Positions 1 to 64,000 of a DNA stretch of 64,000 bases are shown here, piece after piece; the first letter of the stretch is position 1; the number at the start of each line of letters is the position of its first letter. The DNA comes from Candidatus Bathyarchaeia archaeon (GTDB taxonomy: Archaea > Thermoproteota > Bathyarchaeia > Bathyarchaeales > Bathycorpusculaceae). The notes under the pieces were generated by a model. The model had not been told where the DNA came from. It searched no databases and saw only the letters and a list, made by a program, of their open reading frames with translations. The position numbers and the translations under genes are program-made. The stretch is from assembly GCA_038727135.1 (NCBI GenBank), contig JAVYWL010000001.1, forward strand, positions 352,001-416,000, read 5' to 3'.

Positions 1-830
1 TGTCCAAGCTTTTTCTCTTTGACAAGGGGTTCTATGACTTCTGCGCATGGTTTGAAGCGCTCGCCATAAGCCTCGTAGAGGATTTTTCCAACCTCATAGG
101 CTATGTCAAGTCCGACGAAGTCTGCGAGTTCAAACCATCCCATTGGGAAGCCGCCACTATATTTGACAGAGGCATCTATGCCCTCCTTTGTTGCCTCGCC
201 ACGATGATAAGCCCAAAAAGCCTCGTTAAAAACTGCCCCGAGGACGCGGTTAACTATGAAGCCCCGCACATCCTTCTTGACAACCACCGGGGTTTTTCCA
301 AGTTTTTTCGCTAGCTCCACAAGGGTGTCTATTGTTTCTTGGCTTGTTTTCTCGCCCTTAATAACCTCTACCAGAGCCATCATTTGCGGCGGGTTGAAGA
401 AGTGCATTCCCGCCACTTTTTCTGGACGTTTTGTGGCGTTTCCCATCCCCGTTATGCTTAGGGTTGATGTGTTAGACGCTAAAATTGCGTGTGGTGGTGC
501 AATGCTGTCAAGTTTTGCGAAGACCTGCTTTTTAAGCTCCATGTTTTCTGGGACTGCCTCGATGGCTATGTCTATGTCTTTGGCTGCCTCCTCATAACTT
601 GTTGTTGTCTTTATTCTTGAAAGTGCAGCGTCTGCGTCCTCCTGCCTAATCCTTCTCTTTTCGACAAACTTGCCTAGGCTCCACTTAATTTTCTCCAAGC
701 CTTTCCGCAATAGTTCGTCGCTGATGTCCACCATTGCCACTTCTATACCGCCCATAGCTAAAAGCTGCGTTATTCCATGCCCCATTGCTCCAGAACCAAT
801 TACAGCGGCTTTCTTCAATTTTTCAGCCAA
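1..830 (-). CDS. 3-hydroxyacyl-CoA dehydrogenase (N-terminal part; gene runs off the left edge)
   Basis: Manual translation from TTG at 830: MAEKLKKAAVIGSGAMGHGITQ (Rossmann GxGxxG); later EAVPENMELKK, ASNTSTL, GMHFFNPP, KDVRGFIVNRV. Absent from the ORF track because there is no stop codon in the window. Confidence 0.9.
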   Translation of the reverse strand, partial: MAEKLKKAAVIGSGAMGHGITQLLAMGGIEVAMVDISDELLRKGLEKIKWSLGKFVEKRRIRQEDADAALSRIKTTTSYEEAAKDIDIAIEAVPENMELKKQVFAKLDSIAPPHAILASNTSTLSITGMGNATKRPEKVAGMHFFNPPQMMALVEVIKGEKTSQETIDTLVELAKKLGKTPVVVKKDVRGFIVNRVLGAVFNEAFWAYHRGEATKEGIDASVKYSGGFPMGWFELADFVGLDIAYEVGKILYEAYGERFKPCAEVIEPLVKEKKLG

Positions 831-934
831 ACAAATCCTCTCCCAACATAGAGTAAAATGGATAGATGGCATATGTAATAAAACTTTTGAGAATATGCAC
901 AAACTGTCAAGGAAAAATGAAGGGTGGGAACGGG

Positions 935-2083
935 TTACTTCATTAAAAAGTTGACTATTGTGAGCTTTTGTATTTCGCTTGTGCCTTCGTAGATCTCAGT
1001 TATTTTTGCACATCTATGGAACCGCTCTACATGGTAGTCTGCCAAATAGCCGTAGCCACCAAATATTTGAATGGCGTCGTCTGTGACTTCCATTGCTACG
1101 CGGCTTGCATAAGCTTTAGCCATCGAAGTTGCCGCTGGGTTGGGTTTTTCGTGGTCGTATATCCAAGCCGCTTTATACGTGAGTAGGCGGGCGGATTCAA
1201 TTTTCATGGCCATTTCAGCCAGCTTAAAAGAGACGCCTTGGAAGTTAATTATGGGCTGTCCGAACTGTTTGCGGGTTTTGGCATAGTTTAGGGCTTTTTC
1301 AAAGGCTCCTTGGGCTATGCCGACGGCTTGGGCAGCCACGGTTATGCGGGTTCCATCGAAAAGCTCAAGCGCGTAATAAAAGCCCCTGTTTAGCTCGCCC
1401 ACAAGGTTGCTTGCAGGCACGCGAAGGTCACTTAAAGCCAGCGAACCGGTGACACATGGTCTTATGCCCATTTTGCCATGAAGTTTTGTAGCCTCTAAGC
1501 CGGGCATGCCCTTTTCTGCTAAGAAAAGGCTTTGCCCACGGTGGGGTGGGGTGGCATTGGGGTCTGTTTGGCACAGGATTATGAAGGTGTCGGCTATTGG
1601 AGCGTTTGTTATGAACTGTTTTGAGCCGTTAATAACCCATTCGTCGCCTACTCTAACAGCTGTTGTGTCCATTTTGGTTATGTCACTTCCATGCTCTGGC
1701 TCTGTGAAGGCTGCAGCAGCGATTTTATCGCCTCTAGCCAGTGGTGGAATATACTTTTCCTTCTGCTCCTCTGTGCCGTGCTTGAGCAAGACGTCGGGGA
1801 CCATTAGGTTTCCGAGGGAGACAGCCACTCCTAATCCTGGGTCAACGCGGCAGAACTCTTCAACGACTAGGCATTCTTCTAGGACGCCATATCCTTGCCC
1901 ATCATATTCTTGAGGTATGCGCATGCTTGTAAAGCCTAGTTTGGCTGCTTTCCTGTAAAGCTCCATTGGAAACTCTTCTTTTTGGTCGTATTCTAGGGCT
2001 AATTCCGGTGTGAACTCTTTTTCTGCGAATTCGCGAGCAGCCCGTTTAATCTCCATCTGTTCCTCAGTTAGTTTAAAGTCCAT
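935..2083 (-). CDS. Acyl-CoA dehydrogenase
   Basis: FTEPEHGSD, WVINGSKQFITN, R-KQFG, QIFGGYGY and IYEGTSEIQ motifs. Confidence 0.95.
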   Translation of the reverse strand: MDFKLTEEQMEIKRAAREFAEKEFTPELALEYDQKEEFPMELYRKAAKLGFTSMRIPQEYDGQGYGVLEECLVVEEFCRVDPGLGVAVSLGNLMVPDVLLKHGTEEQKEKYIPPLARGDKIAAAAFTEPEHGSDITKMDTTAVRVGDEWVINGSKQFITNAPIADTFIILCQTDPNATPPHRGQSLFLAEKGMPGLEATKLHGKMGIRPCVTGSLALSDLRVPASNLVGELNRGFYYALELFDGTRITVAAQAVGIAQGAFEKALNYAKTRKQFGQPIINFQGVSFKLAEMAMKIESARLLTYKAAWIYDHEKPNPAATSMAKAYASRVAMEVTDDAIQIFGGYGYLADYHVERFHRCAKITEIYEGTSEIQKLTIVNFLMK

Positions 2084-2104
2084 GTGGACCCCTCCATTGC
2101 TAGG

Positions 2105-3094
2105 CTATGCTTTTTGAGCTTTTACCTCGCTAATTTTGTTTTTCAGCACTGGCACAACTTTGAACAAGTCTTCAACAACGCCATAGTCTGAAAAGCTGAA
2201 TATTGGCGCCTTCGGGTCTTTGTTCACAGCGATTATCAAGTCGGAGTTTTTCATTCCCAAGACATGCTGGAAGGCTCCGCTTATGCCTAGGGCTATGTAG
2301 AGCTTTGGCTTAACAGTTTTTCCAGAAGTCCCCACCTGCCGGTCGCTTGGAAGCCAACCCTTATCCACAATTGGACGCGAGCATGCCAGCACTCCACCCA
2401 GCATTTTTGCCAACTCTTCAACCATCGGTATGTTGCTCTGGTCTTTTATTCCCCTTCCAATGCCCACAAGCACCTCTGCCGATGTTATGTCAACGCCTCC
2501 GGGCGGTGGCAAAACATATTCTAGGAACCGTTTTGTGGCTATTTCCTCTGTTAGGGGTGATGGGACCTCAACTATTTGCCCGTTCACTGGTGTGAGTGGC
2601 TTTTGAGCTTGGAAGGCTGCTTGGCGCAATGTAACCATGTAGCTTTCAGCCTTGCGGAGCGCCGCCCTAACGTTTACTTTTCCGCCGTACATCTGCCTTG
2701 TAATGGTGAATGTGTCGCCTTCGAAAGCAAGGTCTATGCAGTCTGTCGCCAATGGAATGTTTAGGGCTGCTGCAAGTCTCGGGGCAAGCTCAACACCATA
2801 AGACGTGTGCCCAATAATCGTCAGCAGGGGCTTATGCTCTTTAATTAGGTGGAAAAGAACCTTTTGGTAGGCTTCAGAATTGAAGTTTTCAAGCTTTCCA
2901 TCCTCAACAAGCAGAACCTTTTTGGCGTGCTCAGCCAAGTTTTTGGCGTGCTCTTTGACGCCCTTGCCCAAAATAACAGCCACTGGTTCAGCATTTATTT
3001 TTTCGGCTAGTTCTCTGGCTTTGGTCAGCATTTCGAAGGTTATATCCCTTAACTGGCCTTGTCTATGCTCGGCTAAAACAAAGATTTCAGCCAT
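2105..3094 (-). CDS. etfA: Electron transfer flavoprotein alpha subunit
   Basis: ACSRP, QVGTSGKTVKP, GISGAFQH and AVNKDPKAPIF FAD-binding motifs. Confidence 0.95.
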   Translation of the reverse strand: MAEIFVLAEHRQGQLRDITFEMLTKARELAEKINAEPVAVILGKGVKEHAKNLAEHAKKVLLVEDGKLENFNSEAYQKVLFHLIKEHKPLLTIIGHTSYGVELAPRLAAALNIPLATDCIDLAFEGDTFTITRQMYGGKVNVRAALRKAESYMVTLRQAAFQAQKPLTPVNGQIVEVPSPLTEEIATKRFLEYVLPPPGGVDITSAEVLVGIGRGIKDQSNIPMVEELAKMLGGVLACSRPIVDKGWLPSDRQVGTSGKTVKPKLYIALGISGAFQHVLGMKNSDLIIAVNKDPKAPIFSFSDYGVVEDLFKVVPVLKNKISEVKAQKA

Positions 3095-3096
3095 AC

Positions 3097-3891
3097 CTAA
3101 ATCAGCCCCCTAGACTTTAGGATTTCAACAATTCTTGTGGCTATTTCATCTGGGCTTCCTTTGAGGAATTCTGCCTGCTTCTCCACTGGCGGGACATAAA
3201 GCTTTTCTATCCTAAGCCATGAGCCAGCCTCGCCCACATCGTTTTCGCTTAAGCCTATGTCCGCCAACCCCATGACTTTGACCTCCTTTTGCATAGCCTT
3301 CCGAATCCCCATGATGGAGACATAACGTGGCTCATTTATGCCCGTCTGGACAGCGAAAAGGGCTGGCAACTTAACTTCTAAGCGTTCTTCTAAGCCTCCC
3401 TCAAGTTCTCGGTTAACGATGGCTTTTCCATCGCTGAACTCAATCTTCTTAACCATAGTGGCGTGTGGAATGCCGAGCAGCTCGGCTAGGACTGGGCCGA
3501 CAACGGCACTTCCATCGTCGCTGGCCTGCGCCCCTGTTAGAATTAGGTCGAAGTGGAGGTTTTTGATTACGCTGTAAAGGATTTTCGCAGTGGCATAGGC
3601 ATCTGAACCAGCAAATTTCGGGTCTGTTAGGCGTATAGCCTTGTCGGCGCCACGGGCAAGGCATTTTCGCAGCGTGCTTTCAGAGTCTTCTTGTCCAACG
3701 GTTATGGCTGTGACTGTTCCGCCGAACTTCTCCTTTATGCGCACAGCCTCCTCCAGCGCGTAGTCGTCCCACTCGTTAATATCGTAGACCAAGCCAGCCT
3801 TTTCTATGCCCTTACCAGTCGCATCAATTTTGAGCTCCGCCTCTGCTGTTTCTGGAACATGCTTAACACAAACAATAATATCCAATCGCAT
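3097..3891 (-). CDS. etfB: Electron transfer flavoprotein beta subunit
   Basis: Start reassigned to ATG at 3891 (MRLDIIVCVKHVP) with AGGAG upstream; INEWDDYALEEA, GAQASD, INEPRY. Confidence 0.93.
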   Translation of the reverse strand: MRLDIIVCVKHVPETAEAELKIDATGKGIEKAGLVYDINEWDDYALEEAVRIKEKFGGTVTAITVGQEDSESTLRKCLARGADKAIRLTDPKFAGSDAYATAKILYSVIKNLHFDLILTGAQASDDGSAVVGPVLAELLGIPHATMVKKIEFSDGKAIVNRELEGGLEERLEVKLPALFAVQTGINEPRYVSIMGIRKAMQKEVKVMGLADIGLSENDVGEAGSWLRIEKLYVPPVEKQAEFLKGSPDEIATRIVEILKSRGLI

Positions 3892-4037
3892 TTCTCTCCT
3901 AAACCGGTTTTGAATTGTGTTGTACAAACTGTTATCATATATTTTTTGCCCGACTCCGCATGCCAATTTAATGTTAAACTCTGCCTTATCCAGCAAAGTC
4001 TTTATCAAACGGAAACCGTAATGGAAACGGAGAAAAC

Positions 4038-4868
4038 ATGAAAAAGGAGATCGACTGGCTGCCAATACTAATTCAGTGCAAAGACAACGTGAAGAAGCGG
4101 ATAACCCCACTTTTAAAGACTGCACGCAAACAACAGCAACCAAACCTCGGCATCGGGGCTGGCGGCGACCCAATAAAACAGATCGACATGGAGGCGGAAA
4201 AAGCCATAGTGGAAACCATTGTTGGACAAGGCATATCATTCACTTTGATAAGCGAGGAGTCCGGCATAAGGAAATACGGCGAAAACCCAAATGTAAATTA
4301 TGTGACAGCAGACCCAATAGATGGAACAACAAACCTAACGAGGGGCATACCATTCTACGCAACATCCATAGCAGTGTCAAAAAAGCCAGAACTGAACGCT
4401 GTTCACACGGCATTGGTGGCGGACCTCTTCCACGGCACAACATACACCGCCAAGAAAAATGAAGGAGCATATCGCAACCATGAGAAAATAGTTCCATCAA
4501 AACAGACAAGCTTGGATGACGCGGTGATAGGCATAGACCTAAACACTTACAAGGCACGTGAAATTGCACCACAACTAACAAGCCTAATTGAAAAGACGAA
4601 GCACATACGCCATCTGGGAGCCAATGCCCTAGAACTGTGCTACGTGGCTGACGGAACAACAGACGCCTTTATAGACATCCGCGGAAAACTTAGAACAACA
4701 GACACGGCGGCTGCATGGCTAATAATAAGGGAGGCTGGAGCATTAATCACAATGCCGGATGGGAAGCCTTTAAACGCCAAACTGGACCCGAGGGAAAGGC
4801 TAACCTTTGTGGCTTCCGCCAACCCACAAATCCACGAAAAAATTTTGAGTCTAATAAAAAGGAGTTGA
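4038..4868 (+). CDS. Inositol monophosphatase / fructose-1,6-bisphosphatase family protein
   Basis: ISEE, DPIDGTTN, RHLGANALELCYVADG, D-AAAWLIIREAG. Confidence 0.9.
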   Translation: MKKEIDWLPILIQCKDNVKKRITPLLKTARKQQQPNLGIGAGGDPIKQIDMEAEKAIVETIVGQGISFTLISEESGIRKYGENPNVNYVTADPIDGTTNLTRGIPFYATSIAVSKKPELNAVHTALVADLFHGTTYTAKKNEGAYRNHEKIVPSKQTSLDDAVIGIDLNTYKAREIAPQLTSLIEKTKHIRHLGANALELCYVADGTTDAFIDIRGKLRTTDTAAAWLIIREAGALITMPDGKPLNAKLDPRERLTFVASANPQIHEKILSLIKRS

Positions 4869-4877
4869 AACAGACCA

Positions 4878-5726
4878 ATGATAACGCCTTTGATGCCCCA
4901 CCCCGCCGCCCTCGTAAAGACTAAGGAAACAAGAGTGTTGGTTGTGGCGGATTTACACATAGGATGGGAAATAGCCCTATCAGAAAAGGGCATACACGTC
5001 CCAACACAAATGCCAAAACTCCTACAAAAACTAAAGACTCTCATAAGCTTGTATAAGCCGGAAAAACTTCTGATAGTAGGCGATGTTAAACACACGGTGG
5101 CAACAGCAGAAATAAGCGAGTGGCACGACGTCCCAGACTTCTTCACAGAACTAAAACCGCTCGTCCAAGAAATAAATGTAATCCGGGGAAACCACGACGG
5201 AAACCTAGACCCACTGCTCCCAGAAGGCATAAAAACCCTTCCATCCTCCGGCACTATCATAAGTGATGTGGGCTTTTTCCACGGCCACCGTTGGCCATCA
5301 CCAACACTTTTAAAATGCAAAACCCTTGTGATGGGGCATGTGCACCCAGTTGTGGGGTTCCGTGACCCCGCCGGATTTAGAATAACGAGGCAGGTTTGGG
5401 TTAAAGCAAAATGCAAAAAGGAACAGCTAACGAGGATTTTGCTGGAAAAGAATAAAATAAAAATTAAGAACAATCCGCAAGAAACACTGCTTAAACATTA
5501 TGGGGCCAAGCCCAGAACCTCCCAACTTTTCATAATGCCATCCTTCAACGAGTATTTAGGAGGAAAACCATTAAACGAGAAAAACTCTGGCGCAGAAAGG
5601 GAAAAGGGCGAAAAAATTGTTGGACCAATATTGAGAACGGATGCTGTTGACTTAGAAAATGCGGAAATCTACCTCTTGGACGGAACATTTCTCGGAACTT
5701 TAAACCAGCTTAAAGCATTAGCATAG
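4878..5726 (+). CDS. Calcineurin-like metallophosphoesterase
   Basis: DLHIG, GD, GNHD, HGH and GHVHP metal-binding motifs. Confidence 0.9.
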   Translation: MITPLMPHPAALVKTKETRVLVVADLHIGWEIALSEKGIHVPTQMPKLLQKLKTLISLYKPEKLLIVGDVKHTVATAEISEWHDVPDFFTELKPLVQEINVIRGNHDGNLDPLLPEGIKTLPSSGTIISDVGFFHGHRWPSPTLLKCKTLVMGHVHPVVGFRDPAGFRITRQVWVKAKCKKEQLTRILLEKNKIKIKNNPQETLLKHYGAKPRTSQLFIMPSFNEYLGGKPLNEKNSGAEREKGEKIVGPILRTDAVDLENAEIYLLDGTFLGTLNQLKALA

Positions 5727-5775
5727 CGCAAAGATTTTATAGACTGAGGCTTTCCACACTAAACTGGGTGGAAGA

Positions 5776-6372
5776 ATGCCTTCTGAAGAAGATTTTCCAG
5801 AATGGTTTAGGAGGAGACGCTTCCCATTCTTCGGAAGCTGGTTCTTTGAAGACATAGATAGAATGTTCAGAGAGATGGAGAGATGGATGGAAGAGGAGTT
5901 CAAAGAGTTCACAGCGAGAATCCCAAGGGATTATGTTAGGGAGCGCAAACTACCAGACGGTTCAACAATAAGGGAGTGGGGACCCTTCGTTTATGGCTAT
6001 AGCATAAAAATAGGACCGGACGGCAAACCAGAAATCAGAGAATTTGGAAACGTCAAGCCAACCCGTCTAGGACCAAAAGTTAAGGAGGAACGCGAACCAC
6101 TAGTGGACATAGTTGAGACAGACAACGAAATCCACGTTGTGGCTGAACTACCAGGCGTTGAAAAAGAGGACATCAAGCTTCACGGCACAGAAGATACACT
6201 AACAATAAGCGTGGACACACCACAACGCAAATACTATAAGGAGTTGACGCTCCCGGCGAAGGTCAATGTGAAAGAAGCGAAAACCCAGTATAAGAACGGG
6301 GTTTTAGAGGTCAAGCTTCCAAAGATAAAGGAAGAAAAGAAGCCGAAAGGTGAGCCAATAAAAATCGAGTAG
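5776..6372 (+). CDS. Small heat shock protein Hsp20 (archaeal type)
   Basis: GPFVYGYSI-IGPDGKP, AELPGV, YKNGVLEV and C-terminal IKIE (IxI) motif. Confidence 0.93.
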   Translation: MPSEEDFPEWFRRRRFPFFGSWFFEDIDRMFREMERWMEEEFKEFTARIPRDYVRERKLPDGSTIREWGPFVYGYSIKIGPDGKPEIREFGNVKPTRLGPKVKEEREPLVDIVETDNEIHVVAELPGVEKEDIKLHGTEDTLTISVDTPQRKYYKELTLPAKVNVKEAKTQYKNGVLEVKLPKIKEEKKPKGEPIKIE

Positions 6373-6405
6373 AAAAGCAAGCAGCATGTCAAAGCTTGTG
6401 CATCC

Positions 6406-6816
6406 ATGAGCGCAGACTCCGAAGACAATATTTTGAATGCTATATGCAAAGAGGTTAAGGCAGAAGGCAAACTTACAGGGAAAAATCTCACAAGGCTTTA
6501 CGAGGCGTTTGGGTCACGTTTCACAAAGGCGTTCGAAGCTCTAAAGGAAAATAGGGTGAAAAAGTACACTTTCAAACCCAGCGGAAGAGTTGTTTGGGTG
6601 GTTGTCGGCAAGGAACGCGACTATTTAATAATGCCGGACGCTGAGTTCTGCACATGCGACGACTTCTACTTCCGAGTTCTGGACAGAAAAATTCACCTAT
6701 GCTATCATTTGATAGCCCAGAAAATAGCCAACATCCTCGAATGGTACGAGAAAATAGAGGAACACGACGAATTATACGAAACGCTAATGAGGGAGTGGAA
6801 GAAACCAACTCTTTAA
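6406..6816 (+). CDS. SWIM zinc-finger domain protein
   Basis: CTCDDF...CYH (CxC-xn-CxH). Confidence 0.75.
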   Translation: MSADSEDNILNAICKEVKAEGKLTGKNLTRLYEAFGSRFTKAFEALKENRVKKYTFKPSGRVVWVVVGKERDYLIMPDAEFCTCDDFYFRVLDRKIHLCYHLIAQKIANILEWYEKIEEHDELYETLMREWKKPTL

Positions 6817-6860
6817 ATACCACAACTTAGAACTAGGAGAGCATGTAAAAGGGATTCACA

Positions 6861-6983
6861 ATGGCATTAGGTATTGGAGAATACTTTGAAATCCTCAAAT
6901 ATGTGCTGATGACAACAACATTCGTTGTCCTAGTCCTAATATTCCTACACATATTCTACGGAAGAGAGGAAAAGAAAAGCTAA
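6861..6983 (+). CDS. Small single-pass membrane protein, 40 aa (not in ORF track)
   Basis: ATG6861 to TAA6983 = MALGIGEYFEILKYVLMTTTFVVLVLIFLHIFYGREEKKS; hydrophobic core with charged tail; fills the intergenic gap. Confidence 0.6.
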   Translation: MALGIGEYFEILKYVLMTTTFVVLVLIFLHIFYGREEKKS

Positions 6984-6998
6984 ACAAAACAGTTTATC

Positions 6999-7283
6999 TC
7001 AACTTCTCCTTCGCCAAAACATAAAGAACAGTATAACGCTTAAAATTCCAAGAATTATAGAAAACAAAACAAGCCATATAGCGGCTGGACCAGCACCAAA
7101 AACTATGGGAATAGGTCCTATAAGTATAAATCCGCCAAAACTGCTCGTGCCTTCACCAAAAAGCAGTGCGGCAACCACCGTTATTATTATGCCCACCAAG
7201 ATTATGAAAAAGCCTATAAAGAACAGCATTATAAAGCGTTTAATCCATCCGTTTTCTTCGCTTTCATCTTCTCTTGATACCAT
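6999..7283 (-). CDS. DUF131-family small membrane protein
   Basis: GGFILIGPIPIVFG motif between TM helices. Confidence 0.75.
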   Translation of the reverse strand: MVSREDESEENGWIKRFIMLFFIGFFIILVGIIITVVAALLFGEGTSSFGGFILIGPIPIVFGAGPAAIWLVLFSIILGILSVILFFMFWRRRS

Positions 7284-7289
7284 CTAATT

Positions 7290-7562
7290 TCACCTACCCA
7301 AAAAATAAAGCACTATAAAAACTATGAAGAGAAGCACTGTGAGGGCTATCGAAAGCCACAAAACAGTCCTGACAGACTCCTTATCGCTGCCGAAGACTAT
7401 TGGAAGAGGCCCAATAATTAATGCTCCACCACCTCGCGCCCTCCCACTTTTTATGCTTGAAAAGAAAAGCAGAACAAAGGCTGCGAGGACAACTATAACG
7501 CCTATGAAAATTATGACGATGCCCAACTCGTAAAGCAAACCAGCATCCAGCGTCAAAGCCAT
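7290..7562 (-). CDS. DUF131-family small membrane protein (tandem paralog)
   Basis: GGGALIIGPLPIVFGSD motif. Confidence 0.78.
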   Translation of the reverse strand: MALTLDAGLLYELGIVIIFIGVIVVLAAFVLLFFSSIKSGRARGGGALIIGPLPIVFGSDKESVRTVLWLSIALTVLLFIVFIVLYFLGR

Positions 7563-7608
7563 CCTTTATCCAATTCACGCCTTAACATTAACAGACTTTT
7601 AAGCATTT

Positions 7609-8880
7609 TTAAATGGAGAACGGGAGAAAGTAAACCAACAAGGCGGTTGCATAAGTCGCTATGAAGGACGGAGTCACATACTTGTAAACCTTGCTCAAAG
7701 GACTTTTGAAGTAGTCAGCCGTAAAAGTAAAGCAAAGATGAGTAGGCGAAATAGTATATCCAAGATAGGCACTAATATACAAAAGCGCAGCAGTTTTCGC
7801 CGAAAAAGTTAGAACGCCTGTTAAAATCGGCACACTTATGGCTATTGCCCCGTGCGGAGAGCCTGTGAGAAAACCCAAAACCGCTGGAATTACTGTTAGC
7901 AGTATAACTGCGTCTACGCTTCCATTAGCAACAAACCGTTTGAAAACATCAGAAACTCCGGCAGCGGCAATCACGTTGCGAAGTAGAAAAGCTCCATAAA
8001 CAGCCAAAGTCACCCCATAAGTTCCCCAACCCCTAAGCGGTTTCACCAGCACTTCGAAGTTTAGACGGGAAATTACGGCTAAAACCACCACCCCCGCAAA
8101 AGTCGCTAAAAGAACATCAAACCCTAACCTAGACAAACCATAGCTCAAAGCACCTATAAAAACAGCCACAACAATAGTTACCATTATAGGGGAGAACGAG
8201 ATGATAAAACGTTTAAACTCCAAACCAGCTTCACCTTTTGCCGTTTCAAATTTTTCTTCGCTTTTTACGCTTGGAACTTTCCAGAAACCCACCAAAAAGC
8301 CAACAATAACCATAACTGTAACCGTTGGAATTTGAAGCAAAATAATGGAAAATAGGGATACCCCAGTTAAGGCAGCCGTCACTATCAGCACTTGGCTTAA
8401 CGGATAAACAGGAAAAATCGTGTGCCTAAACCACAAATTCACATAAGCCTTCCGCTCCGCCTTCAATTTCAACTTTTCAGCCTCCGAATCCACTATGGGA
8501 GCCGACATCAAAGCCCCACCGGCCACTTGAAGGAAACCTATCACAGCTGGAAGCACGCTTAAGACAATCTTTGGATTCTTAACAAGACGGCTCAAGCTCT
8601 CGCTTAATTTTGTGATTTCCCCAGTCTCCTTGTAAAGTTGGCTCAACCACATTATACCAAACGTCGTAAGAATAACCGATATCGCAAGGAGCCCCTCACA
8701 TCTTAAGGGATTAACAGTTGCATAGACTATGCTTGGGATACTCCACCAATCCAACGAAAGCAGAGCCAAAAGAACAGCCGTTGCGTTTAAGGTTATTCCC
8801 AAATTAACATGCCTATAAAGCAAAACGCCAAGGAAGCAAAAGGAAACAACCACAGATATCAACGGATCCAGCAGTCCCAA
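7609..8880 (-). CDS. DUF401-family polytopic membrane protein (putative transporter)
   Basis: Many TM segments; PAVIG..GGALMSAP, NLWFRH, SPTHLC motifs. Confidence 0.8.
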   Translation of the reverse strand: MGLLDPLISVVVSFCFLGVLLYRHVNLGITLNATAVLLALLSLDWWSIPSIVYATVNPLRCEGLLAISVILTTFGIMWLSQLYKETGEITKLSESLSRLVKNPKIVLSVLPAVIGFLQVAGGALMSAPIVDSEAEKLKLKAERKAYVNLWFRHTIFPVYPLSQVLIVTAALTGVSLFSIILLQIPTVTVMVIVGFLVGFWKVPSVKSEEKFETAKGEAGLEFKRFIISFSPIMVTIVVAVFIGALSYGLSRLGFDVLLATFAGVVVLAVISRLNFEVLVKPLRGWGTYGVTLAVYGAFLLRNVIAAAGVSDVFKRFVANGSVDAVILLTVIPAVLGFLTGSPHGAIAISVPILTGVLTFSAKTAALLYISAYLGYTISPTHLCFTFTADYFKSPLSKVYKYVTPSFIATYATALLVYFLPFSI

Positions 8881-8968
8881 TCAAGGCATCCCTTTCAAAC
8901 ATTTAAAAACCAAAATATACGCCAAACACTTAATCCTTTCCATAAAACAACACACAAGGCGTGGTCGC

Positions 8969-9403
8969 ATGAAAGGAAAAGCCTTCATCTCCGGACCAAT
9001 CCAAGGCATGGAAACAAAACAATCCTATAGAGAAACCATAAGACGCATCTGCATCCGCTGCGGATACGAGCCAATTGACCCATGGCAACGCGAAAAAATA
9101 ATCTACAAAGGCACAGAAAACGGCTGGTGGCAAAAAGTACCAGCAGCAGACTTCATAAAAAGGGATTTAGAAGACATAGAAAAATGCGACATCCTAATCG
9201 CCTACATGCCAAAACTCTCAGCCGGAACATGCATGGAACTCTTCTACGCAAAAATGAAAGGGAAGAAAACCATATGCATATGCAAAATCAAAAACCCAAG
9301 CCCGTGGATAACCACCCACTCAGACATAATTCTCAAGGAAATTAGACAACTCGAACAAACATTAAAAGCCACACCCTCTTGTGACAAGGTCCCAAAGGCT
9401 TAA
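8969..9403 (+). CDS. Nucleoside 2-deoxyribosyltransferase-like / nucleotide N-hydrolase
   Basis: FISGP, RDLEDIEKCDILIA and SAGTCMEL motifs. Confidence 0.8.
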   Translation: MKGKAFISGPIQGMETKQSYRETIRRICIRCGYEPIDPWQREKIIYKGTENGWWQKVPAADFIKRDLEDIEKCDILIAYMPKLSAGTCMELFYAKMKGKKTICICKIKNPSPWITTHSDIILKEIRQLEQTLKATPSCDKVPKA

Positions 9404-10290
9404 AGCTTCAATGCAGCCCTAAGCCTAGCCGACCTAGCCCTAGGATTCTCCTTAACCTCCTCCTTAGATGGCCTAAGGGGCTTTTTCGTCAAAATTTTAA
9501 CGGCGCCCTCTTTGGCTTTCTCCCTCAGAAAATTTTTTACAATACGATCCTCCAAAGAATGAAAAGAGATAATCACAAGTCTACCTCCTTTATCCAATAC
9601 ATCAAGGGCTTGAGGCAAAGCCCTCTCTAAATTCTCCAACTCATTATTCACAGCTATCCTCAAAGCCTGAAAAGTCCTAGTGGCAAAATGAATTCGCCCC
9701 CTATGATACCATGAAGGCGTCGCTCTCTCAACAGCCATAACCAAATCCACAGTAGTCTTCAAAGGCCTAGACCGCACAATTTCTTCGGCAATCCTCCGCG
9801 CAAACCTCTCCTGCCCATAAACCCTCAAAACCCTCTCAATATCCCTCAAACTCCAAAGATTAACTATGGCTTCAGCAGTCAACGGATTTTCCGGGCTGTA
9901 CCGCATATCAAGAGGCTCATTCCGAAGAAAGGAGAACCCACGACCACTCTCCTCTAAATGCCAGCTTGACAAACCCAAATCAAACAAAACCCCAAAAACG
10001 CGTCCAAATGTATACCTCTTGACAATTTCACTCAAATTGGCAAAGCTACCGCAAACGAGAATTAGACGTCCTTCGTAATCTGTACCTTCAACCCTCCTCT
10101 TCAGCCTCTCCAAAATCAAAGGATCAGCATCCACCCCCAAAACCCTACCAGAAGGCCCCGTCCGCTCCAAAACAGCAAAAGCATGACCACCCAAACCCAC
10201 AGTGCAATCAACAAAATCCTCACCAGGCTTAGGATCAAGAAAACGAATAACCTCGTCCTTCATAACTGGCAAATGCAAACCGAACACCAC
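9400..10290 (-). CDS. rsmH: 16S rRNA m4C1402 methyltransferase RsmH/MraW (bacterial type)
   Basis: HLPVM, DCTVGLGGH, DLGLSS, RGFSF..EPLDMR, ATRTFQALRIAVNNEL, ISFHSLEDRIVK, NPRARSARLR. Confidence 0.95.
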   Translation of the reverse strand: MVFGLHLPVMKDEVIRFLDPKPGEDFVDCTVGLGGHAFAVLERTGPSGRVLGVDADPLILERLKRRVEGTDYEGRLILVCGSFANLSEIVKRYTFGRVFGVLFDLGLSSWHLEESGRGFSFLRNEPLDMRYSPENPLTAEAIVNLWSLRDIERVLRVYGQERFARRIAEEIVRSRPLKTTVDLVMAVERATPSWYHRGRIHFATRTFQALRIAVNNELENLERALPQALDVLDKGGRLVIISFHSLEDRIVKNFLREKAKEGAVKILTKKPLRPSKEEVKENPRARSARLRAALKL

Positions 10291-10359
10291 AACCTCACAT
10301 AAACTTCAAAGCACACACGCATAGGTAAAAACCGCATTTCATTTTAACATTTACGAAAA

Positions 10360-10432
10360 TGCGGCCGCCGGGATTTGAACCCGGGTCGCCGGCTCGGGAG
10401 GCCGAAGTCCTACCAGGCTAGACTACGGCCGC
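10360..10432 (-). tRNA. tRNA-Gly(CCC), no intron, CCA not encoded
   Basis: Reverse complement is GCGGCCGTAGTCTAGCCTGGTAGGACTTCGGCCTCCCGAGCCGGCGACCCGGGTTCAAATCCCGGCGGCCGCA; cloverleaf with T-loop TTCAAAT and anticodon CCC; TATA-like TTTATATG at 10484-10477. Confidence 0.96.
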
Positions 10433-10503
10433 AACAAAACTAACCTCCTTTTGCTATTGTTGGTTTGTAAAATTAACATATAAAGCCTTTTTTGGAATTC
10501 AGG

Positions 10504-12069
10504 TTATTCCGCGTGGTGTTTTGGTTCCGCAACCTTTTCATTGGCCTTTTTTGAGAAGTAGATGGTAGTTAGGATGAAGATAGTGGTTGTCGCAGCAAAA
10601 ATGTAAATTAGACTTCTTAGGTTTTGTGTTTGGTTTTGGTACAACAAGTTTATGTAATTGAATGCACCTTGGAGTCCACCATAATCTTCTAGAAGATTAT
10701 AGAGTGTCGTATTTAATATGCTAAGCTTTTCAATAAACATGCTAACGCTTACATTGAATTCCAGAATTTTGGCATTTAATTCTAAAAGCATGGAATACGA
10801 TTCATTTAAGCCATAATACTTGTCAAGTAACTTTGAATAATCGGAGAGCAACTGATAATACCAGTCCAAAAGCTCAGAATACACTATTTTAATGGAGCAG
10901 TTACCAAAATGCTCAATGTACAAGTAGGTATTTTCCACATCGTCAACATTAAGAAAAGTTGCATTAACTTCTTCATCATTAACAAGAACTGCATGTATAC
11001 ATTTCATTAACACTTTAGGAATGGCAACCCTGCTAAAACTTGCAGAATTACTACTGATACTCGCATTAAAAAGTATAATTTTAGATTTTGTTTCAACCAA
11101 AGTTTTAAATGTAAAATCAAAAATCGTTGAATTGGATATTATGACAACATGATAAGCATTCCCATTACAATATGCAATAAATGTTCTGTACTGTCCCATT
11201 AAAGGGTAATGATCGGTATTTCCTTTAGTAATATTGTAAGGAAAATCTCCTATGCCATCTTTGTTTAGATCTTTTCCATTATAGTCGTCCCAATAATTTC
11301 CTTCTCCGTTGAAATCCCATATGTTATTCACTTGTTCAACATATGCATTGTGGTTGTTACCAATGAAATTATTCCGGTAGAAAACATTACCGTTGCTGTT
11401 TAAAAGGATGTATGTACCCCAATAATTACCAGAAAGAGTATTTTCGCATATTAAATTATTAATAGAGTAATAGTAAACATCGATTCCATCTGAGTTATCT
11501 TTTATAATGTTTCTACAAATGACATTGCTACTTGAATAAAAGAGTAAAATGCCGATGTTATTTGCTGATATTACATTTTCACATATTTGATTTCGGCTCG
11601 AAGAATCTATTTGAATTCCTATGTCATTCACTTTTATATAATTGTTACTTATAATCACGCCACTGGCGAGTCGTTCTATGTATATCCCACAACCTGCAGT
11701 TGAGCTATTCTGTATAGTAAAGCCGCTAATGTTGACGTTTGAAGCTTGTATTGAAATTACGTTTCCTAAGCTACGTCCATCGATGATTGTGTTTTCTCGG
11801 TCTTTTCCAATTAGCGTGACACTCTTGTTAATAACTATATTCTCGTAATATATACCTGAACTCACGTGAATAATATCTCCGGGACTTGCGTTGTTAATGG
11901 CTTCTTGGATATTCTTGTAAGATTCAGAAGGACCAACTTCCAAAATGGACGGGCTGGCATGTATGATCATATTGCTTCTACTAACTGCCAAGCATAAGCA
12001 CGATATTAACAGCAGAGTTAAAGGTTTTTCCATCAATTTTGCATTCATTTCTAATCCCCATAATAGCAT
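10504..12069 (-). CDS. NosD-type right-handed beta-helix surface protein with C-terminal coiled coil and TM anchor
   Basis: Signal-like N-terminus, IQEAINNASPGD, Asn-rich parallel beta-helix repeats, GNYWDDY..D..GIGD..Y, C-terminal TM; visibly AT-rich. Start uncertain. Confidence 0.8.
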   Translation of the reverse strand: MLLWGLEMNAKLMEKPLTLLLISCLCLAVSRSNMIIHASPSILEVGPSESYKNIQEAINNASPGDIIHVSSGIYYENIVINKSVTLIGKDRENTIIDGRSLGNVISIQASNVNISGFTIQNSSTAGCGIYIERLASGVIISNNYIKVNDIGIQIDSSSRNQICENVISANNIGILLFYSSSNVICRNIIKDNSDGIDVYYYSINNLICENTLSGNYWGTYILLNSNGNVFYRNNFIGNNHNAYVEQVNNIWDFNGEGNYWDDYNGKDLNKDGIGDFPYNITKGNTDHYPLMGQYRTFIAYCNGNAYHVVIISNSTIFDFTFKTLVETKSKIILFNASISSNSASFSRVAIPKVLMKCIHAVLVNDEEVNATFLNVDDVENTYLYIEHFGNCSIKIVYSELLDWYYQLLSDYSKLLDKYYGLNESYSMLLELNAKILEFNVSVSMFIEKLSILNTTLYNLLEDYGGLQGAFNYINLLYQNQTQNLRSLIYIFAATTTIFILTTIYFSKKANEKVAEPKHHAE

Positions 12070-12681
12070 TTAATCGTGTGACAGTATTTTTCCGAGAGTG
12101 ATAGAGCATACAGTTGCTATTGAAAATGATCCAATAACAACAATTGGATCGATAACAGGTTGCAGTAGATTCCAAACAAGAATTACATAGGAAAGCACAA
12201 CTATAAAAGCCAGCATGTAAGCTCTTAGTTTTAAAAGTCCCGTTGGATATATTGCCATTTTATGCATGTTAAGAATTGTTTTTAGTTTTTCTTTTGCTTG
12301 TTGTATTTGTTCGTTTGTTGCGAGGGATATGTGGTTTTTGTCGCTGTCTATGAATTTTAGGCTTAGGAGAGCGTAGCGTTGTAGTTCCCATGGTTTGGTT
12401 TTTGGTAGAATTTTTATTACTCCACTTTTCTCCATTTTCTTCAATATTGTTTGGGTTTTGCGGATGAGTTGAACGTCATTTATCTTTTCTTCGCCATGTA
12501 ACCTTTTAATTAGGTCTTTGACGTTTGGAAAATGCAGTTCTAGCTGGAAGCTTGCTATGGTTTTTGATAGTTCATATTGGTACTCGCCTTCTCGTAGGCG
12601 GATGCTGGCGACTTTGTAATCTGAACTTAAGGCTTCTTGTAAAAACTGTATTTCGGTTGGTGTCAGTTTGTGTTCTGACAT
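12070..12681 (-). CDS. Hypothetical protein: soluble, possibly winged-helix N-terminus plus two C-terminal TM helices
   Basis: Likely start ATG12681 (MSEHKLTP); RKTQTILKKMEKSGVIK looks wHTH-like; two hydrophobic segments at the C-terminus. Confidence 0.6.
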   Translation of the reverse strand: MSEHKLTPTEIQFLQEALSSDYKVASIRLREGEYQYELSKTIASFQLELHFPNVKDLIKRLHGEEKINDVQLIRKTQTILKKMEKSGVIKILPKTKPWELQRYALLSLKFIDSDKNHISLATNEQIQQAKEKLKTILNMHKMAIYPTGLLKLRAYMLAFIVVLSYVILVWNLLQPVIDPIVVIGSFSIATVCSITLGKILSHD

Positions 12682-12702
12682 GTCTTTTCCCTTTTTCAAC
12701 AG

Positions 12703-12802
12703 TTTCAATTGAAATAATATAAGGTGAGCATATATAACTGTTTTTAACTTTCAAACGACTGCCTCTATAATTAGGTTTCTGTTCAATATTTTCCATGGAA
12801 AA
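12703..12802. promoter_or_regulatory. Two related palindromes in a divergent promoter (candidate operators)
   Basis: TTTCAATTGAAA (12703-12714) and TTTTCCATGGAAAA (12789-12802); consensus TTTCmATkGAAA. Confidence 0.5.
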
Positions 12803-12848
12803 AACTCATTTTCCTTTAAAGCCTCAAAGTTTACGTTAGGTTGTTAGA

Positions 12849-13253
12849 ATGGGAGTTGTTTTAGAAAAGTTTCCGCTGATTAACAAGGAGTGCGCTTTCA
12901 GTAAGAAGTATAGGAGTTCCTTTGAGATTATAGCGGCTATTCTTGAAGTTGCCATTGAGAAGGTAACTCGCTTTGTTATAGCAAGTCGCTTGAACACAAA
13001 TTACATGCAGCTTCGAAAGTATTTGAGTTATCTGGTTAGGGCGGGTTTTATTGATGTTGAGGTTGGAGGAAAGCAGATTTTGTATAAGACTAGTGAGAAA
13101 GGTTTGGAGTTTTTAAGGTTGTATAACGCTTTATTGGAAATGCTTTTGGAAGGTGCTGAAACACGGGTGCACACCAGTGCTATTTGTGGATGTTTTAGCC
13201 GGCAAACGACAGTGAAAGCGAAAGGGAAAGGCAGGCGGGGTTTCGGCTTATGA
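12849..13253 (+). CDS. Winged-helix transcriptional regulator (archaeal HTH_45/ArnR1-like)
   Basis: YRSSFEIIAAILE...LNTNYMQLRKYLSYLVRAGFI...YKTSEKGLEFL; true start may lie downstream. Confidence 0.8.
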   Translation: MGVVLEKFPLINKECAFSKKYRSSFEIIAAILEVAIEKVTRFVIASRLNTNYMQLRKYLSYLVRAGFIDVEVGGKQILYKTSEKGLEFLRLYNALLEMLLEGAETRVHTSAICGCFSRQTTVKAKGKGRRGFGL

Positions 13254-13297
13254 TTTTCTCCCTTCTCCTTTCGGCGTGAAGTTCGAATCCGCCTGCC
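13219..13297. other. GC-rich stem-loop element with alternative pairing
   Basis: GGCAGGCGG (13230-13238) pairs with CCGCCTGCC (13289-13297); 13219-13231 can alternatively pair with 13261-13273. Confidence 0.45.
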
Positions 13298-13374
13298 CCC
13301 AAACTTTTGTAGTTTCTGTCGGTGAATATTTAAAAGGTACTTTTGTAGATTGTTAGCTATGCGAGGGTTGCTGT

Positions 13375-14457
13375 TTGTCTCGAGAGTTTACTTATGCTGG
13401 TGTTGGTGTTGATAGAAGGCTGAGGGTTAGGGCGAAGAGTGCTTTGCGTTTTTTGAGAAAGACTTATTGTTTTAGTCGCTATGGTGGGGTTGTCTATCTT
13501 CCTTATGGGGTTGTTTTTCCTTTTCGTGAAGGCGTTTATTTGGATCTTGTGATTGAAGGGGTTGGCACTAAGGTTTTGGTAGCCCAGTTAGCCGACAAGT
13601 ATGATACTATTGGTGTTGATGGTGTGGCCATGGCTGTTAATGATGTTATTCGTTCTGGCGCTAAGCCTTTGGCTGTTGTTGATAATATTCATGCTCAGGT
13701 TTCTGATCCGGACTTGGTTAGGGAGTGGATGAAGGGTATTGTGAGGGGGGCTGTTGAGGCTGAGTGTGTTGTTTCTGGCGGTGAGATTGGTGATGTTGCT
13801 GAGTTGATTAAGGGTTTGGTGGAAGGGAAGGGCTTTGACATGGTTTTTGCCACTGTTGGCGAAGTTTCTGCAGACAAGATTATTTATGGTAAGGATTTGG
13901 AGCCCGGTGATGTTGTTGTTGGCTTGAAGAGTTCTGGGATTCACAGTAATGGTGTTACTTTGGCGCGTAGGGTTTTGTTTAAGTGTTGGGGTGGCATGTA
14001 TGAGCCGTTTGATGTTCCAGAGCCTCTTGAAAGAGAGCTAGTTTATGAAGTTTTGGAGCCTACTAGGATTTATGTTAAGCCTTTTCTGAGGGTTGCGGAC
14101 GAGGTTAGAGTCAAGGCGGCTGTGCACATTACTGGTGACGCTTATTTGAAGTTTGATCGTTTGATATTTTTCTCGAGGGGCGTTGGTTTTGAGTTTGACA
14201 ATTTTAAGCCTCAGCCAATTTTTGAGGTGATTCAGAGGGCTGCTTCTGAGCTTGGAGGCAAAATAACTGATGAAGAGATGTTTAAAACGTTTAATATGGG
14301 TTGGGGCTTCGCAATAGTGGTTAACAAGCAGGATGCGGACAAGGCGATTGACGTTTTGGAAAGGTCTGGGGTCCACGCCGAAATCATAGGACATGTGACA
14401 GACACTCGTGGAATCCGAATCTTCTATAAGGGTAAGAGGATAGTTTTGAAAAGGTAG
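13375..14457 (+). CDS. purM: Phosphoribosylformylglycinamidine cyclo-ligase (AIR synthase)
   Basis: TYAGVGVD, EGVGTK, AMAVND, SSGIHSNG, HITG, TFNMGWG. Confidence 0.92.
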   Translation: MSREFTYAGVGVDRRLRVRAKSALRFLRKTYCFSRYGGVVYLPYGVVFPFREGVYLDLVIEGVGTKVLVAQLADKYDTIGVDGVAMAVNDVIRSGAKPLAVVDNIHAQVSDPDLVREWMKGIVRGAVEAECVVSGGEIGDVAELIKGLVEGKGFDMVFATVGEVSADKIIYGKDLEPGDVVVGLKSSGIHSNGVTLARRVLFKCWGGMYEPFDVPEPLERELVYEVLEPTRIYVKPFLRVADEVRVKAAVHITGDAYLKFDRLIFFSRGVGFEFDNFKPQPIFEVIQRAASELGGKITDEEMFKTFNMGWGFAIVVNKQDADKAIDVLERSGVHAEIIGHVTDTRGIRIFYKGKRIVLKR

Positions 14458-14511
14458 GTTTGCCTTTTCTGTGGTGAAAGCGTTTAAATCGGCTCATGTG
14501 AAATTTAGCCT

Positions 14512-14763
14512 ATGAAATATCGTTTGAAAATTGAGGTTGGCTTGAAGCCAGGGCACAGCGATCCGGAAGGTGAAACCACAGCCCGTTTGCTTAGGGAGCT
14601 TGGCTATAATGTTGAGAGGGTGGGCGTCAGCAAGGTTTACAATGTTGTTGTTTGGGCTGATTCCCAAGAGGAAGCCTTAGCGAAGGCTGAGGATATGTGT
14701 AAGAGACTTTTGGCTAATCCAACAAAGGACAATTATACCATATTGGTTGAGGGGGAGAAATGA
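14512..14763 (+). CDS. purS: FGAM synthase subunit PurS
   Basis: LKPGHSDPEG, LLANP; located between purM and purL. Confidence 0.92.
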   Translation: MKYRLKIEVGLKPGHSDPEGETTARLLRELGYNVERVGVSKVYNVVVWADSQEEALAKAEDMCKRLLANPTKDNYTILVEGEK

Positions 14764-17150
14764 ACGGCGGCAGCCTTTACATCCGCAGGGATACGCCTTT
14801 CCCGCTTTTTGAAATAGCCTTGGCACAAGCTTCCGACCAGCAGTTGCTAAATGTTAGTCTTGAGCTTGGTTTGGGTTTAAGCTTGGATGAGATGAGGACT
14901 GTTCAGAAATACTTTAGGGAGAAGGGTAGAAATCCCACGGATGTTGAGCTTCAAACCATTGGACAGACTTGGTCTGAGCATTGCTTCCATAAGACCTTCA
15001 AGGGCACAGTAAAATTTGGTGGAAAAGAGATTAACAATCTTTTCAAAACTTATATTGCGAGGGTGACGGAGGAGCTTAATCCCCGCTGGTGTTTTTCGGT
15101 TTTTGAGGACAACGCTGGAATAATTCGCTTTGAAAAAGGTTATGGCATAGCCGTGAAGGTTGAAACTCATAATCATCCGTCGGCTATTGAGCCTTTTGGT
15201 GGGGCAGCTACTGGTGTTGGCGGCGTTATACGAGATATTTTAGGAGTTTGGGCTGACCCCATTGCATGTACCGATGTTTTAGGTTTTGGTCCGCTGGACT
15301 ACCCTTATGAAAGGCTTCCGCCCGGGGTTAAGCACCCAAAATACTTGTATATGGGCGTGGTTGCCGGCATTGGAAGTTACGGCAATAACATGGGGATTCC
15401 AACGGTTAATGGTGCCATATGCTTTGACGAGAGTTATGTGGGCAACGTGGTTGTCTACTGTGGATGTGTCGGGCTTCTGCCACTGAAAAAGTTTAGGAGA
15501 AACGCCAAACCCGGCGACTTAATTGTTTTGGCTGGAGGAAAAACTGGAAGGGACGGCATTCACGGGGTTACTTTTGCCTCTGCTGAACTAACAGAAAAGT
15601 CCGAGGAGATTTCTAGACCAGCCGTTCAAATTGCAAACCCCATCGAGGAGGAGAAGCTTAAGAGGGCGATAATTGCCATCAGAGATGCTGAGTTGGCTTC
15701 AGCCATAACAGACCTTGGCGGAGGCGGCTTATCCTCTGCTGTTGGCGAAACCGCCAAACGCTTCGGATGCGGCGCCGTTGTGGAGCTTGACAAAGTGCCG
15801 CTGAAATATCCAGGGTTGGCTCCTTGGGAAATCTACATCTCCGAATCCCAAGAAAGGATGCTTTTGGCTGCTCCACCAGAAAACTTGGCGCGGATGCTGG
15901 AGATTTTTGAGGGTGAAAATGTCGAAGCCACTGTTATTGGGCGGTATACTGAAGACAAGGTTTTGCGCATTTATTATAGCGGAGAAAAAGTTGCAGAGCT
16001 AGACATCCCATTCCTTTTTGAGCCGCCAAGAACTGTTAGGAAAGCCGAGTATAAGCCACCAACTTTTGCGGAGCCAAACTTTCCAGAGCCAAAAGACTTG
16101 ACCAGCGTTGTTTTGAGACTCCTTTCCTCTCCCAATATTGCAAGTAAAGAGAGCGTCATCAGAACCTATGACCATGAAGTTAAGGGGAACACTGTTCTAA
16201 AGCCTTTGCATGGGGATTTTGGCGGCCCCAATGATGCCGCTGTCCTGAAGCCGTTAAAGGACTCTTGGCGGGGTTTGGTTATTTCTTGTGGCATAAACCC
16301 CCAATATGGGAAGGTTGACCCTTATTGGATGGCGGCTTCAGCTATAGACGAGGCGATAAGGAACAATGTGGCTGTGGGCGGCAGAAGAATCGCTCTGCTT
16401 GACAATTTTACTTGGGGAAACCCTGAAAAACCTGATAGGCTCGGGAGCCTAGTTAGGGCCTGTGAGGCATGTTACGATTTTGCTAAAGCCTTTGGAACGC
16501 CCTTCGTTTCTGGGAAGGACAGCCTATACAACGAGTCTCCTCTTGGTCCGGTCACGCCGACGCTGTTGATAACGGCTATTGGGATAATTCCAGACATCCG
16601 CGTGGCAGTTTCGTTGGATGTTAAGGAGCCTGGCAGTTCCATTTACATTGTTGGTAAAACCTACCGTGAGTTGGGTGGTTCAGAGTATTATAGACTAATG
16701 GGGGTTGTTGGAAAAACCGTGCCCAAGGTGCGTGTCAACCATGCGAGGAAAGCGTTTAAGGCATTGACCATGGCTATTGATCATGGCTTAGTTAATGCTT
16801 GCCATGACTTGTCAGAGGGGGGTTTGGCTGTTGCGGCGGCGGAGATGGCTTTTTCTGGTGGCTATGGCTTGGAGCTGGATTTGCGGCTTGTCCCAACGGA
16901 GGGCTTAAAAAGAAATGACTTTATTCTCTTCGCCGAGTCCAATAGCCGCTTCCTCGTGGAAGTTCCAGAAAAATGTGAGGAGGATTTTGAGGCTGTCATG
17001 CGTGGGTGTGCCTTTGCAAAAATTGGAAGGGTGACGGCTACGCCAACGCTGTGTGTCTATGGCTTGGATAGGAATGTTGTGGTAGATGCGTCTTTAAGCG
17101 ATTTGCTGACTTGGTGGAAACGTACCCTCAGTGGCAGTGGTGAAGACTAA
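14760..17150 (+). CDS. purL: FGAM synthase subunit PurL
   Basis: WSEHCFHK, KVETHNHPSAIEPFGGAATGVGGVIRD, SESQERM, HDLSEGG. Confidence 0.96.
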   Translation: MNGGSLYIRRDTPFPLFEIALAQASDQQLLNVSLELGLGLSLDEMRTVQKYFREKGRNPTDVELQTIGQTWSEHCFHKTFKGTVKFGGKEINNLFKTYIARVTEELNPRWCFSVFEDNAGIIRFEKGYGIAVKVETHNHPSAIEPFGGAATGVGGVIRDILGVWADPIACTDVLGFGPLDYPYERLPPGVKHPKYLYMGVVAGIGSYGNNMGIPTVNGAICFDESYVGNVVVYCGCVGLLPLKKFRRNAKPGDLIVLAGGKTGRDGIHGVTFASAELTEKSEEISRPAVQIANPIEEEKLKRAIIAIRDAELASAITDLGGGGLSSAVGETAKRFGCGAVVELDKVPLKYPGLAPWEIYISESQERMLLAAPPENLARMLEIFEGENVEATVIGRYTEDKVLRIYYSGEKVAELDIPFLFEPPRTVRKAEYKPPTFAEPNFPEPKDLTSVVLRLLSSPNIASKESVIRTYDHEVKGNTVLKPLHGDFGGPNDAAVLKPLKDSWRGLVISCGINPQYGKVDPYWMAASAIDEAIRNNVAVGGRRIALLDNFTWGNPEKPDRLGSLVRACEACYDFAKAFGTPFVSGKDSLYNESPLGPVTPTLLITAIGIIPDIRVAVSLDVKEPGSSIYIVGKTYRELGGSEYYRLMGVVGKTVPKVRVNHARKAFKALTMAIDHGLVNACHDLSEGGLAVAAAEMAFSGGYGLELDLRLVPTEGLKRNDFILFAESNSRFLVEVPEKCEEDFEAVMRGCAFAKIGRVTATPTLCVYGLDRNVVVDASLSDLLTWWKRTLSGSGED

Positions 17151-17969
17151 ATGAAAAGAGAGGAGATTAAAATTTGCATTCTGCGCGTTGGCGGAACCAA
17201 TTGCGATGCGGAAACTAAAACAGCCTTTGAAGATTTAGGCGTTCAAGCCCAAATCCTCCACGTGAATGAGGTGGTTAAACGGCGAAACCTTCTGGACTAT
17301 AACGCCTTGGTTTTTCCAGGCGGATTCTCTTACGGGGATTATGTACGTGCCGGCGCCATTTGGGCCAAGTGGATGCTCGCCAAAATGGGAAAAGAGCTGG
17401 AGGCTTTTGTGGAAGAGGGGCGTCCAATCCTCGGCATCTGCAACGGTTTCCAAGTTCTTGTTGAGGCTGGCTTACTTCCAGCATTTGACGGCATAAGCCC
17501 TTATCCAGAGGCAGCACTAGCCACAAACCATCCGCCGGGCTACAATTGCCGCTGGGTTTACATAAAACACGAGAACAACGGAAAGTGCATATTCACAAAG
17601 AAAATTCCAAAGGGCAAGGTTTTGCGTATGCCGGTCGCCCATGCAGAGGGCAGATTTCTATTCGCAAAAGAAAAGGAGAAGCAGTATTTGGAGAGGCTTT
17701 ACAAGAATGACCAGCTGGTCTTCAGATACTGCACAAAAGACGGCGAATATGCGGAAGGACGTTACCCGATAAATCCAAACGGCTCATTCCACGACATTGT
17801 GGGCATATGCAACCCAGAAGGCACAGTTTTCGGATTGATGCCCCATCCGGAAAGAGCCTTCTACTGGTGGCAACAGCCAGACTGGACAAGGCAGAAGATT
17901 ATGCCCCAATACGGGGATGGAAAACTAATTTTTGAAAGCCTAATCGACTATCTAGAGAAGCGGTTTTAA
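17151..17969 (+). CDS. purQ: FGAM synthase glutaminase subunit PurQ
   Basis: GTNCD, PGGFSYGD, GICNGFQ, AHAEG, GLMPHPER. Confidence 0.96.
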   Translation: MKREEIKICILRVGGTNCDAETKTAFEDLGVQAQILHVNEVVKRRNLLDYNALVFPGGFSYGDYVRAGAIWAKWMLAKMGKELEAFVEEGRPILGICNGFQVLVEAGLLPAFDGISPYPEAALATNHPPGYNCRWVYIKHENNGKCIFTKKIPKGKVLRMPVAHAEGRFLFAKEKEKQYLERLYKNDQLVFRYCTKDGEYAEGRYPINPNGSFHDIVGICNPEGTVFGLMPHPERAFYWWQQPDWTRQKIMPQYGDGKLIFESLIDYLEKRF

Positions 17970-18866
17970 CTCCTCTAAGCGTGGAAGCCCGATGCGAGCA
18001 CCCATCCTCATTATGCATCGAGAAGCAACAAAATTGCCCAGTTTTGCACATTCTTTTAGGCTTTTATTATTCAACAAGCCGTAAAGGAAGCCAGCACAGA
18101 AGGCGTCTCCAGCACCTGTCGTGTCGACAATCTGGACTTTAAAAGCTTCCACGTGATGGCTTTCCTTTCCATCTGTGACATAGCATCCATCGCCGCCGAG
18201 CTTAACCGCAACAATTTTAACTCCAAGCTCCAAGAGTTGTTTAGCGCCCTCAACATAGTCTTCCGCACCTGTTAGGAGTGCTAGTTCCCGCGAGTTTGGC
18301 ATGAAAACAAAGCTTCTCTCCAAAATTGGTTTTAGGGCTTCCATGCCTTTTCTTGCATAAAGTTCGCCCGGGTCCATGCTTATTTTAACATCTTCTGGCA
18401 GGGTTTCCACAAGCTTTTTCTGGGTTTCAAAGGATTTCTCGCCCACAAAAGAGGTTAAATGAAGGAATTTCGCTTGACTGGCATACCCTTTATCTACTTC
18501 TTCGAAGCTTATGGTGTCGTTTACGCCTGGGTCCACATATAGGGCTCTCTCGCCTCTCTCGTCCACAAAGCCCATGACTGTTCCGCTGCGTCCATCCTTT
18601 GCCCTTATAATGCCCCTTGTATTTACGCCTTCTCTGCGAAAGTCTTCTAGGAGCATTCTGCCTTCTCTGTCGTTGGCAACCTTCCCAATAAAGCCCACTT
18701 TGCAGCCAAGCCGAGCTAAGCCAACAACGGTATTGGCAGCTGAGCCTCCGCAAGCCTCCTCAAAGCCTTTAATGAAGCCTTCCTCTTCTGGTCCTGCTAT
18801 CTTGTTAACCTTGTAGAGTTTATCCACGTTTAGGGCGCCGAAGCCTATAACGTCAAAGCGTTTCAT
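17952..18866 (-). CDS. PfkB/ribokinase-family kinase
   Basis: [20 protein letters not shown]. Confidence 0.92.
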
Positions 18867-19789
18867 AGGAACAACTCACGCAAATAAATCTTGTAATCGC
18901 CGAGTTTCCCGCCATAATTTCCAGCTGAAATTTTTACAACTCCTTTCACGGTTAGGGCGGCTTCTATTCCGGCTTTCATAGCCTTTTTAACAGCCTCAAG
19001 CGAAACCCCGTTAATTACGATTTCTGGAATGTAGTTTACGCCTTCTGGAACCTTTGACTCCTTTCCGAGCCTTTTCTTTAATGATGGACAGTAGGGATGG
19101 TTTGTTGTCGGTCCTATCCATGGATAGCGGGTTTCAGGTTTTGAGCCGGCAGAACATATGTCGAAAGGCGTGACTATACCTTCCACTTTGTGGATGGCTT
19201 CTAAAGCCTTTATTCCGGCTTCCATAACGGCTTCCTTTGTTTGGCACATTATCCAGAAGTTCGCGCCCATGACGCCGCGGGCGTATCCCAAAAAACGTTC
19301 TATTATAAAGTCTGGAACCATTATGGGAACAACTATGACCTCGCGCCCATGACGGTTTTCAACCCACTCGTAGCCGTCTCCGCAGTGACCAACACGCTCC
19401 ATTATGTCAATCTTGCCCAAAGCGTTTGGCAGAGCATCAAAAACCGCTGTAAAAGGCTTAACGAGAATGTCCTGCCTAATCCTATATGAAAGCTCAATCT
19501 CAAACTTTTTGAGGGATTCCGAAAAAGGCTTTTTGGGGTCTATCCCGCCCCAAAACTGGAGAACAACGCCTTTCCTTCTGTCTGGAGTTTCCCTTTCGCT
19601 TAGCCACTTCTCAATTCCGCCTTCGACTCTTCCGATGACTATGGATGGTGTGGCAGCGGCATGCAATGCCGCCTTTCGCAGTGTTTCTTCATCATCAGCC
19701 GTAACAATTACTCGACAGTAAATTCCTTCAAAGGCTTCGGCATAAGTGTCCTCGATAAGCCCTTTCTTGGTCAAGGCTATTCCTCGCAT
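18863..19789 (-). CDS. Formylmethanofuran:tetrahydromethanopterin formyltransferase-like protein
   Basis: [42 protein letters not shown]; divergent N-terminal half ([15 protein letters not shown]). Confidence 0.85.
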
Positions 19790-19937
19790 CCAGCCCTTTT
19801 AGTCGGTTTCAGCTAATAAACCTTTAATCCGCCAAGACGGTGCTATTTTGACTTTGGCTTTTTATCCGAAAACGTAAATAGGAACCCTTTTGCTACATTA
19901 AGCCTACAACTGTCGCTTTCAAAATTTGGGAATCCCC

Positions 19938-21188
19938 ATGAAGATGGCTGTGCTTGTCTATGAATATCCGCCGAAAATCGTTGGTGGTTTAGGCACTTAT
20001 GCGGCTGAAATCACGCGTAAGTTTGTTTTAATGGACCACGATGTGACGGTTTTCACCATGAATGATGATGAGGGAAGCCTACCCACAAGGGAGATTTGGC
20101 GAGGCATAGAGATCCACCGTCCATTACACATTGACATTTCTGATTCGCTTCCTGACGTGGTGGCTGAGGACGTTAAAAAGTGGGGTAGGGGCATACAGCT
20201 CTTCTCAAAAATCCTCGTCTACAACTATCTTAGCGCATCAAAACTTGTTAATGAGCTGATCGGGAAAGAAGGCTTCAAATACGACATTGTGATCGCCCAC
20301 GACTGGCTTTCAGTCATAGCTGGAATAACCATAAAGAAGGAGACTGGCCTCCCATTGGTTTTCCATGTCCACTCAACAGAGAAGGGGCGAACCCTAGGAA
20401 ACGGTTCAGAAGTTGTTAGCAACATAGAGCTTCGTGGAGCCCAGGCAGCAGACCTTGTCATTACGGTTTCATATGCTATGAAAGACGAGCTGATAAAGCT
20501 TGGTTTTCCAAGGGAGAAAATTGAGGTCTGCTACAACGGTGTTGACCCCCAAAAGTATAACCCAGAAAACGTTAGCCCAGACCAGATAAGGCAAGTTAGA
20601 GAGTTTTACGGCATAAAACCGGAAGACCCCATGATTCTCTTCCTTGGAAGGCTTGTGGGCGTCAAGGGTGTTGACAAACTCGTCATGGCTATGCCCCACA
20701 TACTGCAGAAAATTCCAAACGCGAAGCTCGTCATCGTCGGGTTGGGCGACTTGCAAGACTATCTAATTAACCTTGTAAGGATGATGAAACTTCAAGATGT
20801 TGTAAAATTCAACTTTGAATTCATACCGGAAGAGGAGCGCATCCTTCATTATGCTGCCTGCGACGTAGCAGTTTTTCCAAGCCTATATGAACCCTTCGGC
20901 ATAGTTGCCCTAGAAGCCATGAGTATGGAACGCCCAGTGGTTGTCGGGGCTGCAGGCGTCAGCGGAATGAGAGAGATAGTCATACCATGCGGAGAAGAGC
21001 AATGCGGCTTTCACATAAACCCGAATAATCCGGCAGACATAGCTTGGGGCGTTGTCAGCGCTTTAGAAAATCCGGAAAAGCGGAAATGGCTTGGAAAGAA
21101 TGGGAGACGTCGAGTTCTAAACGAGTTCACATGGGACAAGATAGCAGAAAAAACAATTGAGCTTTATGAACGCGTTATAAAACATTAA
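19938..21188 (+). CDS. Glycosyltransferase family 4 (GT-B, glycogen-synthase-like)
   Basis: EYPP..VGGLG, AHDW, HSTE, PSLYEPFGIVALEAM. Confidence 0.9.
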   Translation: MKMAVLVYEYPPKIVGGLGTYAAEITRKFVLMDHDVTVFTMNDDEGSLPTREIWRGIEIHRPLHIDISDSLPDVVAEDVKKWGRGIQLFSKILVYNYLSASKLVNELIGKEGFKYDIVIAHDWLSVIAGITIKKETGLPLVFHVHSTEKGRTLGNGSEVVSNIELRGAQAADLVITVSYAMKDELIKLGFPREKIEVCYNGVDPQKYNPENVSPDQIRQVREFYGIKPEDPMILFLGRLVGVKGVDKLVMAMPHILQKIPNAKLVIVGLGDLQDYLINLVRMMKLQDVVKFNFEFIPEEERILHYAACDVAVFPSLYEPFGIVALEAMSMERPVVVGAAGVSGMREIVIPCGEEQCGFHINPNNPADIAWGVVSALENPEKRKWLGKNGRRRVLNEFTWDKIAEKTIELYERVIKH

Positions 21189-21201
21189 ACACCGCAGACT
21201 G

Positions 21202-21828
21202 ATGAACTTGGGCTCCTCAACCGCTAATGCTCATATGCGAAGAAATGTTGCGAGGGAAGCAGCCACCCTCCTCTACTTTGGATTAGAAAAGGAGTATAAG
21301 CAGGCGAAATTGAGGGCGGCGAAAACCTTAGGCGTCCACTTTCTACCAACAAACCTTGAAGTTGCCATGGAGCTTGATAAAATAGCCGAGGAAAATGAAG
21401 GCGCCACCAGAACGGAGCGCCTAGTTAAAATGCGAAGGGAAGCCTTAAACCTAATGAGAGCCCTAGAGAAGTTCAGTCCAGTGCTTGTTGGAAGCGTTTG
21501 GCGTGGAACCATTTACCGAGAAAGTGACATAGACATAGTCGCATACCACAACGAGCCCCATGAAATCCTAAAAATTTTGGAAAAAAGATTTAAGGTGCTG
21601 GAATCTGGTTGGACATCAGTGACAAAGAGGGGAAAACCAAAGAAATCTCTCCACATTCTAATCGAATTGCCCAGCGGTGAAAAAGCCGAAATAACCGTAC
21701 GGGGTATTGAAGAGATTGCCGTTAAGGAGACTTGCGAAATATACGGTGACACTGTTACCGGACTCAGCATTCAAGAACTTGAAAGATTGCTCGTGGAAAA
21801 TCCCACGAAAAGATTTGTTCCATTCTGA
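21202..21828 (+). CDS. Pol-beta-type nucleotidyltransferase domain protein
   Basis: LVGSVWRG...SDIDI motif. Confidence 0.75.
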   Translation: MNLGSSTANAHMRRNVAREAATLLYFGLEKEYKQAKLRAAKTLGVHFLPTNLEVAMELDKIAEENEGATRTERLVKMRREALNLMRALEKFSPVLVGSVWRGTIYRESDIDIVAYHNEPHEILKILEKRFKVLESGWTSVTKRGKPKKSLHILIELPSGEKAEITVRGIEEIAVKETCEIYGDTVTGLSIQELERLLVENPTKRFVPF

Positions 21829-21901
21829 AAAGGTTTTTCTGCTAGATGTTTAAATATGTGAACCCCCAAATATTGAATTAGCAGAATTTGAAGGCGTCTA
21901 A

Positions 21902-22252
21902 TTGGAGTTCGATAAGGAAACCTTCAAAAGGATGTTTCCAAACCTCGCAAGGGAGATGGAATCCGGCGAAAACAAAGTTGCCGTGAGCTCTGTTAGAACA
22001 GATGTCAAATCTGGGGAAAGGGCAGTTTCAAGAAACTTTGTCCACTACGACCCAGACGTCATAGATTTTCTCCGACGATGCGACACGGCAGAGCAGGCAG
22101 AAGAAATAATAGCTTACATGGAGCGAAGAGGCGAAATAACCAAGGAGTACGCGGCAAAACTTAGAAAACAACTAAAAGAGAAAGGCGTTAGAAGCTTCGG
22201 ACCCAAAAAAGAGGAAAACTACTATTTGAGACGCGCCGGACTAATAAAGTAG
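21902..22252 (+). CDS. DUF2095-family archaeal protein
   Basis: FPNLAREM, YDPDVIDFLRRCDT, GVRSFGPKKE. Confidence 0.75.
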   Translation: MEFDKETFKRMFPNLAREMESGENKVAVSSVRTDVKSGERAVSRNFVHYDPDVIDFLRRCDTAEQAEEIIAYMERRGEITKEYAAKLRKQLKEKGVRSFGPKKEENYYLRRAGLIK

Positions 22253-22258
22253 CATATT

Positions 22259-23035
22259 TTAGACTTGTTCCGGCGGCACCCTTTCCGGAGCATAACCCGT
22301 ATAATATTTTAGTCCGTAATTTCGCAGCCTTTGAACTACATGCGGGTAAAGTATAAGCTCTTCAATCTCAATCCCCTCAGCTAGTTTTGGGCTAATCTGT
22401 TCAATTCGCTTTAGAAGAGATTGTAGACTCTTTTTGGTGGAGAAAGATGCCATAACTGATGGGTGGCAGCTCACCTTTGCATCCAACAGCTTTTCCAACG
22501 CCTTAAGCTGCAGTTTAAACCCTTCTGGTTTGGCGCCTGTGAGTAGTGCGAATTCTTTTTCGTTGCATCCCTTAAGCGAGACCCTCACGTGTATAAATTT
22601 GTATTTTGCAAGGTTTTCCGCATAGCCCTCATCATAGGCTATGGGGATGCCGTTGGTTTCGAGGATGAAACGGTAACCTTTGCCGTCAAGGTTTTCGAGA
22701 AGCTTTAGCAGGTGCTGCTTTCCAATTGTTGGTTCTCCGCCGCTCAGCCTAAGCAAGTCAAGTTTGCATTTTTTGGCTAGTGAAATTAGGCTTTCGGCAA
22801 CTTTTTTGGGCGTGTAAAATGTGCCAACATCGTGGGGGCGGTTCATAACAGCGTCTGAAACCCAGCAGAAACGGCAGAGCAACCCGCACCCGACACAGTC
22901 AGCCGTTACTATGCCGCCGTACCACCTTGCGGGTCTTATGCGGTAATACTTCCGTTCTAGTCCCTCTGGACCAGCACGCGTAACCAGTTTTTCTATGGCT
23001 ATATGCCTCGTAATTGGGTCATAGAATGTTGCCAA
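22259..23035 (-). CDS. Radical SAM protein (conserved archaeal family)
   Basis: CVGCGLLCRFCW (CxxxCxxC), SGGEP, LETNG. Confidence 0.9.
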   Translation of the reverse strand: MATFYDPITRHIAIEKLVTRAGPEGLERKYYRIRPARWYGGIVTADCVGCGLLCRFCWVSDAVMNRPHDVGTFYTPKKVAESLISLAKKCKLDLLRLSGGEPTIGKQHLLKLLENLDGKGYRFILETNGIPIAYDEGYAENLAKYKFIHVRVSLKGCNEKEFALLTGAKPEGFKLQLKALEKLLDAKVSCHPSVMASFSTKKSLQSLLKRIEQISPKLAEGIEIEELILYPHVVQRLRNYGLKYYTGYAPERVPPEQV

Positions 23036-23105
23036 ACGAAATCAGCCTTCGACAGAAGATATGGCTGAGGCTAGTTTTAAATTATTAACATACATAGTTC
23101 TAGTG

Positions 23106-23579
23106 ATGTTGCTGAAATTTGGCGACATTCTAAGCAATCGTGAAATCTCAAGAATTTTCGACGTCTGCGCCCAACGGGGGATAAGGTACAACGGAAGCTT
23201 ACAAAAGGGAATTAGACATATTGTTCTGATAACAGTTTTACACAAAACGCCGGAAGAAAGCCTACGAAACCCCTACAATGACCGTTTGGAGGATGACATC
23301 CTTCTCTACATTGGTGAGGGACGAGCTGGGAACCAAAAAATGGAAAGGGGGAATCTGGCATTAAAGAGACAGATGACGGAAGGATATCCAATATTTGTTT
23401 TTGAGAAGAAGTCGCCGGGTAAATACATGTTCCTAGGACGATACAACGTGTTATCTGTGAATGTGGAAATTCAACCAGACATAAAGGGGCAGAGCAGAGA
23501 AGTATTCGTCTACAAGCTGAAAAGAGCATCTACATCAGTTTCGTTAAACGTTGTTAGAAAGCTAGATTTCCAAAAGTAA
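23106..23579 (+). CDS. Stand-alone SRA/YDG-like domain protein
   Basis: PYNDRL...LLYIGEGRAGNQ...GNLAL...IFVFEK...YMFLG matches the SRA domain of SRA-HNH nucleases; no HNH domain. Start is 23061 or 23106. Confidence 0.65.
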   Translation: MLLKFGDILSNREISRIFDVCAQRGIRYNGSLQKGIRHIVLITVLHKTPEESLRNPYNDRLEDDILLYIGEGRAGNQKMERGNLALKRQMTEGYPIFVFEKKSPGKYMFLGRYNVLSVNVEIQPDIKGQSREVFVYKLKRASTSVSLNVVRKLDFQK

Positions 23580-23643
23580 ATAAGTAGGTCTTTTAATATT
23601 TAGAAAGCCAGAATTTCAGAGTTTAAGCTGTGGAGGAAAAAAC

Positions 23644-25329
23644 TTGAAAAGAAAAGCGTTGGCTTTCACAGTCTTAACGGTTACCCTGTTAATTCTCGTT
23701 TTAAACATAGTTTATGTCGGACACGTTGAGGCGGATGCTCCTTCATACAATGTTGAGTGGGTTAACCATGAGGTGAAAATTCTTTATAACGGTTACATCC
23801 TTGTAAATGACACGGTGAAAGTAGGCGGGAATGTGGAAAACGGTTTCCTCATCGGTTTTCCATACAAATATGCGTCCTATGTTCTCCGCTACATAGCCTA
23901 TGACACCGCTAATTTCACTCAACAATACAATGTTGTCAGCGGTGTGTCATTAGACAACCACATGGGCTTCTGCGGCTTTAACGTCACCTTAAATCCGCAG
24001 CCGAAAAATGGAGTTTTCAGCATCATTTTTGTGCTTTCAAACAGCCTTCTAAGACAGAACCCGCAAAACACAAGCCTCTACACCCTAGATTTTCCAGCTT
24101 ACCCAAGCCTTACAGTAAATGCTTCTTCATGCAATGCTTCGGTTGTTTTGCCATCGGGTGCAAAATTTTTAAGCGGCACAGGCACGGTTAACGTGACAAA
24201 CTATTCGGTGAATAAGCCGTTACCACAGTTCACATATGAGCCGGCAAATTTGACTTTCAAGTTAACCATCAGCGATATACAGCTATTCACCGTGATGGAG
24301 TTTAAACGCGAAATCAATGTCGGCAGCATGGGCGAAATTATAGTTTCAGACAGCTACTACATAAGAAATGATTCGCCACAACAGATGACCTCTGTTAAAG
24401 TGGCTATTCCACCCAACGCCTCAAGCGTCTGGGTTGAAGACGAGTTTGGAAGGAAGGGAAAAATAACATTAGATACCGTAAGCCTAACCCTGCCCGTTGA
24501 AAGTGGCAAATCAACAAGGTTTATTGTAAGGTATAACTTGCCAAAGGGCACGAGTTTCACATTTTTCCAAGAAATAAACTACTACATTGAGAAAGCATCC
24601 GTAACTATCACATTGCCAGAAGGCGCCAAAATTACAAATTTAAGCCTCAACAGCGTTTTGCCCATTGACACATTTGGCACGTCAAGGGACATATTCCAAG
24701 AAAAGGTCACCGTAAGCAAACAAGGCGTTTTATCCCTGGACAACTTCACTTTGGAATTAGCATACGAGTATAATCCATTGTGGTTGGCTTTCCGACCCAC
24801 GCTGTGGATTTGGGCTATAGCGATTTTGGGATGCGCCATTGTCGCTGTCTGGCGAAGACCAAAAGCACCAGAAGCTGTTGTTGCGGTACCAGCTGTTGCT
24901 GTTAGGCTAAGTCCGGAAACCCTCAGAAAGTTTGTGGAGTCCTACGAGGAGAAACGGCGAATAACATCAGATTTAAAGTCCCTCGAGGTTGCAGTTAGCA
25001 AGGGGAGAATTCCGAGACAAAGGTATAAAGTGCAGAGGAAAACCTTGGAAACACGACTTGCGGCTTTGTCCAGAAGCTTAGATGATTTGAAGCTGAAGCT
25101 TAGGTCCGCTGGGGGACGCTACGCGGAATTAATGCACCAGCTTGAGGTTGCGGAAACAGAACTTAACGAGGTTGAATCCAACATTAGGAGCATTGAAGCC
25201 CGCCATCGGAGGGGCGACCTCACACTGGAGGCTTACCGCAAACTTTTGGCAGACTATGAAAGTAGAAGGGAAAAAGCTGAAACCACCATAAGCGGAATTC
25301 TGTTAAGGATACGTGAAGAAATCCACTAG
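23644..25329 (+). CDS. Ribophorin-I-like type I membrane protein
   Basis: Signal peptide, beta-rich ectodomain with many NxS/T sequons, REINVGSMGEIIVSDSYYIRN (compare RPN1 RxIEVSHWGNIAVEE), one TM, helical coiled-coil C-terminus. Confidence 0.6.
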   Translation: MKRKALAFTVLTVTLLILVLNIVYVGHVEADAPSYNVEWVNHEVKILYNGYILVNDTVKVGGNVENGFLIGFPYKYASYVLRYIAYDTANFTQQYNVVSGVSLDNHMGFCGFNVTLNPQPKNGVFSIIFVLSNSLLRQNPQNTSLYTLDFPAYPSLTVNASSCNASVVLPSGAKFLSGTGTVNVTNYSVNKPLPQFTYEPANLTFKLTISDIQLFTVMEFKREINVGSMGEIIVSDSYYIRNDSPQQMTSVKVAIPPNASSVWVEDEFGRKGKITLDTVSLTLPVESGKSTRFIVRYNLPKGTSFTFFQEINYYIEKASVTITLPEGAKITNLSLNSVLPIDTFGTSRDIFQEKVTVSKQGVLSLDNFTLELAYEYNPLWLAFRPTLWIWAIAILGCAIVAVWRRPKAPEAVVAVPAVAVRLSPETLRKFVESYEEKRRITSDLKSLEVAVSKGRIPRQRYKVQRKTLETRLAALSRSLDDLKLKLRSAGGRYAELMHQLEVAETELNEVESNIRSIEARHRRGDLTLEAYRKLLADYESRREKAETTISGILLRIREEIH

Positions 25330-25393
25330 TCAACCTAAAGGCTTTTATTTCACCCCTAAAATTTGAAGGAAATCTAGCTGAAGGGGGAATAAA

Positions 25394-25576
25394 ATGGTAA
25401 AAATAGTGGTTGACAACCACAAGTGCACAGGATGCGGCACATGTGTCGACACATGCCCAGTAGGCGTTTATGAAATAAAGGACGGAAAATCCGTTCCCGT
25501 AAAAGTGGAAGAATGTCTCGTCTGCAGGGCGTGTGAAGCTCAATGTCCAGAAAGCGCCATCCAAGTAATCGAATAA
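25394..25576 (+). CDS. 2[4Fe-4S] ferredoxin
   Basis: CTGCGTCVDTCP and CLVCRACEAQCP. Confidence 0.95.
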   Translation: MVKIVVDNHKCTGCGTCVDTCPVGVYEIKDGKSVPVKVEECLVCRACEAQCPESAIQVIE

Positions 25577-25596
25577 CAGCCACCCATTCCCTTTCT

Positions 25597-27063
25597 TTAA
25601 AAACACCTGTAAAATTCATTAAAAACCTTTAAGAACAGCTTCTGCAAAAACTGTTCTACTCTTAGCCCTTCCCTTTTAGCTAACCGTCTAACAGCCTTGG
25701 CAACACCAGTGGCATATTGAACAGCCTTCTTTGGTCTATAAACTATCTCGGAGGGCAGCCCAAGCCTCTCTGCAGCCCTTCTCAGAACAGTCTTTCGGAG
25801 GGGGTCGCTTGGCGACTCTACTTTCATTTTTAATGGCAAGTTTAGGGCGAACTCGGCAATTGGGAAAGAGGCGAAGGGCAGGCGGAGTTCCACATTGTTA
25901 AAGGCACAGATTTTGCTGTCCCTTTCAAAGTTGCTCTCATGCATTGTTAGGATGTCGTGAACCATCGCCTTTTCAGCGGCTTCTTCTCCAAAACGCTTGT
26001 AAATGTTTAGATAACGCTTATACCCGCCAAAATACTCGTCTGCCCCCTGACCGGAAAAAAGAACCCTAAAACCAAGCTTAGTTGCCTTTTCAGCAGCCCA
26101 AAAGATTGGCACGCCGATGCTTGCCGTAAGGGGGTTAGGTTCTTCTATTGCCAACAAAACTTTGGGCAGCGTTTGCGCTACATCTCCCTCATCATATAAG
26201 AATTCATAGAAGGATACGTCAAGTTGGCTAGCGGCTTTTTCGGCTCGCTCCGTTTCCGGCTGTTTTTTGAGGCTCACGTGGATTAGGTGAACTTTGACCC
26301 CAACCTTTTTTGCTAGCCACGCAATCAGGCTGCTGTCTAAGCCTCCCGAAAAAGCCACTGCAACCTCGTCTAAGCCATGCGTTCTTTCTATTGTTGACTG
26401 TTTTAAGAGTGTTTGAAGCCTTTTGACTGTTTCATCTATTGATAGGGATGACATTACAGAACGACTGAGAACTTTTACTGGCTTCATCTTGGAACCTTTT
26501 TTGTCCGCTATTAATAGATGCCCCGGTGGAAAAGACTGCGCCCTTTTTATGCCAATTTTCCATAATGCCTTGCGCTCGGATGCGAAGGCAAGAATGCTGC
26601 CACTTTCGCCGTAATAGAGCGGATACAAGCCTAAAGCGTCTCTTCCAACGATTAGTTTCCCATCTTCAGCCATGGCGAAAGCGAAGCATCCGTCAAATTC
26701 TCTAACTAATGCTTCTGCACAAACATCAATGCCCTTTTCAAGCTTCTGTGCAACAGTATAAGCCTCCGAAGGCTCAACGCTTAGAGCGTAAATTCTCCCA
26801 TCAAAGATGAAGGTTGCATTTCCAATTTGTTTTAATTGGGGCTTGTCTTGGGCTAAAACCTTTAGGAAAACATGTCCTATGGCTGTTTGGGATTTCAAGT
26901 CTTCAATTTGCAATTTTTCCAGCGACCTTGTCACTTTGACCTGGTTTTTTGTCGCAATGCCGAAGGTATCTGCGCCTTCCCGCCCCAGAACGGCAAGCAT
27001 TGAACCCACTATTTGAGTAGCGTTTTCTCCTTTTCTATCAAAGACCGCAGCAATTGCCTTCAT
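25597..27063 (-). CDS. Asparagine synthetase B-like protein lacking the N-terminal Cys
   Basis: GRDALGLYPLYY, AFSGGLDSS, SGQGADEYFGGY, RPKKAVQY; N-terminus MKAIAAVF. Confidence 0.85.
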   Translation of the reverse strand: MKAIAAVFDRKGENATQIVGSMLAVLGREGADTFGIATKNQVKVTRSLEKLQIEDLKSQTAIGHVFLKVLAQDKPQLKQIGNATFIFDGRIYALSVEPSEAYTVAQKLEKGIDVCAEALVREFDGCFAFAMAEDGKLIVGRDALGLYPLYYGESGSILAFASERKALWKIGIKRAQSFPPGHLLIADKKGSKMKPVKVLSRSVMSSLSIDETVKRLQTLLKQSTIERTHGLDEVAVAFSGGLDSSLIAWLAKKVGVKVHLIHVSLKKQPETERAEKAASQLDVSFYEFLYDEGDVAQTLPKVLLAIEEPNPLTASIGVPIFWAAEKATKLGFRVLFSGQGADEYFGGYKRYLNIYKRFGEEAAEKAMVHDILTMHESNFERDSKICAFNNVELRLPFASFPIAEFALNLPLKMKVESPSDPLRKTVLRRAAERLGLPSEIVYRPKKAVQYATGVAKAVRRLAKREGLRVEQFLQKLFLKVFNEFYRCF

Positions 27064-27185
27064 GCCGTTAACCTTTGCACTTGCTACAAGCATAGTTTGG
27101 ATAGATAACCATTTAAATTAGAACGCTTGCGAAGGAATGTATAAAAAGTTGTAGCGATGTCACCCACCTTCGAGAGGAGAGTTTG

Positions 27186-27899
27186 ATGCCGGACATTAAG
27201 CTTGTAAGTTTTGATGTTTGGGACACTTTGTTGTCTGTAAAGTCCTATTATCGCAGCGTTGCCTTCGAATTGGCAGAGTTCATGAATATGCCGCCAGAAA
27301 CAATTGAGAAACGACTTGTGGAAGGTTATGGGAAGGTTAGGGCTATTAGGAGAGCCGGCGGGTTTAATGATTCTGAAATCGTTCCGTTGGCTCTTGAGGC
27401 GATAGCTAAATTTCTTGGCGTAAAGGCTGAAATCGTCTCACGAGCGGTTCTCGCTGCTACGGAGAACCATCCAGCTCAGCAGCACATTATAGAAGATGCA
27501 AAGGAAACTGTTCGCCTCGTCAAAGAGTTGGGGGTTAAGGTTGTGGTTGTGGGTAATGTGGTTTTTTGGCCTGGAAGCTACAATAAAGTCCTGCTTGAGA
27601 AGGCTGGTTTGTCTAGGTTTATTGATGAGCAGTTTTATGCTGACGAACTTGGGGTTTCAAAGCCTAAACCGGAAATTTTTGCGAAGGTGCTTTCAAGGTT
27701 TAATGTTCAGCCACGTGAGGCTTTGCATGTTGGCGACAGTGTTTTTGAGGATTTAGTTGGCGCCGTACTTTCCCACATGAACGTTGCTCTGATTGACAAG
27801 AACGTGGATGGCGTTGTTAAGCTTTCAAGCTGGAATGTCTACATAATCCCAAGAATAGGCTTATTAAAACGGGTTATCGAAGAACTGGAAAAGCATTAA
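27186..27899 (+). CDS. HAD-superfamily hydrolase
   Basis: SFDVWDTL, KPKPEIF, HVGDS..DLVGA. Confidence 0.88.
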   Translation: MPDIKLVSFDVWDTLLSVKSYYRSVAFELAEFMNMPPETIEKRLVEGYGKVRAIRRAGGFNDSEIVPLALEAIAKFLGVKAEIVSRAVLAATENHPAQQHIIEDAKETVRLVKELGVKVVVVGNVVFWPGSYNKVLLEKAGLSRFIDEQFYADELGVSKPKPEIFAKVLSRFNVQPREALHVGDSVFEDLVGAVLSHMNVALIDKNVDGVVKLSSWNVYIIPRIGLLKRVIEELEKH

Positions 27900-27935
27900 T
27901 CCTTAAGCATGCTATCTTTTCAGAGGGAATAAGGC

Positions 27936-29306
27936 TTGCCGATCCTTCCAATTGATACTGGGCGTTATGGGACACCCGAGATGCGACGGATTTTCGAGGA
28001 GGAAAACAGAGTTCAGAAAATGTTAGATGTGGAGGCTGCTTTGGCTTGGGCACACGCCGAAGTTGGCAACATACCACGCGAAGATGCAAAGCGGATTATA
28101 GCTGCGGCTTCGCTTAAGCATGTAAAGCTGGAACGAATAAAAGAGATTGAGCGGGAAATTAAGCACGACGTCATGGCTCTTGTTAGGGCTTTAGCCGAAG
28201 CAAGCGGTCCAAGCGGGGCTTATGTGCATCTTGGCGCCACAAGCTACGACATTGTTGACACAGCAACAGCCCTCCAACTGAAGGAGGCTTTAGAGCTTAT
28301 TGAGAGGCGGCTGAATGATTTTGAGAAAGTTCTGGTGGAAAAAGCATTGTGCTATAAGAAAACTTTGATGATGGGGCGCACTCACGGGCAGCATGCGCTT
28401 CCAATAACTTTGGGTTTTAAGTTTGCTGTTTGGATGAGGGAGATTTCAAGGCACATTGAGAGGCTTAGGCAGTGCCGCGAACGAGTGGTTGTGGGCAAGA
28501 TTAGTGGGGCTGTTGGCACCCAGGCGGGTTTAGGCGAAAATGCCATACGCATTCAAGAGCTTGTGATGCAGAGGCTTGGTATAAAGGCGGCTGACATTTC
28601 CACCCAGATCGTGCAGAGGGACCGTCACGCCGAGCTTGTCTGCCTTTTGGCTCTGATTGCTTCGAGCCTCGAAAACTTCGCCACCGAAATTCGTGAATTA
28701 CAGAGACCGGAGATTGGTGAGTTGGCGGAGCCCTTCGAAGCTGAAAGGCAGGTGGGCAGTTCAACAATGCCTCATAAGCGGAACCCTGAAATTTGCGAAC
28801 GTGTTTGTGGCTTAGCTAGAATAGTGCGAAGCCTAGCGGTTCCAGCTTTGGAGAATGTTGTGACTTGGCATGAACGCGACTTGACACAGTCTTCTGCTGA
28901 ACGCTTCATAATTCCAGAAGCTTGTATATTGGTGGACTACATGCTATTTCTAATGACAAATATTGTGGCTAACCTATACGTGAACGAGGAGCGCATGCGC
29001 CAAAACATTGAACTAACGCAAGGGCGGGCAATGTCAGAAGCCGTAATGATAGCCCTAACAAAGAAAGGGATGAGCCGCCAAGAAGCCCATGAATTATTGA
29101 GAAGGCTGACGATAAAGAGTGAGACCGAGAAGCGTCCTTTTAAAGAAGTCCTCCTGGAAGACAAAATTGTAAGCAAGAAGCTAAGCGAAAAGGAAATTGA
29201 TGAGGCTCTGAATCCGCGGAATTATTTAGGCACAGCCTTGAAGCAAGTTGAGCTTATGGTGGAGAAAACCAGAAAGGAGCGAAAAGAAAGGGGTTTAGCT
29301 GACTAG
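27936..29306 (+). CDS. purB: Adenylosuccinate lyase
   Basis: HDVMA, HLGATSYD, GRTHGQHA, GSSTMPHKRNP. Confidence 0.96.
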   Translation: MPILPIDTGRYGTPEMRRIFEEENRVQKMLDVEAALAWAHAEVGNIPREDAKRIIAAASLKHVKLERIKEIEREIKHDVMALVRALAEASGPSGAYVHLGATSYDIVDTATALQLKEALELIERRLNDFEKVLVEKALCYKKTLMMGRTHGQHALPITLGFKFAVWMREISRHIERLRQCRERVVVGKISGAVGTQAGLGENAIRIQELVMQRLGIKAADISTQIVQRDRHAELVCLLALIASSLENFATEIRELQRPEIGELAEPFEAERQVGSSTMPHKRNPEICERVCGLARIVRSLAVPALENVVTWHERDLTQSSAERFIIPEACILVDYMLFLMTNIVANLYVNEERMRQNIELTQGRAMSEAVMIALTKKGMSRQEAHELLRRLTIKSETEKRPFKEVLLEDKIVSKKLSEKEIDEALNPRNYLGTALKQVELMVEKTRKERKERGLAD

Positions 29307-31534
29307 TATTCTGTCAGGGCTTTCTGTTTCCACTCTTCTTCTTTTTCGAGTTTTTCCCATGCTTCTTTTTTGACGAAGCCGCCCACTTGTTCTTTTATTT
29401 TCTTTGCTAGTTTCGGTCCTATGAGTGGCAGGTTCATTAGTTCCTCGATTTGGGCGTGTTTTATGTCCTCTATTGTTTTGTATCCAGCATTGTATAATAT
29501 GCGTCCGCGGACTCTTCCTATGCCCTCCAGCCTTACTATTGGTAATAGCTCTTTTTTGACTCCTTTTTCCACCCTTTCCATCAGTTCCAGCGTCAGTGGT
29601 TGGGCTTCCTTGTTGTTGAATAGAACCGCTAATTCGTGGGTGGCGTAAAGGAGCCACTTTGCGCTTTCAACGGTTCTGTATAGGTCTCCGGGCTGAACCT
29701 TGAACTTTTCTATTATTTCGTCTTCGCTCGCCTCCTCTATCCAAGCCTTCAAAACCATGGCTGTTTTCACTTCCGCCAAAAACTCTTCGTAGTTTATTCG
29801 GTCTTCCCACTCGTTTGGCACTGTTGTTAGGAACTCTTCGCGGTGTTCTTCTGCGAAAATCGCTACTTTGTCAAGTTCGCTTGCGCTTGGTCTGAAGAGG
29901 GGGCGCATGTCTGGCGTGTGGGCGATCATGTGGAGGAGGCTTAAATCCGTTAATAGGGGCGGTTTTTGGCGTAGGGCGTCGCGGATTATTACGGCTGAGA
30001 CTGGGTCTATGTAGAGTTCGCTGACACGTTTGCCGAATCTTGTTGCATAAATGTTTGTTCCGCTTACATCAATCATTTCTTCGTCGTATAGGAATCGCAG
30101 TATTTTGGCTATAACATTCTTTATCGCGTTAATATCGTATTGATAAGCGTAGAAAGTTTTGCCGAAAAACTCGTATATTCCGGCTTCGGTGTGGGCGTAG
30201 TCTGCGGCTATTGTTGCAAGCACATGCCCCCGCAGTATGCGTTCTACGGCAAGCCTTGACCATATGCGCTCCGGCTTTGCCAGCACATAACTCTCCATTA
30301 AATAGTCGGCTTCATCATCCGTCCTTGCGATTAATACAGCTTCGCCGATTTTATCGTATTTTGGACGCCCCGCTCTCCCACACATCTGCTTGTATTCCAA
30401 AACGCTTATGGGATAATAGCCATAACCAGGTTCGTATCGCCTATAATCGTATATTATGACTGTTCTTGCCGGAAGATTAACGCCGAAAGCCAGTGTTGGC
30501 GTAGCTGTTAAAACCTTAATTTTTCCTTCGCGGAAGGCATCCTCAATTATTTTGCGGTGGGCTCCGCCCAAACCAGCATGATGAAAAGCCACTCCACACT
30601 TGACAAGTTCGGCTAGGAGTTCACTTATCCTTGTTTTTTCTCCAGCTGCCAGAATGCGTTCTGCTTCGCGTTCCAAAGCCCTTTTCATGGGTTTTGAAAG
30701 GATTTCTCCGATCTTCGCCGCTGTTTTCTTCGCCAGTGCTACAGAGCTTTTCCTTGTGGCAGCAAAAATTAGGGCTTGACCGCCAGTCTTAACCGTATGC
30801 AGTGCCAAGTTTATGGCTGGATTTTTAACCTCCTTCTCGATTTTTCTTGATTCGCCATCTCTGAACTGAATTTCGTTGTGAAGGAGTACGCCCTCTCTCA
30901 AAAGTATTGGGCGCCAGTCTGTTGTTATGTATTCGGCTTTCAGCCACTCAGCAATTTCTTGAACGTTGTTTATTGTGGCGCTTAAAGCCAAGATTTGGAT
31001 TTCTGGGTTTGTCTGCATAAGCCTGGCCAAAACCACTTCGAGGGTGGGTCCGCGCTCCGCCTCGTTTAGCAGGTGCACTTCATCAGCCACTACGAGGCTT
31101 ACATCGTCCATCCACTTGGCTTTATGCCTCAAAAGCGAATCAACCTTCTCATTTGTAGCCACAATGATGTCGTAGCGCTCCAGCCAAGGGTCAGAGCTAT
31201 CATAATCGCCGGTGGAAATGCCAATGCTTACGCGTTTTCCATTCGGCTTTGTGATGGCTGAGTACTTCTTAAACTCCTCGTATTTTTCGCTGGCTAAAGC
31301 CCTTAAAGGTGTCAAATAGAGAACTTTGCCGTCGCCTTCCAGAATGTGTTTTAAGGCGCAGAGCTCAGCAATCAAGGTTTTGCCAGAGGCCGTTGGACTA
31401 GCCAAAACAAGGTTTCGCCCCTCCAAGGCGCCAGCCTTTATGGCTTCTTCCTGCGGTGGATAAAGCTCAACAATTCCAGACTTAAGCAGAACTTCTTTAA
31501 CCGACTCTGGAATTGGAAGGTCCGTTATCCTCAC
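29303..31534 (-). CDS. hel308: Hel308/Hjm Ski2-like SF2 DNA helicase
   Basis: LYPPQ, PTASGKT, DEVH, LSAT, GVNLPA, QMCGRAGRP, C-terminal HhH. Confidence 0.93.
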   Translation of the reverse strand: MRITDLPIPESVKEVLLKSGIVELYPPQEEAIKAGALEGRNLVLASPTASGKTLIAELCALKHILEGDGKVLYLTPLRALASEKYEEFKKYSAITKPNGKRVSIGISTGDYDSSDPWLERYDIIVATNEKVDSLLRHKAKWMDDVSLVVADEVHLLNEAERGPTLEVVLARLMQTNPEIQILALSATINNVQEIAEWLKAEYITTDWRPILLREGVLLHNEIQFRDGESRKIEKEVKNPAINLALHTVKTGGQALIFAATRKSSVALAKKTAAKIGEILSKPMKRALEREAERILAAGEKTRISELLAELVKCGVAFHHAGLGGAHRKIIEDAFREGKIKVLTATPTLAFGVNLPARTVIIYDYRRYEPGYGYYPISVLEYKQMCGRAGRPKYDKIGEAVLIARTDDEADYLMESYVLAKPERIWSRLAVERILRGHVLATIAADYAHTEAGIYEFFGKTFYAYQYDINAIKNVIAKILRFLYDEEMIDVSGTNIYATRFGKRVSELYIDPVSAVIIRDALRQKPPLLTDLSLLHMIAHTPDMRPLFRPSASELDKVAIFAEEHREEFLTTVPNEWEDRINYEEFLAEVKTAMVLKAWIEEASEDEIIEKFKVQPGDLYRTVESAKWLLYATHELAVLFNNKEAQPLTLELMERVEKGVKKELLPIVRLEGIGRVRGRILYNAGYKTIEDIKHAQIEELMNLPLIGPKLAKKIKEQVGGFVKKEAWEKLEKEEEWKQKALTEY

Positions 31535-31640
31535 TTGAACGCGCCTTTTGTCTTCCCTATTGCAAACTAGAGAACGAAAGCTGTTTAAAACGTTATTGAA
31601 AAACAGAAATTTTGAAAAATAAAAAGGAATACGTCTAGGA

Positions 31641-31931
31641 CTATTTCCTCAAGGCCGTGTATAAATCCGCTGCTTTTGTTGGGTCATTTATAGAGAAGAA
31701 CTTCCACTTGATTTCAGGCGAATAGAAGTTTGCAATGTTTTTAAGCGTCTCTGAGTCGTCTGTCTCAAACAAAGTGAAACCCTTGCTCTCGCCAGTGAAC
31801 TGGAAAGGCCCAAAAATTAGTTTAGCAAACTCTTCGTTTCCCTTTTCCCTCTCGGCAGTCATTTTCCTAAACTTTTCAATGACGTCCATAACGTCGCCTC
31901 CAACAACCTTCCAAAATCCTATATACTTCAT
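31641..31931 (-). CDS. DUF3303-like small protein
   Basis: MKYIGFW...GP..TGESKGFTLFETDD pattern. Confidence 0.6.
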   Translation of the reverse strand: MKYIGFWKVVGGDVMDVIEKFRKMTAEREKGNEEFAKLIFGPFQFTGESKGFTLFETDDSETLKNIANFYSPEIKWKFFSINDPTKAADLYTALRK

Positions 31932-32335
31932 ACACTTTTCACCTCCAAACACTTAGTTTTTATGCTGAACTTCACCAACAAGCAAAGAAAGCAGCCTTTC
32001 TACGCTGCAGCTTCACAAGCCAGCAAAGCTCACTAAATAACTGTAAAACTAGCCTAATAAGGTCTTCCTTTGTTCGTGCTCAAATTTTTCTAGAGGGTAT
32101 CCAATTTAGGCGTTTTCTAACAGGTAAATTTGATGTTTGCTGTTTAGTTGCGGAAATCTATAGGGGGAGGGGCGCTATTGGTTGTTTTTCAAGCCAAAAA
32201 ATGTAGAGAGGGTGGTGTATTTGTTGTTTGGAACCAGCCACAAATATGACGTTTAGGCGTTTAACAGCGTCAAATAGCTTTTTCTATAAGCTCAAACCTA
32301 ATAGGAGTTGATAAGCCAAACGGACTTGAAAGTTT

Positions 32336-33559
32336 ATGGTGGAAAATGTTCGTGAACTATTAAAGGCTCATGAGGGATTAAAGCGTGAAGTCTATCTGGA
32401 CATTGAAAACTCAAGCATGGTGCCAACAGAAGTTGTTGAAGCTATGCTTCCATACTTTAACCAGCGCGCCTATGGCAATCCAACGCTTACCCATAAGCCT
32501 GGATGGGAAGCCTTTGAAGCCATAATGGAATCAGCCCAAAAGATAGCCGGCTTTATGGGATGCAAAAATCTTGAGGAAGTTAATTTTACGCCTGGTGAAA
32601 CAGAAGCCAACAACCTTGCCTTGCTGGGTGCGACCCTTCAGATGCGGGGGAAGGGGAAGAAGATTGTAATTTCTGAAGTTGAGCCGTTGAGCATTATGCA
32701 TGTGGCTGAAATGTTAACCCGTTTCGGCTTCACGGTAACAAAAATTCCAGTTGACGGCGAGGGTCTTGTAAACCTTGAAAAATTGAAGGAAGCTGTTGAT
32801 GACGAAACCGTTCTAGTAAGCCTTTCCGCCGTAAACCATGAAATAGGAACAATACAACCAATAAGGGAAGCCCGAGAAATAGTCAAGGACAAAAACCCAA
32901 ACGCAATATTCCATACAGACGCTTCAGACGCCTATGGAAAAATACAGTTCAACGTGCAGGACTTGGGCGTGGACATGACAACAATAAGCAGCTACAAAAT
33001 CCTTGGACCTCGCGGAATAGGAGCCCTCTACGTAAGGGAAGGTATAAACATAGAAAGAATATTGGAAGGCCAAATAGGCACCCAAAAACTCTGGCCTGGA
33101 GTTGAGAACACGCCATTAATAGTTGGCTTTACAAAAGCCTCTGAGCTTGCCTTCCAAAACTTTGAAGAAAATGTTAGGCACATGCGAAGGCTTAGGGACA
33201 AGCTCATAAGCGGAATTTTTGAAAAAATAACCGATGTACGCTTAAATGGTCCAAGGGGCGAGAAAAGGGCTCCAGATAATGCCAACATAAGCTTTTTGCG
33301 CTGTGAAGGCGAAGCACTAACGATCGAACTAAGCCTAAACGGTGTTTACGTCTCAAGTGGGAGCGCATGCACAAGGCGCCTACTACAGCCAAGCCACGTC
33401 CTCACAGCAATAGGCAGAAAATTCGAGGAAGCCCATGGAAGCATCCTCATGAAGGTTACACGAATCCATAGGGAGGAGGACATAGACTATGTTTTGGAAG
33501 TGCTGCCGAAAGCCGTTGAAAGGCTTAGGGGGATAACTGGCACAACAGTGGTGGGATAA
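32336..33559 (+). CDS. IscS/NifS-like protein with degenerate PLP/substrate site
   Basis: Class I desulfurase layout (GNP, NHEIGTIQP, K in SSYKILGP, SSGSAC), but several conserved residues are substituted. Confidence 0.85.
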   Translation: MVENVRELLKAHEGLKREVYLDIENSSMVPTEVVEAMLPYFNQRAYGNPTLTHKPGWEAFEAIMESAQKIAGFMGCKNLEEVNFTPGETEANNLALLGATLQMRGKGKKIVISEVEPLSIMHVAEMLTRFGFTVTKIPVDGEGLVNLEKLKEAVDDETVLVSLSAVNHEIGTIQPIREAREIVKDKNPNAIFHTDASDAYGKIQFNVQDLGVDMTTISSYKILGPRGIGALYVREGINIERILEGQIGTQKLWPGVENTPLIVGFTKASELAFQNFEENVRHMRRLRDKLISGIFEKITDVRLNGPRGEKRAPDNANISFLRCEGEALTIELSLNGVYVSSGSACTRRLLQPSHVLTAIGRKFEEAHGSILMKVTRIHREEDIDYVLEVLPKAVERLRGITGTTVVG

Positions 33560-33560
33560 A

Positions 33561-34061
33561 ATGTCGCGTGTACCCCTGCCCTACAGCCAAAAAATCCTTG
33601 AGCTTTTTAGAAACCCTAAAAACCTTGGAAAGATGGAAGACGCCACAGTGTCGGCTGTTGCTGGAAACCCCCAATGCGGAGACATGATAACCTTCTACCT
33701 AAAAATAAATGAGCAAGACATAATCGAAAAGGCAACCTTTGAAAGTTACGGATGCGCCGCCAACATAGCCACATCCAGCATAGTTACAGAAAAAGTGAAG
33801 GGAATGAGGCTCGAAGACGCGTGGAAAATCACGTGGAAAAGCGTGGCAGAAGAGGTTGGCGGACTCCCAGCGGTAAAATTCCACTGTGGAATCCTAGCCG
33901 TAGGCGCCCTAAGAAGAGCCATAAGAGCCTACTACAAAAACAAGCAGACAACGCCAGATTGGCTTCCAAAAGACCTAACCTTTGAAGAAGAACAAGCTCT
34001 AGAAGAGGAAGAATTGGCAAGAATCCTGGAGAAAAAAATGAAGATGGCAGAGGAAAAATAA
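33561..34061 (+). CDS. iscU: IscU/NifU-N Fe-S scaffold
   Basis: FRNPKNLG, GNPQCGD, YGCAA, PAVKFHC. Confidence 0.9.
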   Translation: MSRVPLPYSQKILELFRNPKNLGKMEDATVSAVAGNPQCGDMITFYLKINEQDIIEKATFESYGCAANIATSSIVTEKVKGMRLEDAWKITWKSVAEEVGGLPAVKFHCGILAVGALRRAIRAYYKNKQTTPDWLPKDLTFEEEQALEEEELARILEKKMKMAEEK

Positions 34062-35300
34062 ATGTTCGATCCATACAAGATTAGGGAAGACTTTCCAATC
34101 TTAAAACGCAAAATAAACAATCACCCGCTCATCTATTTTGATAATGCCGCCACATCCCAAAAGCCAAAACAGGTAATAGAAGCCATAAAAGAGTACTATG
34201 AACTCCACAATGCCAATGTCCACAGAGCCGTGCATACGCTTTCACTTGAGGCTACAGAGCTTTATGAAAGCGCCCACGAAGAAACAGCCAAATTCATAGG
34301 CGCAGAAAGCATAGAAGAAATAATCTTCACAAGAGGAACAACAGAAGCCATAAACACTGTCGCCTACTCATGGGGACTGCGAAGCCTCAAACGAGACGAC
34401 GAGGTTCTAGTAACTCTAATGGAGCATCACAGCAACATCGTGCCATGGGAAATACTCTCAAAAATAAAGGGCTTCAAAGTTCGATATATAGACGTCAACG
34501 AAGATGGAACCTTAAACCAACAAGCCCTCCAAGAAGCCCTTTCACCAAAGGTGAAAATGGTCTGCATAACTCACGTCTCAAATGTTACCGGCGTGATAAA
34601 TGATGTACGGTACGCTGCAAAACTCGCCCACGAAAACAACGCCCTCATCCTTGTCGACGGAGCCCAATCAGTACCCCACATACCAATAAACGTGAAAGAA
34701 CTGGACTGCGACTTCCTAGCCTTTTCCGGACATAAAATGCTTGGACCAACGGGAATAGGCGTCCTATACGGCAAGCGAGACATCCTAGAAAAAATGGAGC
34801 CCTTCCATGGAGGAGGCGAAATGATAAGGGAAGTCTCCTACAACCCAAAAACACAAACTTGCAAAATAACCTGGAACGACCTGCCATGGAAATTTGAGGC
34901 TGGAACACCAAACATATGCGGTGGCGTAGGCTTAATGGCAGCCATAAAATACCTAAAAAACCTAGGAATGGAAAACGTTAAAGCCCATGAATGCACCCTA
35001 ACCGAGTACGCCATAAAACGCCTAAGAGAATGTGAAAAAGTTAGGGTTTATGGTCCAAAGGATGTGAAAGCCAAATGCGGCATAGTGCCCTTCAACCTTG
35101 AAGGTTTCGACTCCCATGATTTGGCTTTGCTCCTAGACACTTATGGCATAATGATAAGAAGCGGCTTCCACTGCGCCCAACCCCTACACCAAAGATTCGG
35201 ACTAAAATCCTCGGCAAGGGCAAGCTTCTACGTATACAACACCAAAGAGGAAATCGACAAACTAGTGGAAGCCCTAAAGGAGATTGAACAATCTCTATGA
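34062..35300 (+). CDS. sufS: Class II cysteine desulfurase
   Basis: DNAATSQKP, MEHHSN, DGAQ, FSGHKMLGPTG, FEAGTP, RSGFHCAQP, ARASF. Confidence 0.93.
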   Translation: MFDPYKIREDFPILKRKINNHPLIYFDNAATSQKPKQVIEAIKEYYELHNANVHRAVHTLSLEATELYESAHEETAKFIGAESIEEIIFTRGTTEAINTVAYSWGLRSLKRDDEVLVTLMEHHSNIVPWEILSKIKGFKVRYIDVNEDGTLNQQALQEALSPKVKMVCITHVSNVTGVINDVRYAAKLAHENNALILVDGAQSVPHIPINVKELDCDFLAFSGHKMLGPTGIGVLYGKRDILEKMEPFHGGGEMIREVSYNPKTQTCKITWNDLPWKFEAGTPNICGGVGLMAAIKYLKNLGMENVKAHECTLTEYAIKRLRECEKVRVYGPKDVKAKCGIVPFNLEGFDSHDLALLLDTYGIMIRSGFHCAQPLHQRFGLKSSARASFYVYNTKEEIDKLVEALKEIEQSL

Positions 35301-35569
35301 GCACAATTCTGGACATATACATAGCAAGAATTGAAGAGGCATGTGGAGAAGAAAGAGATTACATAATCCACTTCAAATATGACAAAAAGGAGGAGGCGAT
35401 AACAAAAATACTGAAAAAAGCCACATTGCAAAAAACCACAGCAAAAATAATCTTCGACCTAACATACAAAGAAACCTACATACGCTTATACGCAACAGGA
35501 AAAGCCGTCTTCAAAAAAGTAAAAGACAAAGAACAGCTAAACCAAATCCTAACAGAACTACTCTCATAA
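35297..35569 (+). CDS. Hypothetical protein, last gene of the Fe-S operon
   Basis: 90-aa ORF overlapping the sufS stop (ATGA). Confidence 0.65.
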   Translation: MSTILDIYIARIEEACGEERDYIIHFKYDKKEEAITKILKKATLQKTTAKIIFDLTYKETYIRLYATGKAVFKKVKDKEQLNQILTELLS

Positions 35570-35607
35570 ACCCTCAATTTTCCACATTTAAACGGCAAAG
35601 CTTATAA

Positions 35608-35635
35608 GTAATACTTTTTAATTAAAAAGTAATAC
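35608..35635. promoter_or_regulatory. Candidate NikR operator overlapping the nikM promoter
   Basis: GTAATACTTTTTAATTAAAAAGTAATAC, a 28-bp near-perfect palindrome directly after TTATAA (35602-35607). Confidence 0.7.
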
Positions 35636-35647
35636 GAGGCTAATTTA

Positions 35648-36310
35648 ATGCACATACCAGACGGCTACATAAGTCCAGAAATCGCCGCAGCAATGGCTGC
35701 AATATCCATTAGCTTCCTCGTCTTATCATGGAGAAAGGCGAAAGCTACATGCCCAAAAGCATTAGCCCCACTACTGGCGGTTTCAAGCGCCTTCGTCTTT
35801 GCAGCCCAGATGATTAACTTCCCAATAACGTATGGAACAAGCGGACACCTAGTAGGCGGAACATTTCTCTCAATAATCTTAGGCCCCTATGCGGCAATCC
35901 TAAGCATGACAATAGTCCTACTAATGCAAGCACTGTTCTTCGCAGACGGAGGAATCATGGCCCTAGGCGCCAACATCTTCAACATGGCAGTTATAGGCGG
36001 CCTAAGCTTCTACATAGTAAAACTCATAGCCGGAAACTCAACGAAGGGCAAACGCTTCTTCATCGGTGTGTTTGCAGCCTCGTGGCTATCGGTTGTTCTT
36101 GGGGCTTTGGCATGCGGTCTGCAGATAGGCTTTTCACCAGCCTTTACAGAAGCTGGTGGAATAACGGTAACAGTCCCAGCCATGCTAATTTGGCATGTAC
36201 TAATAGGCCTCGGCGAAGCTGCAATAACAACAACAGCCATTACACAACTATACCGAGTGCGGCCCGCAATATTGAATGGTTTAGCTTTCCTAAAGAGGGA
36301 AGCCATTTGA
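35648..36310 (+). CDS. ECF-type Ni/Co transporter S component NikM/CbiM
   Basis: N-terminal MHIPDG, GTSGHLVGG, QALFFADGG..ALGAN. Confidence 0.93.
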   Translation: MHIPDGYISPEIAAAMAAISISFLVLSWRKAKATCPKALAPLLAVSSAFVFAAQMINFPITYGTSGHLVGGTFLSIILGPYAAILSMTIVLLMQALFFADGGIMALGANIFNMAVIGGLSFYIVKLIAGNSTKGKRFFIGVFAASWLSVVLGALACGLQIGFSPAFTEAGGITVTVPAMLIWHVLIGLGEAAITTTAITQLYRVRPAILNGLAFLKREAI

Positions 36311-36588
36311 AGGGCTACGTTAAGGCGCTAATCCTAATAGCCGTTGGGCTTGCAATCTTAATACCCTTCGCTTCATCCTACCCAGACGGCCTAGAAACAG
36401 TAGCTGAAACCCTTAAAGTGGAAGAGGCAGAGCCAATTTGGAGAGGACTTATGCCAGACTACACCCTACTAGCAATTGACAACCCATACCTATCAACATT
36501 AGCAGCGGGCTTCTTCGGCATAATCATAGTTTCAGCCGCAGCCTACGCCCTAGGCAATTTAATATCAAAACAAGAAGAGACAAAATAG
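36307..36588 (+). CDS. NikN-like PDGLE-domain protein
   Basis: TTG start at 36307 overlapping the nikM stop; ASSYPDGLE and MPDY; two TMs. Confidence 0.88.
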   Translation: MKGYVKALILIAVGLAILIPFASSYPDGLETVAETLKVEEAEPIWRGLMPDYTLLAIDNPYLSTLAAGFFGIIIVSAAAYALGNLISKQEETK

Positions 36589-36602
36589 TTGCGGGCTGCT
36601 TG

Positions 36603-37271
36603 CTATTCTCTGCTTGCAAGTATAACTATATAGTCCGCCGTATCAGCACACATATCAGCAGCATGCTCGATAAACTCCACAAGATCATCAAAAATAACCA
36701 TTGAACCGCTATCCATCTGCCCTCCATATTTGATGAATAAGGCTTTAGTTTTAAGATACTCGTCGTCTATTTTCCTCTCTATTTCCTCCACCTTCTTCGC
36801 CCCATCTATAGCCGCAGAGGAATCCACAGCAATTTTCTCAATGCTTCCCCTCAAGGCGTGTGCGCAATCCACGAGAAACGATGTTGTGTGGGCTGCGTTC
36901 TCCCAGAGCTCCTTTGGAACTTTGGCCCCTTCAAGCATTTTTATGCATCTTGCCGCGTCTTTCACATGGTCAGCCAGCGTGTCAAGCCGCTTCACAAGGT
37001 GCATTAGATCTTCGCGGTAGTCAGCGAAAAGAGCCACACCCTTCGAGAGTTCCTTGAAGACTTCTGTTCGCAGTCTGTCAACTTCCTTCTCAACCTTGAA
37101 AATATTCTCTATGTGCTGCATGGCTTCTTTCCTGTTGCCTTCAGCCATTTTCTGCATGGCATAATGAAGAAGCGTCACGGTGTCCAAAGCCTTTGTTATC
37201 TGCTCCTGTGCCAAATCAAGAGCCTTGGTTCTTCGCCGCCTCTCAAACCATGCATAGCTTTTCTTTTCCAA
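36603..37271 (-). CDS. DUF47/PhoU-like phosphate transport regulator
   Basis: Duplicated ExxxD motifs (EKEVDRLR, ERKIDD), REDL, EHAADMCADTAD. Confidence 0.85.
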   Translation of the reverse strand: MEKKSYAWFERRRRTKALDLAQEQITKALDTVTLLHYAMQKMAEGNRKEAMQHIENIFKVEKEVDRLRTEVFKELSKGVALFADYREDLMHLVKRLDTLADHVKDAARCIKMLEGAKVPKELWENAAHTTSFLVDCAHALRGSIEKIAVDSSAAIDGAKKVEEIERKIDDEYLKTKALFIKYGGQMDSGSMVIFDDLVEFIEHAADMCADTADYIVILASRE

Positions 37272-37336
37272 GCTAAACTCATCTCCTTAACAATAAGCTA
37301 CCATGAAATGCTTAATAACACTTTGCAAAACTAGTG

Positions 37337-37792
37337 CTATCCTTCTTCGGCTTCAGCAACCCAATAAGCCTTCTTGCCACCCTCTTTAGTGGTCACATAT
37401 TCCTTCTTGAAAATTGGGGCCTCCTTCTTATATCTCTCAACAGCTTCCCTCAAAACTGGAAAAACATCCTCCCTATGGGAACCGGCAACCAAAACGTAGA
37501 CAAGGTCTTCGCCGACATTGAACTCGCCCACGAAATGGTGTATTTGAACGTCAACTACGCCCTTTCTTCTCTTTAATTCTTGGCATATCTTTGATAGCAC
37601 ATCATCTGCTCCTTCATCATAAGCTTCAATTTCCAATTTCTGAACTTTTTCTCCCTCCGGATTCTCTCCACGAACAACACCAATAAAGACGGCAATAGCT
37701 CCAGCTTTCTGAAAATTCGGATTTCCTTTAACTCTTTCAATTAATTCTCCAATTGATAAGGTGCCTTTCTCATGAATATATCTGGGTGGCAT
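37337..37792 (-). CDS. moaE: Molybdopterin synthase catalytic subunit MoaE
   Basis: GAIAVFIGVVR, EAY, HRED, KKEAPIFKKE; start taken as ATG37792. Confidence 0.9.
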   Translation of the reverse strand: MPPRYIHEKGTLSIGELIERVKGNPNFQKAGAIAVFIGVVRGENPEGEKVQKLEIEAYDEGADDVLSKICQELKRRKGVVDVQIHHFVGEFNVGEDLVYVLVAGSHREDVFPVLREAVERYKKEAPIFKKEYVTTKEGGKKAYWVAEAEEG

Positions 37793-37833
37793 TGAAGCAC
37801 CATCAACTAAAGCGGCGAAAGCCAATTTAAAGG

Positions 37834-38784
37834 TTAAGAAATTCTAATTAACTTTTCAGCCAAACCTGCAAGCATTTCTCGATACTCTAAAAGCCTTTTA
37901 CGGGCATCCTCTAGCGTGATATCCGAGAACCTTATGATATCATTTGGTTTGGCTTGCCCAAGCCTATCCAAGTCTGGAGTTGTTACAGCTGCTATTTTGG
38001 GATAGCCTCCGGTTGTTTGGGCATCCCTCATAATTGTTATGGGTTTTCCATCTTTGGGTACTTGAATTGCTCCAGGCAAGAGGGCGTCCGAAACTATGTC
38101 AGCCTTTCCCTTATGCTCTATTGTCGGTCCTTCGAGGCGGTAACCCATGCGGTCAGAATCTATTGTAACCTTATAAGAGTTTGAAAGGAAAGTTTTAATG
38201 CCTCTTTCAGTGAACATATCTGCCTGTGGTCCCAAAACAACATGCACAGTGAAACTATCCTTAAAGTGCGGCACGAGGTTTTCTGGCATTCTAAAAACAA
38301 CATCAATGGGTGGAACGCTGAACCCTTCAATTATGTCCCCGACCTTTAGTTGTCTGCCATCTATTCCACCGAAGCGTCCGCGGACATAAGTTGACCTGCT
38401 CCCGAGAACTACGGGCGTGTTTATTCCTCCCCTAATGGAGAGGTAGCATCTGCACCCGCTTTCCACTTTTCCAACAGAAACAACGTCTCCCTTACGCACA
38501 GTTAATGTTTGCCACATGGGCGCTTCCTCACCATTGATTTCCACAGAAATTCTTCCTCCAGTTAAGGCAATCTGAGTATCCACCAACACTTGAAGTTCTG
38601 GTCCTGTGATGGTTATCTCCAAACATGCATCATTAGGGTTGTTTCCAACCAGCAGATTTGCCGCCACCATTGAAAACGAGTCCATGGCGCCAGAAATAGG
38701 GACTCCATATTTAAGGTAGCCATATCTACCCAAGTCTTGCACTGTTGTAAAAAATCCGGGCTTTAAAACTTGAAAAACTTCCAT
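37834..38784 (-). CDS. pxpC: 5-oxoprolinase/allophanate hydrolase subunit C (PxpC/KipA)
   Basis: TTVQDLGR, SGAMD, LGSRST, SDRMGYRL, DAQTTGGYPKI. Confidence 0.9.
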   Translation of the reverse strand: MEVFQVLKPGFFTTVQDLGRYGYLKYGVPISGAMDSFSMVAANLLVGNNPNDACLEITITGPELQVLVDTQIALTGGRISVEINGEEAPMWQTLTVRKGDVVSVGKVESGCRCYLSIRGGINTPVVLGSRSTYVRGRFGGIDGRQLKVGDIIEGFSVPPIDVVFRMPENLVPHFKDSFTVHVVLGPQADMFTERGIKTFLSNSYKVTIDSDRMGYRLEGPTIEHKGKADIVSDALLPGAIQVPKDGKPITIMRDAQTTGGYPKIAAVTTPDLDRLGQAKPNDIIRFSDITLEDARKRLLEYREMLAGLAEKLIRIS

Positions 38785-38786
38785 GC

Positions 38787-39537
38787 CTACAATTCCTCAA
38801 ATTGCAGTTTATAAGCGCCTACCCTAACAAGTTCCTCAATTCTCCTGTAATCCTCCTCTGAAACTGGCTCGAATTTAACAATATCTCCAGGTTTTAGTAA
38901 GGCTGGAGGCTGCTTTTGCGGATCAAAAAGTCTGATTGGTGTCCTGCCTATTATCCGCCACCCCCCCAGGAGCCTCGCATGGATAAATGCCTGTCTGTCT
39001 TTCTGCAATGCCAACAGAACCTGCTGGCACTTTTAGACGCGGAGTTTCAAGACGTGGTGTTGCAATTTCTTCTGGAACGTCACCTAGGTATGGGAAGCCG
39101 GCAACAAAGCCTATCATGTAAACCCTATAGTCTTTCCCGGAATGGTATCTGACAACTTGTTCCTCGGTTAACCTGTGATACTGAGCCACATAACCCAGGT
39201 CTGGTCCATAGGCGCCTCCGTAAATGACTGGGACAATAAGCTTTCTCCCCCCTGTTTTTGCCTGTTTGCTTTCCAACGCCTCTTCAATCTCTTTAATGCG
39301 CACAGCAAGTTGATCGTAAGTTATTTCAGCCGGATTATAACGAACAAGCAGAGACCTATAGGTGGGGACAAACTCTTCAACGCCTTTTATGTCAGCTTTT
39401 AAAAGAGCCTCATTTAAGGCGATGACTTTGCTGTTCACCGCCAAATCAATTACATCACCAAACTCAACTATTAGAGCATGGTCGCCGAAGGGAAGATAAC
39501 GTGCAGAAGGGTAAACCGAGCCTTTCATGGGCATCAT
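38787..39537 (-). pseudogene. pxpB: PxpB/KipI subunit interrupted by a +1 frameshift in a G7 run
   Basis: Frame 1 reads ...GSVGIAERQTGIYPCEAPGG; the conserved GGWRIIGRTP...LLKPGD continues in another frame; C7 run at 38961-38967 on the + strand. Confidence 0.85.
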
Positions 39538-40310
39538 TAGATGAATTGGCTTACTGGTTTAACCTCTATTCCAGCTTTAACAAGCCCTTTTCTTAACGCC
39601 TCAGCTAATTTTACAGCTTTTGGCGTGTCGCCATGAACACAAACTGTGTGAACTTGTCCGAGCCCCACAACTTCACCGCTAAAAGCTTCAACTACGCCTT
39701 CCTTTACGGCTTGTATGGCTCGCTTAACAACCTTTTCCGGCTCCTCAATTACAGCGCCGGGTTCCCCCCTTGAAACTAGGCTTCCATCTGGGTTATAGGC
39801 TCTGTCCGCAAAAAACTCGTAGGCAACCCGTAATCCAGCGTTAGCAGCCACCTCAGCCATCGCGGATTTCGGCGGTGCAAAAACGATTAAGTTCCTATCC
39901 AGCTCTGAGACAGCTTCAGCTATAGCCTTGGAAAGCTCTCTATCCTTTAACGCCGTGTTATACATCGCACCGTGAGGCTTTACATGTTGAAGACTTAAGC
40001 CGAAAACTTTGACAAATTCGAGAAGCGCTCCAACCTGGTAAATGATGTAGTTTTTTGCCTCTTCACTTGATAGTTGCATTTCTCTTCTTCCAAACCCCAT
40101 TAGATCCGGGTATCCAGGATGAGCCCCCACGGCGACTCCATACTTCTTTGCCAAAGCCACCGTCCGCGCCATTATCGAAGGGTCGCCCGCGTGAAAACCA
40201 CACGCAACATTAGCAGAAGTTATGTAGGGCATTATTTCCTCGTCATTCCCAATCCTGAATGCTCCATAGCTTTCGCCTAAATCACAGTTTATATCAACCA
40301 GAAACCTCAA
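39537..40310 (-). CDS. pxpA: 5-oxoprolinase subunit A (LamB/YcsF)
   Basis: DINCDLGES, ANVACGFHAGD, GAHPGYPD..GFGRR, HVKPHGA, FADRAY, CVHGD; start taken as TTG40310. Confidence 0.93.
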   Translation of the reverse strand: MRFLVDINCDLGESYGAFRIGNDEEIMPYITSANVACGFHAGDPSIMARTVALAKKYGVAVGAHPGYPDLMGFGRREMQLSSEEAKNYIIYQVGALLEFVKVFGLSLQHVKPHGAMYNTALKDRELSKAIAEAVSELDRNLIVFAPPKSAMAEVAANAGLRVAYEFFADRAYNPDGSLVSRGEPGAVIEEPEKVVKRAIQAVKEGVVEAFSGEVVGLGQVHTVCVHGDTPKAVKLAEALRKGLVKAGIEVKPVSQFI

Positions 40311-40335
40311 ACCAACACTTCCTAAAGCATTAAAA

Positions 40336-41361
40336 TCATAGGTATTTCCGCATATCCTCAACCGCAGCCGAGGGAACTGGCAAATCTTTCATGGTCAGCA
40401 AGCCAGCCGGAGCCTTTAGCACTTTTGGAATAGAGTTTACAATTATTGCCACTGTGCCCGCGTCCCCGTGGACGCACGGCTGAATTTTCTGCTTGATTGT
40501 TGGAACGCCCGTGATCGTTATGGCGTCGTACTCTTCTTTCGCCCCGATATAGGCTTGAAAGTCTAGAACTATAACCTCTTTGCCCTTCATTATTCCCTTC
40601 GCCGTCTGCCTCAAACCTGCAACTTTCCCAGCTTCAACCTTTATGAAGTCGCTTTTTACTGGTTCTTTGGCTATTACCGGTTCGACGGGTTCAGCCTTTA
40701 TTTCATCAAGTTCCCATGCCAGCGCATCTGCAATCATCGCAATAGACTGCTCAAGTCCCACATGTCCAGTTATTTCTCCTTTCGCAATTTTTTGTTTAAA
40801 TTCTTCTACTGTTAGGCCTGCGCCTATCTTTTTCTGGAAGGGTAAACGTCTTGTTGCAGCGTTCATAACTCTGACGGCTTCGATTTTCTCTATTTTTTGA
40901 CATGCCGCTGTCAGTGTTATCACAAGAGTGTCCATTAGGAAACCTGGGTTTATTCCTGTGCCTAAGACTGTCACGTCATGTTTTTTGGCCAACTTGTCCA
41001 GTTCCTTTGCTATTTTTGGCTCTGAATAGTAGGGGTACGAGAGTTCTTCGCATGTCGATATAACATTAACACCATGTTTGATTATAGAAGCTATTTGAGG
41101 GTAAGTATCTTTAAGATAAGATGATGTAGCGTGAATGACTATCTCTGGCTTCGTTTTTGAAAGTGTGGCGTCAACATCGCTGGAAACTGTTATGCCAAGT
41201 TCCCTGTTTAAGCCTAAAATTTCGCCTAAATCCTTGCCTACCTTATCCTTTGCAACATCGATTGCGCCAACTATTTTTACGCCTCTCTTTTCGAGAAGAG
41301 CCTTTGCTATTAAACTTCCAACAGCGCCAACCCCGTATAAAACAACTTTAACCTCTTCCAT
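40336..41361 (-). CDS. NAD(P)-dependent amine dehydrogenase (2,4-diaminopentanoate dehydrogenase/Ord-like, DapB-like fold)
   Basis: YGVGAVG, STCEEL, LGTGINPGFLMD, GHVGLEQS, GDAGT..IVNSIP. Confidence 0.8.
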   Translation of the reverse strand: MEEVKVVLYGVGAVGSLIAKALLEKRGVKIVGAIDVAKDKVGKDLGEILGLNRELGITVSSDVDATLSKTKPEIVIHATSSYLKDTYPQIASIIKHGVNVISTCEELSYPYYSEPKIAKELDKLAKKHDVTVLGTGINPGFLMDTLVITLTAACQKIEKIEAVRVMNAATRRLPFQKKIGAGLTVEEFKQKIAKGEITGHVGLEQSIAMIADALAWELDEIKAEPVEPVIAKEPVKSDFIKVEAGKVAGLRQTAKGIMKGKEVIVLDFQAYIGAKEEYDAITITGVPTIKQKIQPCVHGDAGTVAIIVNSIPKVLKAPAGLLTMKDLPVPSAAVEDMRKYL

Positions 41362-41435
41362 AGGACGCTCCTCACGTTTTTATGGTTTATTTGGTTGTGA
41401 TATCTATAAAAGAAGTTTGGCTTACGATTTAAAAC

Positions 41436-41451
41436 CTTTACATTTGTAAAG
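41436..41451. promoter_or_regulatory. Inverted repeat in a divergent promoter
   Basis: CTTTACA-TT-TGTAAAG directly before TATA-like TTTATAT (41452-41458). Confidence 0.45.
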
Positions 41452-41493
41452 TTTATATTTATGAGCTTTCCCCAATAATAGGGGGCGGCTTAA

Positions 41494-42936
41494 TTGAGCG
41501 CCGGAAAAACTGTGACTTATAAAGAAGTTCTCGCCGAATATCCAGATGCAGAGAAAATTAAGTTCTGCTTTGAATGCGGAGTATGCACGGCAAGCTGCCC
41601 CATGACAGAACTTCTAAAAGGGGAATACAATCCGAGGAATATCCTTGAAAAGATTTTTTTAAACATCGAAGAAGCTTTTGTTTCAGATGAGATTTGGCTC
41701 TGCGCTTGGTGTTATCGCTGCTATAGGCACTGTCCTCAAGCATTAAAACCGCCAGAAATATTCCTCTACACTCGAAAGTTCGCAGTTAAAGCTGGATATA
41801 GACAGGCATTCGAAAATGCCATCCATAAGATTGTCAAAGTATCTCCCCTTCCCTTGGTTACGATTTGTGCCTGTTTTCATCCGGAGCGCGCAGGCTTAGA
41901 CTTAAGCAAGGTCATAAAAGAAGCTGAAAAACTGAGGAAGGAATTTTTAGAAGAGAAAAAAGGGAAAATTAAGGCGGAACCAGCAAAAAAGAAAGTTGCG
42001 GTTATTGGTTCTGGACCTGCGGGGCTCACAGTTGCTCATGATTTAACCTTGAAAAACTATGAAGTTACGGTTTTTGAGGCTATGAAAGAGCCTGGTGGCA
42101 TGTTGAGGAAGTGTTTGCCGGCCTATCGTCTTCCAAGGGAACTTTTAGACATGGACATACAAGCGTTGAAGGACCTCGGCGTGGAAATAAAGACTGGTGT
42201 GGCGGTCGGTAAAGATGTTGATTTTAGCAGTTTATGGGATCTAGGCTATGATGCCATTTTCGTTGGCGTTGGTGCCAATAAAGGGCAGCACTTGAAAATT
42301 GAGGGCGCTGATTTAGAAGGGGTAGTGCATGCTCTAGACTTTCTCTGGATGTTTAACTCTGGAATAACGCCAAATGTTAGGGGTAAACGTGTTGCCATCA
42401 TTGGCGGTGGAAATGTTGCAGTTGACTCCGCAAGAACTGCCCTTAAACATGGAGCTAGGGAGGCGACTATTTTTTACCGAAGGTCTAAAGAGGAGATGCC
42501 CGCAAACCCGTGGGAAGTTAAAGAGGCAGAAAATGAGGGCGTAAAAATTGAGTTTTTAGTCTCTCCGAAGAGAATCTTGGGTGACGATAAAAGGGTTTCC
42601 GCTGTTGAGTTTGTTCGGATGAGGCTAGGCGAGTTAGACGAGACCGGAAGAAGAAAACCGATCCCCATTGAAGGTTCTGAATTTGTTAAAGAGGCGGACA
42701 TGGTGGTTTTGGCGATAGGCGAATTCCCAGACCTCTATTTTCTGCCTAAGGAAATTGAATTGAATGAAGACGGAACAATTTGGGTTAACCCGTTAACTAT
42801 GGAGACAACCCTTGAAGGTGTTTTTGCCGGAGGGGACTCTGTGACTGGTCCAGCCTCAATAATTGAGGCTATATGTGCCGGAAGGATTGCCGCCTTTTCA
42901 ATTGATTGTTATCTAAAGTCTTTGGGTCTAAGGTGA
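41494..42936 (+). CDS. HdrC-like Fe-S domain fused to a GltD/NfnB-like FAD/NAD(P) oxidoreductase
   Basis: CFECGVCTASCP and CAWCYRCYRHCP; then GSGPAGL, PGGML..PAYRLP, GGGNVAVD, YRRS, GVFAGGD. Confidence 0.85.
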   Translation: MSAGKTVTYKEVLAEYPDAEKIKFCFECGVCTASCPMTELLKGEYNPRNILEKIFLNIEEAFVSDEIWLCAWCYRCYRHCPQALKPPEIFLYTRKFAVKAGYRQAFENAIHKIVKVSPLPLVTICACFHPERAGLDLSKVIKEAEKLRKEFLEEKKGKIKAEPAKKKVAVIGSGPAGLTVAHDLTLKNYEVTVFEAMKEPGGMLRKCLPAYRLPRELLDMDIQALKDLGVEIKTGVAVGKDVDFSSLWDLGYDAIFVGVGANKGQHLKIEGADLEGVVHALDFLWMFNSGITPNVRGKRVAIIGGGNVAVDSARTALKHGAREATIFYRRSKEEMPANPWEVKEAENEGVKIEFLVSPKRILGDDKRVSAVEFVRMRLGELDETGRRKPIPIEGSEFVKEADMVVLAIGEFPDLYFLPKEIELNEDGTIWVNPLTMETTLEGVFAGGDSVTGPASIIEAICAGRIAAFSIDCYLKSLGLR

Positions 42937-42943
42937 TTGGAAA

Positions 42944-45349
42944 ATGGCTGGAGAGGAAATACGTATAGGGGTTTATGTTTGCCACTGCGGTTTGAATATT
43001 GCGGGCTCTGTTGATTGTAAAGAGGTCGCAGAGTTCGCTTCCACGCTTCCAAACGTTGTTTTGGCGAGAGATTATCGATATACATGTTCAAACCAAGGAC
43101 AGGAACTCATAAAGAATAATATCAGGGAGTATAGGCTTAATCGTGTGGTTGTTGCTTCATGCTCTCCCCGCCTCCATGAACCTACATTCCGAAAAGTGTG
43201 CGAGGAGGCCGGGTTAAACAAGTACCTTTTTGAGATGGCTAACATACGGGAACAGTGCAGCTGGGTCCACCTCCATGATAGAAAGGCGGCGACTGAAAAG
43301 GCTAAAGATCTTGTGAAAATGGCTGTGGCTAAGGCGGCCCTATTAAAGCCAGCCAAGGAAATTGAAGTGCCGATTATAAGAAAGGCACTTGTAATTGGCG
43401 GCGGCGTTGCAGGAATTCAAGCAGCATTGGACCTCGCTAACACTGGTTATAAAGTTTATTTGGTGGAGAGGGAGCCGAGCATCGGCGGTATGATGGCGAG
43501 AATAGATAAAACTTTTCCAACAATGGACTGTTCAATATGCATTCTTGCCCCAAAAATGTCTGATGTGGGGCATCATCCAAACATTGAACTATTAACCAAC
43601 AGTGAAGTTATCGATGTAAAGGGGTATATCGGCAACTTCCGAGTAAAAGTTTTAAAAAAGCCGCGTTATGTGAAGGAAGACTGCTCAGCGTGTGGTGAGT
43701 GCTCAAAAGTTTGTCCCATGACAGCGCCGAACGAGTTTGATGCTGGATTAGCTCTAAGACGCGCCATTTACACGCCTTTTGCACAGGCAGTTCCGTCAAC
43801 CTACATAATTGACATGAGCCTATGCCTAAATAAAGACGGCGTAATGGTATGCGACAAATGCATTAAAGCCTGCGAAAGGCAAGCCATAGACTTCACAATG
43901 AAACCTGAAACCGTAGAACTAGAAGTAGGAACGATAATAGTGGCGACGGGAGCGGACGTTTTCGACCCATCCGCGCTTCCTCAGTATGGTTATGGCAAAT
44001 ATTTGAATGTGATTACATCGCTTGAATTTGAAAGGCTAATTAATGCTGGCGGTCCGTCTGGAGGGCGGCTTGTTAGGCCTGGCGACATGAAGGTTCCGAA
44101 GCGTGTGGCTTTTATACAGTGTGTTGGCTCTCGCTCCAATAGGACCGGACGAACCTACTGCAGCAATGTTTGCTGCATGAACACCATAAAAGACAGCCTC
44201 CTCATCAAAGAGCACTGGCCTGAAACTGAAATCTACGTCTTTTACGTTGACATTCGTGCATATGGAAAGGGGTTCGAAGACCTATACAAGAGGGCTAAAA
44301 AGGAAGGCGTAATATTCATCAGGGGGCTTCCAGCAGAAATAATTGAGGATAAGAAGACTCGAAACCTCTGGCTCATAGGTGAAAATACGCTCCTAAAAGA
44401 GTCTTACAAAATGAACTTTGACATGGTTATTCTATCCGTTGGCCTGGAGCCGCGGAAAGATAGCGAAGTAATACAGCGACTGTTGACCCTTTCAAGGACG
44501 CAAGACGGATTTTTCATGGAAGCCCATCCAAAACTCCGACCAGTGGACGCTGCAACCGGAGGCATATTCTTCGCCGGATGCGCTGAGGCTCCAAAGGACA
44601 TAAAGGACAGCGTAACACAAGCCAGCGCGGCTGCAGCCAGAGCTGGCATACTAATGGCTAATGGTAAAGTTACGGTTGAGGCCATTACGCCAATTTTAGA
44701 TGTGGAAAAGTGCAAGGCTTGCGGGCTTTGCACAAAGGTTTGCCCCTACAACGCGATAACTCTTAACAAAGAGCTTAAACGCATTGAAATTGTTGAGGCT
44801 GCTTGTGGAGGATGCGGAACATGTGCTGCAGAATGCCCATCCGACGCATTAACCCAGAACCACTTCACTGATGAGCAGATAATAGCTCAAATTGACGCCG
44901 TTACAGAATATGATGCCGACAAGAAAATTGTAGCTTTCTGCTGCAATTGGTGCGCTTATGCAGGTGCGGATTTCGCCGGAGTCAGTAGGATGCAGTATCC
45001 GCCAAACGTCCGAATAATTAGAACCATGTGCTCGGGAAGGGTTGCTCCAAAATTTGTTGAAAGAGCCTTCGCAAGAGGAGCTGCCGCAGTTCTGGTGGCT
45101 GGCTGCCACCCAGGAGACTGCCACTACATTAATGCTAACTATCATACTCAAATACGTGTGGAACGCTTATGGAAAAAGATGGAACAGAACGGTCTACGCA
45201 AGGAGAGGCTTCAGCTTTTATGGGTTTCAGCAGCTGAAGGAGAAAGATTTACCTCAAAAATTTATGAAATGCAAAAAATTGTGGAAAGTATAACTTCAGA
45301 GGAAATAGAACATGCCAAAAAAGTTTTTTCAAAAGCTGGAGGAGCTTAA
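42944..45349 (+). CDS. hdrA: Heterodisulfide reductase subunit A fused to a C-terminal MvhD domain
   Basis: GVYVCHCG, ASCSP, ANIREQCSW, GGGVAG, KTFPTMDCSICI, QCVGSR, CSNVCC; MvhD part FCCNWCAYAGAD, MCSGRV, GCHPGDCHY. Confidence 0.95.
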   Translation: MAGEEIRIGVYVCHCGLNIAGSVDCKEVAEFASTLPNVVLARDYRYTCSNQGQELIKNNIREYRLNRVVVASCSPRLHEPTFRKVCEEAGLNKYLFEMANIREQCSWVHLHDRKAATEKAKDLVKMAVAKAALLKPAKEIEVPIIRKALVIGGGVAGIQAALDLANTGYKVYLVEREPSIGGMMARIDKTFPTMDCSICILAPKMSDVGHHPNIELLTNSEVIDVKGYIGNFRVKVLKKPRYVKEDCSACGECSKVCPMTAPNEFDAGLALRRAIYTPFAQAVPSTYIIDMSLCLNKDGVMVCDKCIKACERQAIDFTMKPETVELEVGTIIVATGADVFDPSALPQYGYGKYLNVITSLEFERLINAGGPSGGRLVRPGDMKVPKRVAFIQCVGSRSNRTGRTYCSNVCCMNTIKDSLLIKEHWPETEIYVFYVDIRAYGKGFEDLYKRAKKEGVIFIRGLPAEIIEDKKTRNLWLIGENTLLKESYKMNFDMVILSVGLEPRKDSEVIQRLLTLSRTQDGFFMEAHPKLRPVDAATGGIFFAGCAEAPKDIKDSVTQASAAAARAGILMANGKVTVEAITPILDVEKCKACGLCTKVCPYNAITLNKELKRIEIVEAACGGCGTCAAECPSDALTQNHFTDEQIIAQIDAVTEYDADKKIVAFCCNWCAYAGADFAGVSRMQYPPNVRIIRTMCSGRVAPKFVERAFARGAAAVLVAGCHPGDCHYINANYHTQIRVERLWKKMEQNGLRKERLQLLWVSAAEGERFTSKIYEMQKIVESITSEEIEHAKKVFSKAGGA

Positions 45350-45350
45350 G

Positions 45351-45629
45351 ATGCCTGAAAGGCTTTGGAGAACCCCACTAGACATCGAGAAGGTTTCAAG
45401 GCCGAAAGCTGAAATCTACGTATTAAAAGACCAGTGCAAGGGTTGCGGCTTCTGCATTCAATTCTGTCCCAGAAAGGTTCTAGAGGAATCTGACGAGATT
45501 AATGCCAGAGGGGTTCATCCTCCAAGAGTTGTTGATGAAAAAAGCTGCATACTATGTAGCTTCTGCACGGCAATATGCCCAGACTTCGCAATTTTTGTTA
45601 AAGAAAAACATTGTAAGGATGGATGTTAG
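45351..45629 (+). CDS. 2-oxoacid:ferredoxin oxidoreductase delta (ferredoxin) subunit
   Basis: CKGCGFCIQFCP and CILCSFCTAICP; start ATG45351 with GGAGG upstream. Confidence 0.9.
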   Translation: MPERLWRTPLDIEKVSRPKAEIYVLKDQCKGCGFCIQFCPRKVLEESDEINARGVHPPRVVDEKSCILCSFCTAICPDFAIFVKEKHCKDGC

Positions 45630-46784
45630 ATGACTGATGAAAAAACGGTCTTGACTGGCGTCCATTTTATGAGCGGTGACATAGCATGCGCAGAAGGTGC
45701 CATTGCCGCGGGATGCCGATTTTTCGCCGGATATCCCATAACGCCTGCAACAGAAATAGCCGAGCATATTGCAGCTAGAATGCCAAAAGTGGGCGGAATT
45801 TACATCCAAATGGAAGACGAAATAGCCTCAATAGCTGCCGTGATAGGCGCATCCTATGCGGGTTTAAAGGCTATGACGGCGACTTCTGGGCCAGGCTTTA
45901 GCTTGATGCAGGAGAATATAGGCTTGGCTGCCATGACGGAAGCCCCATGCGTGATTGTTGACGTAATGAGGGGCGGTCCCAGCACTGGACAGCCAACCCT
46001 TCCGGGGCAGCAGGATGTCATGCAGGCCAAATGGGGTTCTCATGGCGATTATGAAATCATTGCTTTGGCGCCTTCTTCTGTTCAGGAAATGTTTGACTTG
46101 ACAATCGAGGCTTTCAACATGGCGGAAACCTATCGCGTTCCAACATTGGTGATGGCTGACGAAGTTGTCGCCCACATGTGGGAAAAAGTTGTGATCCCGC
46201 CAGCTGAGGAAATAAGGATAGTTAACCGCAAAAAGCCCAACACGTCACCGGATAAGTATATGCCCTTCATGCCAGACGACGACTTAGTTCCGCCAATGGC
46301 TTGTTTCGGCGAAGGCTTCCGCTTTCATGCAACAGGCCTAACCCACGACGAGTATGGCTATCCACGCACCCAAAGCTCAGAGGTTCAAATGAGGCTTGTG
46401 CAGAGGCTATGCGACAAGATAAGGAAGAACGCTGACAAAATTATCCGCGTTGAAGAACAATTGCTGGACGATGCCGAAATAGTGGTTTTTGCCTATGGAA
46501 TAGTTGCAAGGGCAGCCCTAAGCGCGGTAAGAAAAGCAAGGCAGCAGGGTATAAAAGCCGGCCTTCTCCGCCCAATCACCTTATGGCCCTTCCCGGAAAA
46601 GCAAGTTGCAAAGGCTGCTGAAAAAGCCAAAGCCATAATTGTTCCAGAAATGAACTGCGGGCAAATGGTAAAGGAGGTAGAAAGAGCCGCGAAAGGAACG
46701 CCTGTTTATCATATATCAAAGTTGGGTGAGGAGCCGCATACGCCGATGGAGATCCTCGAATTTATAAGGAGGTATTGCAAATGA
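45630..46784 (+). CDS. korA: 2-oxoacid:ferredoxin oxidoreductase alpha subunit (KorA-like)
   Basis: GYPITPATE, QMEDE, TATSGPGFSLMQE, RGGPSTG. Confidence 0.92.
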   Translation: MTDEKTVLTGVHFMSGDIACAEGAIAAGCRFFAGYPITPATEIAEHIAARMPKVGGIYIQMEDEIASIAAVIGASYAGLKAMTATSGPGFSLMQENIGLAAMTEAPCVIVDVMRGGPSTGQPTLPGQQDVMQAKWGSHGDYEIIALAPSSVQEMFDLTIEAFNMAETYRVPTLVMADEVVAHMWEKVVIPPAEEIRIVNRKKPNTSPDKYMPFMPDDDLVPPMACFGEGFRFHATGLTHDEYGYPRTQSSEVQMRLVQRLCDKIRKNADKIIRVEEQLLDDAEIVVFAYGIVARAALSAVRKARQQGIKAGLLRPITLWPFPEKQVAKAAEKAKAIIVPEMNCGQMVKEVERAAKGTPVYHISKLGEEPHTPMEILEFIRRYCK

Positions 46785-47620
46785 CGGAAGCCGTTGAGCA
46801 GCATCCCCTTTCAAAATATTTGAGAGCTGCCATGATGCCCCACATATGGTGCTCCGGATGCGGAAACGGCATAATACTCAATGCTTTTGTGCAAGCGCTT
46901 GATGAGCTGCAAGTAAATCTTGACAAGCTTGTCGTTGTTTCAGGGATAGGCTGTATTGGAAGGGCTGCCGGCTACACGAATGTTGATTCCTTTCACACGA
47001 CTCACGGGCGCCCCATCGCCTTCGCAACGGGTGTTAAACTCGCAAATCCAGAGCTGGAAGTTGTCGTTATAAGCGGCGACGGCGATCTCTTCGCCATAGG
47101 AGGAAACCACTTCATCCACGCAGCAAGAAGAAACATTGGAATTAAGGTAATATGCGCCAACAACTTTAACTATGGAATGACTGGCGGACAGGTTGGACCA
47201 ACAACACCGCTAGACGCCTTTACAACGACAACACCTTATGGGAACATAGAGCATCCCTTCAACTTGGTTCATTTGGCAGCGGCAGCCGGCGCCACTTATG
47301 TGGCGAGGTGGACAACCCTTCACGTGCGAATGCTTACAATGTCCATTAAGAAACTTCTACAAAGGAAGGGTTTTTCCTTCATAGAGGTTATATCGCCATG
47401 CCCGGAAATCTATGGACGTCATAACAAGATGCGAACGGGACTTGAAATGATGGAGTGGTTTAGGAAGGCGTCGGTTATAGCCAACTTCTCAGATCCGGCT
47501 AAGGCAGAAATAACCCCAGAAAGAATAGTTGTCGGCGAATTCGTGGACCTCCAAAAGCCAACCTATGAGGAGTTACTCCACAATAAAATGGCGCAAATAA
47601 TGAAAGAAGGCGAAAAATAG
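46781..47620 (+). CDS. korB: 2-oxoacid:ferredoxin oxidoreductase beta subunit (KorB-like)
   Basis: WCSGCG, SGIGC, HTTHGR, GDGD (TPP motif), YGMTGGQ. Confidence 0.92.
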   Translation: MTEAVEQHPLSKYLRAAMMPHIWCSGCGNGIILNAFVQALDELQVNLDKLVVVSGIGCIGRAAGYTNVDSFHTTHGRPIAFATGVKLANPELEVVVISGDGDLFAIGGNHFIHAARRNIGIKVICANNFNYGMTGGQVGPTTPLDAFTTTTPYGNIEHPFNLVHLAAAAGATYVARWTTLHVRMLTMSIKKLLQRKGFSFIEVISPCPEIYGRHNKMRTGLEMMEWFRKASVIANFSDPAKAEITPERIVVGEFVDLQKPTYEELLHNKMAQIMKEGEK

Positions 47621-47630
47621 GTGAGGCGTG

Positions 47631-48176
47631 ATGCGTATTGAAATAAGATTTGCGGGTTTCGGCGGACAAGGAATAATTAAGTCTGGAATCATGGTGGCTA
47701 CAGCCGCATGTATATATGGCGGAAAGCACGCTGTGCAAACGCAGTCTTATGGACCAGAGTCGAGGGGCGGCGCGTGCCGTTCCGAAGTTGTGATAGCGGA
47801 TGATGAAATTGACTTTCCAAAAGTCACCGAGCCAGACATCTTGGTAGTGATGTCCCAGCATGCCTACAACGAGTACGCGGAAACGGTGAGAAAGGGGGGA
47901 ACAATAATACTTGACCCGGACATGATTCCCAACGAGAGGGAAATTGAAGGTGTAAAAGTTTTCCGCGTTCCAGCCACAAGAATGGCTGAGGAGCTTGGAA
48001 GGAGGATTGTTGCAAATGTTGTCATGCTTGGGGCTTTTGCAGCAATAACTGGAATAGTGAACAGAGAAGCCCTAAAAGAGTCGATTAAGGCTAATGTTCC
48101 AAAAGAAACAGAGGAATTAAACCTAAAAGCCTTTGAGATAGGCTACGAATATGGCAAAAAGGTTGTTGAAGGCTAG
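47631..48176 (+). CDS. 2-oxoacid:ferredoxin oxidoreductase gamma subunit
   Basis: AGFGGQG, SYGPESRGG, NVVMLGA. Confidence 0.92.
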   Translation: MRIEIRFAGFGGQGIIKSGIMVATAACIYGGKHAVQTQSYGPESRGGACRSEVVIADDEIDFPKVTEPDILVVMSQHAYNEYAETVRKGGTIILDPDMIPNEREIEGVKVFRVPATRMAEELGRRIVANVVMLGAFAAITGIVNREALKESIKANVPKETEELNLKAFEIGYEYGKKVVEG

Positions 48177-48790
48177 CTTTGCTGTTCAACCCTTTGCAGT
48201 GGCACTTGCACTTGAGCCACTTGCGTCAGAAGCTTAGACTTTCTAACGCCAACATGGCGTAATGGCACAATTTTTCTTGCCTCGTTGTAAATGTCTGATG
48301 CAATTTTTCCAAGAACCATTTCTTGAACAAACTGGTCCATTGTTAGGGCGGCGCTTTTCTCCTCAACTATCTTCGCCATAATCTTGCGTATAGCATGTTC
48401 CTGTGAAGTCTTTATCCTTGAAAGGGTGAAAGCGCAAACCGCCACTCTAAACCTATACCCGTCTTTTGTTGAAACATTGAAGATTCCATCAACCTTTGTT
48501 GTTCTCCGCCTAACAAGACTTCTAAGGTAGTCCCTTGAATATTCGTGGCCCTTAAACATGGTGCGGGCTGTTTTGCCCTCTACCTGCGTTATTTGGAAGT
48601 AAAGTTTCAAGTATTGGTGGGAAAAGTCGCCAGTGATATCATAAAGCGTCGCCTCCATAACTCTTCCAATGAGTTTTTCCGGCTCGTCTGCTGGTATTGC
48701 GCCTAGCTCAACGTTTCCGAAGTATGGTGGCGCAACCACCGTGTACCATACTTTGCTGCGCCACTTATCCCTCACTTTCTTCGATGACAA
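48173..48790 (-). CDS. rps3ae: 30S ribosomal protein S3Ae (eS1)
   Basis: DKWRSKVWY..APPYF, GRVMEATLYDITGD, RDYLRSLVRR. Confidence 0.95.
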   Translation of the reverse strand: MSSKKVRDKWRSKVWYTVVAPPYFGNVELGAIPADEPEKLIGRVMEATLYDITGDFSHQYLKLYFQITQVEGKTARTMFKGHEYSRDYLRSLVRRRTTKVDGIFNVSTKDGYRFRVAVCAFTLSRIKTSQEHAIRKIMAKIVEEKSAALTMDQFVQEMVLGKIASDIYNEARKIVPLRHVGVRKSKLLTQVAQVQVPLQRVEQQS

Positions 48791-48846
48791 GATAAACCTC
48801 CATCCCTAATAGTGGAGAAAAAGTCACATTAGGAAGGTATTAAGCT

Positions 48847-50136
48847 TTACCTTTTCGGTTCTATTTTTTCCAAGCCGCCCATATACTTTCTTAAAACCTC
48901 TGGGATGACGACAGAACCATCTGCTTGCTGGTAGTTTTCCAATATAGCCACAATAGTTCTTCCAGTAGCTAAAGCTGTGGAGTTAAGCGTGTGAACAAAA
49001 CCTTTTGGCGGCTCTCCCTCTTTTTCCCTATACCTAATGTTTAATCGCCTAGCCTGATAATCGGTGCAGTTACTGCATGAAATTATCTCACGGTAAGCGT
49101 TTTGAGCCGGCATCCAAACTTCAATGTCATACTTTTTTGCGGCAACGGTTCCAATATCGCCGGTGCAAACGTTCACAACACGATATGGCAAGCCAAGCTT
49201 TTGAACAAGTTCTTCCGCATTTCTAATAAGCTCTTCATGAAACTTCCAAGAGTCTTCTGGTTTGCAAAATATGAACTGTTCAACCTTGTTAAACTGGTGG
49301 GTGCGGAAAATCCCGCGAGTGTCCTTGCCGTGGGCACCCGCCTCTTTTCTAAAGTTGGGGCTTATGCCTACAAATTTGATGGGTAAGTCTTCAGCCTTTA
49401 GAACTTCATTCATAAACATTGCCGCCATTGGATGTTCCGAAGTAGCAATTAAGTATAGGTCTTCATTTTCGATTTTGTAGAGGCTGTCCTCAAAGTCGCT
49501 GAGGGCGGTGACTCCTTCGTAGGGTTTGCGCCTCATCATGAATGGAGGTTCTATGGGCGTGTAGCCCTTCTTAACCATCTCCTCCAATGCAAAATTTAAA
49601 AGAGCGATGTCGAGTAGAACGCCTTCCCTTTTAAGGTAGAAGAATCTTGCCCCAGCTATTTTTCCAGCTCTTTCAATGTCCATTATGTCGAGGCTTAAGC
49701 CAAGCTCAATGTGGTCTTTAACTGGAAAGTTAAACCGTGGTATTTTCCCCCATGTCCTCACAGTAACATTGTCATGCTCATCTTTGCCTATTGGAACAGA
49801 ATCATGTAAAAGGTTTGGAAGCCTCATGAGGTAGTAGCGCACTTTCTCCTCATATTCACCAACCAACTGCTCCAAATTCACTATTTCTTTGTCTATCTCC
49901 TTAGCTTTAGAAACCATCTGTGTGGCATCTACACCCTTCCTTTTAGCAGTCGCAATCTCCATTGTTATACGGTTTCTCTCTCGCCGTAGATCATTAAGCC
50001 TCGTCAAGTGCTGGCGCCAAAGCTTGTCGCATTCAATCAGTTCGTCAAGCATTCTTAAAAATTCAGGTTCGCCTCTCCTCTGCAAGTTTTCCCTTACGAG
50101 TTCTGGTTTTTCTCGAATCAGCTTTATGTCAAGCAT
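48847..50136 (-). CDS. serS: Serine--tRNA ligase
   Basis: MLDIKLIR, LIATSEHP, FRKEAG, HQFNKVEQF, EIISCSNC, HTLNSTA. Confidence 0.96.
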   Translation of the reverse strand: MLDIKLIREKPELVRENLQRRGEPEFLRMLDELIECDKLWRQHLTRLNDLRRERNRITMEIATAKRKGVDATQMVSKAKEIDKEIVNLEQLVGEYEEKVRYYLMRLPNLLHDSVPIGKDEHDNVTVRTWGKIPRFNFPVKDHIELGLSLDIMDIERAGKIAGARFFYLKREGVLLDIALLNFALEEMVKKGYTPIEPPFMMRRKPYEGVTALSDFEDSLYKIENEDLYLIATSEHPMAAMFMNEVLKAEDLPIKFVGISPNFRKEAGAHGKDTRGIFRTHQFNKVEQFIFCKPEDSWKFHEELIRNAEELVQKLGLPYRVVNVCTGDIGTVAAKKYDIEVWMPAQNAYREIISCSNCTDYQARRLNIRYREKEGEPPKGFVHTLNSTALATGRTIVAILENYQQADGSVVIPEVLRKYMGGLEKIEPKR

Positions 50137-50147
50137 CTTAAAACCAA

Positions 50148-50396
50148 CTATTCAAGTTTCCGCGCAGTTTTTAGAGTTTTCTCCGCCAAGGATATGGCGA
50201 AAAGTAAATCATCAATCGTTGCAATAAAAGTTTGAAGTTTCCTTTTACAATTTATGCGTGTAGTGACTTTTTTGCCATCCCTTGTCGTTTTGACAAACAA
50301 GCCGGGCGGCACTTTGAAGTTGTCTGGTGAAACAGCTTTTGCCACTGCCTTGGCGCTCTCCACATCATCATAACTAATTATGATTTCAGCTTCCAA
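50148..50396 (-). CDS. pcc1: KEOPS subunit Pcc1
   Basis: AVSPDN...ATIDDLL; conserved position between DHH and serS. Confidence 0.8.
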   Translation of the reverse strand: MEAEIIISYDDVESAKAVAKAVSPDNFKVPPGLFVKTTRDGKKVTTRINCKRKLQTFIATIDDLLFAISLAEKTLKTARKLE

Positions 50397-51843
50397 TTTT
50401 CTCCCCGGCTAATTGCTTTCCAACAAGCTCGTTGACAAGTTTTATGAAGATTTCCACATTTTCTATTGGAACTTGGGCGCCGGCAGCCACGTTATGCCCC
50501 CCACCCTTTCCCAAGCATTTCTCAGCCGCCACTTGCATGACCTCGCCGAGATTTACACCCTTGTAGGCTACCGCGTCTATGGTTCTCGCTGAAACCTTTA
50601 CAAGCCCTTCTTCCCTAACGTCTGCATAAGCGACAAGGGGTTTTTCTGGATTTGGAAGGCTTGTTGTGAGAATTGATGAGATTGCACCAACAATTTTGTC
50701 GTCTATAAAGTCTTCGCCGTAAACAACGTAGATGTTTTCCAACTCCCTTATCCTTTCAGGCTTCTCCATAATCCAGCCCAAATACCTATTAATTGTACGC
50801 CTATAATCCTCAAGGATTCTGCTAGCTTCTTCTAGAGCGGCCCCTCTGTCACCCATACAAACTGCCACGCCAACGCCAGGCTTATCCATGCGTCCAGCAG
50901 CATTAAGCAGAACGGCAAACTCTCTTCCATCTCTGAGAGGTGTCCAAGGCTCTTCCTTAGTGAGTGTGTAAACATATCCTATGAGGTTTGATATTTCATA
51001 ATGTAGCCCTTTTGAGAGTAGGTACTCAGCCAGCGCCGAACAGAGCCTCCTCTTTTCATCTTCTGAAAGGTCTCTTAAAGCCCGCCACTTATCACCGTAT
51101 TTTGGTTTTATGTCAATGCTTGCCAGAAAAGCCAAACTCTTGTCTTCTTCTCCGCTTATGCCTGGAATAAATGGGTTTGTCGTGGACGCCAAAGTTTTGT
51201 GGATTGGACGAGTTTCCCTACCGAAGAATATTAAGTCCTTCTCAACCGCCAGCAGCCCTTGGCTTTTCGCATCTTCAACAATTTCCTCATTGAGTCCCCC
51301 AAGCATCCTCTGGTCATACTTGTCTTGCAGATCTCCAAGCGCCCCAACAACGGCTATTGGAGCTAAATCTATGTTTACCTTGTCCATTGCTTTAGCCACG
51401 AAATAGGCTACACCGGCGCTGCTGATGTCCCGCGCTCCATCAATACCAAACAAGTGAGGGTTAACGCATGGAAAATCGCCGCTCGGTTCTCCGCCAAGCT
51501 GATGGTGGTCTAAAACAACAACTTTTATGTCTTTAGCTTTCTGTCTCAGCAAGTTTGCATAATCGCTTCCAAGGTCTGTGAAAATAACCATTTGAGGCTT
51601 TTCCTGCAGTATTTCAGCCACCATTTTTTCGTCAACCCACTGGGTTATCCTAATGCGGAATCTAGCGTCAAGCCTGTAAAGGGCTTTCCCAACAATGCCG
51701 GCTGCGGCGACGCCGTCAGCATCCAAATGTGAAAAAACATGAATGTAGCCACCTTCTTTGGCGGTTTCCAAAATCTTTTTAGCGGCATCTGAAATGCTAT
51801 CGAAGAATTTTGCAGTTTGCTTCTCGTCCAACCGCATTTTCAT
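50386..51843 (-). CDS. DHH/DHHA1 phosphoesterase (RecJ-like)
   Basis: HLDADG, TDLG, LDHH, GGGHNVAAG. Confidence 0.9.
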   Translation of the reverse strand: MKMRLDEKQTAKFFDSISDAAKKILETAKEGGYIHVFSHLDADGVAAAGIVGKALYRLDARFRIRITQWVDEKMVAEILQEKPQMVIFTDLGSDYANLLRQKAKDIKVVVLDHHQLGGEPSGDFPCVNPHLFGIDGARDISSAGVAYFVAKAMDKVNIDLAPIAVVGALGDLQDKYDQRMLGGLNEEIVEDAKSQGLLAVEKDLIFFGRETRPIHKTLASTTNPFIPGISGEEDKSLAFLASIDIKPKYGDKWRALRDLSEDEKRRLCSALAEYLLSKGLHYEISNLIGYVYTLTKEEPWTPLRDGREFAVLLNAAGRMDKPGVGVAVCMGDRGAALEEASRILEDYRRTINRYLGWIMEKPERIRELENIYVVYGEDFIDDKIVGAISSILTTSLPNPEKPLVAYADVREEGLVKVSARTIDAVAYKGVNLGEVMQVAAEKCLGKGGGHNVAAGAQVPIENVEIFIKLVNELVGKQLAGEKIGS

Positions 51844-51904
51844 CACAATGTATACAGGTTAAGAATTTAAGGGCGACTGGGCTGATGAATGGGAATGTTC
51901 AAGT

Positions 51905-52345
51905 CTAGGCTATTGATGCTATTTTCGGCTCGTACTTCCAGTTTGGGGGCAAGACACCCTCCCGCTTATAATATCGTGCAAGCTTGTGAATTTTTGCCTC
52001 CACAAGCTGCAAAGCCCTCTTATTGTGCAAGTCCTTCCTATGCTTCTCAAGATGGGCTGAAAGTCGCGCTGCTTTCTTAAGTAGGTTACCAAGGTCTTCA
52101 GGTATTGAAGGGGCAAGTCCAGCCTCCTTGAGAATTTGAGTTACGGTCTTGCCGGTTAGCGGCTTAACCAGTGGAATGGCATACTGGTCCCTCAGTATTG
52201 TTCCTATGCGGCTCTGGGGATGCCCCTCCCTTGCCAGTTTGATGACGAGGGCTTCCACTTCCTCCGGTTGGTATTTGCACCAGCTTGGAGGGCGTTTGCT
52301 AACAGGTCTTGTTGAATGGGATTTGCCCTTTTCCTGTTTCGGCAT
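51905..52345 (-). CDS. rps15: 30S ribosomal protein S15 (uS15)
   Basis: GKSHSTRP, IGTILRDQY, PEDL, HRKDLHNKRALQL. Confidence 0.95.
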   Translation of the reverse strand: MPKQEKGKSHSTRPVSKRPPSWCKYQPEEVEALVIKLAREGHPQSRIGTILRDQYAIPLVKPLTGKTVTQILKEAGLAPSIPEDLGNLLKKAARLSAHLEKHRKDLHNKRALQLVEAKIHKLARYYKREGVLPPNWKYEPKIASIA

Positions 52346-52456
52346 ACCATTATCCCTTTTAGTTCTGTAAAAGCGAGATCAGACGGATATTTAAGACCTT
52401 CGATGTTTATTTTCTACTTAAACTTTATTGGTGAAAAGGCAACTTAAACTGTTCGC

Positions 52457-53047
52457 TTAGACTTTTAGGCTTTTGTACCATTTTGCAAACTTTAGGAAGG
52501 CTCTTGCCCTATGGGAATACCTGTTTTTTTCAGCGATACTCATTTCAGCAAAGGTTTTCTGACTGTTAGCTGGTTTAAATATTGGGTCAAAACCGAAGCC
52601 GTAATGACTTTCCCTTCGCACCTCTTTGGTTATCTCGCCTACAACTTCTCCCTTAAAACATATGGGAGATTCCAGTTCCCCAGAAAAAAACGCCACTACA
52701 GACTGAAACTTTGCCTTTCTGTTTTTGGCTTCCTCCATAAGCTTCAATAGGCCCTCATTACCTATGGTCTTGTAGACGTAGGAGGAATACGGTCCCGGAA
52801 AACCGTTTAAGGCCTCAACGAACAGTCCGGCATCCTCAACTATGATAGGAAGACTGCACTGTTTGTAGGCGTGGACGGCGCTTGTTTTTGCGATTTCTTC
52901 GAGGCTCTCGCTTTGAATTTCTAGGGTTTTAACTCTTATCATGCCCACAGTTATTCTGTAACGGTTCAAAACCCTTCGGGCTTCGTTGAACTTGTTAAAG
53001 TTGTTTGTTGCAAAGAACACGACTTTGCCCTTTAATTGGAAGCTCAT
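52457..53047 (-). CDS. rdgB: Non-canonical purine NTP pyrophosphatase (RdgB/HAM1)
   Basis: ATNNFNK, EDAGL..LNGFPGPYS, GFGFDPIF, KNRYSHR. Confidence 0.93.
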   Translation of the reverse strand: MSFQLKGKVVFFATNNFNKFNEARRVLNRYRITVGMIRVKTLEIQSESLEEIAKTSAVHAYKQCSLPIIVEDAGLFVEALNGFPGPYSSYVYKTIGNEGLLKLMEEAKNRKAKFQSVVAFFSGELESPICFKGEVVGEITKEVRRESHYGFGFDPIFKPANSQKTFAEMSIAEKNRYSHRARAFLKFAKWYKSLKV

Positions 53048-53454
53048 GACGGTTCACGTTTCTTTTTAGCCCCTTCGGCGGACACGCTAAAATATTTTTC
53101 CCAATTAATCTGCACAATCTCTAAAATGTTTCCATCAGGGTCCATGAGGGTGGCTTGTTTTCCGCCCCAAGGCTCTTCGTGCAAATCCTTAACAAACTTC
53201 ACGCTTTTGCTCTTTAATTCGTTGCAGAAATTTTCAACATCGTCCACCAGAAACTCCACAGACGGCGAAATTGAAGCAACACGTTCCCCTTCCTTCAGTC
53301 TTGGAATAAGCCCAATCTCGACTCCGCCGCATTCGAAACCAACATAGCTTGAATACTCATACTTCTTTTCTAAGCCAAGAACTTTCTCATAAAATTGCGT
53401 CGCCTTCTTCAAGTCTGAAACGTAAAAGGTTATGCACCAAACCGTTTTTATCGT
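53044..53454 (-). CDS. VOC/glyoxalase family protein (probable non-canonical start)
   Basis: VSDLKKATQFYEKVLGL, VDDV, EPWGG, DPDGNILE; the open frame extends upstream to ACG at 53454. Confidence 0.85.
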   Translation of the reverse strand, partial: TIKTVWCITFYVSDLKKATQFYEKVLGLEKKYEYSSYVGFECGGVEIGLIPRLKEGERVASISPSVEFLVDDVENFCNELKSKSVKFVKDLHEEPWGGKQATLMDPDGNILEIVQINWEKYFSVSAEGAKKKREPS

Positions 53455-53456
53455 GT

Positions 53457-54119
53457 TTATTCACCCCTTCTTTCGGCTATGTAGCGCCCTCTCCTCTCTA
53501 TTTCCCTTATTTTATCTAAAACATTTTTCACCTCGCCAGCCTCTAAAACGCTTGCATAACCCTCAATTATGGCGCTAAAACATTTTTCGGCAAACTGAAA
53601 GTGAGTGCTTTGTAAAGCTCTCTTCATAAGGTGTAAATCCACACCCATTGCTTCAAGCTCGCGTGTTTTTTCGCCAAGCCCAAAATCCACAAGAAAGATT
53701 TTTCCTTCAGGAGTGTGAATCATATTGGATGTTGTCAGGTCGCCGTGAATAATCCCATTTTTGTGCAATTTACCAATTAACTCACCTATTTTGCGGCACA
53801 ATGTCCGCCTTTCGCTTTCAGAAACTTTGGCCAACAACTGTTTTACTTGTTCCCCTTCGATAAACTCCATTATTATTGTGGCGTTTTTTGCATCAACAAA
53901 ATAGATTATTGGGGTAGGCACACCAGCCCTTTTTGCTTCATGCATCAGCTGGGGCTCATGGATTGTTCTATAGGCTCTTATTTGCTCGTCTAGTACTGAA
54001 ACTCTATATTTTTTGGGCAATCGTCTCTTCATTATTACCTTTTTGCCGTGCCAATCTGCGAGGTATAGGCATGCCTCAGCCCCTTTCTTAATGAGTCTCG
54101 GCTGGCTTATTTCACCCAA
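53457..54119 (-). CDS. bud32: KEOPS kinase Bud32
   Basis: KGAEA, IIHGDLTTSN, VDFGL, RGRY. Confidence 0.94.
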   Translation of the reverse strand: MGEISQPRLIKKGAEACLYLADWHGKKVIMKRRLPKKYRVSVLDEQIRAYRTIHEPQLMHEAKRAGVPTPIIYFVDAKNATIIMEFIEGEQVKQLLAKVSESERRTLCRKIGELIGKLHKNGIIHGDLTTSNMIHTPEGKIFLVDFGLGEKTRELEAMGVDLHLMKRALQSTHFQFAEKCFSAIIEGYASVLEAGEVKNVLDKIREIERRGRYIAERRGE

Positions 54120-55126
54120 GGAACTTCAACCTCTTCGAGCCGCCACCTCAACCGTATGAAGCTCTCATGGATTGGCGTTGTCACGCCGTGAGTAAGGGCT
54201 AAAACGCCGGTCCAAGCTATCATGGCGCCGTTATCTATGGCGAACTGGCTTGGCACAACGCAGAATTTGGCGTCATGCTCTTCAGCTATCGACTTAACCA
54301 TTTCTTGAAGCCTCTTGTTGGCAGCTACGCCACCAGTCAACAGAACCTCCTTTTTTTCCGTGTGGGCTAGAGCGCGCTCCGTAACTTCTGTAACCATGGA
54401 GAAGGCTGTTTCTTGGAGACTATAACACAAGTCCTCTAGCCTACTTTCACCTTTCTTTAGTAAGTTAACTGCCGCCGTGAGCAAACCGCTAAACGACATG
54501 TCCATGCCCTTCACCGTATATGGCAGCGGAATAAGCCTCCGTCCACCCTTCGCGAGTTTTTCCACAACAGCCCCAAAAGGTTCGCCCGGTTTTTGTCTTA
54601 ATCCAGCTTCTCTTGCGAAAACGTCTAGGCAGTTTCCAAGGGCTATGTCCAATGTTTCGCCGAAAACCCTGTAACGCCCGGAATCGAAAGCGGCCACTAT
54701 GGTGTTCCCGCCAGAAACATAAAGCGTGACAGGGTCAACGGCGCCGGTTTTTAACTTGCCAATTTCAATGTGTGCCACACAATGGTTGACACCTACTAGA
54801 GGAACGCCAAGATAAGAGGCTAAGGCTCTTGCGACTGTGGCACCCGTTCTGAGGCATGGACCTAACCCTGGACCTTGAGAGAAGGCTATGACCGTTATGT
54901 CTTTAGGTTTTATTCCAGCCTTTTGGAATGCCTCTTCCAAAACCTTGTTTGCAACTTCAGCGTGGTGTCGTGCAGCTTCCCTTGGATGTATTCCGCCTTC
55001 CGGGGGCATGTAAGCACTTATCACGTTTGCCAAGATTTCCCCTCTAAAAGTGGCTACTCCAACGCTGAAATCGTCCGCTGTGCTTTCAATGCCTAGAGAG
55101 TAGCTCTCTCTCGTTTTTGCAGGCAC
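54107..55126 (-). CDS. kae1: KEOPS t6A synthase Kae1
   Basis: GIESTA, GGIHPREAARHH, GPGLGPCL, VNHCVAHIEIG, YVSGGNT, DNGAMIA. Confidence 0.96.
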   Translation of the reverse strand: MPAKTRESYSLGIESTADDFSVGVATFRGEILANVISAYMPPEGGIHPREAARHHAEVANKVLEEAFQKAGIKPKDITVIAFSQGPGLGPCLRTGATVARALASYLGVPLVGVNHCVAHIEIGKLKTGAVDPVTLYVSGGNTIVAAFDSGRYRVFGETLDIALGNCLDVFAREAGLRQKPGEPFGAVVEKLAKGGRRLIPLPYTVKGMDMSFSGLLTAAVNLLKKGESRLEDLCYSLQETAFSMVTEVTERALAHTEKKEVLLTGGVAANKRLQEMVKSIAEEHDAKFCVVPSQFAIDNGAMIAWTGVLALTHGVTTPIHESFIRLRWRLEEVEVPWVK

Positions 55127-55221
55127 CGTTGGCGCCCCTTTCCACCTAAATTATTTTATCTTTGGATAAGCATAATTTATTTGGGAACACCTATATATCT
55201 GCGTGGAAACGGAGAGGGAGG

Positions 55222-55599
55222 ATGCCGAAACACAACGATTTGGAACAAAAGGCTCTTCAGATAATAATGAGTTCTGGAAACGAGGGTTTACTCCAATCAG
55301 AACTATGGAGAAAGCTCGGGGCGAGTAGCAGAGAAGGCTCAAGAATAGCTCTAAAACTTGAAAGCAAAGGCTTAATACGCCGTGAAAGGGAGCTCCGCAA
55401 TGGAAGATGGACTTATAGGCTTTATCCAAAAAGGCTTCCGGCATCAATAAACTCGATAGCTGACTGCCCATGCATGACGTGCCCAGACGCATCAAAATGC
55501 GGACCTACAGGCGCAATAACACCGCAGAGCTGTGAAAAACTGACGGATTGGCTTATACGCCTGGCAGAGGGCGAGTACAAAATCTTGGGTGACAGCTAG
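55222..55599 (+). CDS. TFE-beta / RPC34-like protein (winged helix plus Fe-S domain)
   Basis: GLLQSELWRKL..SREGSRIALKLE winged helix; C-terminal CPCMTCP..C..ITPQSC..L..WL. Confidence 0.8.
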   Translation: MPKHNDLEQKALQIIMSSGNEGLLQSELWRKLGASSREGSRIALKLESKGLIRRERELRNGRWTYRLYPKRLPASINSIADCPCMTCPDASKCGPTGAITPQSCEKLTDWLIRLAEGEYKILGDS

Positions 55600-55601
55600 T
55601 T

Positions 55602-56219
55602 TTGCCTAAAGCATGGATACAAGAACGCAAAAGAGACTATTACTATAGAAAAGCAAAGGAAGAGAAATACCGCTCAAGAGCAGCCTACAAACTCTTTCAA
55701 GCCGTAGAAAAATACCACTTCATTAAAGACGGCAATGTTGTTGTCGATTTGGGCGCTGCCCCAGGGGGATGGACGCAAGCGGCAAGAAAAATTGCTGGGG
55801 CTAAGGGTTTCGTTTTAGGAGTAGACATAAAACCAATCGAACCCTTTCCGGAGAGAAACATTAGAACCATAATATGTGATATAACAGAACCCGATGCTAC
55901 AAAGCAGATCTTGGAGATGCTGCCTAGAAAAGCAGACGCTGTCATTTCAGACGTCTCGCCGAACATTTCTGGAATATGGGAGCTTGACCACGCCCGCCAA
56001 ATAGACCTTGCACAGAAAGCGCTTGAAATAGCCTTAGAAACTCTAAAGCCGGGCGGAAACTTTTTCGTAAAAGTTTTCCAAGGAGACATGTTAAACGACT
56101 TTATAAGCATGGTTAAACGGCACTTTGAAGACGTAAAAGTAATAAAGCCTAAAGCAAGTAGGGCTAAAAGCTCGGAAATTTTCATTTTGGGAATGCGTTT
56201 AAAAGCTGATGAGCGGTAG
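55602..56219 (+). CDS. rlmE: 23S rRNA Um2552 2'-O-methyltransferase RlmE/FtsJ
   Basis: YRSRAAYKL, DLGAAPGGW, SDVSPN, KVFQG, KPKASRAKSSE. Confidence 0.94.
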   Translation: MPKAWIQERKRDYYYRKAKEEKYRSRAAYKLFQAVEKYHFIKDGNVVVDLGAAPGGWTQAARKIAGAKGFVLGVDIKPIEPFPERNIRTIICDITEPDATKQILEMLPRKADAVISDVSPNISGIWELDHARQIDLAQKALEIALETLKPGGNFFVKVFQGDMLNDFISMVKRHFEDVKVIKPKASRAKSSEIFILGMRLKADER

Positions 56220-56252
56220 AGCTAAATTCACTCAGAACCCAATTGTAAGAAG

Positions 56253-56957
56253 GTGAAACATTTGAACATAATCGCTGCCGACTCTTCAGCTGCCATTTTA
56301 AATGAAAAGTTTGAACCCATTTACATCGTGGCTACCGCCGCCGTTTTGGTTAAACCGCCTTATAGAGAGCCAAGTGAGTGTTTGGCTGAACCGGTTTTTG
56401 CAGATGCCGAAGACAGCCACGAAGTTATAGTGCGAGAGGCAGAGCTATGCAAGCAGCTGATCGCAAAAGTAGGAGCCGACATTGTGCATCTTGACATATC
56501 TTTGGGAGCCATCTCCCTTGAGCAGCTTTCACCCATACAGTTTTCAAACTTGAAAATTTCCAGCAAAGCCAAAAGCAACTTAATTAAAATTCTTCCAAGG
56601 CTTAGAAAAATCGCTGGTGAACTAACACAAAAATACGGTGTCGAGACCTTGGCAATAGGCAAAGATAGCATCCCCGTAAGGGTGGCGGAACTAACCGCTG
56701 GAGCTCACGCCGTAATATACGCGTCTGAAAAAGCTGTAAAAGAAAGAAGCTCGTTAATGCTTGGTTTGCCGCTAAAGTGTCAGCCAATGTTCAAAGAGAA
56801 TTGGGTTTACATGCAATCTTTAATGGCTGCCGAACATGATGTAAAGGGATACGCTATTGACAACAAGGGCTCATTAAAAAAGGTTAATATTGTAGAAATT
56901 TTAAACCCAGTTGCAAGAGGATTTCGAACATTAAAGATAACACCAGAAAGGACCTAA
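56253..56957 (+). CDS. Conserved archaeal protein (DUF4152-like)
   Basis: IIAADS.AAIL, VHLD.SLG, AIGKDSIPVRVAEL. Confidence 0.65.
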   Translation: MKHLNIIAADSSAAILNEKFEPIYIVATAAVLVKPPYREPSECLAEPVFADAEDSHEVIVREAELCKQLIAKVGADIVHLDISLGAISLEQLSPIQFSNLKISSKAKSNLIKILPRLRKIAGELTQKYGVETLAIGKDSIPVRVAELTAGAHAVIYASEKAVKERSSLMLGLPLKCQPMFKENWVYMQSLMAAEHDVKGYAIDNKGSLKKVNIVEILNPVARGFRTLKITPERT

Positions 56958-56958
56958 A

Positions 56959-57633
56959 ATGATAGGCGAAACCAAAGAAAACCAACAGATACCTGTCAGC
57001 GAGGCTTTACTGGCGGTAATTGCAAGTCTTTTACTATCGCTTTTTTTGGCGGGGTTTATCGCCGGTTTAAATTATGGCCTCGCGATGGTTGTTGCAGAAT
57101 TGCTTCTTGCTGTTGTTCCGTTCGGATATATGCTTTCAAAGAAAATAGACGTAAAAAAATACGTTAGGTTTGAGCTTAACCCACGAAACATTTTATTGGG
57201 AGTAGCCGTCGGCTCTCTTCTTGTCTATTTTGATTTTCTCATAGTAGTCGCGTTGACGTCTCTATTTGGTCCGAGTAAAGCTGTTGAAGAAAGCAACAAA
57301 AGATTAGCTGAAATGACCCACTCTGTTGATGGGTTAATTTTTGTTGCCGCCACTCTAATTTCAGCGGGAATCTGTGAAGAATTCGCTTTCAGGGGCTTTC
57401 TGCAAACCGCTATGAGCAGCAAGTACCCATCGTGGATGGCTTTAATTGCATCCGCCTTTGCTTTTGGACTTCTTCTCCACTTTGACCCACAAGGAGTTTA
57501 CATAATCGCCGCATTTCTAATAGGGCTTATTTTGGGTCTTGCCTATCACCTGTCACGTTCCTATACCGTTTGTGCAACCGCCCACGCAACACTAAACCTT
57601 ATAATTTTAGTATTAACACTTCTCCAACGATAA
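56959..57633 (+). CDS. CPBP/CAAX (Abi) intramembrane metalloprotease
   Basis: EEFAFRG, FGLLLH, AHATLN; multiple TMs. Confidence 0.88.
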   Translation: MIGETKENQQIPVSEALLAVIASLLLSLFLAGFIAGLNYGLAMVVAELLLAVVPFGYMLSKKIDVKKYVRFELNPRNILLGVAVGSLLVYFDFLIVVALTSLFGPSKAVEESNKRLAEMTHSVDGLIFVAATLISAGICEEFAFRGFLQTAMSSKYPSWMALIASAFAFGLLLHFDPQGVYIIAAFLIGLILGLAYHLSRSYTVCATAHATLNLIILVLTLLQR

Positions 57634-57636
57634 ATT

Positions 57637-58500
57637 TCAACCACCTATTTTTGTAATCTCAAGGCTTACATCCAACGCTTTCGGACTGTCAGTTATTTCG
57701 CCAAGACTTACAATGTCCACTCCCGTTGACGCGTACTCAACAATGTTTTCAGCCGTTATTCCTCCGCTTGCCTCCAACAAAACTTTTCCTAAAAAGCCAG
57801 CCTTTTCCAGCCTTTCAACAGCCTTTTTTATTTGATTTTGCGAAAAATTATCCAGCATTATTATGTCCGCTCCGGCTTCCGCAGCTGCCAAAGCCTCCTT
57901 AACGTTTGATACTTCAACTTCGACCTTTTTGCTGAAAGAGGCTCTTTCCTTAGCGGTTTTAACAGCTTTTTCAACGCTTCCGGCTATTTTGATGTGATTG
58001 TCCTTTATCAGAATCATATCGTCCAAGTGAAGCCTATGGGTGTCGCCTCCGCCCACGGAGACCGCTTTTTTATCAAAGTACAGCAGTCCGGGCGCTGTTT
58101 TCCGCGTACATGCAATTATGGTTTTGTGCCCAGCCTTTCTGACTCTTTCAACGAGTTTCCGTGTGGTTGTGGCTATGCCGCTCATTCTTGAAATAATGTT
58201 TAGCAGTGTCCGCTCAACAGCCAATATTGTTCTGGCATCGCCGCAAATTTTCATAAGCACCTGTTTTGGCTTTATCTCTTCTCCGTCCTTAACTATAGCT
58301 TCAAATTTCAAGCCGAGGCTTTCTAGAAGGACCCCCGCCTCTTCGATTCCGGCAACTACGCCGCTTTCTTTCACGATTACCTCCGCCTCGGCGTTGCATT
58401 TTTCTGGCACTATTAGGGTTGAAGTTATGTCTCCTTGTCCAATATCTTCAGCTAATATTTGCCTAAGTTTTTCCTCCAAAATCTTTCTAGGCAAGAACAT
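57637..58500 (-). CDS. nadC: Nicotinate-nucleotide pyrophosphorylase (QAPRTase)
   Basis: EDIGQGDITS, ERTLLN, TRKTAPG, HRLHL, IKDNH, EVEV, MLDN, EASGGI. Confidence 0.96.
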   Translation of the reverse strand: MFLPRKILEEKLRQILAEDIGQGDITSTLIVPEKCNAEAEVIVKESGVVAGIEEAGVLLESLGLKFEAIVKDGEEIKPKQVLMKICGDARTILAVERTLLNIISRMSGIATTTRKLVERVRKAGHKTIIACTRKTAPGLLYFDKKAVSVGGGDTHRLHLDDMILIKDNHIKIAGSVEKAVKTAKERASFSKKVEVEVSNVKEALAAAEAGADIIMLDNFSQNQIKKAVERLEKAGFLGKVLLEASGGITAENIVEYASTGVDIVSLGEITDSPKALDVSLEITKIGG

Positions 58501-58541
58501 GCTTTTAACCCTCTGAATGAGACTTAAAAAGCATTTACCTC

Positions 58542-59729
58542 TCAGCCTATTTCAACTTTGTCTGCCAAATCAATTATCATTTGGGTAGCTTTTTCTAACC
58601 CATTATATCTTAAAACTTCAGCTTGAACTTGCCCAACTTTTTCCACATTGTTTGCCGTAAGGGTTTGTTCGACAGTTTTTAGTAGCTTACTTAGGCTCAA
58701 ATTTTCTTGCTGAATCACTTTTGCAACGCCAATTTTCTTGGCTTGAGCCGCATTGTTTATCTGTTCTGTATGGTTCGGCGTAGGCACAAGAATCATTGGT
58801 TTTCCGTAGCATATGCATTGGGTTATTGTGCCGTGTCCAGCGCGGCTTATAACTAAGTCACAAGCCTTCAAGTATTCGAAACGATTTGGAATCCACTTGT
58901 AAATTGTTAAATTGCCATGGCGTATAGGCGTGGTGTCCGCGTTTGGATAACCCATTGACAAAACAGCTTCATAATCCTCTGGAAACTTCGTCAAAATTTT
59001 CCTTAGAATTCCGATGAAAAATGCCTTCTCTTTGATGCTGCCGCTGATGGGTGCAAAAATGACAGTCTTATTTTGGGGCAACTTTAGCCTTTTCCGGATA
59101 ACATTTTCATCCGGCAATTCTTCCGGGCGAACGGGCAAAATGGGTCCTATAAGGTGTACCTTTTTCCGGTAAGCTCTGGGAATGTTGAGGTTACCAGCAC
59201 AAACAGTGTAAGGTTGGGGAAAATCCGGTATTAGAACAGCGTTTCCGCTTGCCCATATCTTTCCAATTATGGCAAGGGTTATGGAATCTGCAAATCTCGC
59301 CAGTCTTAGGAAACGTTTTCTCCGCGGAATTATTGGTTGGAACTGGTTTAAGATGCAAATTCTCGGTTTTCTCAGAATTTTTGCCGCCAGCAGCGGAGAA
59401 ACGCGAGAATCTGATACGACAATGTCTGGGTCGAAATTTCCAATAGCGTGCAGTTCAGCGTCTATCTGCCTCATTAACGTGAAAGAGGCGAGAAATGGTC
59501 CCGGATTTATGGCTGTTTGCTTAAAATCTATTGTTCCGTCTGGTTTTACTTGGAAACCTATTGGCGGGGCTTTAAATAAAGGGAATTTTTCTTGTTGGAT
59601 GTAGGGTATTCCTTCACGGTATGTTGAAAATATTACTTGGGCATTTTGTTCCTGAAGTCTTTTGGCGATTGGTATGCATCTTCCAACATGTCCTAGTCCT
59701 ATGCCGCATGGGGCGAAGTAAACCCGCAT
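58542..59729 (-). CDS. GT28/MurG-like glycosyltransferase
   Basis: CGIGLGHVGR, ISRAGHGT, P..HTEQ..NA; start taken as ATG59729. Confidence 0.85.
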   Translation of the reverse strand: MRVYFAPCGIGLGHVGRCIPIAKRLQEQNAQVIFSTYREGIPYIQQEKFPLFKAPPIGFQVKPDGTIDFKQTAINPGPFLASFTLMRQIDAELHAIGNFDPDIVVSDSRVSPLLAAKILRKPRICILNQFQPIIPRRKRFLRLARFADSITLAIIGKIWASGNAVLIPDFPQPYTVCAGNLNIPRAYRKKVHLIGPILPVRPEELPDENVIRKRLKLPQNKTVIFAPISGSIKEKAFFIGILRKILTKFPEDYEAVLSMGYPNADTTPIRHGNLTIYKWIPNRFEYLKACDLVISRAGHGTITQCICYGKPMILVPTPNHTEQINNAAQAKKIGVAKVIQQENLSLSKLLKTVEQTLTANNVEKVGQVQAEVLRYNGLEKATQMIIDLADKVEIG

Positions 59730-59733
59730 GAGT

Positions 59734-60366
59734 CTATTTCCCGCCGAGGGTTTTCCGCCTGATTTCACCCCTTGGCTTTTCTTCCTCAAAAATTATGGCT
59801 TGAAACTTGTAGACTTTCGTGCCCTTCATAAGCCAACAGTCTGGAGGCAATCCAGCCTTCACGCAACATTGGCATAGGAATTCTTCCTCATCCCAGTTCC
59901 ATTCCACCGGTACTTGTGGCAAGAGAAGCCCTTTGTAAATTCCTCTTTCAATAATTAGCCCGTCTACACCGACTTTAATTTTGGATGGATACTCATTTGG
60001 CTTTTCAACCTCAACAAGTTGTGGCGGAGTTAATACGCTTACCTCGAAAACAACCTTGTCCAACTCGCTTATGGAGAGGGGATAAAATCTCGGGTCTTGG
60101 GTTGCAGAGCTTATGGCGGATTCTATAACCGCTTTGGCTAGAGGCGTTGTCGGATATGGAAGTCCTATACATCCCCGCAGTTCCTTTTCTCCATTTTCAA
60201 TGCTGTTTATTGTTACGAACACGCCGCATGGTTGCAGCAATTTTTCCGGCATGCCTTCTGGGACGCGTATACGCTTTTTTGTTTTTAGGTATTCTTCTAC
60301 GGCGTCGCGAGCAAGTTTGACGAGAATTTTGCCCTCTTCTAGGCTTAAATCGAAAGACAAGCGCAT
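59734..60366 (-). CDS. AMMECR1-family protein (TIGR00296-like)
   Basis: GVFVT, LRGCIG, DPRF, EVSVLT, GLLLPQV, KAGL. Confidence 0.92.
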   Translation of the reverse strand: MRLSFDLSLEEGKILVKLARDAVEEYLKTKKRIRVPEGMPEKLLQPCGVFVTINSIENGEKELRGCIGLPYPTTPLAKAVIESAISSATQDPRFYPLSISELDKVVFEVSVLTPPQLVEVEKPNEYPSKIKVGVDGLIIERGIYKGLLLPQVPVEWNWDEEEFLCQCCVKAGLPPDCWLMKGTKVYKFQAIIFEEEKPRGEIRRKTLGGK

Positions 60367-60396
60367 TTATCCCCGGTTTTAATGGCTATTTTTGTT

Positions 60397-61017
60397 TTAG
60401 AATTTTATTGATTCCTCGCGGGCTCCATCTTTTGTTATGAATAGGAAGTCTATGCCGTCGCCGCTCATTATGTCCCTGCTTATAGCGGATTTTATCGCTC
60501 TAACGACAAGTTCTCTGCCCTCCTCCATACTTAAGCCCTCCCTATAACTTTCCTCAAGAACCCCCATGGCGATTTCTGTACCTGAACCCACAACGGCAAA
60601 TTTGTCTGGTATAACTGAACCCAAAACGTCTAACACATAAAGGGAAGCACCCTCGTCGTCTAATCCTCCAACAATCGTTTGGGTTATTAGTGGTGCCAAC
60701 CTATTGGCAAAGAGCAAGTTTGACATGAGTTTGGCGGCTGACCTAACAGATATTGGTCTCCCAACATCCATGCTGTACAGGTTTGCATAAGCTTCAACTT
60801 CACGCACCAGAATTTGCATGTCTGAAACCAGCCCCGCACATGCCGCGCCAATATGGTCTGTTATTTTGAAGACTTTCTTCCCGCCTCTGCTCACAACTAA
60901 ATATCCATATGAAACCCTCTTTTCAGAGGCGAGGATGACGCCGTCTCTGCAAACTATGCCCACGGTTGTAGCGCCTGGAACCCATAGATATTGGGGCATT
61001 TGCCCTTCCCTTTCCAC
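60397..61017 (-). CDS. psmB: Proteasome beta subunit
   Basis: GATTVGIV..DGVILASEKR, KVFKI, GLVSD, GSG, RDIMSGDG; GTG61017 start with GGTGA SD. Confidence 0.92.
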   Translation of the reverse strand: MEREGQMPQYLWVPGATTVGIVCRDGVILASEKRVSYGYLVVSRGGKKVFKITDHIGAACAGLVSDMQILVREVEAYANLYSMDVGRPISVRSAAKLMSNLLFANRLAPLITQTIVGGLDDEGASLYVLDVLGSVIPDKFAVVGSGTEIAMGVLEESYREGLSMEEGRELVVRAIKSAISRDIMSGDGIDFLFITKDGAREESIKF

Positions 61018-61133
61018 GCTGCTTTCACCTTTCCACGTGATATGCGAGCACAACCTATTAAACTTAATGTCTCATAAGCTCTGCAAAGCTAAATAACCAC
61101 CAACACCATAACATCGCTGGGAAGGCATGGAGC

Positions 61134-61727
61134 ATGATAAACTTGTATTCGAAGCTTTATGACAATGTATGGTTTGGAGTGGCATACAATGACAAAAGCG
61201 TTTTCGCCACAGCTTTTTCGACAAATAGGGGACAGGTTCTCCGTAGTTTATTAGCAAGCATTCCATTTGATATCCCTTTTCAATACGCTGAAGAGGGAAC
61301 ATTCCTTGCCGAACAAGTACTTGCCAAATTAAGGGATATCTATAATGGCAAGGACGTGACTAACAAGTTTTCCCTAAACATGGAATCTTTGTCCGGTTAT
61401 ATGCAAAGGGTTTTGAAGGCTACTGCTAAGATTCCGGCGGGCTATGTGACTTCTTATGGAGCAATTGCGAAGGCTGTGGGTGGAAGCCCTAGGGCTGTTG
61501 GGCGGGCTATGGCTCTAAACCCATTTCCACTGCTCATTCCATGTCATAGAGTTGTTGCTTCAGACTTTTCTCTTGGCGGATACGGAGGAGGCTTGCAAGT
61601 CAAGCTGGAAATATTATGCCGCGAGAAAAGGGGATACAACAAAGAGGAGGAAATATCCATTGACGGAAAAAGGCTGAAAATTTTCCCCGTAGAGCTTGTC
61701 TTGGAAAGAGTTTCAAGGAAACCGTAA
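61134..61727 (+). CDS. ogt: Methylated-DNA--protein-cysteine methyltransferase
   Basis: SYGAIA, RAVGRAMALNP, IPCHRVV, GGYGGG. Confidence 0.92.
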   Translation: MINLYSKLYDNVWFGVAYNDKSVFATAFSTNRGQVLRSLLASIPFDIPFQYAEEGTFLAEQVLAKLRDIYNGKDVTNKFSLNMESLSGYMQRVLKATAKIPAGYVTSYGAIAKAVGGSPRAVGRAMALNPFPLLIPCHRVVASDFSLGGYGGGLQVKLEILCREKRGYNKEEEISIDGKRLKIFPVELVLERVSRKP

Positions 61728-61782
61728 AGTTTAAACATAAATATAAAAATCGAAAGGCTAATTTACTGAGAAGAGTGGTTTC

Positions 61783-62307
61783 ATGGTAAAGCGTGGTCTT
61801 TTTGTTGGAAGGTTTCAGCCCTTTCATAAGGGACACCTTAATGTTGTAAAAGATATTTTGAAGGAGGTTGACGAGCTGGTTATCGTTGTTGGCAGTGCAC
61901 AGTACAGCCACCGCATTGATAACCCCTTCACAACCGGCGAGAGGCTTGTCATGATTCGGAGGGCTTTGGAAGAGGCTGGAATAGATTTGGGTCGCATATG
62001 GATTGTACCTGTTCCCGATGTCCACATACATATGGTTTGGGTTTCAGCTGTTGAGGGCTATGCGCCACGCTTCGATGTTGTTTACTCCAACGAGCCTTTA
62101 ACACGGAGGCTTTTTGTGGAAGCTGGCTACGAGGTTAAGTCAATACGCTTCCATAGGCGCAAGGTCTACTCTGCGACTGAGATAAGAGAGAGGATGCTGA
62201 AAGACGGAAACTGGGAGGAACTCGTCCCAAAAAGTGTGGCTCAATTCATAAAAGAGATTGGTGGTGTCGAAAGGCTTAAAGACTTAACTAAGAGCGATAA
62301 AGTATAA
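61783..62307 (+). CDS. nadM: Nicotinamide-nucleotide adenylyltransferase (NadM)
   Basis: GRFQPFHKGH, GSAQYSH, NPFTTGER, SATEIR. Confidence 0.94.
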   Translation: MVKRGLFVGRFQPFHKGHLNVVKDILKEVDELVIVVGSAQYSHRIDNPFTTGERLVMIRRALEEAGIDLGRIWIVPVPDVHIHMVWVSAVEGYAPRFDVVYSNEPLTRRLFVEAGYEVKSIRFHRRKVYSATEIRERMLKDGNWEELVPKSVAQFIKEIGGVERLKDLTKSDKV

Positions 62308-63079
62308 CCTTGTCCCCAACCTTAACCTTAAACATTTCAGCGGCACTTCCCTGGTTTACCGATATCTCTAGAAAGTCGTGGCTGCCAATCAGTGCTAGCG
62401 GCTTTTTGGTTTCTACCTCGGCATAAGCCTTGCAGAGCCTCAGCTTACATGTGGTTTCTCCAATTTTTAGGTTCAAACTCTTCCTTATCCCAAGACATTC
62501 CAGCTCCTTCAACGTGAAGTTTGTAATAATGTTACCGAAACCGTCCACATAGATAATTTCGCCAACCAGCATTGAGCCTTTCCTAACAATTTTTGCAAAT
62601 CGTGGTTTCATAATTCCGCGGATTTCCGGTCCAAACTCTGAAGGCGGAACACCTTTTGATAGGTGGGCGGCTGCTGGAGCAAAAATGTCTCTTCCATGGA
62701 AAGTTGCTGAAACTTTGGGAAGCACGTATTTAGGATTAGCTATTTCGTAAACATGCTTTATGCCCTGTTTTTCGGCTGCCAAGGTTAAGATGCCGTTATC
62801 TGGTCCTATGAAAAAGCCGCTTTCCGTTTCTATCAGAATTGGTTTGCGTTTTGTCCCCACGCCTGGGTCTACGACGGCTACGTGTATTGTGCCTTTTGGG
62901 AAGTATGGTGCTGCGCTTGCCAAGACATATGCGCCCATTCTTATGTTGAACTTTTCTATTTGGTGGCTTATGTCAACTATCCGTACAGAGGGATTTATGC
63001 CTAAAATAACTGCCTTAATCTCCGCTACATAGGGGTCTGCAAGCCCAAAATCTGTCGTCAATGTTATGAGCGGAGTCAT
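62288..63079 (-). CDS. SAM hydrolase / SAM-dependent halogenase family (DUF62)
   Basis: LTTDFG, VVDPGVG, GPDNG, TFHGRDIF, DGFGNIITN, EISVNQG. Confidence 0.92.
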   Translation of the reverse strand: MTPLITLTTDFGLADPYVAEIKAVILGINPSVRIVDISHQIEKFNIRMGAYVLASAAPYFPKGTIHVAVVDPGVGTKRKPILIETESGFFIGPDNGILTLAAEKQGIKHVYEIANPKYVLPKVSATFHGRDIFAPAAAHLSKGVPPSEFGPEIRGIMKPRFAKIVRKGSMLVGEIIYVDGFGNIITNFTLKELECLGIRKSLNLKIGETTCKLRLCKAYAEVETKKPLALIGSHDFLEISVNQGSAAEMFKVKVGDKVILYRS

Positions 63080-63233
63080 TCTACTTAGAGTATTCAGTCT
63101 CGTTGGTTAAATTTTGTGATATTGTGCAATTTATTTATATGCAAGTTGTAGCCAGCATGTTTCGAAAGCTTGCCAGCCGTGAGGAGCGCATTTGCGAAAC
63201 TTTGGAAACCTGAAAAAGCGAAGATTAGCAACG

Positions 63234-63962
63234 ATGGACACACGAAGCTTAGCTTTAGTTATCAGCTTTTCAGCTTTATACGCGGTTTTCTGTGTATTTC
63301 CAATATTCCAAATTATTGGCTTGCCTAGCAAAGCCATAACGGCGGCGGCAATCATGGCGCCAGTTATCGGCATGATTCTCGGACCCTATCTTGGGGCATT
63401 CTCAACAATAATTGGTGGGTTAATTGGATTATTTACGGGGTTCTTCTCCCACATGAGCCTTGTTGCTGGAGCCGTCGCCTCCCTTTGCGCCGGCTTCCTG
63501 TACACTGGTAGGCGAGATTTGTGCGCCCTAACTTATTTCTCGCTTCTATTCCTTTTCGGCTTCTGCCCTTTTGTTGGACCGGTCTGGCTTTACCCATTAT
63601 TAATGTGGTTTCAGATTTTGGGTTTCATAGTTCTAATTTCCCCAGCGCAGTCCATGGCTTTAAGAAACATGAAACATGCGAGAAGCAACAATATGCGTAT
63701 TTTTGGCTTTTTCACAACATTTCTTGTCTCCACGTTAGCCGGGCAGATTGCCGGCTCGCTTATGTTTGAATTATCTTTCTGGCCATTATTTACGGCTGAC
63801 ATTAACGCCATAGGAGGGTACTGGCAAATTGTCACTTTTCTGTACCCCATTGAGAGGATCATTATAGCTTTAGTTACAACTTTCATAGGTGCTGGATTGC
63901 ACAAAGCCCTAAAACTAGGAAATGTTGGACAAAGCATTTTTAAGGCTCAGTTTTTGGCTTAA
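63234..63962 (+). CDS. Polytopic membrane protein, ECF S-component-like
   Basis: Multiple TMs; APVIGMILGPYLG pattern typical of S components; YPIER; start taken as ATG63234. Confidence 0.55.
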   Translation: MDTRSLALVISFSALYAVFCVFPIFQIIGLPSKAITAAAIMAPVIGMILGPYLGAFSTIIGGLIGLFTGFFSHMSLVAGAVASLCAGFLYTGRRDLCALTYFSLLFLFGFCPFVGPVWLYPLLMWFQILGFIVLISPAQSMALRNMKHARSNNMRIFGFFTTFLVSTLAGQIAGSLMFELSFWPLFTADINAIGGYWQIVTFLYPIERIIIALVTTFIGAGLHKALKLGNVGQSIFKAQFLA

Positions 63963-64000
63963 GACCGCTCATGAAAATGCACTGTTCTGGTGGTATAGCC

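What the first reader, a model, noticed from the sequence alone, without database searches (positions are those of the whole stretch)
9400..10290. Intact bacterial-type rsmH (16S m4C1402 methyltransferase) in an archaeal chromosome, next to a tRNA
Seen: a full-length RsmH with all hallmark motifs, about 70 bp downstream of tRNA-Gly and without mraZ/ftsL/dcw context. Known: RsmH/MraW is a bacterial and organellar (METTL15) enzyme and is not a standard archaeal gene. Inference: horizontal acquisition. The compact form (FLDPKPGEDFVDCT, ILTKKPLRPSKEEVKENPR) reminds me of Patescibacteria/CPR RsmH, which is unverified. It could add a bacterial decoding-site modification to an archaeal ribosome.
Basis: partly seen in the sequence, partly recalled or inferred. 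Interest (0 to 1): 0.7.

Follow-up and report, generated by a model that had tools for sequence, protein, structure and literature searches.

The report
Bacterial rsmH gene in hot-spring Bathyarchaeia
An archaeon from hot springs carries an intact, well-kept copy of a bacterial gene that methylates a key base in the ribosome's decoding site; the gene came from tiny CPR bacteria long ago and has been inherited by a whole group of related archaea.

Summary
ORF 9400-10290(-) is a full-length RsmH (TIGR00006 301 bits against a cut-off of 154). It lies 68 nt downstream of tRNA-Gly(CCC), with no dcw genes nearby, 362 kb inside an 820-kb Bathyarchaeia contig.

Horizontal origin is supported, and the CPR guess was right.
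- **Distribution:** RsmH was found in 3 of 401 genomes sampled from the phylum, all in one family, and in 39 of 201 genomes (14 of 70 genera) of that family.
- **Nearest relatives:** these are Patescibacteria RsmH (54-63% identity) in mraZ-rsmH-small ORF-PBP context, and the trees nest the archaeal genes among them.

The transfer is old, not recent. A core clade shares the gene at one locus. dN/dS is 0.07-0.18 and GC matches the genome. Three other lineages carry divergent copies at other loci, so one or several transfers remain possible (AU p 0.099).

New here: the genome has no RsmI. It does have a conserved C/D-box sRNA whose guide places C1402 at the D+5 position. I predict m4Cm1402 made by a mixed archaeal and bacterial route. 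Activity is untested.

The parts
9400..10290 (-). rsmH: 16S rRNA (cytosine-1402 N4) methyltransferase homologue. It is 296 aa if read from GTG 10290; other in-frame starts are at 10287, 10278 and 10263.
   Evidence: PF01795 318 bits. TIGR00006 301 bits against a cut-off of 154. Full-length alignment to 1M6Y, 1WG8 and 3TKA. All 28 invariant columns of a 30-sequence family alignment are kept. dN/dS is 0.07-0.18 against orthologues.
10359..10433 (-). tRNA-Gly(CCC), directly upstream of rsmH on the same strand
   Evidence: ARAGORN; Rfam tRNA 64.3 bits. The same tRNA-rsmH arrangement occurs in G001, G005, G007 and G011, and a tRNA-Gly(TCC) sits upstream in G018. In metagenome unitigs it behaves as a repeat, with depth 4,500-8,200 against about 100 for its flanks.
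10340..10348 (-). Conserved A/T-rich element in the tRNA-rsmH spacer, about 50 nt upstream of the start. Possibly an archaeal TATA box for rsmH; this is inference only.
   Evidence: Aligned in the four genus-g1 spacers of A2, with its four central A invariant in all 5 rows while the surrounding spacer varies. A GAGGT Shine-Dalgarno-like motif lies at 10292-10296. No transcript data.
8969..9403 (+). Nucleoside 2-deoxyribosyltransferase-like gene (native), tail to tail with rsmH with a 4-nt overlap
   Evidence: PF05014 39.9 bits. Lies next to rsmH in 8 genera. Also present next to DUF401 without rsmH in G021 and G019. Carries stops or is fragmented in G001, G002, G009, G011 and G017.
7609..8880 (-). 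DUF401 / TIGR00529-family membrane protein (native), divergent from the NDT-like gene; marks the locus
   Evidence: PF04165 116.8 bits. Orthologues in 32 of 41 relatives, including other families of the order.

Best explanation
The ORF is a working RsmH that an ancestor of one subclade of a Bathyarchaeia family acquired from a Patescibacteria (CPR, Parcubacteria-type) bacterium. It lost its mraZ/dcw neighbours and settled next to a native NDT-like/DUF401 gene pair. Since then it has been inherited vertically under purifying selection in about ten genera.

I infer that it still does what RsmH does in bacteria and METTL15 does in mitochondria. It would bind the late small ribosomal subunit from the interface side and transfer a methyl group from SAM to N4 of the universally conserved cytosine equivalent to E. 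coli C1402, at the P site in helix 44.

The genome has no RsmI. It does have fibrillarin, Nop5 and a conserved C/D-box sRNA whose guide pairs with 16S positions 1400-1408 so that C1402 sits at the D+5 position. The 2'-O-methyl group is therefore probably already supplied the archaeal way, as for Cm1376 of Pyrococcus abyssi. RsmH would add the N4 methyl, giving bacterial-type m4Cm by a mixed route.

Shown: identity, intactness, phyletic distribution, CPR affinity, synteny, selection, presence of the target base, and presence and conservation of the guide RNA candidate.

Inferred: enzyme activity, its substrate in an archaeal 30S, expression, and the Cm step.

My odds: about 0.9 for the CPR-to-Bathyarchaeia transfer, about 0.65 for m4C at the C1402 equivalent, about 0.45 for the full m4Cm scheme.
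For: Identity and intactness:
- (scores above).
- No stop codon in any of the 17 RsmH matches in 16 of 41 related genomes.
- The adjacent NDT-like gene shows stops or fragments in 5 genomes.
- dN/dS by NG86 is 0.068-0.184 in the 12 pairs where dS could be estimated.

Distribution:
- Genus: 12 of 13 other genomes.
- Family f1: 15 of 24. The 11 other families of the order: 0 of 16.
- Class sample: 24 of 301 genomes matched at E <= 0.001. Only 6 matches are full length and 2 are contig-end fragments, all in f1. The other 16 are 18-29-bit N-terminal matches to roughly 250-aa ORFs.
- Phylum sample: 3 of 401.
- Family sample: 39 of 201 genomes and 14 of 70 genera, near-universal inside positive genera (g1 10/10, g35 8/9, g6 3/4).

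Donor:
- L038 (Parcubacteria group) 60%, L040 (Patescibacteria group) 56% and L039 (labelled Saccharibacteria) 54% identity. Each has MraZ upstream and a PBP transpeptidase downstream.
- P0122, 63% identical, is named Candidatus Gribaldobacteria. Its kin are named Nealsonbacteria, Pacebacteria and Patescibacteria.
- In the quick IQ-TREE of 72 rows, the 14 archaeal rows lie in a 29-row clade (SH-aLRT 95) with 4 Patescibacteria and 11 unnamed rows. That clade sits in a 38-row clade (88) with no row of any other named phylum.
- FastTree of 240 rows agrees.

Vertical inheritance:
- The PurL FastTree of 53 genomes has a 17-row clade (SH-like 100) holding 16 RsmH-positive genomes and G705, which is 91% complete.
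- The RsmH tree has a matching 20-row core clade (99).
- rsmH lies tail to tail with the NDT-like gene in 8 genera.
- rsmH GC is 46.2% against 44.5% for the genome.

Not an artefact:
- The contig is 820 kb.
- Metagenome unitigs from three studies bridge the NDT/rsmH junction.

Target and partner:
- The 16S carries the universal motif around C1402.
- TIGR00096 (RsmI) was not found in the genome.
- Fibrillarin (329 bits) and Nop5 (262 bits) are adjacent on C2.
- The sRNA candidate at L189:652-721 has an invariant C box and D box. Its guide core is invariant in 24 of 25 aligned homologues, the central hairpin varies while staying pairable, and the flanks are unconserved. It was found in 26 of 41 relatives, including RsmH-lacking ones.

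Literature (passages seen):
- The position is m4Cm in bacteria but Cm in P. abyssi, yeast and human (PMC7005279, Table 4).
- RsmH alone makes m4C1402 on 30S subunits lacking both methyl groups (PMC2831307).
Against: - No biochemical or expression evidence. The one RNA run laid had no contig on rsmH.
- E. coli RsmH needs an assembled bacterial 30S, not naked rRNA. Archaeal 30S proteins differ, and recognition there is assumed, not shown.
- The guide match alone is not significant. My scan found 2 sites genome-wide where I estimate about 4 by chance. The case rests on the boxes and the conservation.
- The C' and D' boxes are degenerate, and Rfam C/D models score far below their thresholds (sR2 16.7 bits against 42).
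- Tree support is SH-aLRT or SH-like only. The bootstrap ('careful') search did not finish in 739 s. Several rows have deviant composition.
- 11 of the 29 rows in the key clade are unnamed.
- PurL is a single-gene proxy for the species tree.
- The phylum, class and family figures come from samples.
Confidence: 0.7

Rival explanations
1. The gene is RsmH by descent, but in the archaeal host it has shifted to another substrate. This could be another rRNA or tRNA cytosine, or a moonlighting role. The C1402 equivalent would then not be N4-methylated.
For: The bacterial enzyme recognises the assembled 30S particle, not naked rRNA (PMC2831307), and archaeal 30S proteins differ. The gene has lost both its operon partners and RsmI.
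Against: All 28 invariant and 30 nearly invariant family columns listed include the window protein as first row. It aligns without large gaps to T. maritima MraW over residues 6-295. No accelerated evolution is seen, with dN/dS 0.07-0.18. Branch lengths inside the core clade are short compared with the CPR neighbours. The mitochondrial homologue METTL15 keeps the same target on a very different small subunit (PDB titles; abstract of PMC7641309).
Confidence: 0.15
2. History variant: Bathyarchaeia took RsmH from CPR bacteria two or three separate times. One transfer gave the core clade at the NDT locus. One or two more gave genera g36, g42 and g263 at other loci. This contrasts with a single transfer followed by relocation and loss. 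It concerns the family as a whole; the window's own copy belongs to the core clade either way.
For: - In the free RsmH tree, g42 and g36 group with Parcubacteria L038 (SH-aLRT 94), and G684 (g263) falls among CPR representatives, apart from the 20-row core clade.
- Their RsmH is only 59-64% identical to the window's, although their PurL is 79-81% identical. Core-clade genera show the same PurL identity with RsmH at 73-79%.
- Their loci differ. G684 and G723 have a histone-deacetylase-family neighbour. G754 (g36) has asparaginase, THUMP and Cgi121 neighbours. None of G684, G723 and the three g36 loci has NDT or DUF401 within 3-7 kb.
- In the PurL tree they lie outside the core clade.
Against: The AU test does not reject a tree with all 25 archaeal sequences together (delta lnL 23.1, p 0.099). 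No starred branch forces more than one origin.
Confidence: 0.5
3. RsmH is an ancient archaeal gene inherited vertically and lost almost everywhere else in Archaea. The likeness to CPR genes would reflect archaea-to-CPR transfer or slow evolution.
For: An unrooted tree cannot by itself give the direction of transfer. The gene is vertically inherited within its clade.
Against: Found in 3 of 401 phylum genomes, and among the 301 class genomes only 8 have a real match, all in one family. Found in 0 of 4 archaeal controls against 10 of 10 bacterial controls. The CPR relatives keep the bacterial dcw context. The archaeal sequences are nested several nodes deep among Patescibacteria, with Chloroflexota and other phyla further out.
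Confidence: 0.03
4. Assembly or binning artefact: a CPR fragment joined into an archaeal contig.
For: The genome is a metagenome-type assembly with 2.3% estimated contamination. Short unitigs break at the tRNA, which is a high-copy word in the community.
Against: The gene is 362 kb inside an 820-kb contig. The same rsmH/NDT/DUF401 order recurs in independently assembled genomes of 8 genera. Unitigs of three studies cross the NDT/rsmH junction. GC equals the genome's. The closest CPR gene is only 63% identical.
Confidence: 0.01

Closest known systems
Bacterial RsmH/MraW (E. coli RsmH, PDB 3TKA; Thermotoga maritima MraW, PDB 1M6Y/1N2X; Thermus thermophilus 1WG8)
   Same: Same family above the equivalog cut-off. 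Same length class, and a continuous alignment over residues 6-295. The SAM-binding and family-invariant residues are kept. The target base and its sequence context exist in the host 16S.
   Different: The host is an archaeon. There is no mraZ, ftsL or PBP operon context and no RsmI partner. The 30S particle it must recognise has archaeal proteins, and G rather than A at position 1408 (output). Activity is untested.
Patescibacteria (CPR) RsmH: L038 Parcubacteria group, L040 Patescibacteria group, P0122 Candidatus Gribaldobacteria
   Same: These are the nearest relatives by identity (54-63%) and by tree position. They are of similar length, 293-302 aa.
   Different: The CPR genes sit in mraZ-rsmH-small ORF-PBP order. 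The archaeal gene has been moved next to native archaeal genes, and its GC matches its host.
METTL15 (mitochondrial 12S m4C839/840 methyltransferase) and plant CMAL
   Same: Precedents for an RsmH homologue that works outside bacteria on a divergent small subunit at the equivalent cytosine, without RsmI-type context (PDB titles; abstracts of PMC7641309 and PMC7102989). METTL15 chains score 170-174 bits.
   Different: Those came with the organelle and act on bacterial-descended ribosomes. Here the ribosome is archaeal and the gene came by lateral transfer. In the PDB matches, METTL15 aligns only over residues 4-257.
Archaeal/eukaryotic Cm at the C1402 equivalent (Cm1376 in Pyrococcus abyssi, Cm1639 in yeast, Cm1703 in human)
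   Same: The candidate C/D-box sRNA (L189:652-721) would direct exactly this 2'-O-methylation by the D+5 rule. Fibrillarin and Nop5 are present (PMC7005279 Table 4).
   Different: Adding RsmH would turn Cm into m4Cm, which that table lists as a bacterial mark. The sRNA is predicted only. Its C' and D' boxes are degenerate, and Rfam C/D models score below threshold.

Membership tests
RsmH / MraW (TIGR00006, PF01795) | Full-length match to the family models above their curated cut-offs | tested here: met
   TIGR00006 301.2 bits (cut-off 154.3), residues 5-293 on profile positions 6-307 of 310. PF01795 318.1 bits (cut-off 27).
RsmH / MraW (TIGR00006, PF01795) | SAM-dependent methyltransferase core with the family's invariant residues (glycine-rich loop with His, acidic residues, the D-L-G-x-S-S stretch; the motif names are recalled) | tested here: met
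   The window protein is the reference row of alignment A1. All 28 invariant columns (including D28, T30, G34, G35, H36, D104, G106, R130, E247) are by definition present in it. Residue-by-residue alignment to SAM-binding T. maritima MraW.
RsmH / MraW (TIGR00006, PF01795) | Two-domain architecture: a Rossmann core interrupted by the helical insertion domain | tested here: met
   By sequence only. The alignment to 1M6Y over query 6-295 and chain 10-295 is continuous, with no large gap. No structure was predicted here.
RsmH / MraW (TIGR00006, PF01795) | Substrate: N4 of C1402 of 16S rRNA in the 30S subunit | not testable with these tools
   The target motif is present in the host 16S (L035 608-623). 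Methylation itself needs MS, nanopore or an enzyme assay.
RsmH / MraW (TIGR00006, PF01795) | Typical bacterial context: first genes of the dcw cluster (mraZ-rsmH-ftsL-ftsI), with RsmI elsewhere in the genome. This is typical of the family, not defining. | tested here: not met
   The neighbours are an NDT-like gene, tRNA-Gly and a NosD-like gene. MraZ gave only marginal partial hits elsewhere. RsmI TIGR00096 was not found. The CPR relatives do have this context.
Archaeal C/D-box sRNA (guide for 2'-O-methylation), for the candidate at L189:652-721 | C box (RUGAUGA) near the 5' end and D box (CUGA) near the 3' end | tested here: met
   Both boxes are present and invariant in 25 of 25 aligned homologues.
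Archaeal C/D-box sRNA (guide for 2'-O-methylation), for the candidate at L189:652-721 | Guide of about 9-12 nt complementary to rRNA, with the target paired to the fifth nucleotide upstream of box D | tested here: met
   Nine Watson-Crick pairs with 16S positions 1400-1408, with C1402 at D+5. The guide core is invariant in 24 of 25. The match alone is within chance: 2 found against about 4 expected by my estimate.
Archaeal C/D-box sRNA (guide for 2'-O-methylation), for the candidate at L189:652-721 | Internal C' and D' boxes at the standard spacing | tested here: inconclusive
   The C'-like box carries an extra base. The D' position is CTGA in G015 only and degenerate elsewhere. A 4-5-bp hairpin lies between them.
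Archaeal C/D-box sRNA (guide for 2'-O-methylation), for the candidate at L189:652-721 | Match to a curated Rfam C/D family | tested here: not met
   sR2 16.7 bits (gathering 42) and sR3 12.9 bits (gathering 41). Both align over the whole model. These families were built on other archaea (recalled).

The most novel reading that the evidence does not exclude
A clade of hot-spring Bathyarchaeia builds the bacterial P-site mark m4Cm1402 on an archaeal ribosome by a chimeric route. A native C/D-box sRNP would supply the 2'-O-methyl group and a CPR-derived RsmH the N4-methyl group, which makes RsmI unnecessary. CPR-type rsmH may have entered Bathyarchaeia more than once, which would point to repeated genetic contact between these two groups.
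Probability: 0.4. Interest if true: 0.65.

Novelty: new member of a known kind. Interest (0 to 1): 0.5.

Why it matters
rRNA modifications at the decoding centre are among the marks used to tell the bacterial ribosome from the archaeal and eukaryotic one. A published comparison lists m4Cm1402 as bacterial and Cm as archaeal/eukaryotic (PMC7005279, Table 4, passage seen).

A ribosome-modifying enzyme that crossed domains and has been kept under purifying selection in about 14 genera suggests that the N4-methyl group is useful on an archaeal P site. It gives a natural system for asking what that methyl group does for start-codon selection and reading-frame maintenance outside bacteria.

It is also a dated, well-supported case of CPR-to-archaeon gene flow. 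The predicted division of labour between a guide-RNA methylase and a stand-alone bacterial methylase on one nucleotide can be tested directly.

Database pipelines already label these proteins RsmH. My five full-text searches on this question found no paper that discusses them.

Tried and rejected
**Unfinished tree.** The bootstrap ('careful') IQ-TREE search on 72 rows did not finish in three attempts (739 s). All the IQ-TREE results I cite are the 'quick' trees with SH-aLRT support.

**Expression.** The only run on record as RNA that I laid (X19, sediment metatranscriptome, 6% of words) gave seven short contigs, none on rsmH. This says nothing either way.

**Contig continuity across the tRNA.** No listed unitig bridges 10347-10409, because the tRNA is a community-wide repeat. 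I rely on synteny in other genomes instead.

**tRNA as integration site.**
- I compared the tRNA-Gly genes upstream of rsmH in G000, G001, G005, G011 (CCC) and G018 (TCC).
- I also found a tRNA-Gly(GCC) next to the NDT-like gene in RsmH-lacking G021.
- Isoacceptors and orientations differ, so no simple insertion-at-tRNA scenario could be drawn.
- I did not search for flanking repeats.

**Empty site.** In G021 and G019 the space downstream of the NDT-like gene holds unrelated genes. No clean pre-insertion site was recovered.

**D' guide.** Its predicted target word was not found in any assembled rRNA. Only the 3' part of the 16S was found, and I did not look for 23S. The nine genomic hits look random.

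**MraZ.** The two marginal hits cover 24-35 of 72 profile positions in 80-95-aa frames. I did not treat them as MraZ.

**Weak Pfam matches in family f35 and others** (18-29 bits, profile positions 9-99 only). I read these as other SAM methyltransferases, not RsmH.

**Not done:**
- a structure prediction, judged unnecessary given solved homologues at 200-266 bits;
- a survey of archaeal phyla other than the host's, for which I had no handle;
- a concatenated-marker species tree.

Supplementary files of papers were closed. The supplement of Kimura & Suzuki (their Figure S1, phyletic distribution) may bear on the claim that archaea lack rsmH.
Full report
**What is there**

The ORF at 9400-10290 on the minus strand encodes 296 residues from a GTG.
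- It matches Pfam PF01795 (MraW methylase) at 318 bits over almost the whole profile.
- It matches the NCBIfam equivalog model for RsmH, TIGR00006, at 301 bits against a cut-off of 154.
- It aligns from residue 6 to 295 with the solved Thermotoga maritima MraW (266 bits). It also aligns with Thermus thermophilus 1WG8 (220 bits), E. coli RsmH 3TKA (202 bits) and, over residues 4-257, mammalian METTL15 (170-174 bits).
- In a 30-sequence alignment with its nearest cluster representatives there are 28 invariant and 30 nearly invariant columns. The window protein, as first row, carries the invariant ones.

tRNA-Gly(CCC) lies at 10359-10433 on the same strand, 68 nt upstream of the GTG.

The neighbours are not dcw genes:
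- a nucleoside 2-deoxyribosyltransferase-like (NDT-like) gene, 8969-9403, converging on rsmH with a 4-nt overlap;
- a DUF401 membrane protein, 7609-8880;
- a NosD-like beta-helix protein, 10504-12069.

Several in-frame starts are possible: GTG 10290 or 10287, TTG 10278, ATG 10263. The family-conserved His6 and Val9 favour one of the first three. Many database homologues are annotated from the ATG at 287 aa. The protein is of ordinary RsmH length, not notably compact.

**The host is an archaeon and the locus is not an artefact**

- The window is positions 352001-416000 of an 820,020-bp contig. The assembly is 1.55 Mb in 7 contigs, 94.7% complete, with 2.3% contamination.
- The partial 16S at the start of contig C2 scores 671 bits on the archaeal SSU model.
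- Every one of the 120 best protein homologues that bears a name is called an RsmH of a Bathyarchaeia, Bathyarchaeota, Bathyarchaeales or Nitrososphaerota archaeon.
- Near-identical DNA is held by hot-spring metagenomes. Nine runs from three studies hold 65-77% of the sampled words, and one of them may be the source.
- Unitigs from one run of each of the three studies cross the NDT/rsmH junction (X1 record 4, X2 record 19, X9 record 27).
- Unitigs break at the tRNA, which is a high-depth repeat in those communities.
- The tRNA-rsmH order recurs in four other genomes of the genus.

**How widely the gene occurs**

| Sample | RsmH found |
|---|---|
| Own genus, other genomes | 12 of 13 (the miss is 64% complete) |
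| Own family f1, nearest relatives | 15 of 24 |
| The 11 other families of the order | 0 of 16 |
| Class sample (301 genomes) | 24 matched at E <= 0.001, but only 6 full length and 2 contig-end fragments, all in f1 |
| Phylum sample (401 genomes) | 3, all in f1 |
| Family f1 sample (201 genomes) | 39 genomes, 14 of 70 genera |

- The other 16 class matches are 18-29-bit hits to the N-terminal SAM-binding region of roughly 250-aa frames. I read these as other methyltransferases.
- Inside positive genera the gene is nearly universal: g1 10/10, g35 8/9, g6 3/4, g42 2/2, g257 2/3.
- The tool's named controls give 10 of 10 bacteria and 0 of 4 archaea.
- All of these are samples, so I say 'not found in those searched', not 'absent'.
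- Kimura and Suzuki wrote in 2010 that neither rsmH nor rsmI had been found in archaeal species (PMC2831307, passage seen). A 2021 paper reports no MraW orthologue in pseudomurein-containing methanogens (PMC10117817, passage seen).

**Where it came from**

A profile-free search of 1.84 billion cluster representatives gave a handful of hits at 54-63% identity, then a long tail at 44-53%.

The best non-archaeal loci were:
- L038, Parcubacteria group, 60%;
- L040, Patescibacteria group, 56%;
- L039, labelled Saccharibacteria, 54%.

Chloroflexota follow at 45-50% and other phyla at 40-49%.

In all three CPR loci rsmH is preceded by an MraZ gene and followed by a small ORF and a PBP transpeptidase. 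This is the bacterial dcw order, so these are real bacterial genes and not misbinned archaeal ones. The representative closest by identity (P0122, 63%) is named Candidatus Gribaldobacteria. Its own named kin are Nealsonbacteria, Pacebacteria and Patescibacteria.

Trees:
- FastTree on 240 rows puts the 15 archaeal rows inside an 89-row clade (SH-like 95). Its named rows are nearly all Patescibacteria; the exceptions are one row labelled Gammaproteobacteria and one labelled Acidobacteriota.
- A quick IQ-TREE (LG+C20+F+G4 PMSF) on 72 rows puts the 14 archaeal rows in a 29-row clade (SH-aLRT 95) with 4 Patescibacteria and 11 unnamed rows. That clade sits within a 38-row clade (88) holding no row from any other named phylum.
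- The bootstrap search did not finish.

The direction of transfer follows from distribution. The gene is universal in the bacterial controls and sits in its operon in CPR. In the archaeal phylum it is confined to part of one family.

**The transfer is old, and inheritance since then is vertical**

- A PurL tree of 53 genomes of the family (FastTree; a single gene, so only a proxy) has a 17-row clade (SH-like 100) made of 16 RsmH-positive genomes and G705. G705 is 91% complete, and its congener G735 has the gene.
- The RsmH tree has a matching core clade of 20 rows (SH-aLRT 99). It shows the same genus-level groupings: g1, g35, and G690 with G706.
- In 8 genera of this core (g1, g5, g35, g257, g269, g270, g280, g285) rsmH lies tail to tail with the NDT-like gene, usually followed by DUF401.
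- The NDT-DUF401 pair exists without rsmH in G021 and G019, so the pair is native and rsmH was added beside it.
- rsmH GC (46.2%; GC3 44.9%) equals the genome's (44.5%).
- Pairwise dN/dS (NG86) is 0.068-0.184 in the 12 pairs where dS was not saturated or zero.
- None of the 17 RsmH matches in the 41-genome set has an internal stop. The adjacent NDT-like gene carries stops or is in pieces in G001, G002, G009, G011 and G017.

**One transfer or several**

Three further lineages carry RsmH outside the core clade of the PurL tree: g36 (three genomes), g42 and g263.
- Their proteins are only 59-64% identical to the window's, though their PurL is as similar (79-81%) as that of core genera whose RsmH is 73-79% identical.
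- In the free tree, g42 and g36 group with Parcubacteria L038 (94), and G684 falls among CPR representatives.
- Their loci differ from the core's. They have histone-deacetylase-family, ArgRS, asparaginase, THUMP and Cgi121 neighbours, and no NDT or DUF401.

This looks like repeated uptake. However, the AU test does not reject a single archaeal clade (delta lnL 23.1, p 0.099). I leave it open at about even odds.

**How it most likely works**

The host 16S has the universal sequence around C1402. RsmI was not found.

Published work (passages seen):
- RsmH alone makes m4C1402 and RsmI alone makes Cm1402 on 30S subunits from a double knockout. Neither enzyme acts on naked 16S or on 70S. Loss of the N4 methyl raises non-AUG initiation and lowers UGA read-through (PMC2831307).
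- A comparative table lists m4Cm at this base in E. coli and T. thermophilus, but Cm in Pyrococcus abyssi (Cm1376), yeast and human (PMC7005279).

I therefore asked whether this genome has a C/D-box guide for that base. I scanned for a D box preceded by a guide that pairs with 16S 1399-1408, with C1402 opposite the fifth nucleotide. The scan gave two sites, and I estimate about four by chance, so the match alone proves nothing.

One of the two sites, at C1:~272153-272222 (L189:652-721, 80 kb outside the window), has every other mark of an archaeal C/D sRNA:
- a C box;
- a central hairpin;
- a C'-like box;
- a guide with nine Watson-Crick pairs to positions 1400-1408;
- a D box;
- A/T-rich unconserved flanks.

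Homologues were found in 26 of 41 relatives, including RsmH-lacking genomes and four other families.

In the alignment of 25 homologues:
- the C and D boxes are invariant;
- the guide core is invariant in 24;
- the hairpin stem changes while staying pairable;
- conservation stops at the box boundaries.

Rfam C/D models align over their full length but score far below threshold. Fibrillarin and Nop5 are adjacent on C2.

My reading is that Cm at this base is the ancestral state of the order. The RsmH-bearing clade adds the N4 methyl and so reaches m4Cm without RsmI. This is inference from sequence. Neither methylation nor expression has been observed.

**Comparison with what is known**

The protein is a member of the RsmH family by every sequence test I could apply. 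The features not met (operon context, RsmI partner) are typical of bacteria, not defining.
- It works like bacterial RsmH.
- Like METTL15 and plant CMAL, it is an RsmH homologue serving a non-standard small subunit.
- Unlike them, it serves an archaeal ribosome and arrived by lateral transfer.

Annotation pipelines already call these proteins RsmH, so the sequence is in the databases. Five full-text searches turned up no paper that notes or explains RsmH in Bathyarchaeia. The searches were: RsmH + archaea; Bathyarchaeota + HGT + methyltransferase + 16S rRNA; MraW + archaeal; Bathyarchaeia + Patescibacteria + HGT; m4Cm + archaeal + 16S rRNA. Subscription journals and supplements were not searchable.

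**Verdict**

- The donor group is identified as CPR/Parcubacteria-type.
- The transfer is old and clade-wide, not a recent island.
- The tRNA adjacency is incidental, or at most weakly suggestive.

It is a new member of a known enzyme family in an unexpected domain. It comes with a testable prediction about a hybrid modification pathway. Interest is moderate.

Noticed in passing
L189:652-721 (= G000:C1:~272153-272222, + strand; about 80 kb upstream of the window): Candidate C/D-box sRNA conserved in 26 of 41 relatives. Its D guide pairs with 16S positions 1400-1408 and puts C1402 at D+5. The D' guide also has a conserved core, but I found no target for it in the assembled rRNA.
   Followed up: partly
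window 10504-12069 (-): NosD-like / right-handed beta-helix protein, 521 aa, with an N-terminal hydrophobic stretch and a C-terminal hydrophobic stretch (read by eye from the translation). GC is 33.6% against 44.5% for the genome. In two hot-spring runs, unitig depth over 11007-11674 drops to 3.5-23, from about 45-60 on either side. This suggests a strain-variable surface protein.
   Followed up: no
window 8969-9403 (+) and its orthologues in G001, G002, G009, G011, G017: The NDT-like gene next to rsmH is intact in the window. It carries in-frame stops or survives only as fragments in five related genomes, while rsmH beside it stays intact.
   Followed up: partly
G007:C16:5847-8510 and G007:C1:98185-100852: This 74%-complete genome holds two full rsmH/NDT/DUF401 loci on two contigs. 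In one, DUF401 is 99% identical to the window's, and in the other 86%. This looks like two strains binned together, not a duplication.
   Followed up: no
window 935-4239 (-) and 13375-17969 (+): An acyl-CoA dehydrogenase with two ETF-domain (electron transfer flavoprotein) genes, one carrying the ETF-alpha FAD-binding domain. Further on, a purine-synthesis cluster: an AIR-synthase-related protein, PurL (796 aa) and a PurQ-type amidotransferase. This is ordinary metabolic context.
   Followed up: no
G000:C2:149979-150073, G000:C3:97332-97428, L179:3940-4038, L180:1426-1523: ARAGORN reports over-long (95-99 nt) tRNAs with odd or unreadable anticodons, probably intron-containing archaeal tRNAs. 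One of them lies 64 nt upstream of rsmH in G724.
   Followed up: no
L035:624-626 (G000:C2): The host 16S reads G at the position equivalent to E. coli A1408, next to the RsmH target. The sRNA guide pairs with this G.
   Followed up: no

Follow-up and report, generated by a model that had tools for sequence, protein, structure and literature searches.

The operon lies in a 64,000-nt stretch of DNA (C1:352001-416000, hereafter the window) from an archaeon of sediment and hot springs, whose genome is 1.55 Mb in size and 94.7% complete. Positions 41494-48176 contain six plus-strand genes, which encode, in order, an HdrC-like::NfnL/GltD-like fusion flavoprotein, HdrA2, KorD, KorA, KorB and KorC. 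Based on the ORF coordinates, the fusion gene and hdrA are separated by 7 nt, korD and korA by 0 nt, and korB and korC by 7 nt, while korA and korB overlap by 10 nt. As called, hdrA and korD overlap by 38 nt, which becomes a gap of 1 nt if korD begins at the conserved Met14 (45351). Met14 is likely to be the true start, because the orthologues begin at that position.

The first gene (41494..42936, TTG start) encodes a 480-residue protein of three parts, for which an AF2 model has a pLDDT of 91.2 and a pTM of 0.90. Residues 17-105 (41542..41808) form an HdrC-type 2x[4Fe-4S] domain, as identified by the HdrC model TIGR03290 (residues 22-116, E 1.4e-19), by the HdrC chain of PDB 5odc (5odc_C; residues 20-102, E 1.7e-17), and by alignment with the HdrC paralogues of the same genome. 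Its two CxxCxxCxxxCP motifs contribute eight cysteines (C25, C28, C31, C35 and C70, C73, C76, C80), all of which are invariant in 72/72 fusion homologues from archaea and bacteria. Of the 144 positions of the HdrC model, the fusion matches just 1-95, and of the 184 residues of the 5odc chain, 29-109; the C-terminal part of HdrC is therefore missing from it. Residues 106-165 (41809..41988) are a helical linker left over from the second half of the NfnB/GltD Fe-S domain, without the cluster cysteines; it reads ICACFHP where canonical NfnB reads CGRVCPx4Cx3C, and across 72 sequences its only residues with at least 90% conservation are C127, H129 and P130. The remainder (residues 166-476; 41989..42921) is an FAD and NADP(H)-binding domain, and its GGGNVA and YRRS motifs are compatible with NADP(H) under the GxGxxA rule for cofactor choice, as given in PMC12054007.

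Among solved chains, the nearest in sequence is 9n5u_A (E 4.6e-92), an NfnA from an archaeal Nfn-Bfu complex. Residues 8-476 of the AF2 model overlay the large subunit of Pyrococcus furiosus NfnI (5jca_L; Z 33.8, 3.0 Å RMSD, 393 residues aligned), and thus the HdrC-like domain of the model occupies the place at which NfnL, in its Fe-S domain, has two clusters beside the FAD. The initial annotation, made from the sequence alone, had proposed the packed, co-oriented six-gene layout and, for its first product, an HdrC-type core, a cysteine-poor NfnB/GltD remnant and a full FAD/NAD(P) domain. The plus-strand ORFs bear out the former and the domain, structure and alignment data the latter, and the strings that it quoted (SPLPLVTICACFHP, GGGNVA and YRRS) are all present in the translation. 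Of the domains that it named, Fer4_8 (residues 23-82, E 1.3e-8) and Pyr_redox_2 (residues 166-461, E 4.8e-30, 105 bits) were recovered along with HdrC, but Fer4_20 gave no match in the fusion at E <= 0.01; bacterial homologues retain part of it.

The second gene (42944..45349) encodes HdrA2, an 801-residue HdrA fused to MvhD, which scores 1279 bits against the NF040770 model (cut-off 1100). The MvhD/FlpD domain comprises residues 662-782 (44927..45289; PF02662, E 1.6e-48), and the Fe-S cluster cysteines of HdrA2 are kept in an alignment of 49 sequences. Identity to HdrA2 is 77-98% in 41/44 adjacent archaeal hdrA2 orthologues and 70-78% in the other three (L069, L077 and L080); for the fusion proteins of the same loci, identity falls to as low as 53%.

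The last four genes encode a complete 2-oxoacid:ferredoxin oxidoreductase. KorD (45312..45629) is a 2x[4Fe-4S] delta subunit that matches OGOR_delta with an E-value of 5.6e-19, under the curated cut-off; its eight cysteines are invariant in 30/30 sequences, and a CxxGC tail is present at the C-terminus in 24/30 orthologues. KorA, the alpha subunit (45630..46784), contains both POR_N and PFOR_II and scores well above the cut-off of PRK08659 (596 versus 411 bits). KorB, the TPP-binding beta subunit (46775..47620), matches TPP_enzyme_C (E 2e-33) and, under the cut-off, PRK09628 (273 versus 364 bits), and KorC, the gamma subunit (47628..48176), matches PRK08537 (245 bits, cut-off 235). The genome has a second KorABC set with no delta subunit, and KorD is therefore particular to the Hdr-linked set in this genome.

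Upstream of the operon, across a divergent intergenic region of 132 nt (41362..41493), is a minus-strand gene for a DAP_DH-type NAD(P)-dependent amino-acid/amine dehydrogenase (40336..41361; DAP_DH_C, E 6.2e-55), which is followed by the 5-oxoprolinase genes pxpC, pxpB and pxpA (37834..40361, minus strand; CT_A_B, CT_C_D, LamB_YcsF). The fusion gene has a divergent DAP_DH-type gene no more than 500 nt away in 31/51 evaluable loci, and 5-oxoprolinase genes are found upstream in many related loci, a context that fits the amino-acid oxidation suggested in the initial annotation. In one hot-spring metatranscriptome, 97 reads map over 41505-47223 in the sense expected for plus-strand RNA, at a depth of 0.2-3, and reads flanking the 132-nt region have opposite strand sense on its two sides. 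This metatranscriptome leaves korC (47224-48126) without reads, and of three raw-read RNA runs, two gave none for the operon.

The gene order is well conserved, contrary to the lack of conservation that the initial annotation had named as a refutation. In 56/60 evaluable archaeal loci, hdrA2 lies directly 3' of the fusion gene (hdrA is missing downstream in the other four), and korABC then follows in 37/39 loci, a count composed of 36 found by script and L052, which the script missed; kor genes are absent from the other two. The spacing is also uniform, with a median hdrA-korD gap of 2 nt (range -2 to 20 nt, 44 loci) and a median korD-korA gap of 0 nt. The fusion-hdrA pair occurs without kor genes in seven loci and in bacteria. 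In L077, it is accompanied by Fwd subunits, Ftr and Mtd, and in L069, L072, L074, L078 and L079 by a polyferredoxin; L076 is the seventh. In Desulfobacterales, fusion homologues with 35-39% identity also adjoin HdrA::MvhD, and the pair is accompanied by an OYE-type reductase; no CCG protein is present among the eight genes scanned in the bacterial locus L093. In only 1/63 archaeal loci (L057) is a CCG gene beside the operon, namely an HdrD-like gene that immediately precedes the fusion gene, and separate hdrBC clusters are nearby in two more. The flanks of all 80 related loci are devoid of MvhA and MvhG genes.

The initial annotation had stated that hdrB and mvhAG are absent from the operon and from the window, and genome-wide positions agree: all 10 CCG-domain matches, in five CCG proteins at C1:27-56 kb, C1:89 kb and C2:246 kb, lie outside the 64-kb window, and the NiFe hydrogenase genes are at C1:26 kb and C1:43 kb. 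Both thus exist elsewhere in the genome, where two canonical mvhAG-hdrABC sets, NfnAB and an HdrD-like gene all have partners of their own alongside. Besides the HdrA2 of the operon, the genome encodes four HdrA paralogs. The two HdrB genes each adjoin their own HdrC and HdrA, and the HdrD-like gene adjoins an HdrA::MvhD; these three of the five CCG proteins, at C1:27-56 kb, are thus in hdr clusters. CCG/HdrB homologues are present in 14/14 other fusion-bearing genomes searched. NiFe hydrogenase is no commoner with the fusion (11/14 genomes) than in a sample of the class (168/201), and the three fusion-bearing genomes without it are just 76-78% complete.

We infer, tentatively and at somewhat under an even chance, that the products of the six genes work as a single redox unit: a thiol-free complex of HdrA in which KorD feeds in electrons, NADP+ replaces the heterodisulfide, and ferredoxin is the low-potential partner. 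In this configuration, HdrA2 retains its flavin, all Fe-S sites and the fused MvhD domain, and a single protein would stand in for HdrBC: the N-terminal domain of the fusion would dock at the HdrC site and connect, through its two [4Fe-4S] clusters, to the NfnL/GltD-type FAD, which would exchange hydride with NADP(H). KorABC would convert a 2-oxoacid, probably 2-oxoglutarate from glutamate, to acyl-CoA and CO2, and KorD would pass the electrons singly into HdrA2 via the MvhD [2Fe-2S] site, a route like that of hydrogenase or formate dehydrogenase. Each pair would be split at the HdrA flavin: one electron would run downhill to NADP+ by way of the HdrC-type clusters, and the other would reduce ferredoxin at the inserted ferredoxin domain. 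The overall equation would be 2 2-oxoacid + 2 CoA + NADP+ + 2 Fd(ox) -> 2 acyl-CoA + 2 CO2 + NADPH + 2 Fd(red). The reaction is expected to be reversible, and its backward direction would cut the ferredoxin cost of reductive carboxylation by half. This topology is economical in that it requires no partner missing from the operon, and it is consistent with the domain make-up, invariant Fe-S ligands, fold, NADP(H)-type motifs, gene order, packing, amino-acid gene context and transcription, with the bacterial homologues beside HdrA::MvhD, with the confinement of KorD to the Hdr-linked set, and with the pairing of fusion and hdrA with varied low-potential enzymes (Fwd, polyferredoxin). Against it stand the loci without hdrA or kor genes, the HdrB homologues in this and the other 14 genomes together with the HdrD-like gene of L057, and the thin RNA coverage, which comes from one run of three and excludes korC.

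The placement of KorD, on the MvhD or the ferredoxin side of HdrA, would fit the data either way. In methanogen supercomplexes, the CO2-reducing enzyme is attached on the ferredoxin side, an arrangement that favors a different topology, which we nevertheless consider rather unlikely: the oxidoreductase would act via KorD on the low-potential arm of HdrA2, NADP(H) would be on the HdrC arm, and MvhD would serve a mid-potential partner outside the operon, most simply MvhAG hydrogenase. During fermentation, electrons from 2-oxoacid and NADPH would merge to form H2; in reverse, H2 would produce NADPH and drive reductive carboxylation. The Fwd and polyferredoxin genes that accompany the pair are of the kind found on the ferredoxin side in those supercomplexes. 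Furthermore, glutamate deamination followed by decarboxylation would yield an NAD(P)H together with a low-potential electron pair, a 1:1 input for confurcation that fits the neighboring dehydrogenase and 5-oxoprolinase genes. However, the two mvhAG sets of the genome, which might supply the partner, belong to their own hdr clusters, MvhA and MvhG are absent from all 80 flanks, and hydrogenase shows no enrichment with the fusion. F420 is also unlikely as the third partner because FrhB, Mtd and CofD have no match in this 94.7%-complete genome.

The remaining explanations dispense with bifurcation, with the oxidoreductase, or with the absence of HdrB. A 2-oxoacid donor, at about -500 mV, can reduce ferredoxin and NADP+ uncoupled, and bifurcation is therefore not thermodynamically required; HdrA2 and the fusion might be an electron wire, and the whole a 2-oxoacid:NADP+ oxidoreductase for which the downhill reaction needs no coupling. 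Phenylglyoxylate:NAD+ oxidoreductase similarly has five subunits, the extra one being GltD-like, and in many enzymes a GltD-type module is simply the point where NAD(P)H electrons enter or leave (glutamate synthase, dihydropyrimidine dehydrogenase and Nfn-Bfu are among the solved relatives of the fusion). We think this improbable, since an 801-residue HdrA2 with an FAD site, inserted ferredoxin and MvhD, so strongly conserved, is costly for a wire, and Pad-type enzymes are not known to need HdrA. Similarly improbable is a self-contained NADP(H)/ferredoxin redox balancer, composed of the fusion and HdrA2 with some third substrate, to which the oxidoreductase would be linked only by co-transcription and free ferredoxin; the occurrence of the pair without kor genes identifies it as the conserved core, but the tight hdrA-korD junction and the restriction of KorD to this kor set argue for a closer association. 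Finally, an HdrB- or HdrD-like protein from elsewhere might join HdrA2, so that disulfide reduction is kept and the fusion is an extra NADPH input. CCG proteins are available in every fusion-bearing genome searched, L057 has one directly upstream, and in Methanosarcina, hdrA2 is not adjacent to hdrB2C2. Even so, we find this very doubtful, given that three of the five CCG proteins here are placed in hdr clusters of their own, that adjacency is seen at L057 alone among 63 archaeal loci, and that the part of HdrC by which HdrB is held, its C-terminal part, is missing from the fusion.

The literature yielded no description of an HdrC::NfnL/GltD fusion-HdrA2-KorDABC arrangement, and the locus points to an enzyme complex not yet studied at the bench. 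Its components are nevertheless familiar. As in the methanogen MvhAGD-HdrABC and FdhAB-MvhD-HdrABC complexes (PDB 5odc, 7bkb), HdrA has FAD, an MvhD [2Fe-2S] site and ferredoxin domains both inserted and at the C-terminus, and an HdrC-type 2x[4Fe-4S] domain adjoins it; here, however, the operon lacks HdrB, hydrogenase and formate dehydrogenase, an NADP(H) flavoprotein carries the HdrC core as its N-terminal domain, and a 2-oxoacid:ferredoxin oxidoreductase is co-transcribed. The HdrA::MvhD subtype is that of Methanosarcina acetivorans HdrA2B2C2, which uses HdrB2C2, heterodisulfide and F420H2 (PMC5296606), whereas here no HdrB is beside the gene and the F420-related proteins have no match. HdrL and type III HdrA (PMC2702500, PMC9012536 and PMC12054007), which have relatives in the same class (e.g., a 1124-residue protein in L109), also join a GltD/NfnB-type NAD(P)H domain to an Hdr system. 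[quoted passage not shown] Residues 115-476 share fold and sequence with NfnSL (NfnAB) and the NfnA of Nfn-Bfu/Stn (PDB 5jca, 4ylf, 9n5u, 9bov, 8oh5), but the sequence of the N-terminal Fe-S domain resembles HdrC and gives no Fer4_20 match, and no NfnS partner adjoins the fusion, the canonical NfnAB pair being elsewhere in the genome. Lastly, the oxidoreductase has all four subunits of the KorABCD 2-oxoglutarate/2-oxoacid:ferredoxin oxidoreductases, with KorA and KorC above curated cut-offs, and differs from them in its transcriptional fusion to hdrA2 and in the CxxGC tail found in most KorD orthologues.

Six open reading frames on the + strand occupy window positions 41494-48176 and encode, in order, the fusion protein, HdrA2 (an HdrA::MvhD protein), KorD, KorA, KorB and KorC. 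The genome that carries them is 1.55 Mb in size, in seven contigs, and is 94.7% complete. In the fusion protein (480 aa, 41494-42936), residues from about 17 to 105 hold two CxxCxxCxxxCP motifs (C25, C28, C31 and C35; C70, C73, C76 and C80). This HdrC-like domain is matched by Fer4_8 (E 1.3e-8), by the HdrC model TIGR03290 (residues 22-116 against model positions 1-95 of 144; E 1.4e-19) and by the HdrC chain of the solved MvhAGD-HdrABC complex (5odc_C, residues 29-109 of 184 against fusion residues 20-102; E 1.7e-17). The scores against the two full-length models are below their curated cut-offs (70.5 bits for TIGR03290, cut-off 160; 60.2 for NF041779, cut-off 350), and in the TIGR03290 and 5odc_C comparisons the part of HdrC that lies C-terminal to the ferredoxin core is absent from the fusion, the remainder of which is an NfnL-type body. 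Here residues 106-165 form a helical stretch that corresponds in the alignment to the second half of the Fe-S domain of NfnB/GltD, with the cysteines of that domain (motif B) lost, and residues 166-476 make up a complete FAD/NAD(P)H body (matched by Pyr_redox_2, E 4.8e-30; 105 bits vs a cut-off of 26.1). The best solved relative by sequence is 9n5u_A, the NfnA of an archaeal Nfn-Bfu enzyme (E 4.6e-92); the gltA equivalog model TIGR01316 gives 297 bits, under its cut-off of 471.75. No NfnA/NfnS or GltB partner is encoded in the operon, and the only NfnA-like gene found adjoins a canonical NfnB at 50-52 kb of the same contig (C1).

The second gene product, HdrA2, scores 1279 bits against NF040770 (cut-off 1100) and has an MvhD/FlpD domain at 662-782. 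The domain scan found no GltD-domain insertion within it, so it is not a protein of the type III HdrA or HdrL kind. The oxidoreductase set is complete, with POR_N, PFOR_II, TPP_enzyme_C and POR domains and a KorD with eight cysteines; KorA and KorC are above curated cut-offs, and KorB and KorD are below those of their equivalogs. The beta and delta subunits have models of the 2-oxoglutarate type as their best matches and 5-oxoprolinase genes lie nearby, which are only hints that 2-oxoglutarate may be the substrate. KorD ends in a CxxGC tail (window 45609-45629) that extends past the OGOR_delta model, and 24 of 30 orthologues have both of its cysteines; the tail could provide an additional site for a metal or for contacts. 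The genome has a second KorABC set at C1:440942-443431, 55, 46 and 39% identical to that of the operon, with no delta subunit gene. The initial annotation had described six co-oriented genes, with HdrC-type 2x[4Fe-4S] motifs, a Cys-poor remnant of the GltD/NfnB Fe-S region and a full FAD/NAD(P) domain in the first, followed by HdrA::MvhD and a four-subunit oxidoreductase, and it is upheld on all of these points. Of the three domains that it had named for a scan of the fusion, Fer4_8/HdrC and Pyr_redox_2 were found, while the N-terminal Fer4_20 domain gave no match at E ≤ 0.01.

The fusion is not peculiar to this genome. A protein database search returned 7793 matches at E ≤ 1e-10, with homologues of about 478 aa; the best 120 of these have 61-99% identity and are mostly full-length (the match spans 98% or more of the query in 110 of them), and their annotations say no more than "FAD-dependent oxidoreductase" or "GltD-like". 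When 72 homologues are aligned (60 archaeal, the present fusion included, and 12 bacterial), the eight HdrC-type cysteines are invariant, and the linker has just three positions, C127, H129 and P130, that are conserved in 90% or more of the sequences. The bacterial homologues, from Desulfobacterales and others, are 35-39% identical and about 580 aa long, and have a partial Fer4_20 domain (positions 30-108) behind the HdrC-like domain. Since part of this domain is retained, with three to five of its cysteines, they look like an intermediate form. From the 72-row alignment, AlphaFold2 gives a confident model of the fusion (pLDDT 91.2, pTM 0.90) that superposes over residues 8-476 on 5jca_L, the large subunit of Pyrococcus furiosus NfnI (Z 33.8, RMSD 3.0 Å, 393 residues aligned). 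This overlay would locate the HdrC-like domain where NfnL has two clusters beside the FAD, and in the predicted fold it thus takes the place of the Fer4_20 domain.

Synteny, which the initial annotation had proposed to follow across Bathyarchaeia, is conserved. With one genome taken per species there are 80 related loci, of which 63 are of the archaeal type (fusion identity 49-96%). Among the 60 with enough sequence, hdrA2 lies directly 3' of the fusion gene on the same strand in 56; it is upstream and divergent in L078 and L079, and there is no hdrA2 in L072 and L074. Of 39 evaluable loci, the script finds korA, korB and korC next in 36, and L052, a technical miss of the script because its kor genes are visible, brings the count to 37; this leaves L076 and L077 as the true exceptions. 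The median gap is 28 nt between the fusion gene and hdrA, 2 nt between hdrA and the conserved Met of korD, and 0, -10 and 2 nt at the successive kor junctions. HdrA2 is 77-98% identical in 41 of 44 adjacent archaeal orthologues aligned (70-78% in L069, L077 and L080), a much higher conservation than that of the fusion, which is 53-96% identical in the same loci. Operon copies resembling those of Bathyarchaeia also occur on two contigs in bins of Anaerolineales (L060) and Krumholzibacteriaceae (L064), with 54% fusion identity and, in L064, 80% for HdrA; these contigs are probably mis-binned.

Beyond the pair of fusion protein and HdrA::MvhD, the neighbours vary. In L077:4481-14474, from a bin labelled Hadarchaeota, the kor genes are replaced by Mtd and Ftr before the pair and by FwdD-, FwdA- and FwdC-type genes after it, and a polyferredoxin adjoins the pair in L069, L072, L074, L078 and L079. 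A Desulfobacterales-type contig (L093:161-9740) has the order TetR, OYE-type flavoprotein (Oxidored_FMN and Pyr_redox_2), short HdrA, HdrA::MvhD and fusion; the natural low-potential donor of OYE-type aryl-CoA reductases is described as not known (PMC13365417). Therefore the fusion and HdrA::MvhD make up the constant core, which is joined by a low-potential Fe-S enzyme or conduit that varies between loci. On the other side of the fusion gene, a DAP_DH-type dehydrogenase and then pxpA, pxpB and pxpC (5-oxoprolinase) lie on the - strand at window 37834-41361 and are conserved neighbours in many Bathyarchaeia loci, the dehydrogenase being divergent from the fusion gene and less than 500 nt away in 31 of 51 evaluable loci. 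As context, these neighbours fit glutamate or other amino-acid breakdown.

Transcription of the operon strand is seen at low depth in one of three raw-read hot-spring metatranscriptomes (X6), of which about 5% was read. It gave 97 reads on the locus, 32 of them at least 99% alike and 50 at 95-99%. Every bin from 41505 to 47223 is covered in the sense of + strand RNA in the usual stranded library, and reads on the upstream gene have the opposite sense, which is evidence at the level of the strand rather than of a single transcript. No reads fell on 47224-48126 in this run, and none on the locus in the other two (X4 and X5).

No match to a CCG protein (HdrB/HdrD-type) occurs anywhere in the 64-kb window, and the mvhAG sets of the genome, at C1:25-45 kb, are outside it, as the initial annotation had held for both hdrB and mvhAG. 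HdrB is nevertheless present in the organism. A 33-kb "Hdr island" (C1:25000-58500) has two mvhAG-hdrABC sets, NfnAB, an HdrD-like gene, a polyferredoxin-MvhD gene and a GltD-like protein. At 25-35 kb are mvhA, mvhG, hdrB, hdrC, mvhD, a 1010-aa HdrA and an MvhD-HTH protein, together with the GltD-like protein (580 aa, with intact Fer4_20 and a C-terminal ferredoxin domain); at 38-45 kb are hdrB, hdrC, hdrA::mvhD, mvhA and mvhG; and at 50-58 kb are the canonical NfnB/NfnA pair, the polyferredoxin-MvhD protein, the HdrD-like protein and another HdrA::MvhD. The genome-search match to the HdrA::MvhD paralogue at C1:39867-42275 contains one TAG, which is probably upstream of the true start, because the ORF used (859 aa) is open. 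With an HdrA2 paralogue (56% identical) beside a polyferredoxin on another contig (C4:11900-15300), the genome has five HdrA genes. Its search for hdrB and mvhAG, as proposed initially, thus finds both, in two sets in which each HdrB gene adjoins its own HdrC and HdrA; the HdrD-like gene adjoins an HdrA::MvhD, and two further CCG proteins are at C1:89 kb and C2:246 kb. Among the 63 archaeal loci an adjacent CCG gene is found only in L057 (L057:6591-7736), where it is HdrD-like, co-oriented and directly upstream of the fusion gene.

The canonical HdrA has three arms: a mid-potential donor enters via MvhD, high-potential electrons exit via HdrC, and the inserted ferredoxin domain serves ferredoxin. 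In the most likely assignment for HdrA2, the simplest that draws on the operon alone, the donor would be KorDABC, which like Fdh is a dehydrogenase that releases CO2; electrons would reach NADP+ on the HdrC arm through the pair of [4Fe-4S] clusters and the FAD of the NfnL-type body, and ferredoxin would be the low-potential acceptor. With potentials of about -500 mV for the 2-oxoacid, -320 mV for NADP+ and -420 to -500 mV for ferredoxin, the proposed reaction would be downhill in the oxidative direction, and it could run both ways because it is near equilibrium at high CO2 and acyl-CoA. The motifs GGGNVA and YRRS suggest NADP(H) rather than NAD(H), by a rule given in PMC12054007. F420, which Methanosarcina HdrA2B2C2 is described as using (PMC5296606), is an unlikely substrate here, and we rejected it as the third partner in this organism because FrhB (FrhB_C), Mtd (MTD) and CofD have no match in the 94.7%-complete genome.

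The main alternative places the oxidoreductase on the ferredoxin arm and a partner encoded outside the operon, such as MvhAG, on MvhD, which would make the complex a NiFe analogue of the confurcating hydrogenases. Its candidate partner is present in the island, and across the class the co-occurrence of hydrogenase is uninformative: in a sample of 200 other genomes, 14 have a full-length fusion orthologue, and NiFe hydrogenase occurs in 11 of these 14 vs 168 of 201 in the whole class sample. CCG proteins occur in all 14, none of the 14 searched being without one, so that gene content is compatible with a borrowed HdrB. A complex prediction of HdrA2, the HdrC-like domain (17-105) and KorD gave 0.36, 0.23 and 0.14 (median 0.23, mark 0.32), a score that covers the placement of KorD only and speaks neither for nor against binding. 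We consider the ferredoxin-arm placement of the oxidoreductase improbable. As a whole, the initial interpretation, in which an NAD(P)(H) site wired through HdrC replaces the heterodisulfide-reducing arm in a complex coupled to 2-oxoacid oxidation, is partly supported.

Bathyarchaeia are among the most abundant archaea of anoxic sediments, and the way in which ferredoxin, NADPH and carbon flow are balanced in them has been guessed mainly from gene lists. With KorDABC as donor and NADP+ on the HdrC arm, the operon may tentatively represent a new class of HdrA-based bifurcating enzymes without thiol chemistry, a generalization that we regard as possible but doubtful. In such a class, CO2-releasing low-potential dehydrogenases (the 2-oxoacid oxidoreductase here, formylmethanofuran dehydrogenase in a relative) would stand in place of hydrogenase or formate dehydrogenase as donor, and NADP+ in place of the heterodisulfide. 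Run in reverse, the enzyme would allow reductive carboxylation in an autotroph to be driven with one NADPH replacing half of the reduced ferredoxin, and in Desulfobacterales the same two-protein module might serve as the low-potential donor that is missing for OYE-type reductases. If true, an HdrA complex that is free of heterodisulfide and wired to NADP(H) and a 2-oxoacid oxidoreductase would extend flavin-based electron bifurcation by a new set of partners, would account for the many HdrA copies in non-methanogens without a known disulfide, and would link amino-acid or CO2 carbon directly to both main redox pools.

In the literature available to us, no description was found of an HdrC::GltD fusion or of an hdrA-kor operon, although supplements or the review of Appel et al. 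2021 (BBA Bioenergetics) could hold a mention. GltD/NfnB domains joined to Hdr proteins are described in print for HdrL (PMC2702500), for HdrA-NfnB of ANME-1 (PMC9012536) and for type III HdrA (PMC12054007). Long reading frames with a P0001-like stretch (G105 and G064) were considered as three-way fusions and rejected, because they are type III HdrA. [quoted passage not shown] In the operon described here, by contrast, HdrC and the NAD(P)H body form one fused protein, which puts that body on the other arm, and HdrB is absent.
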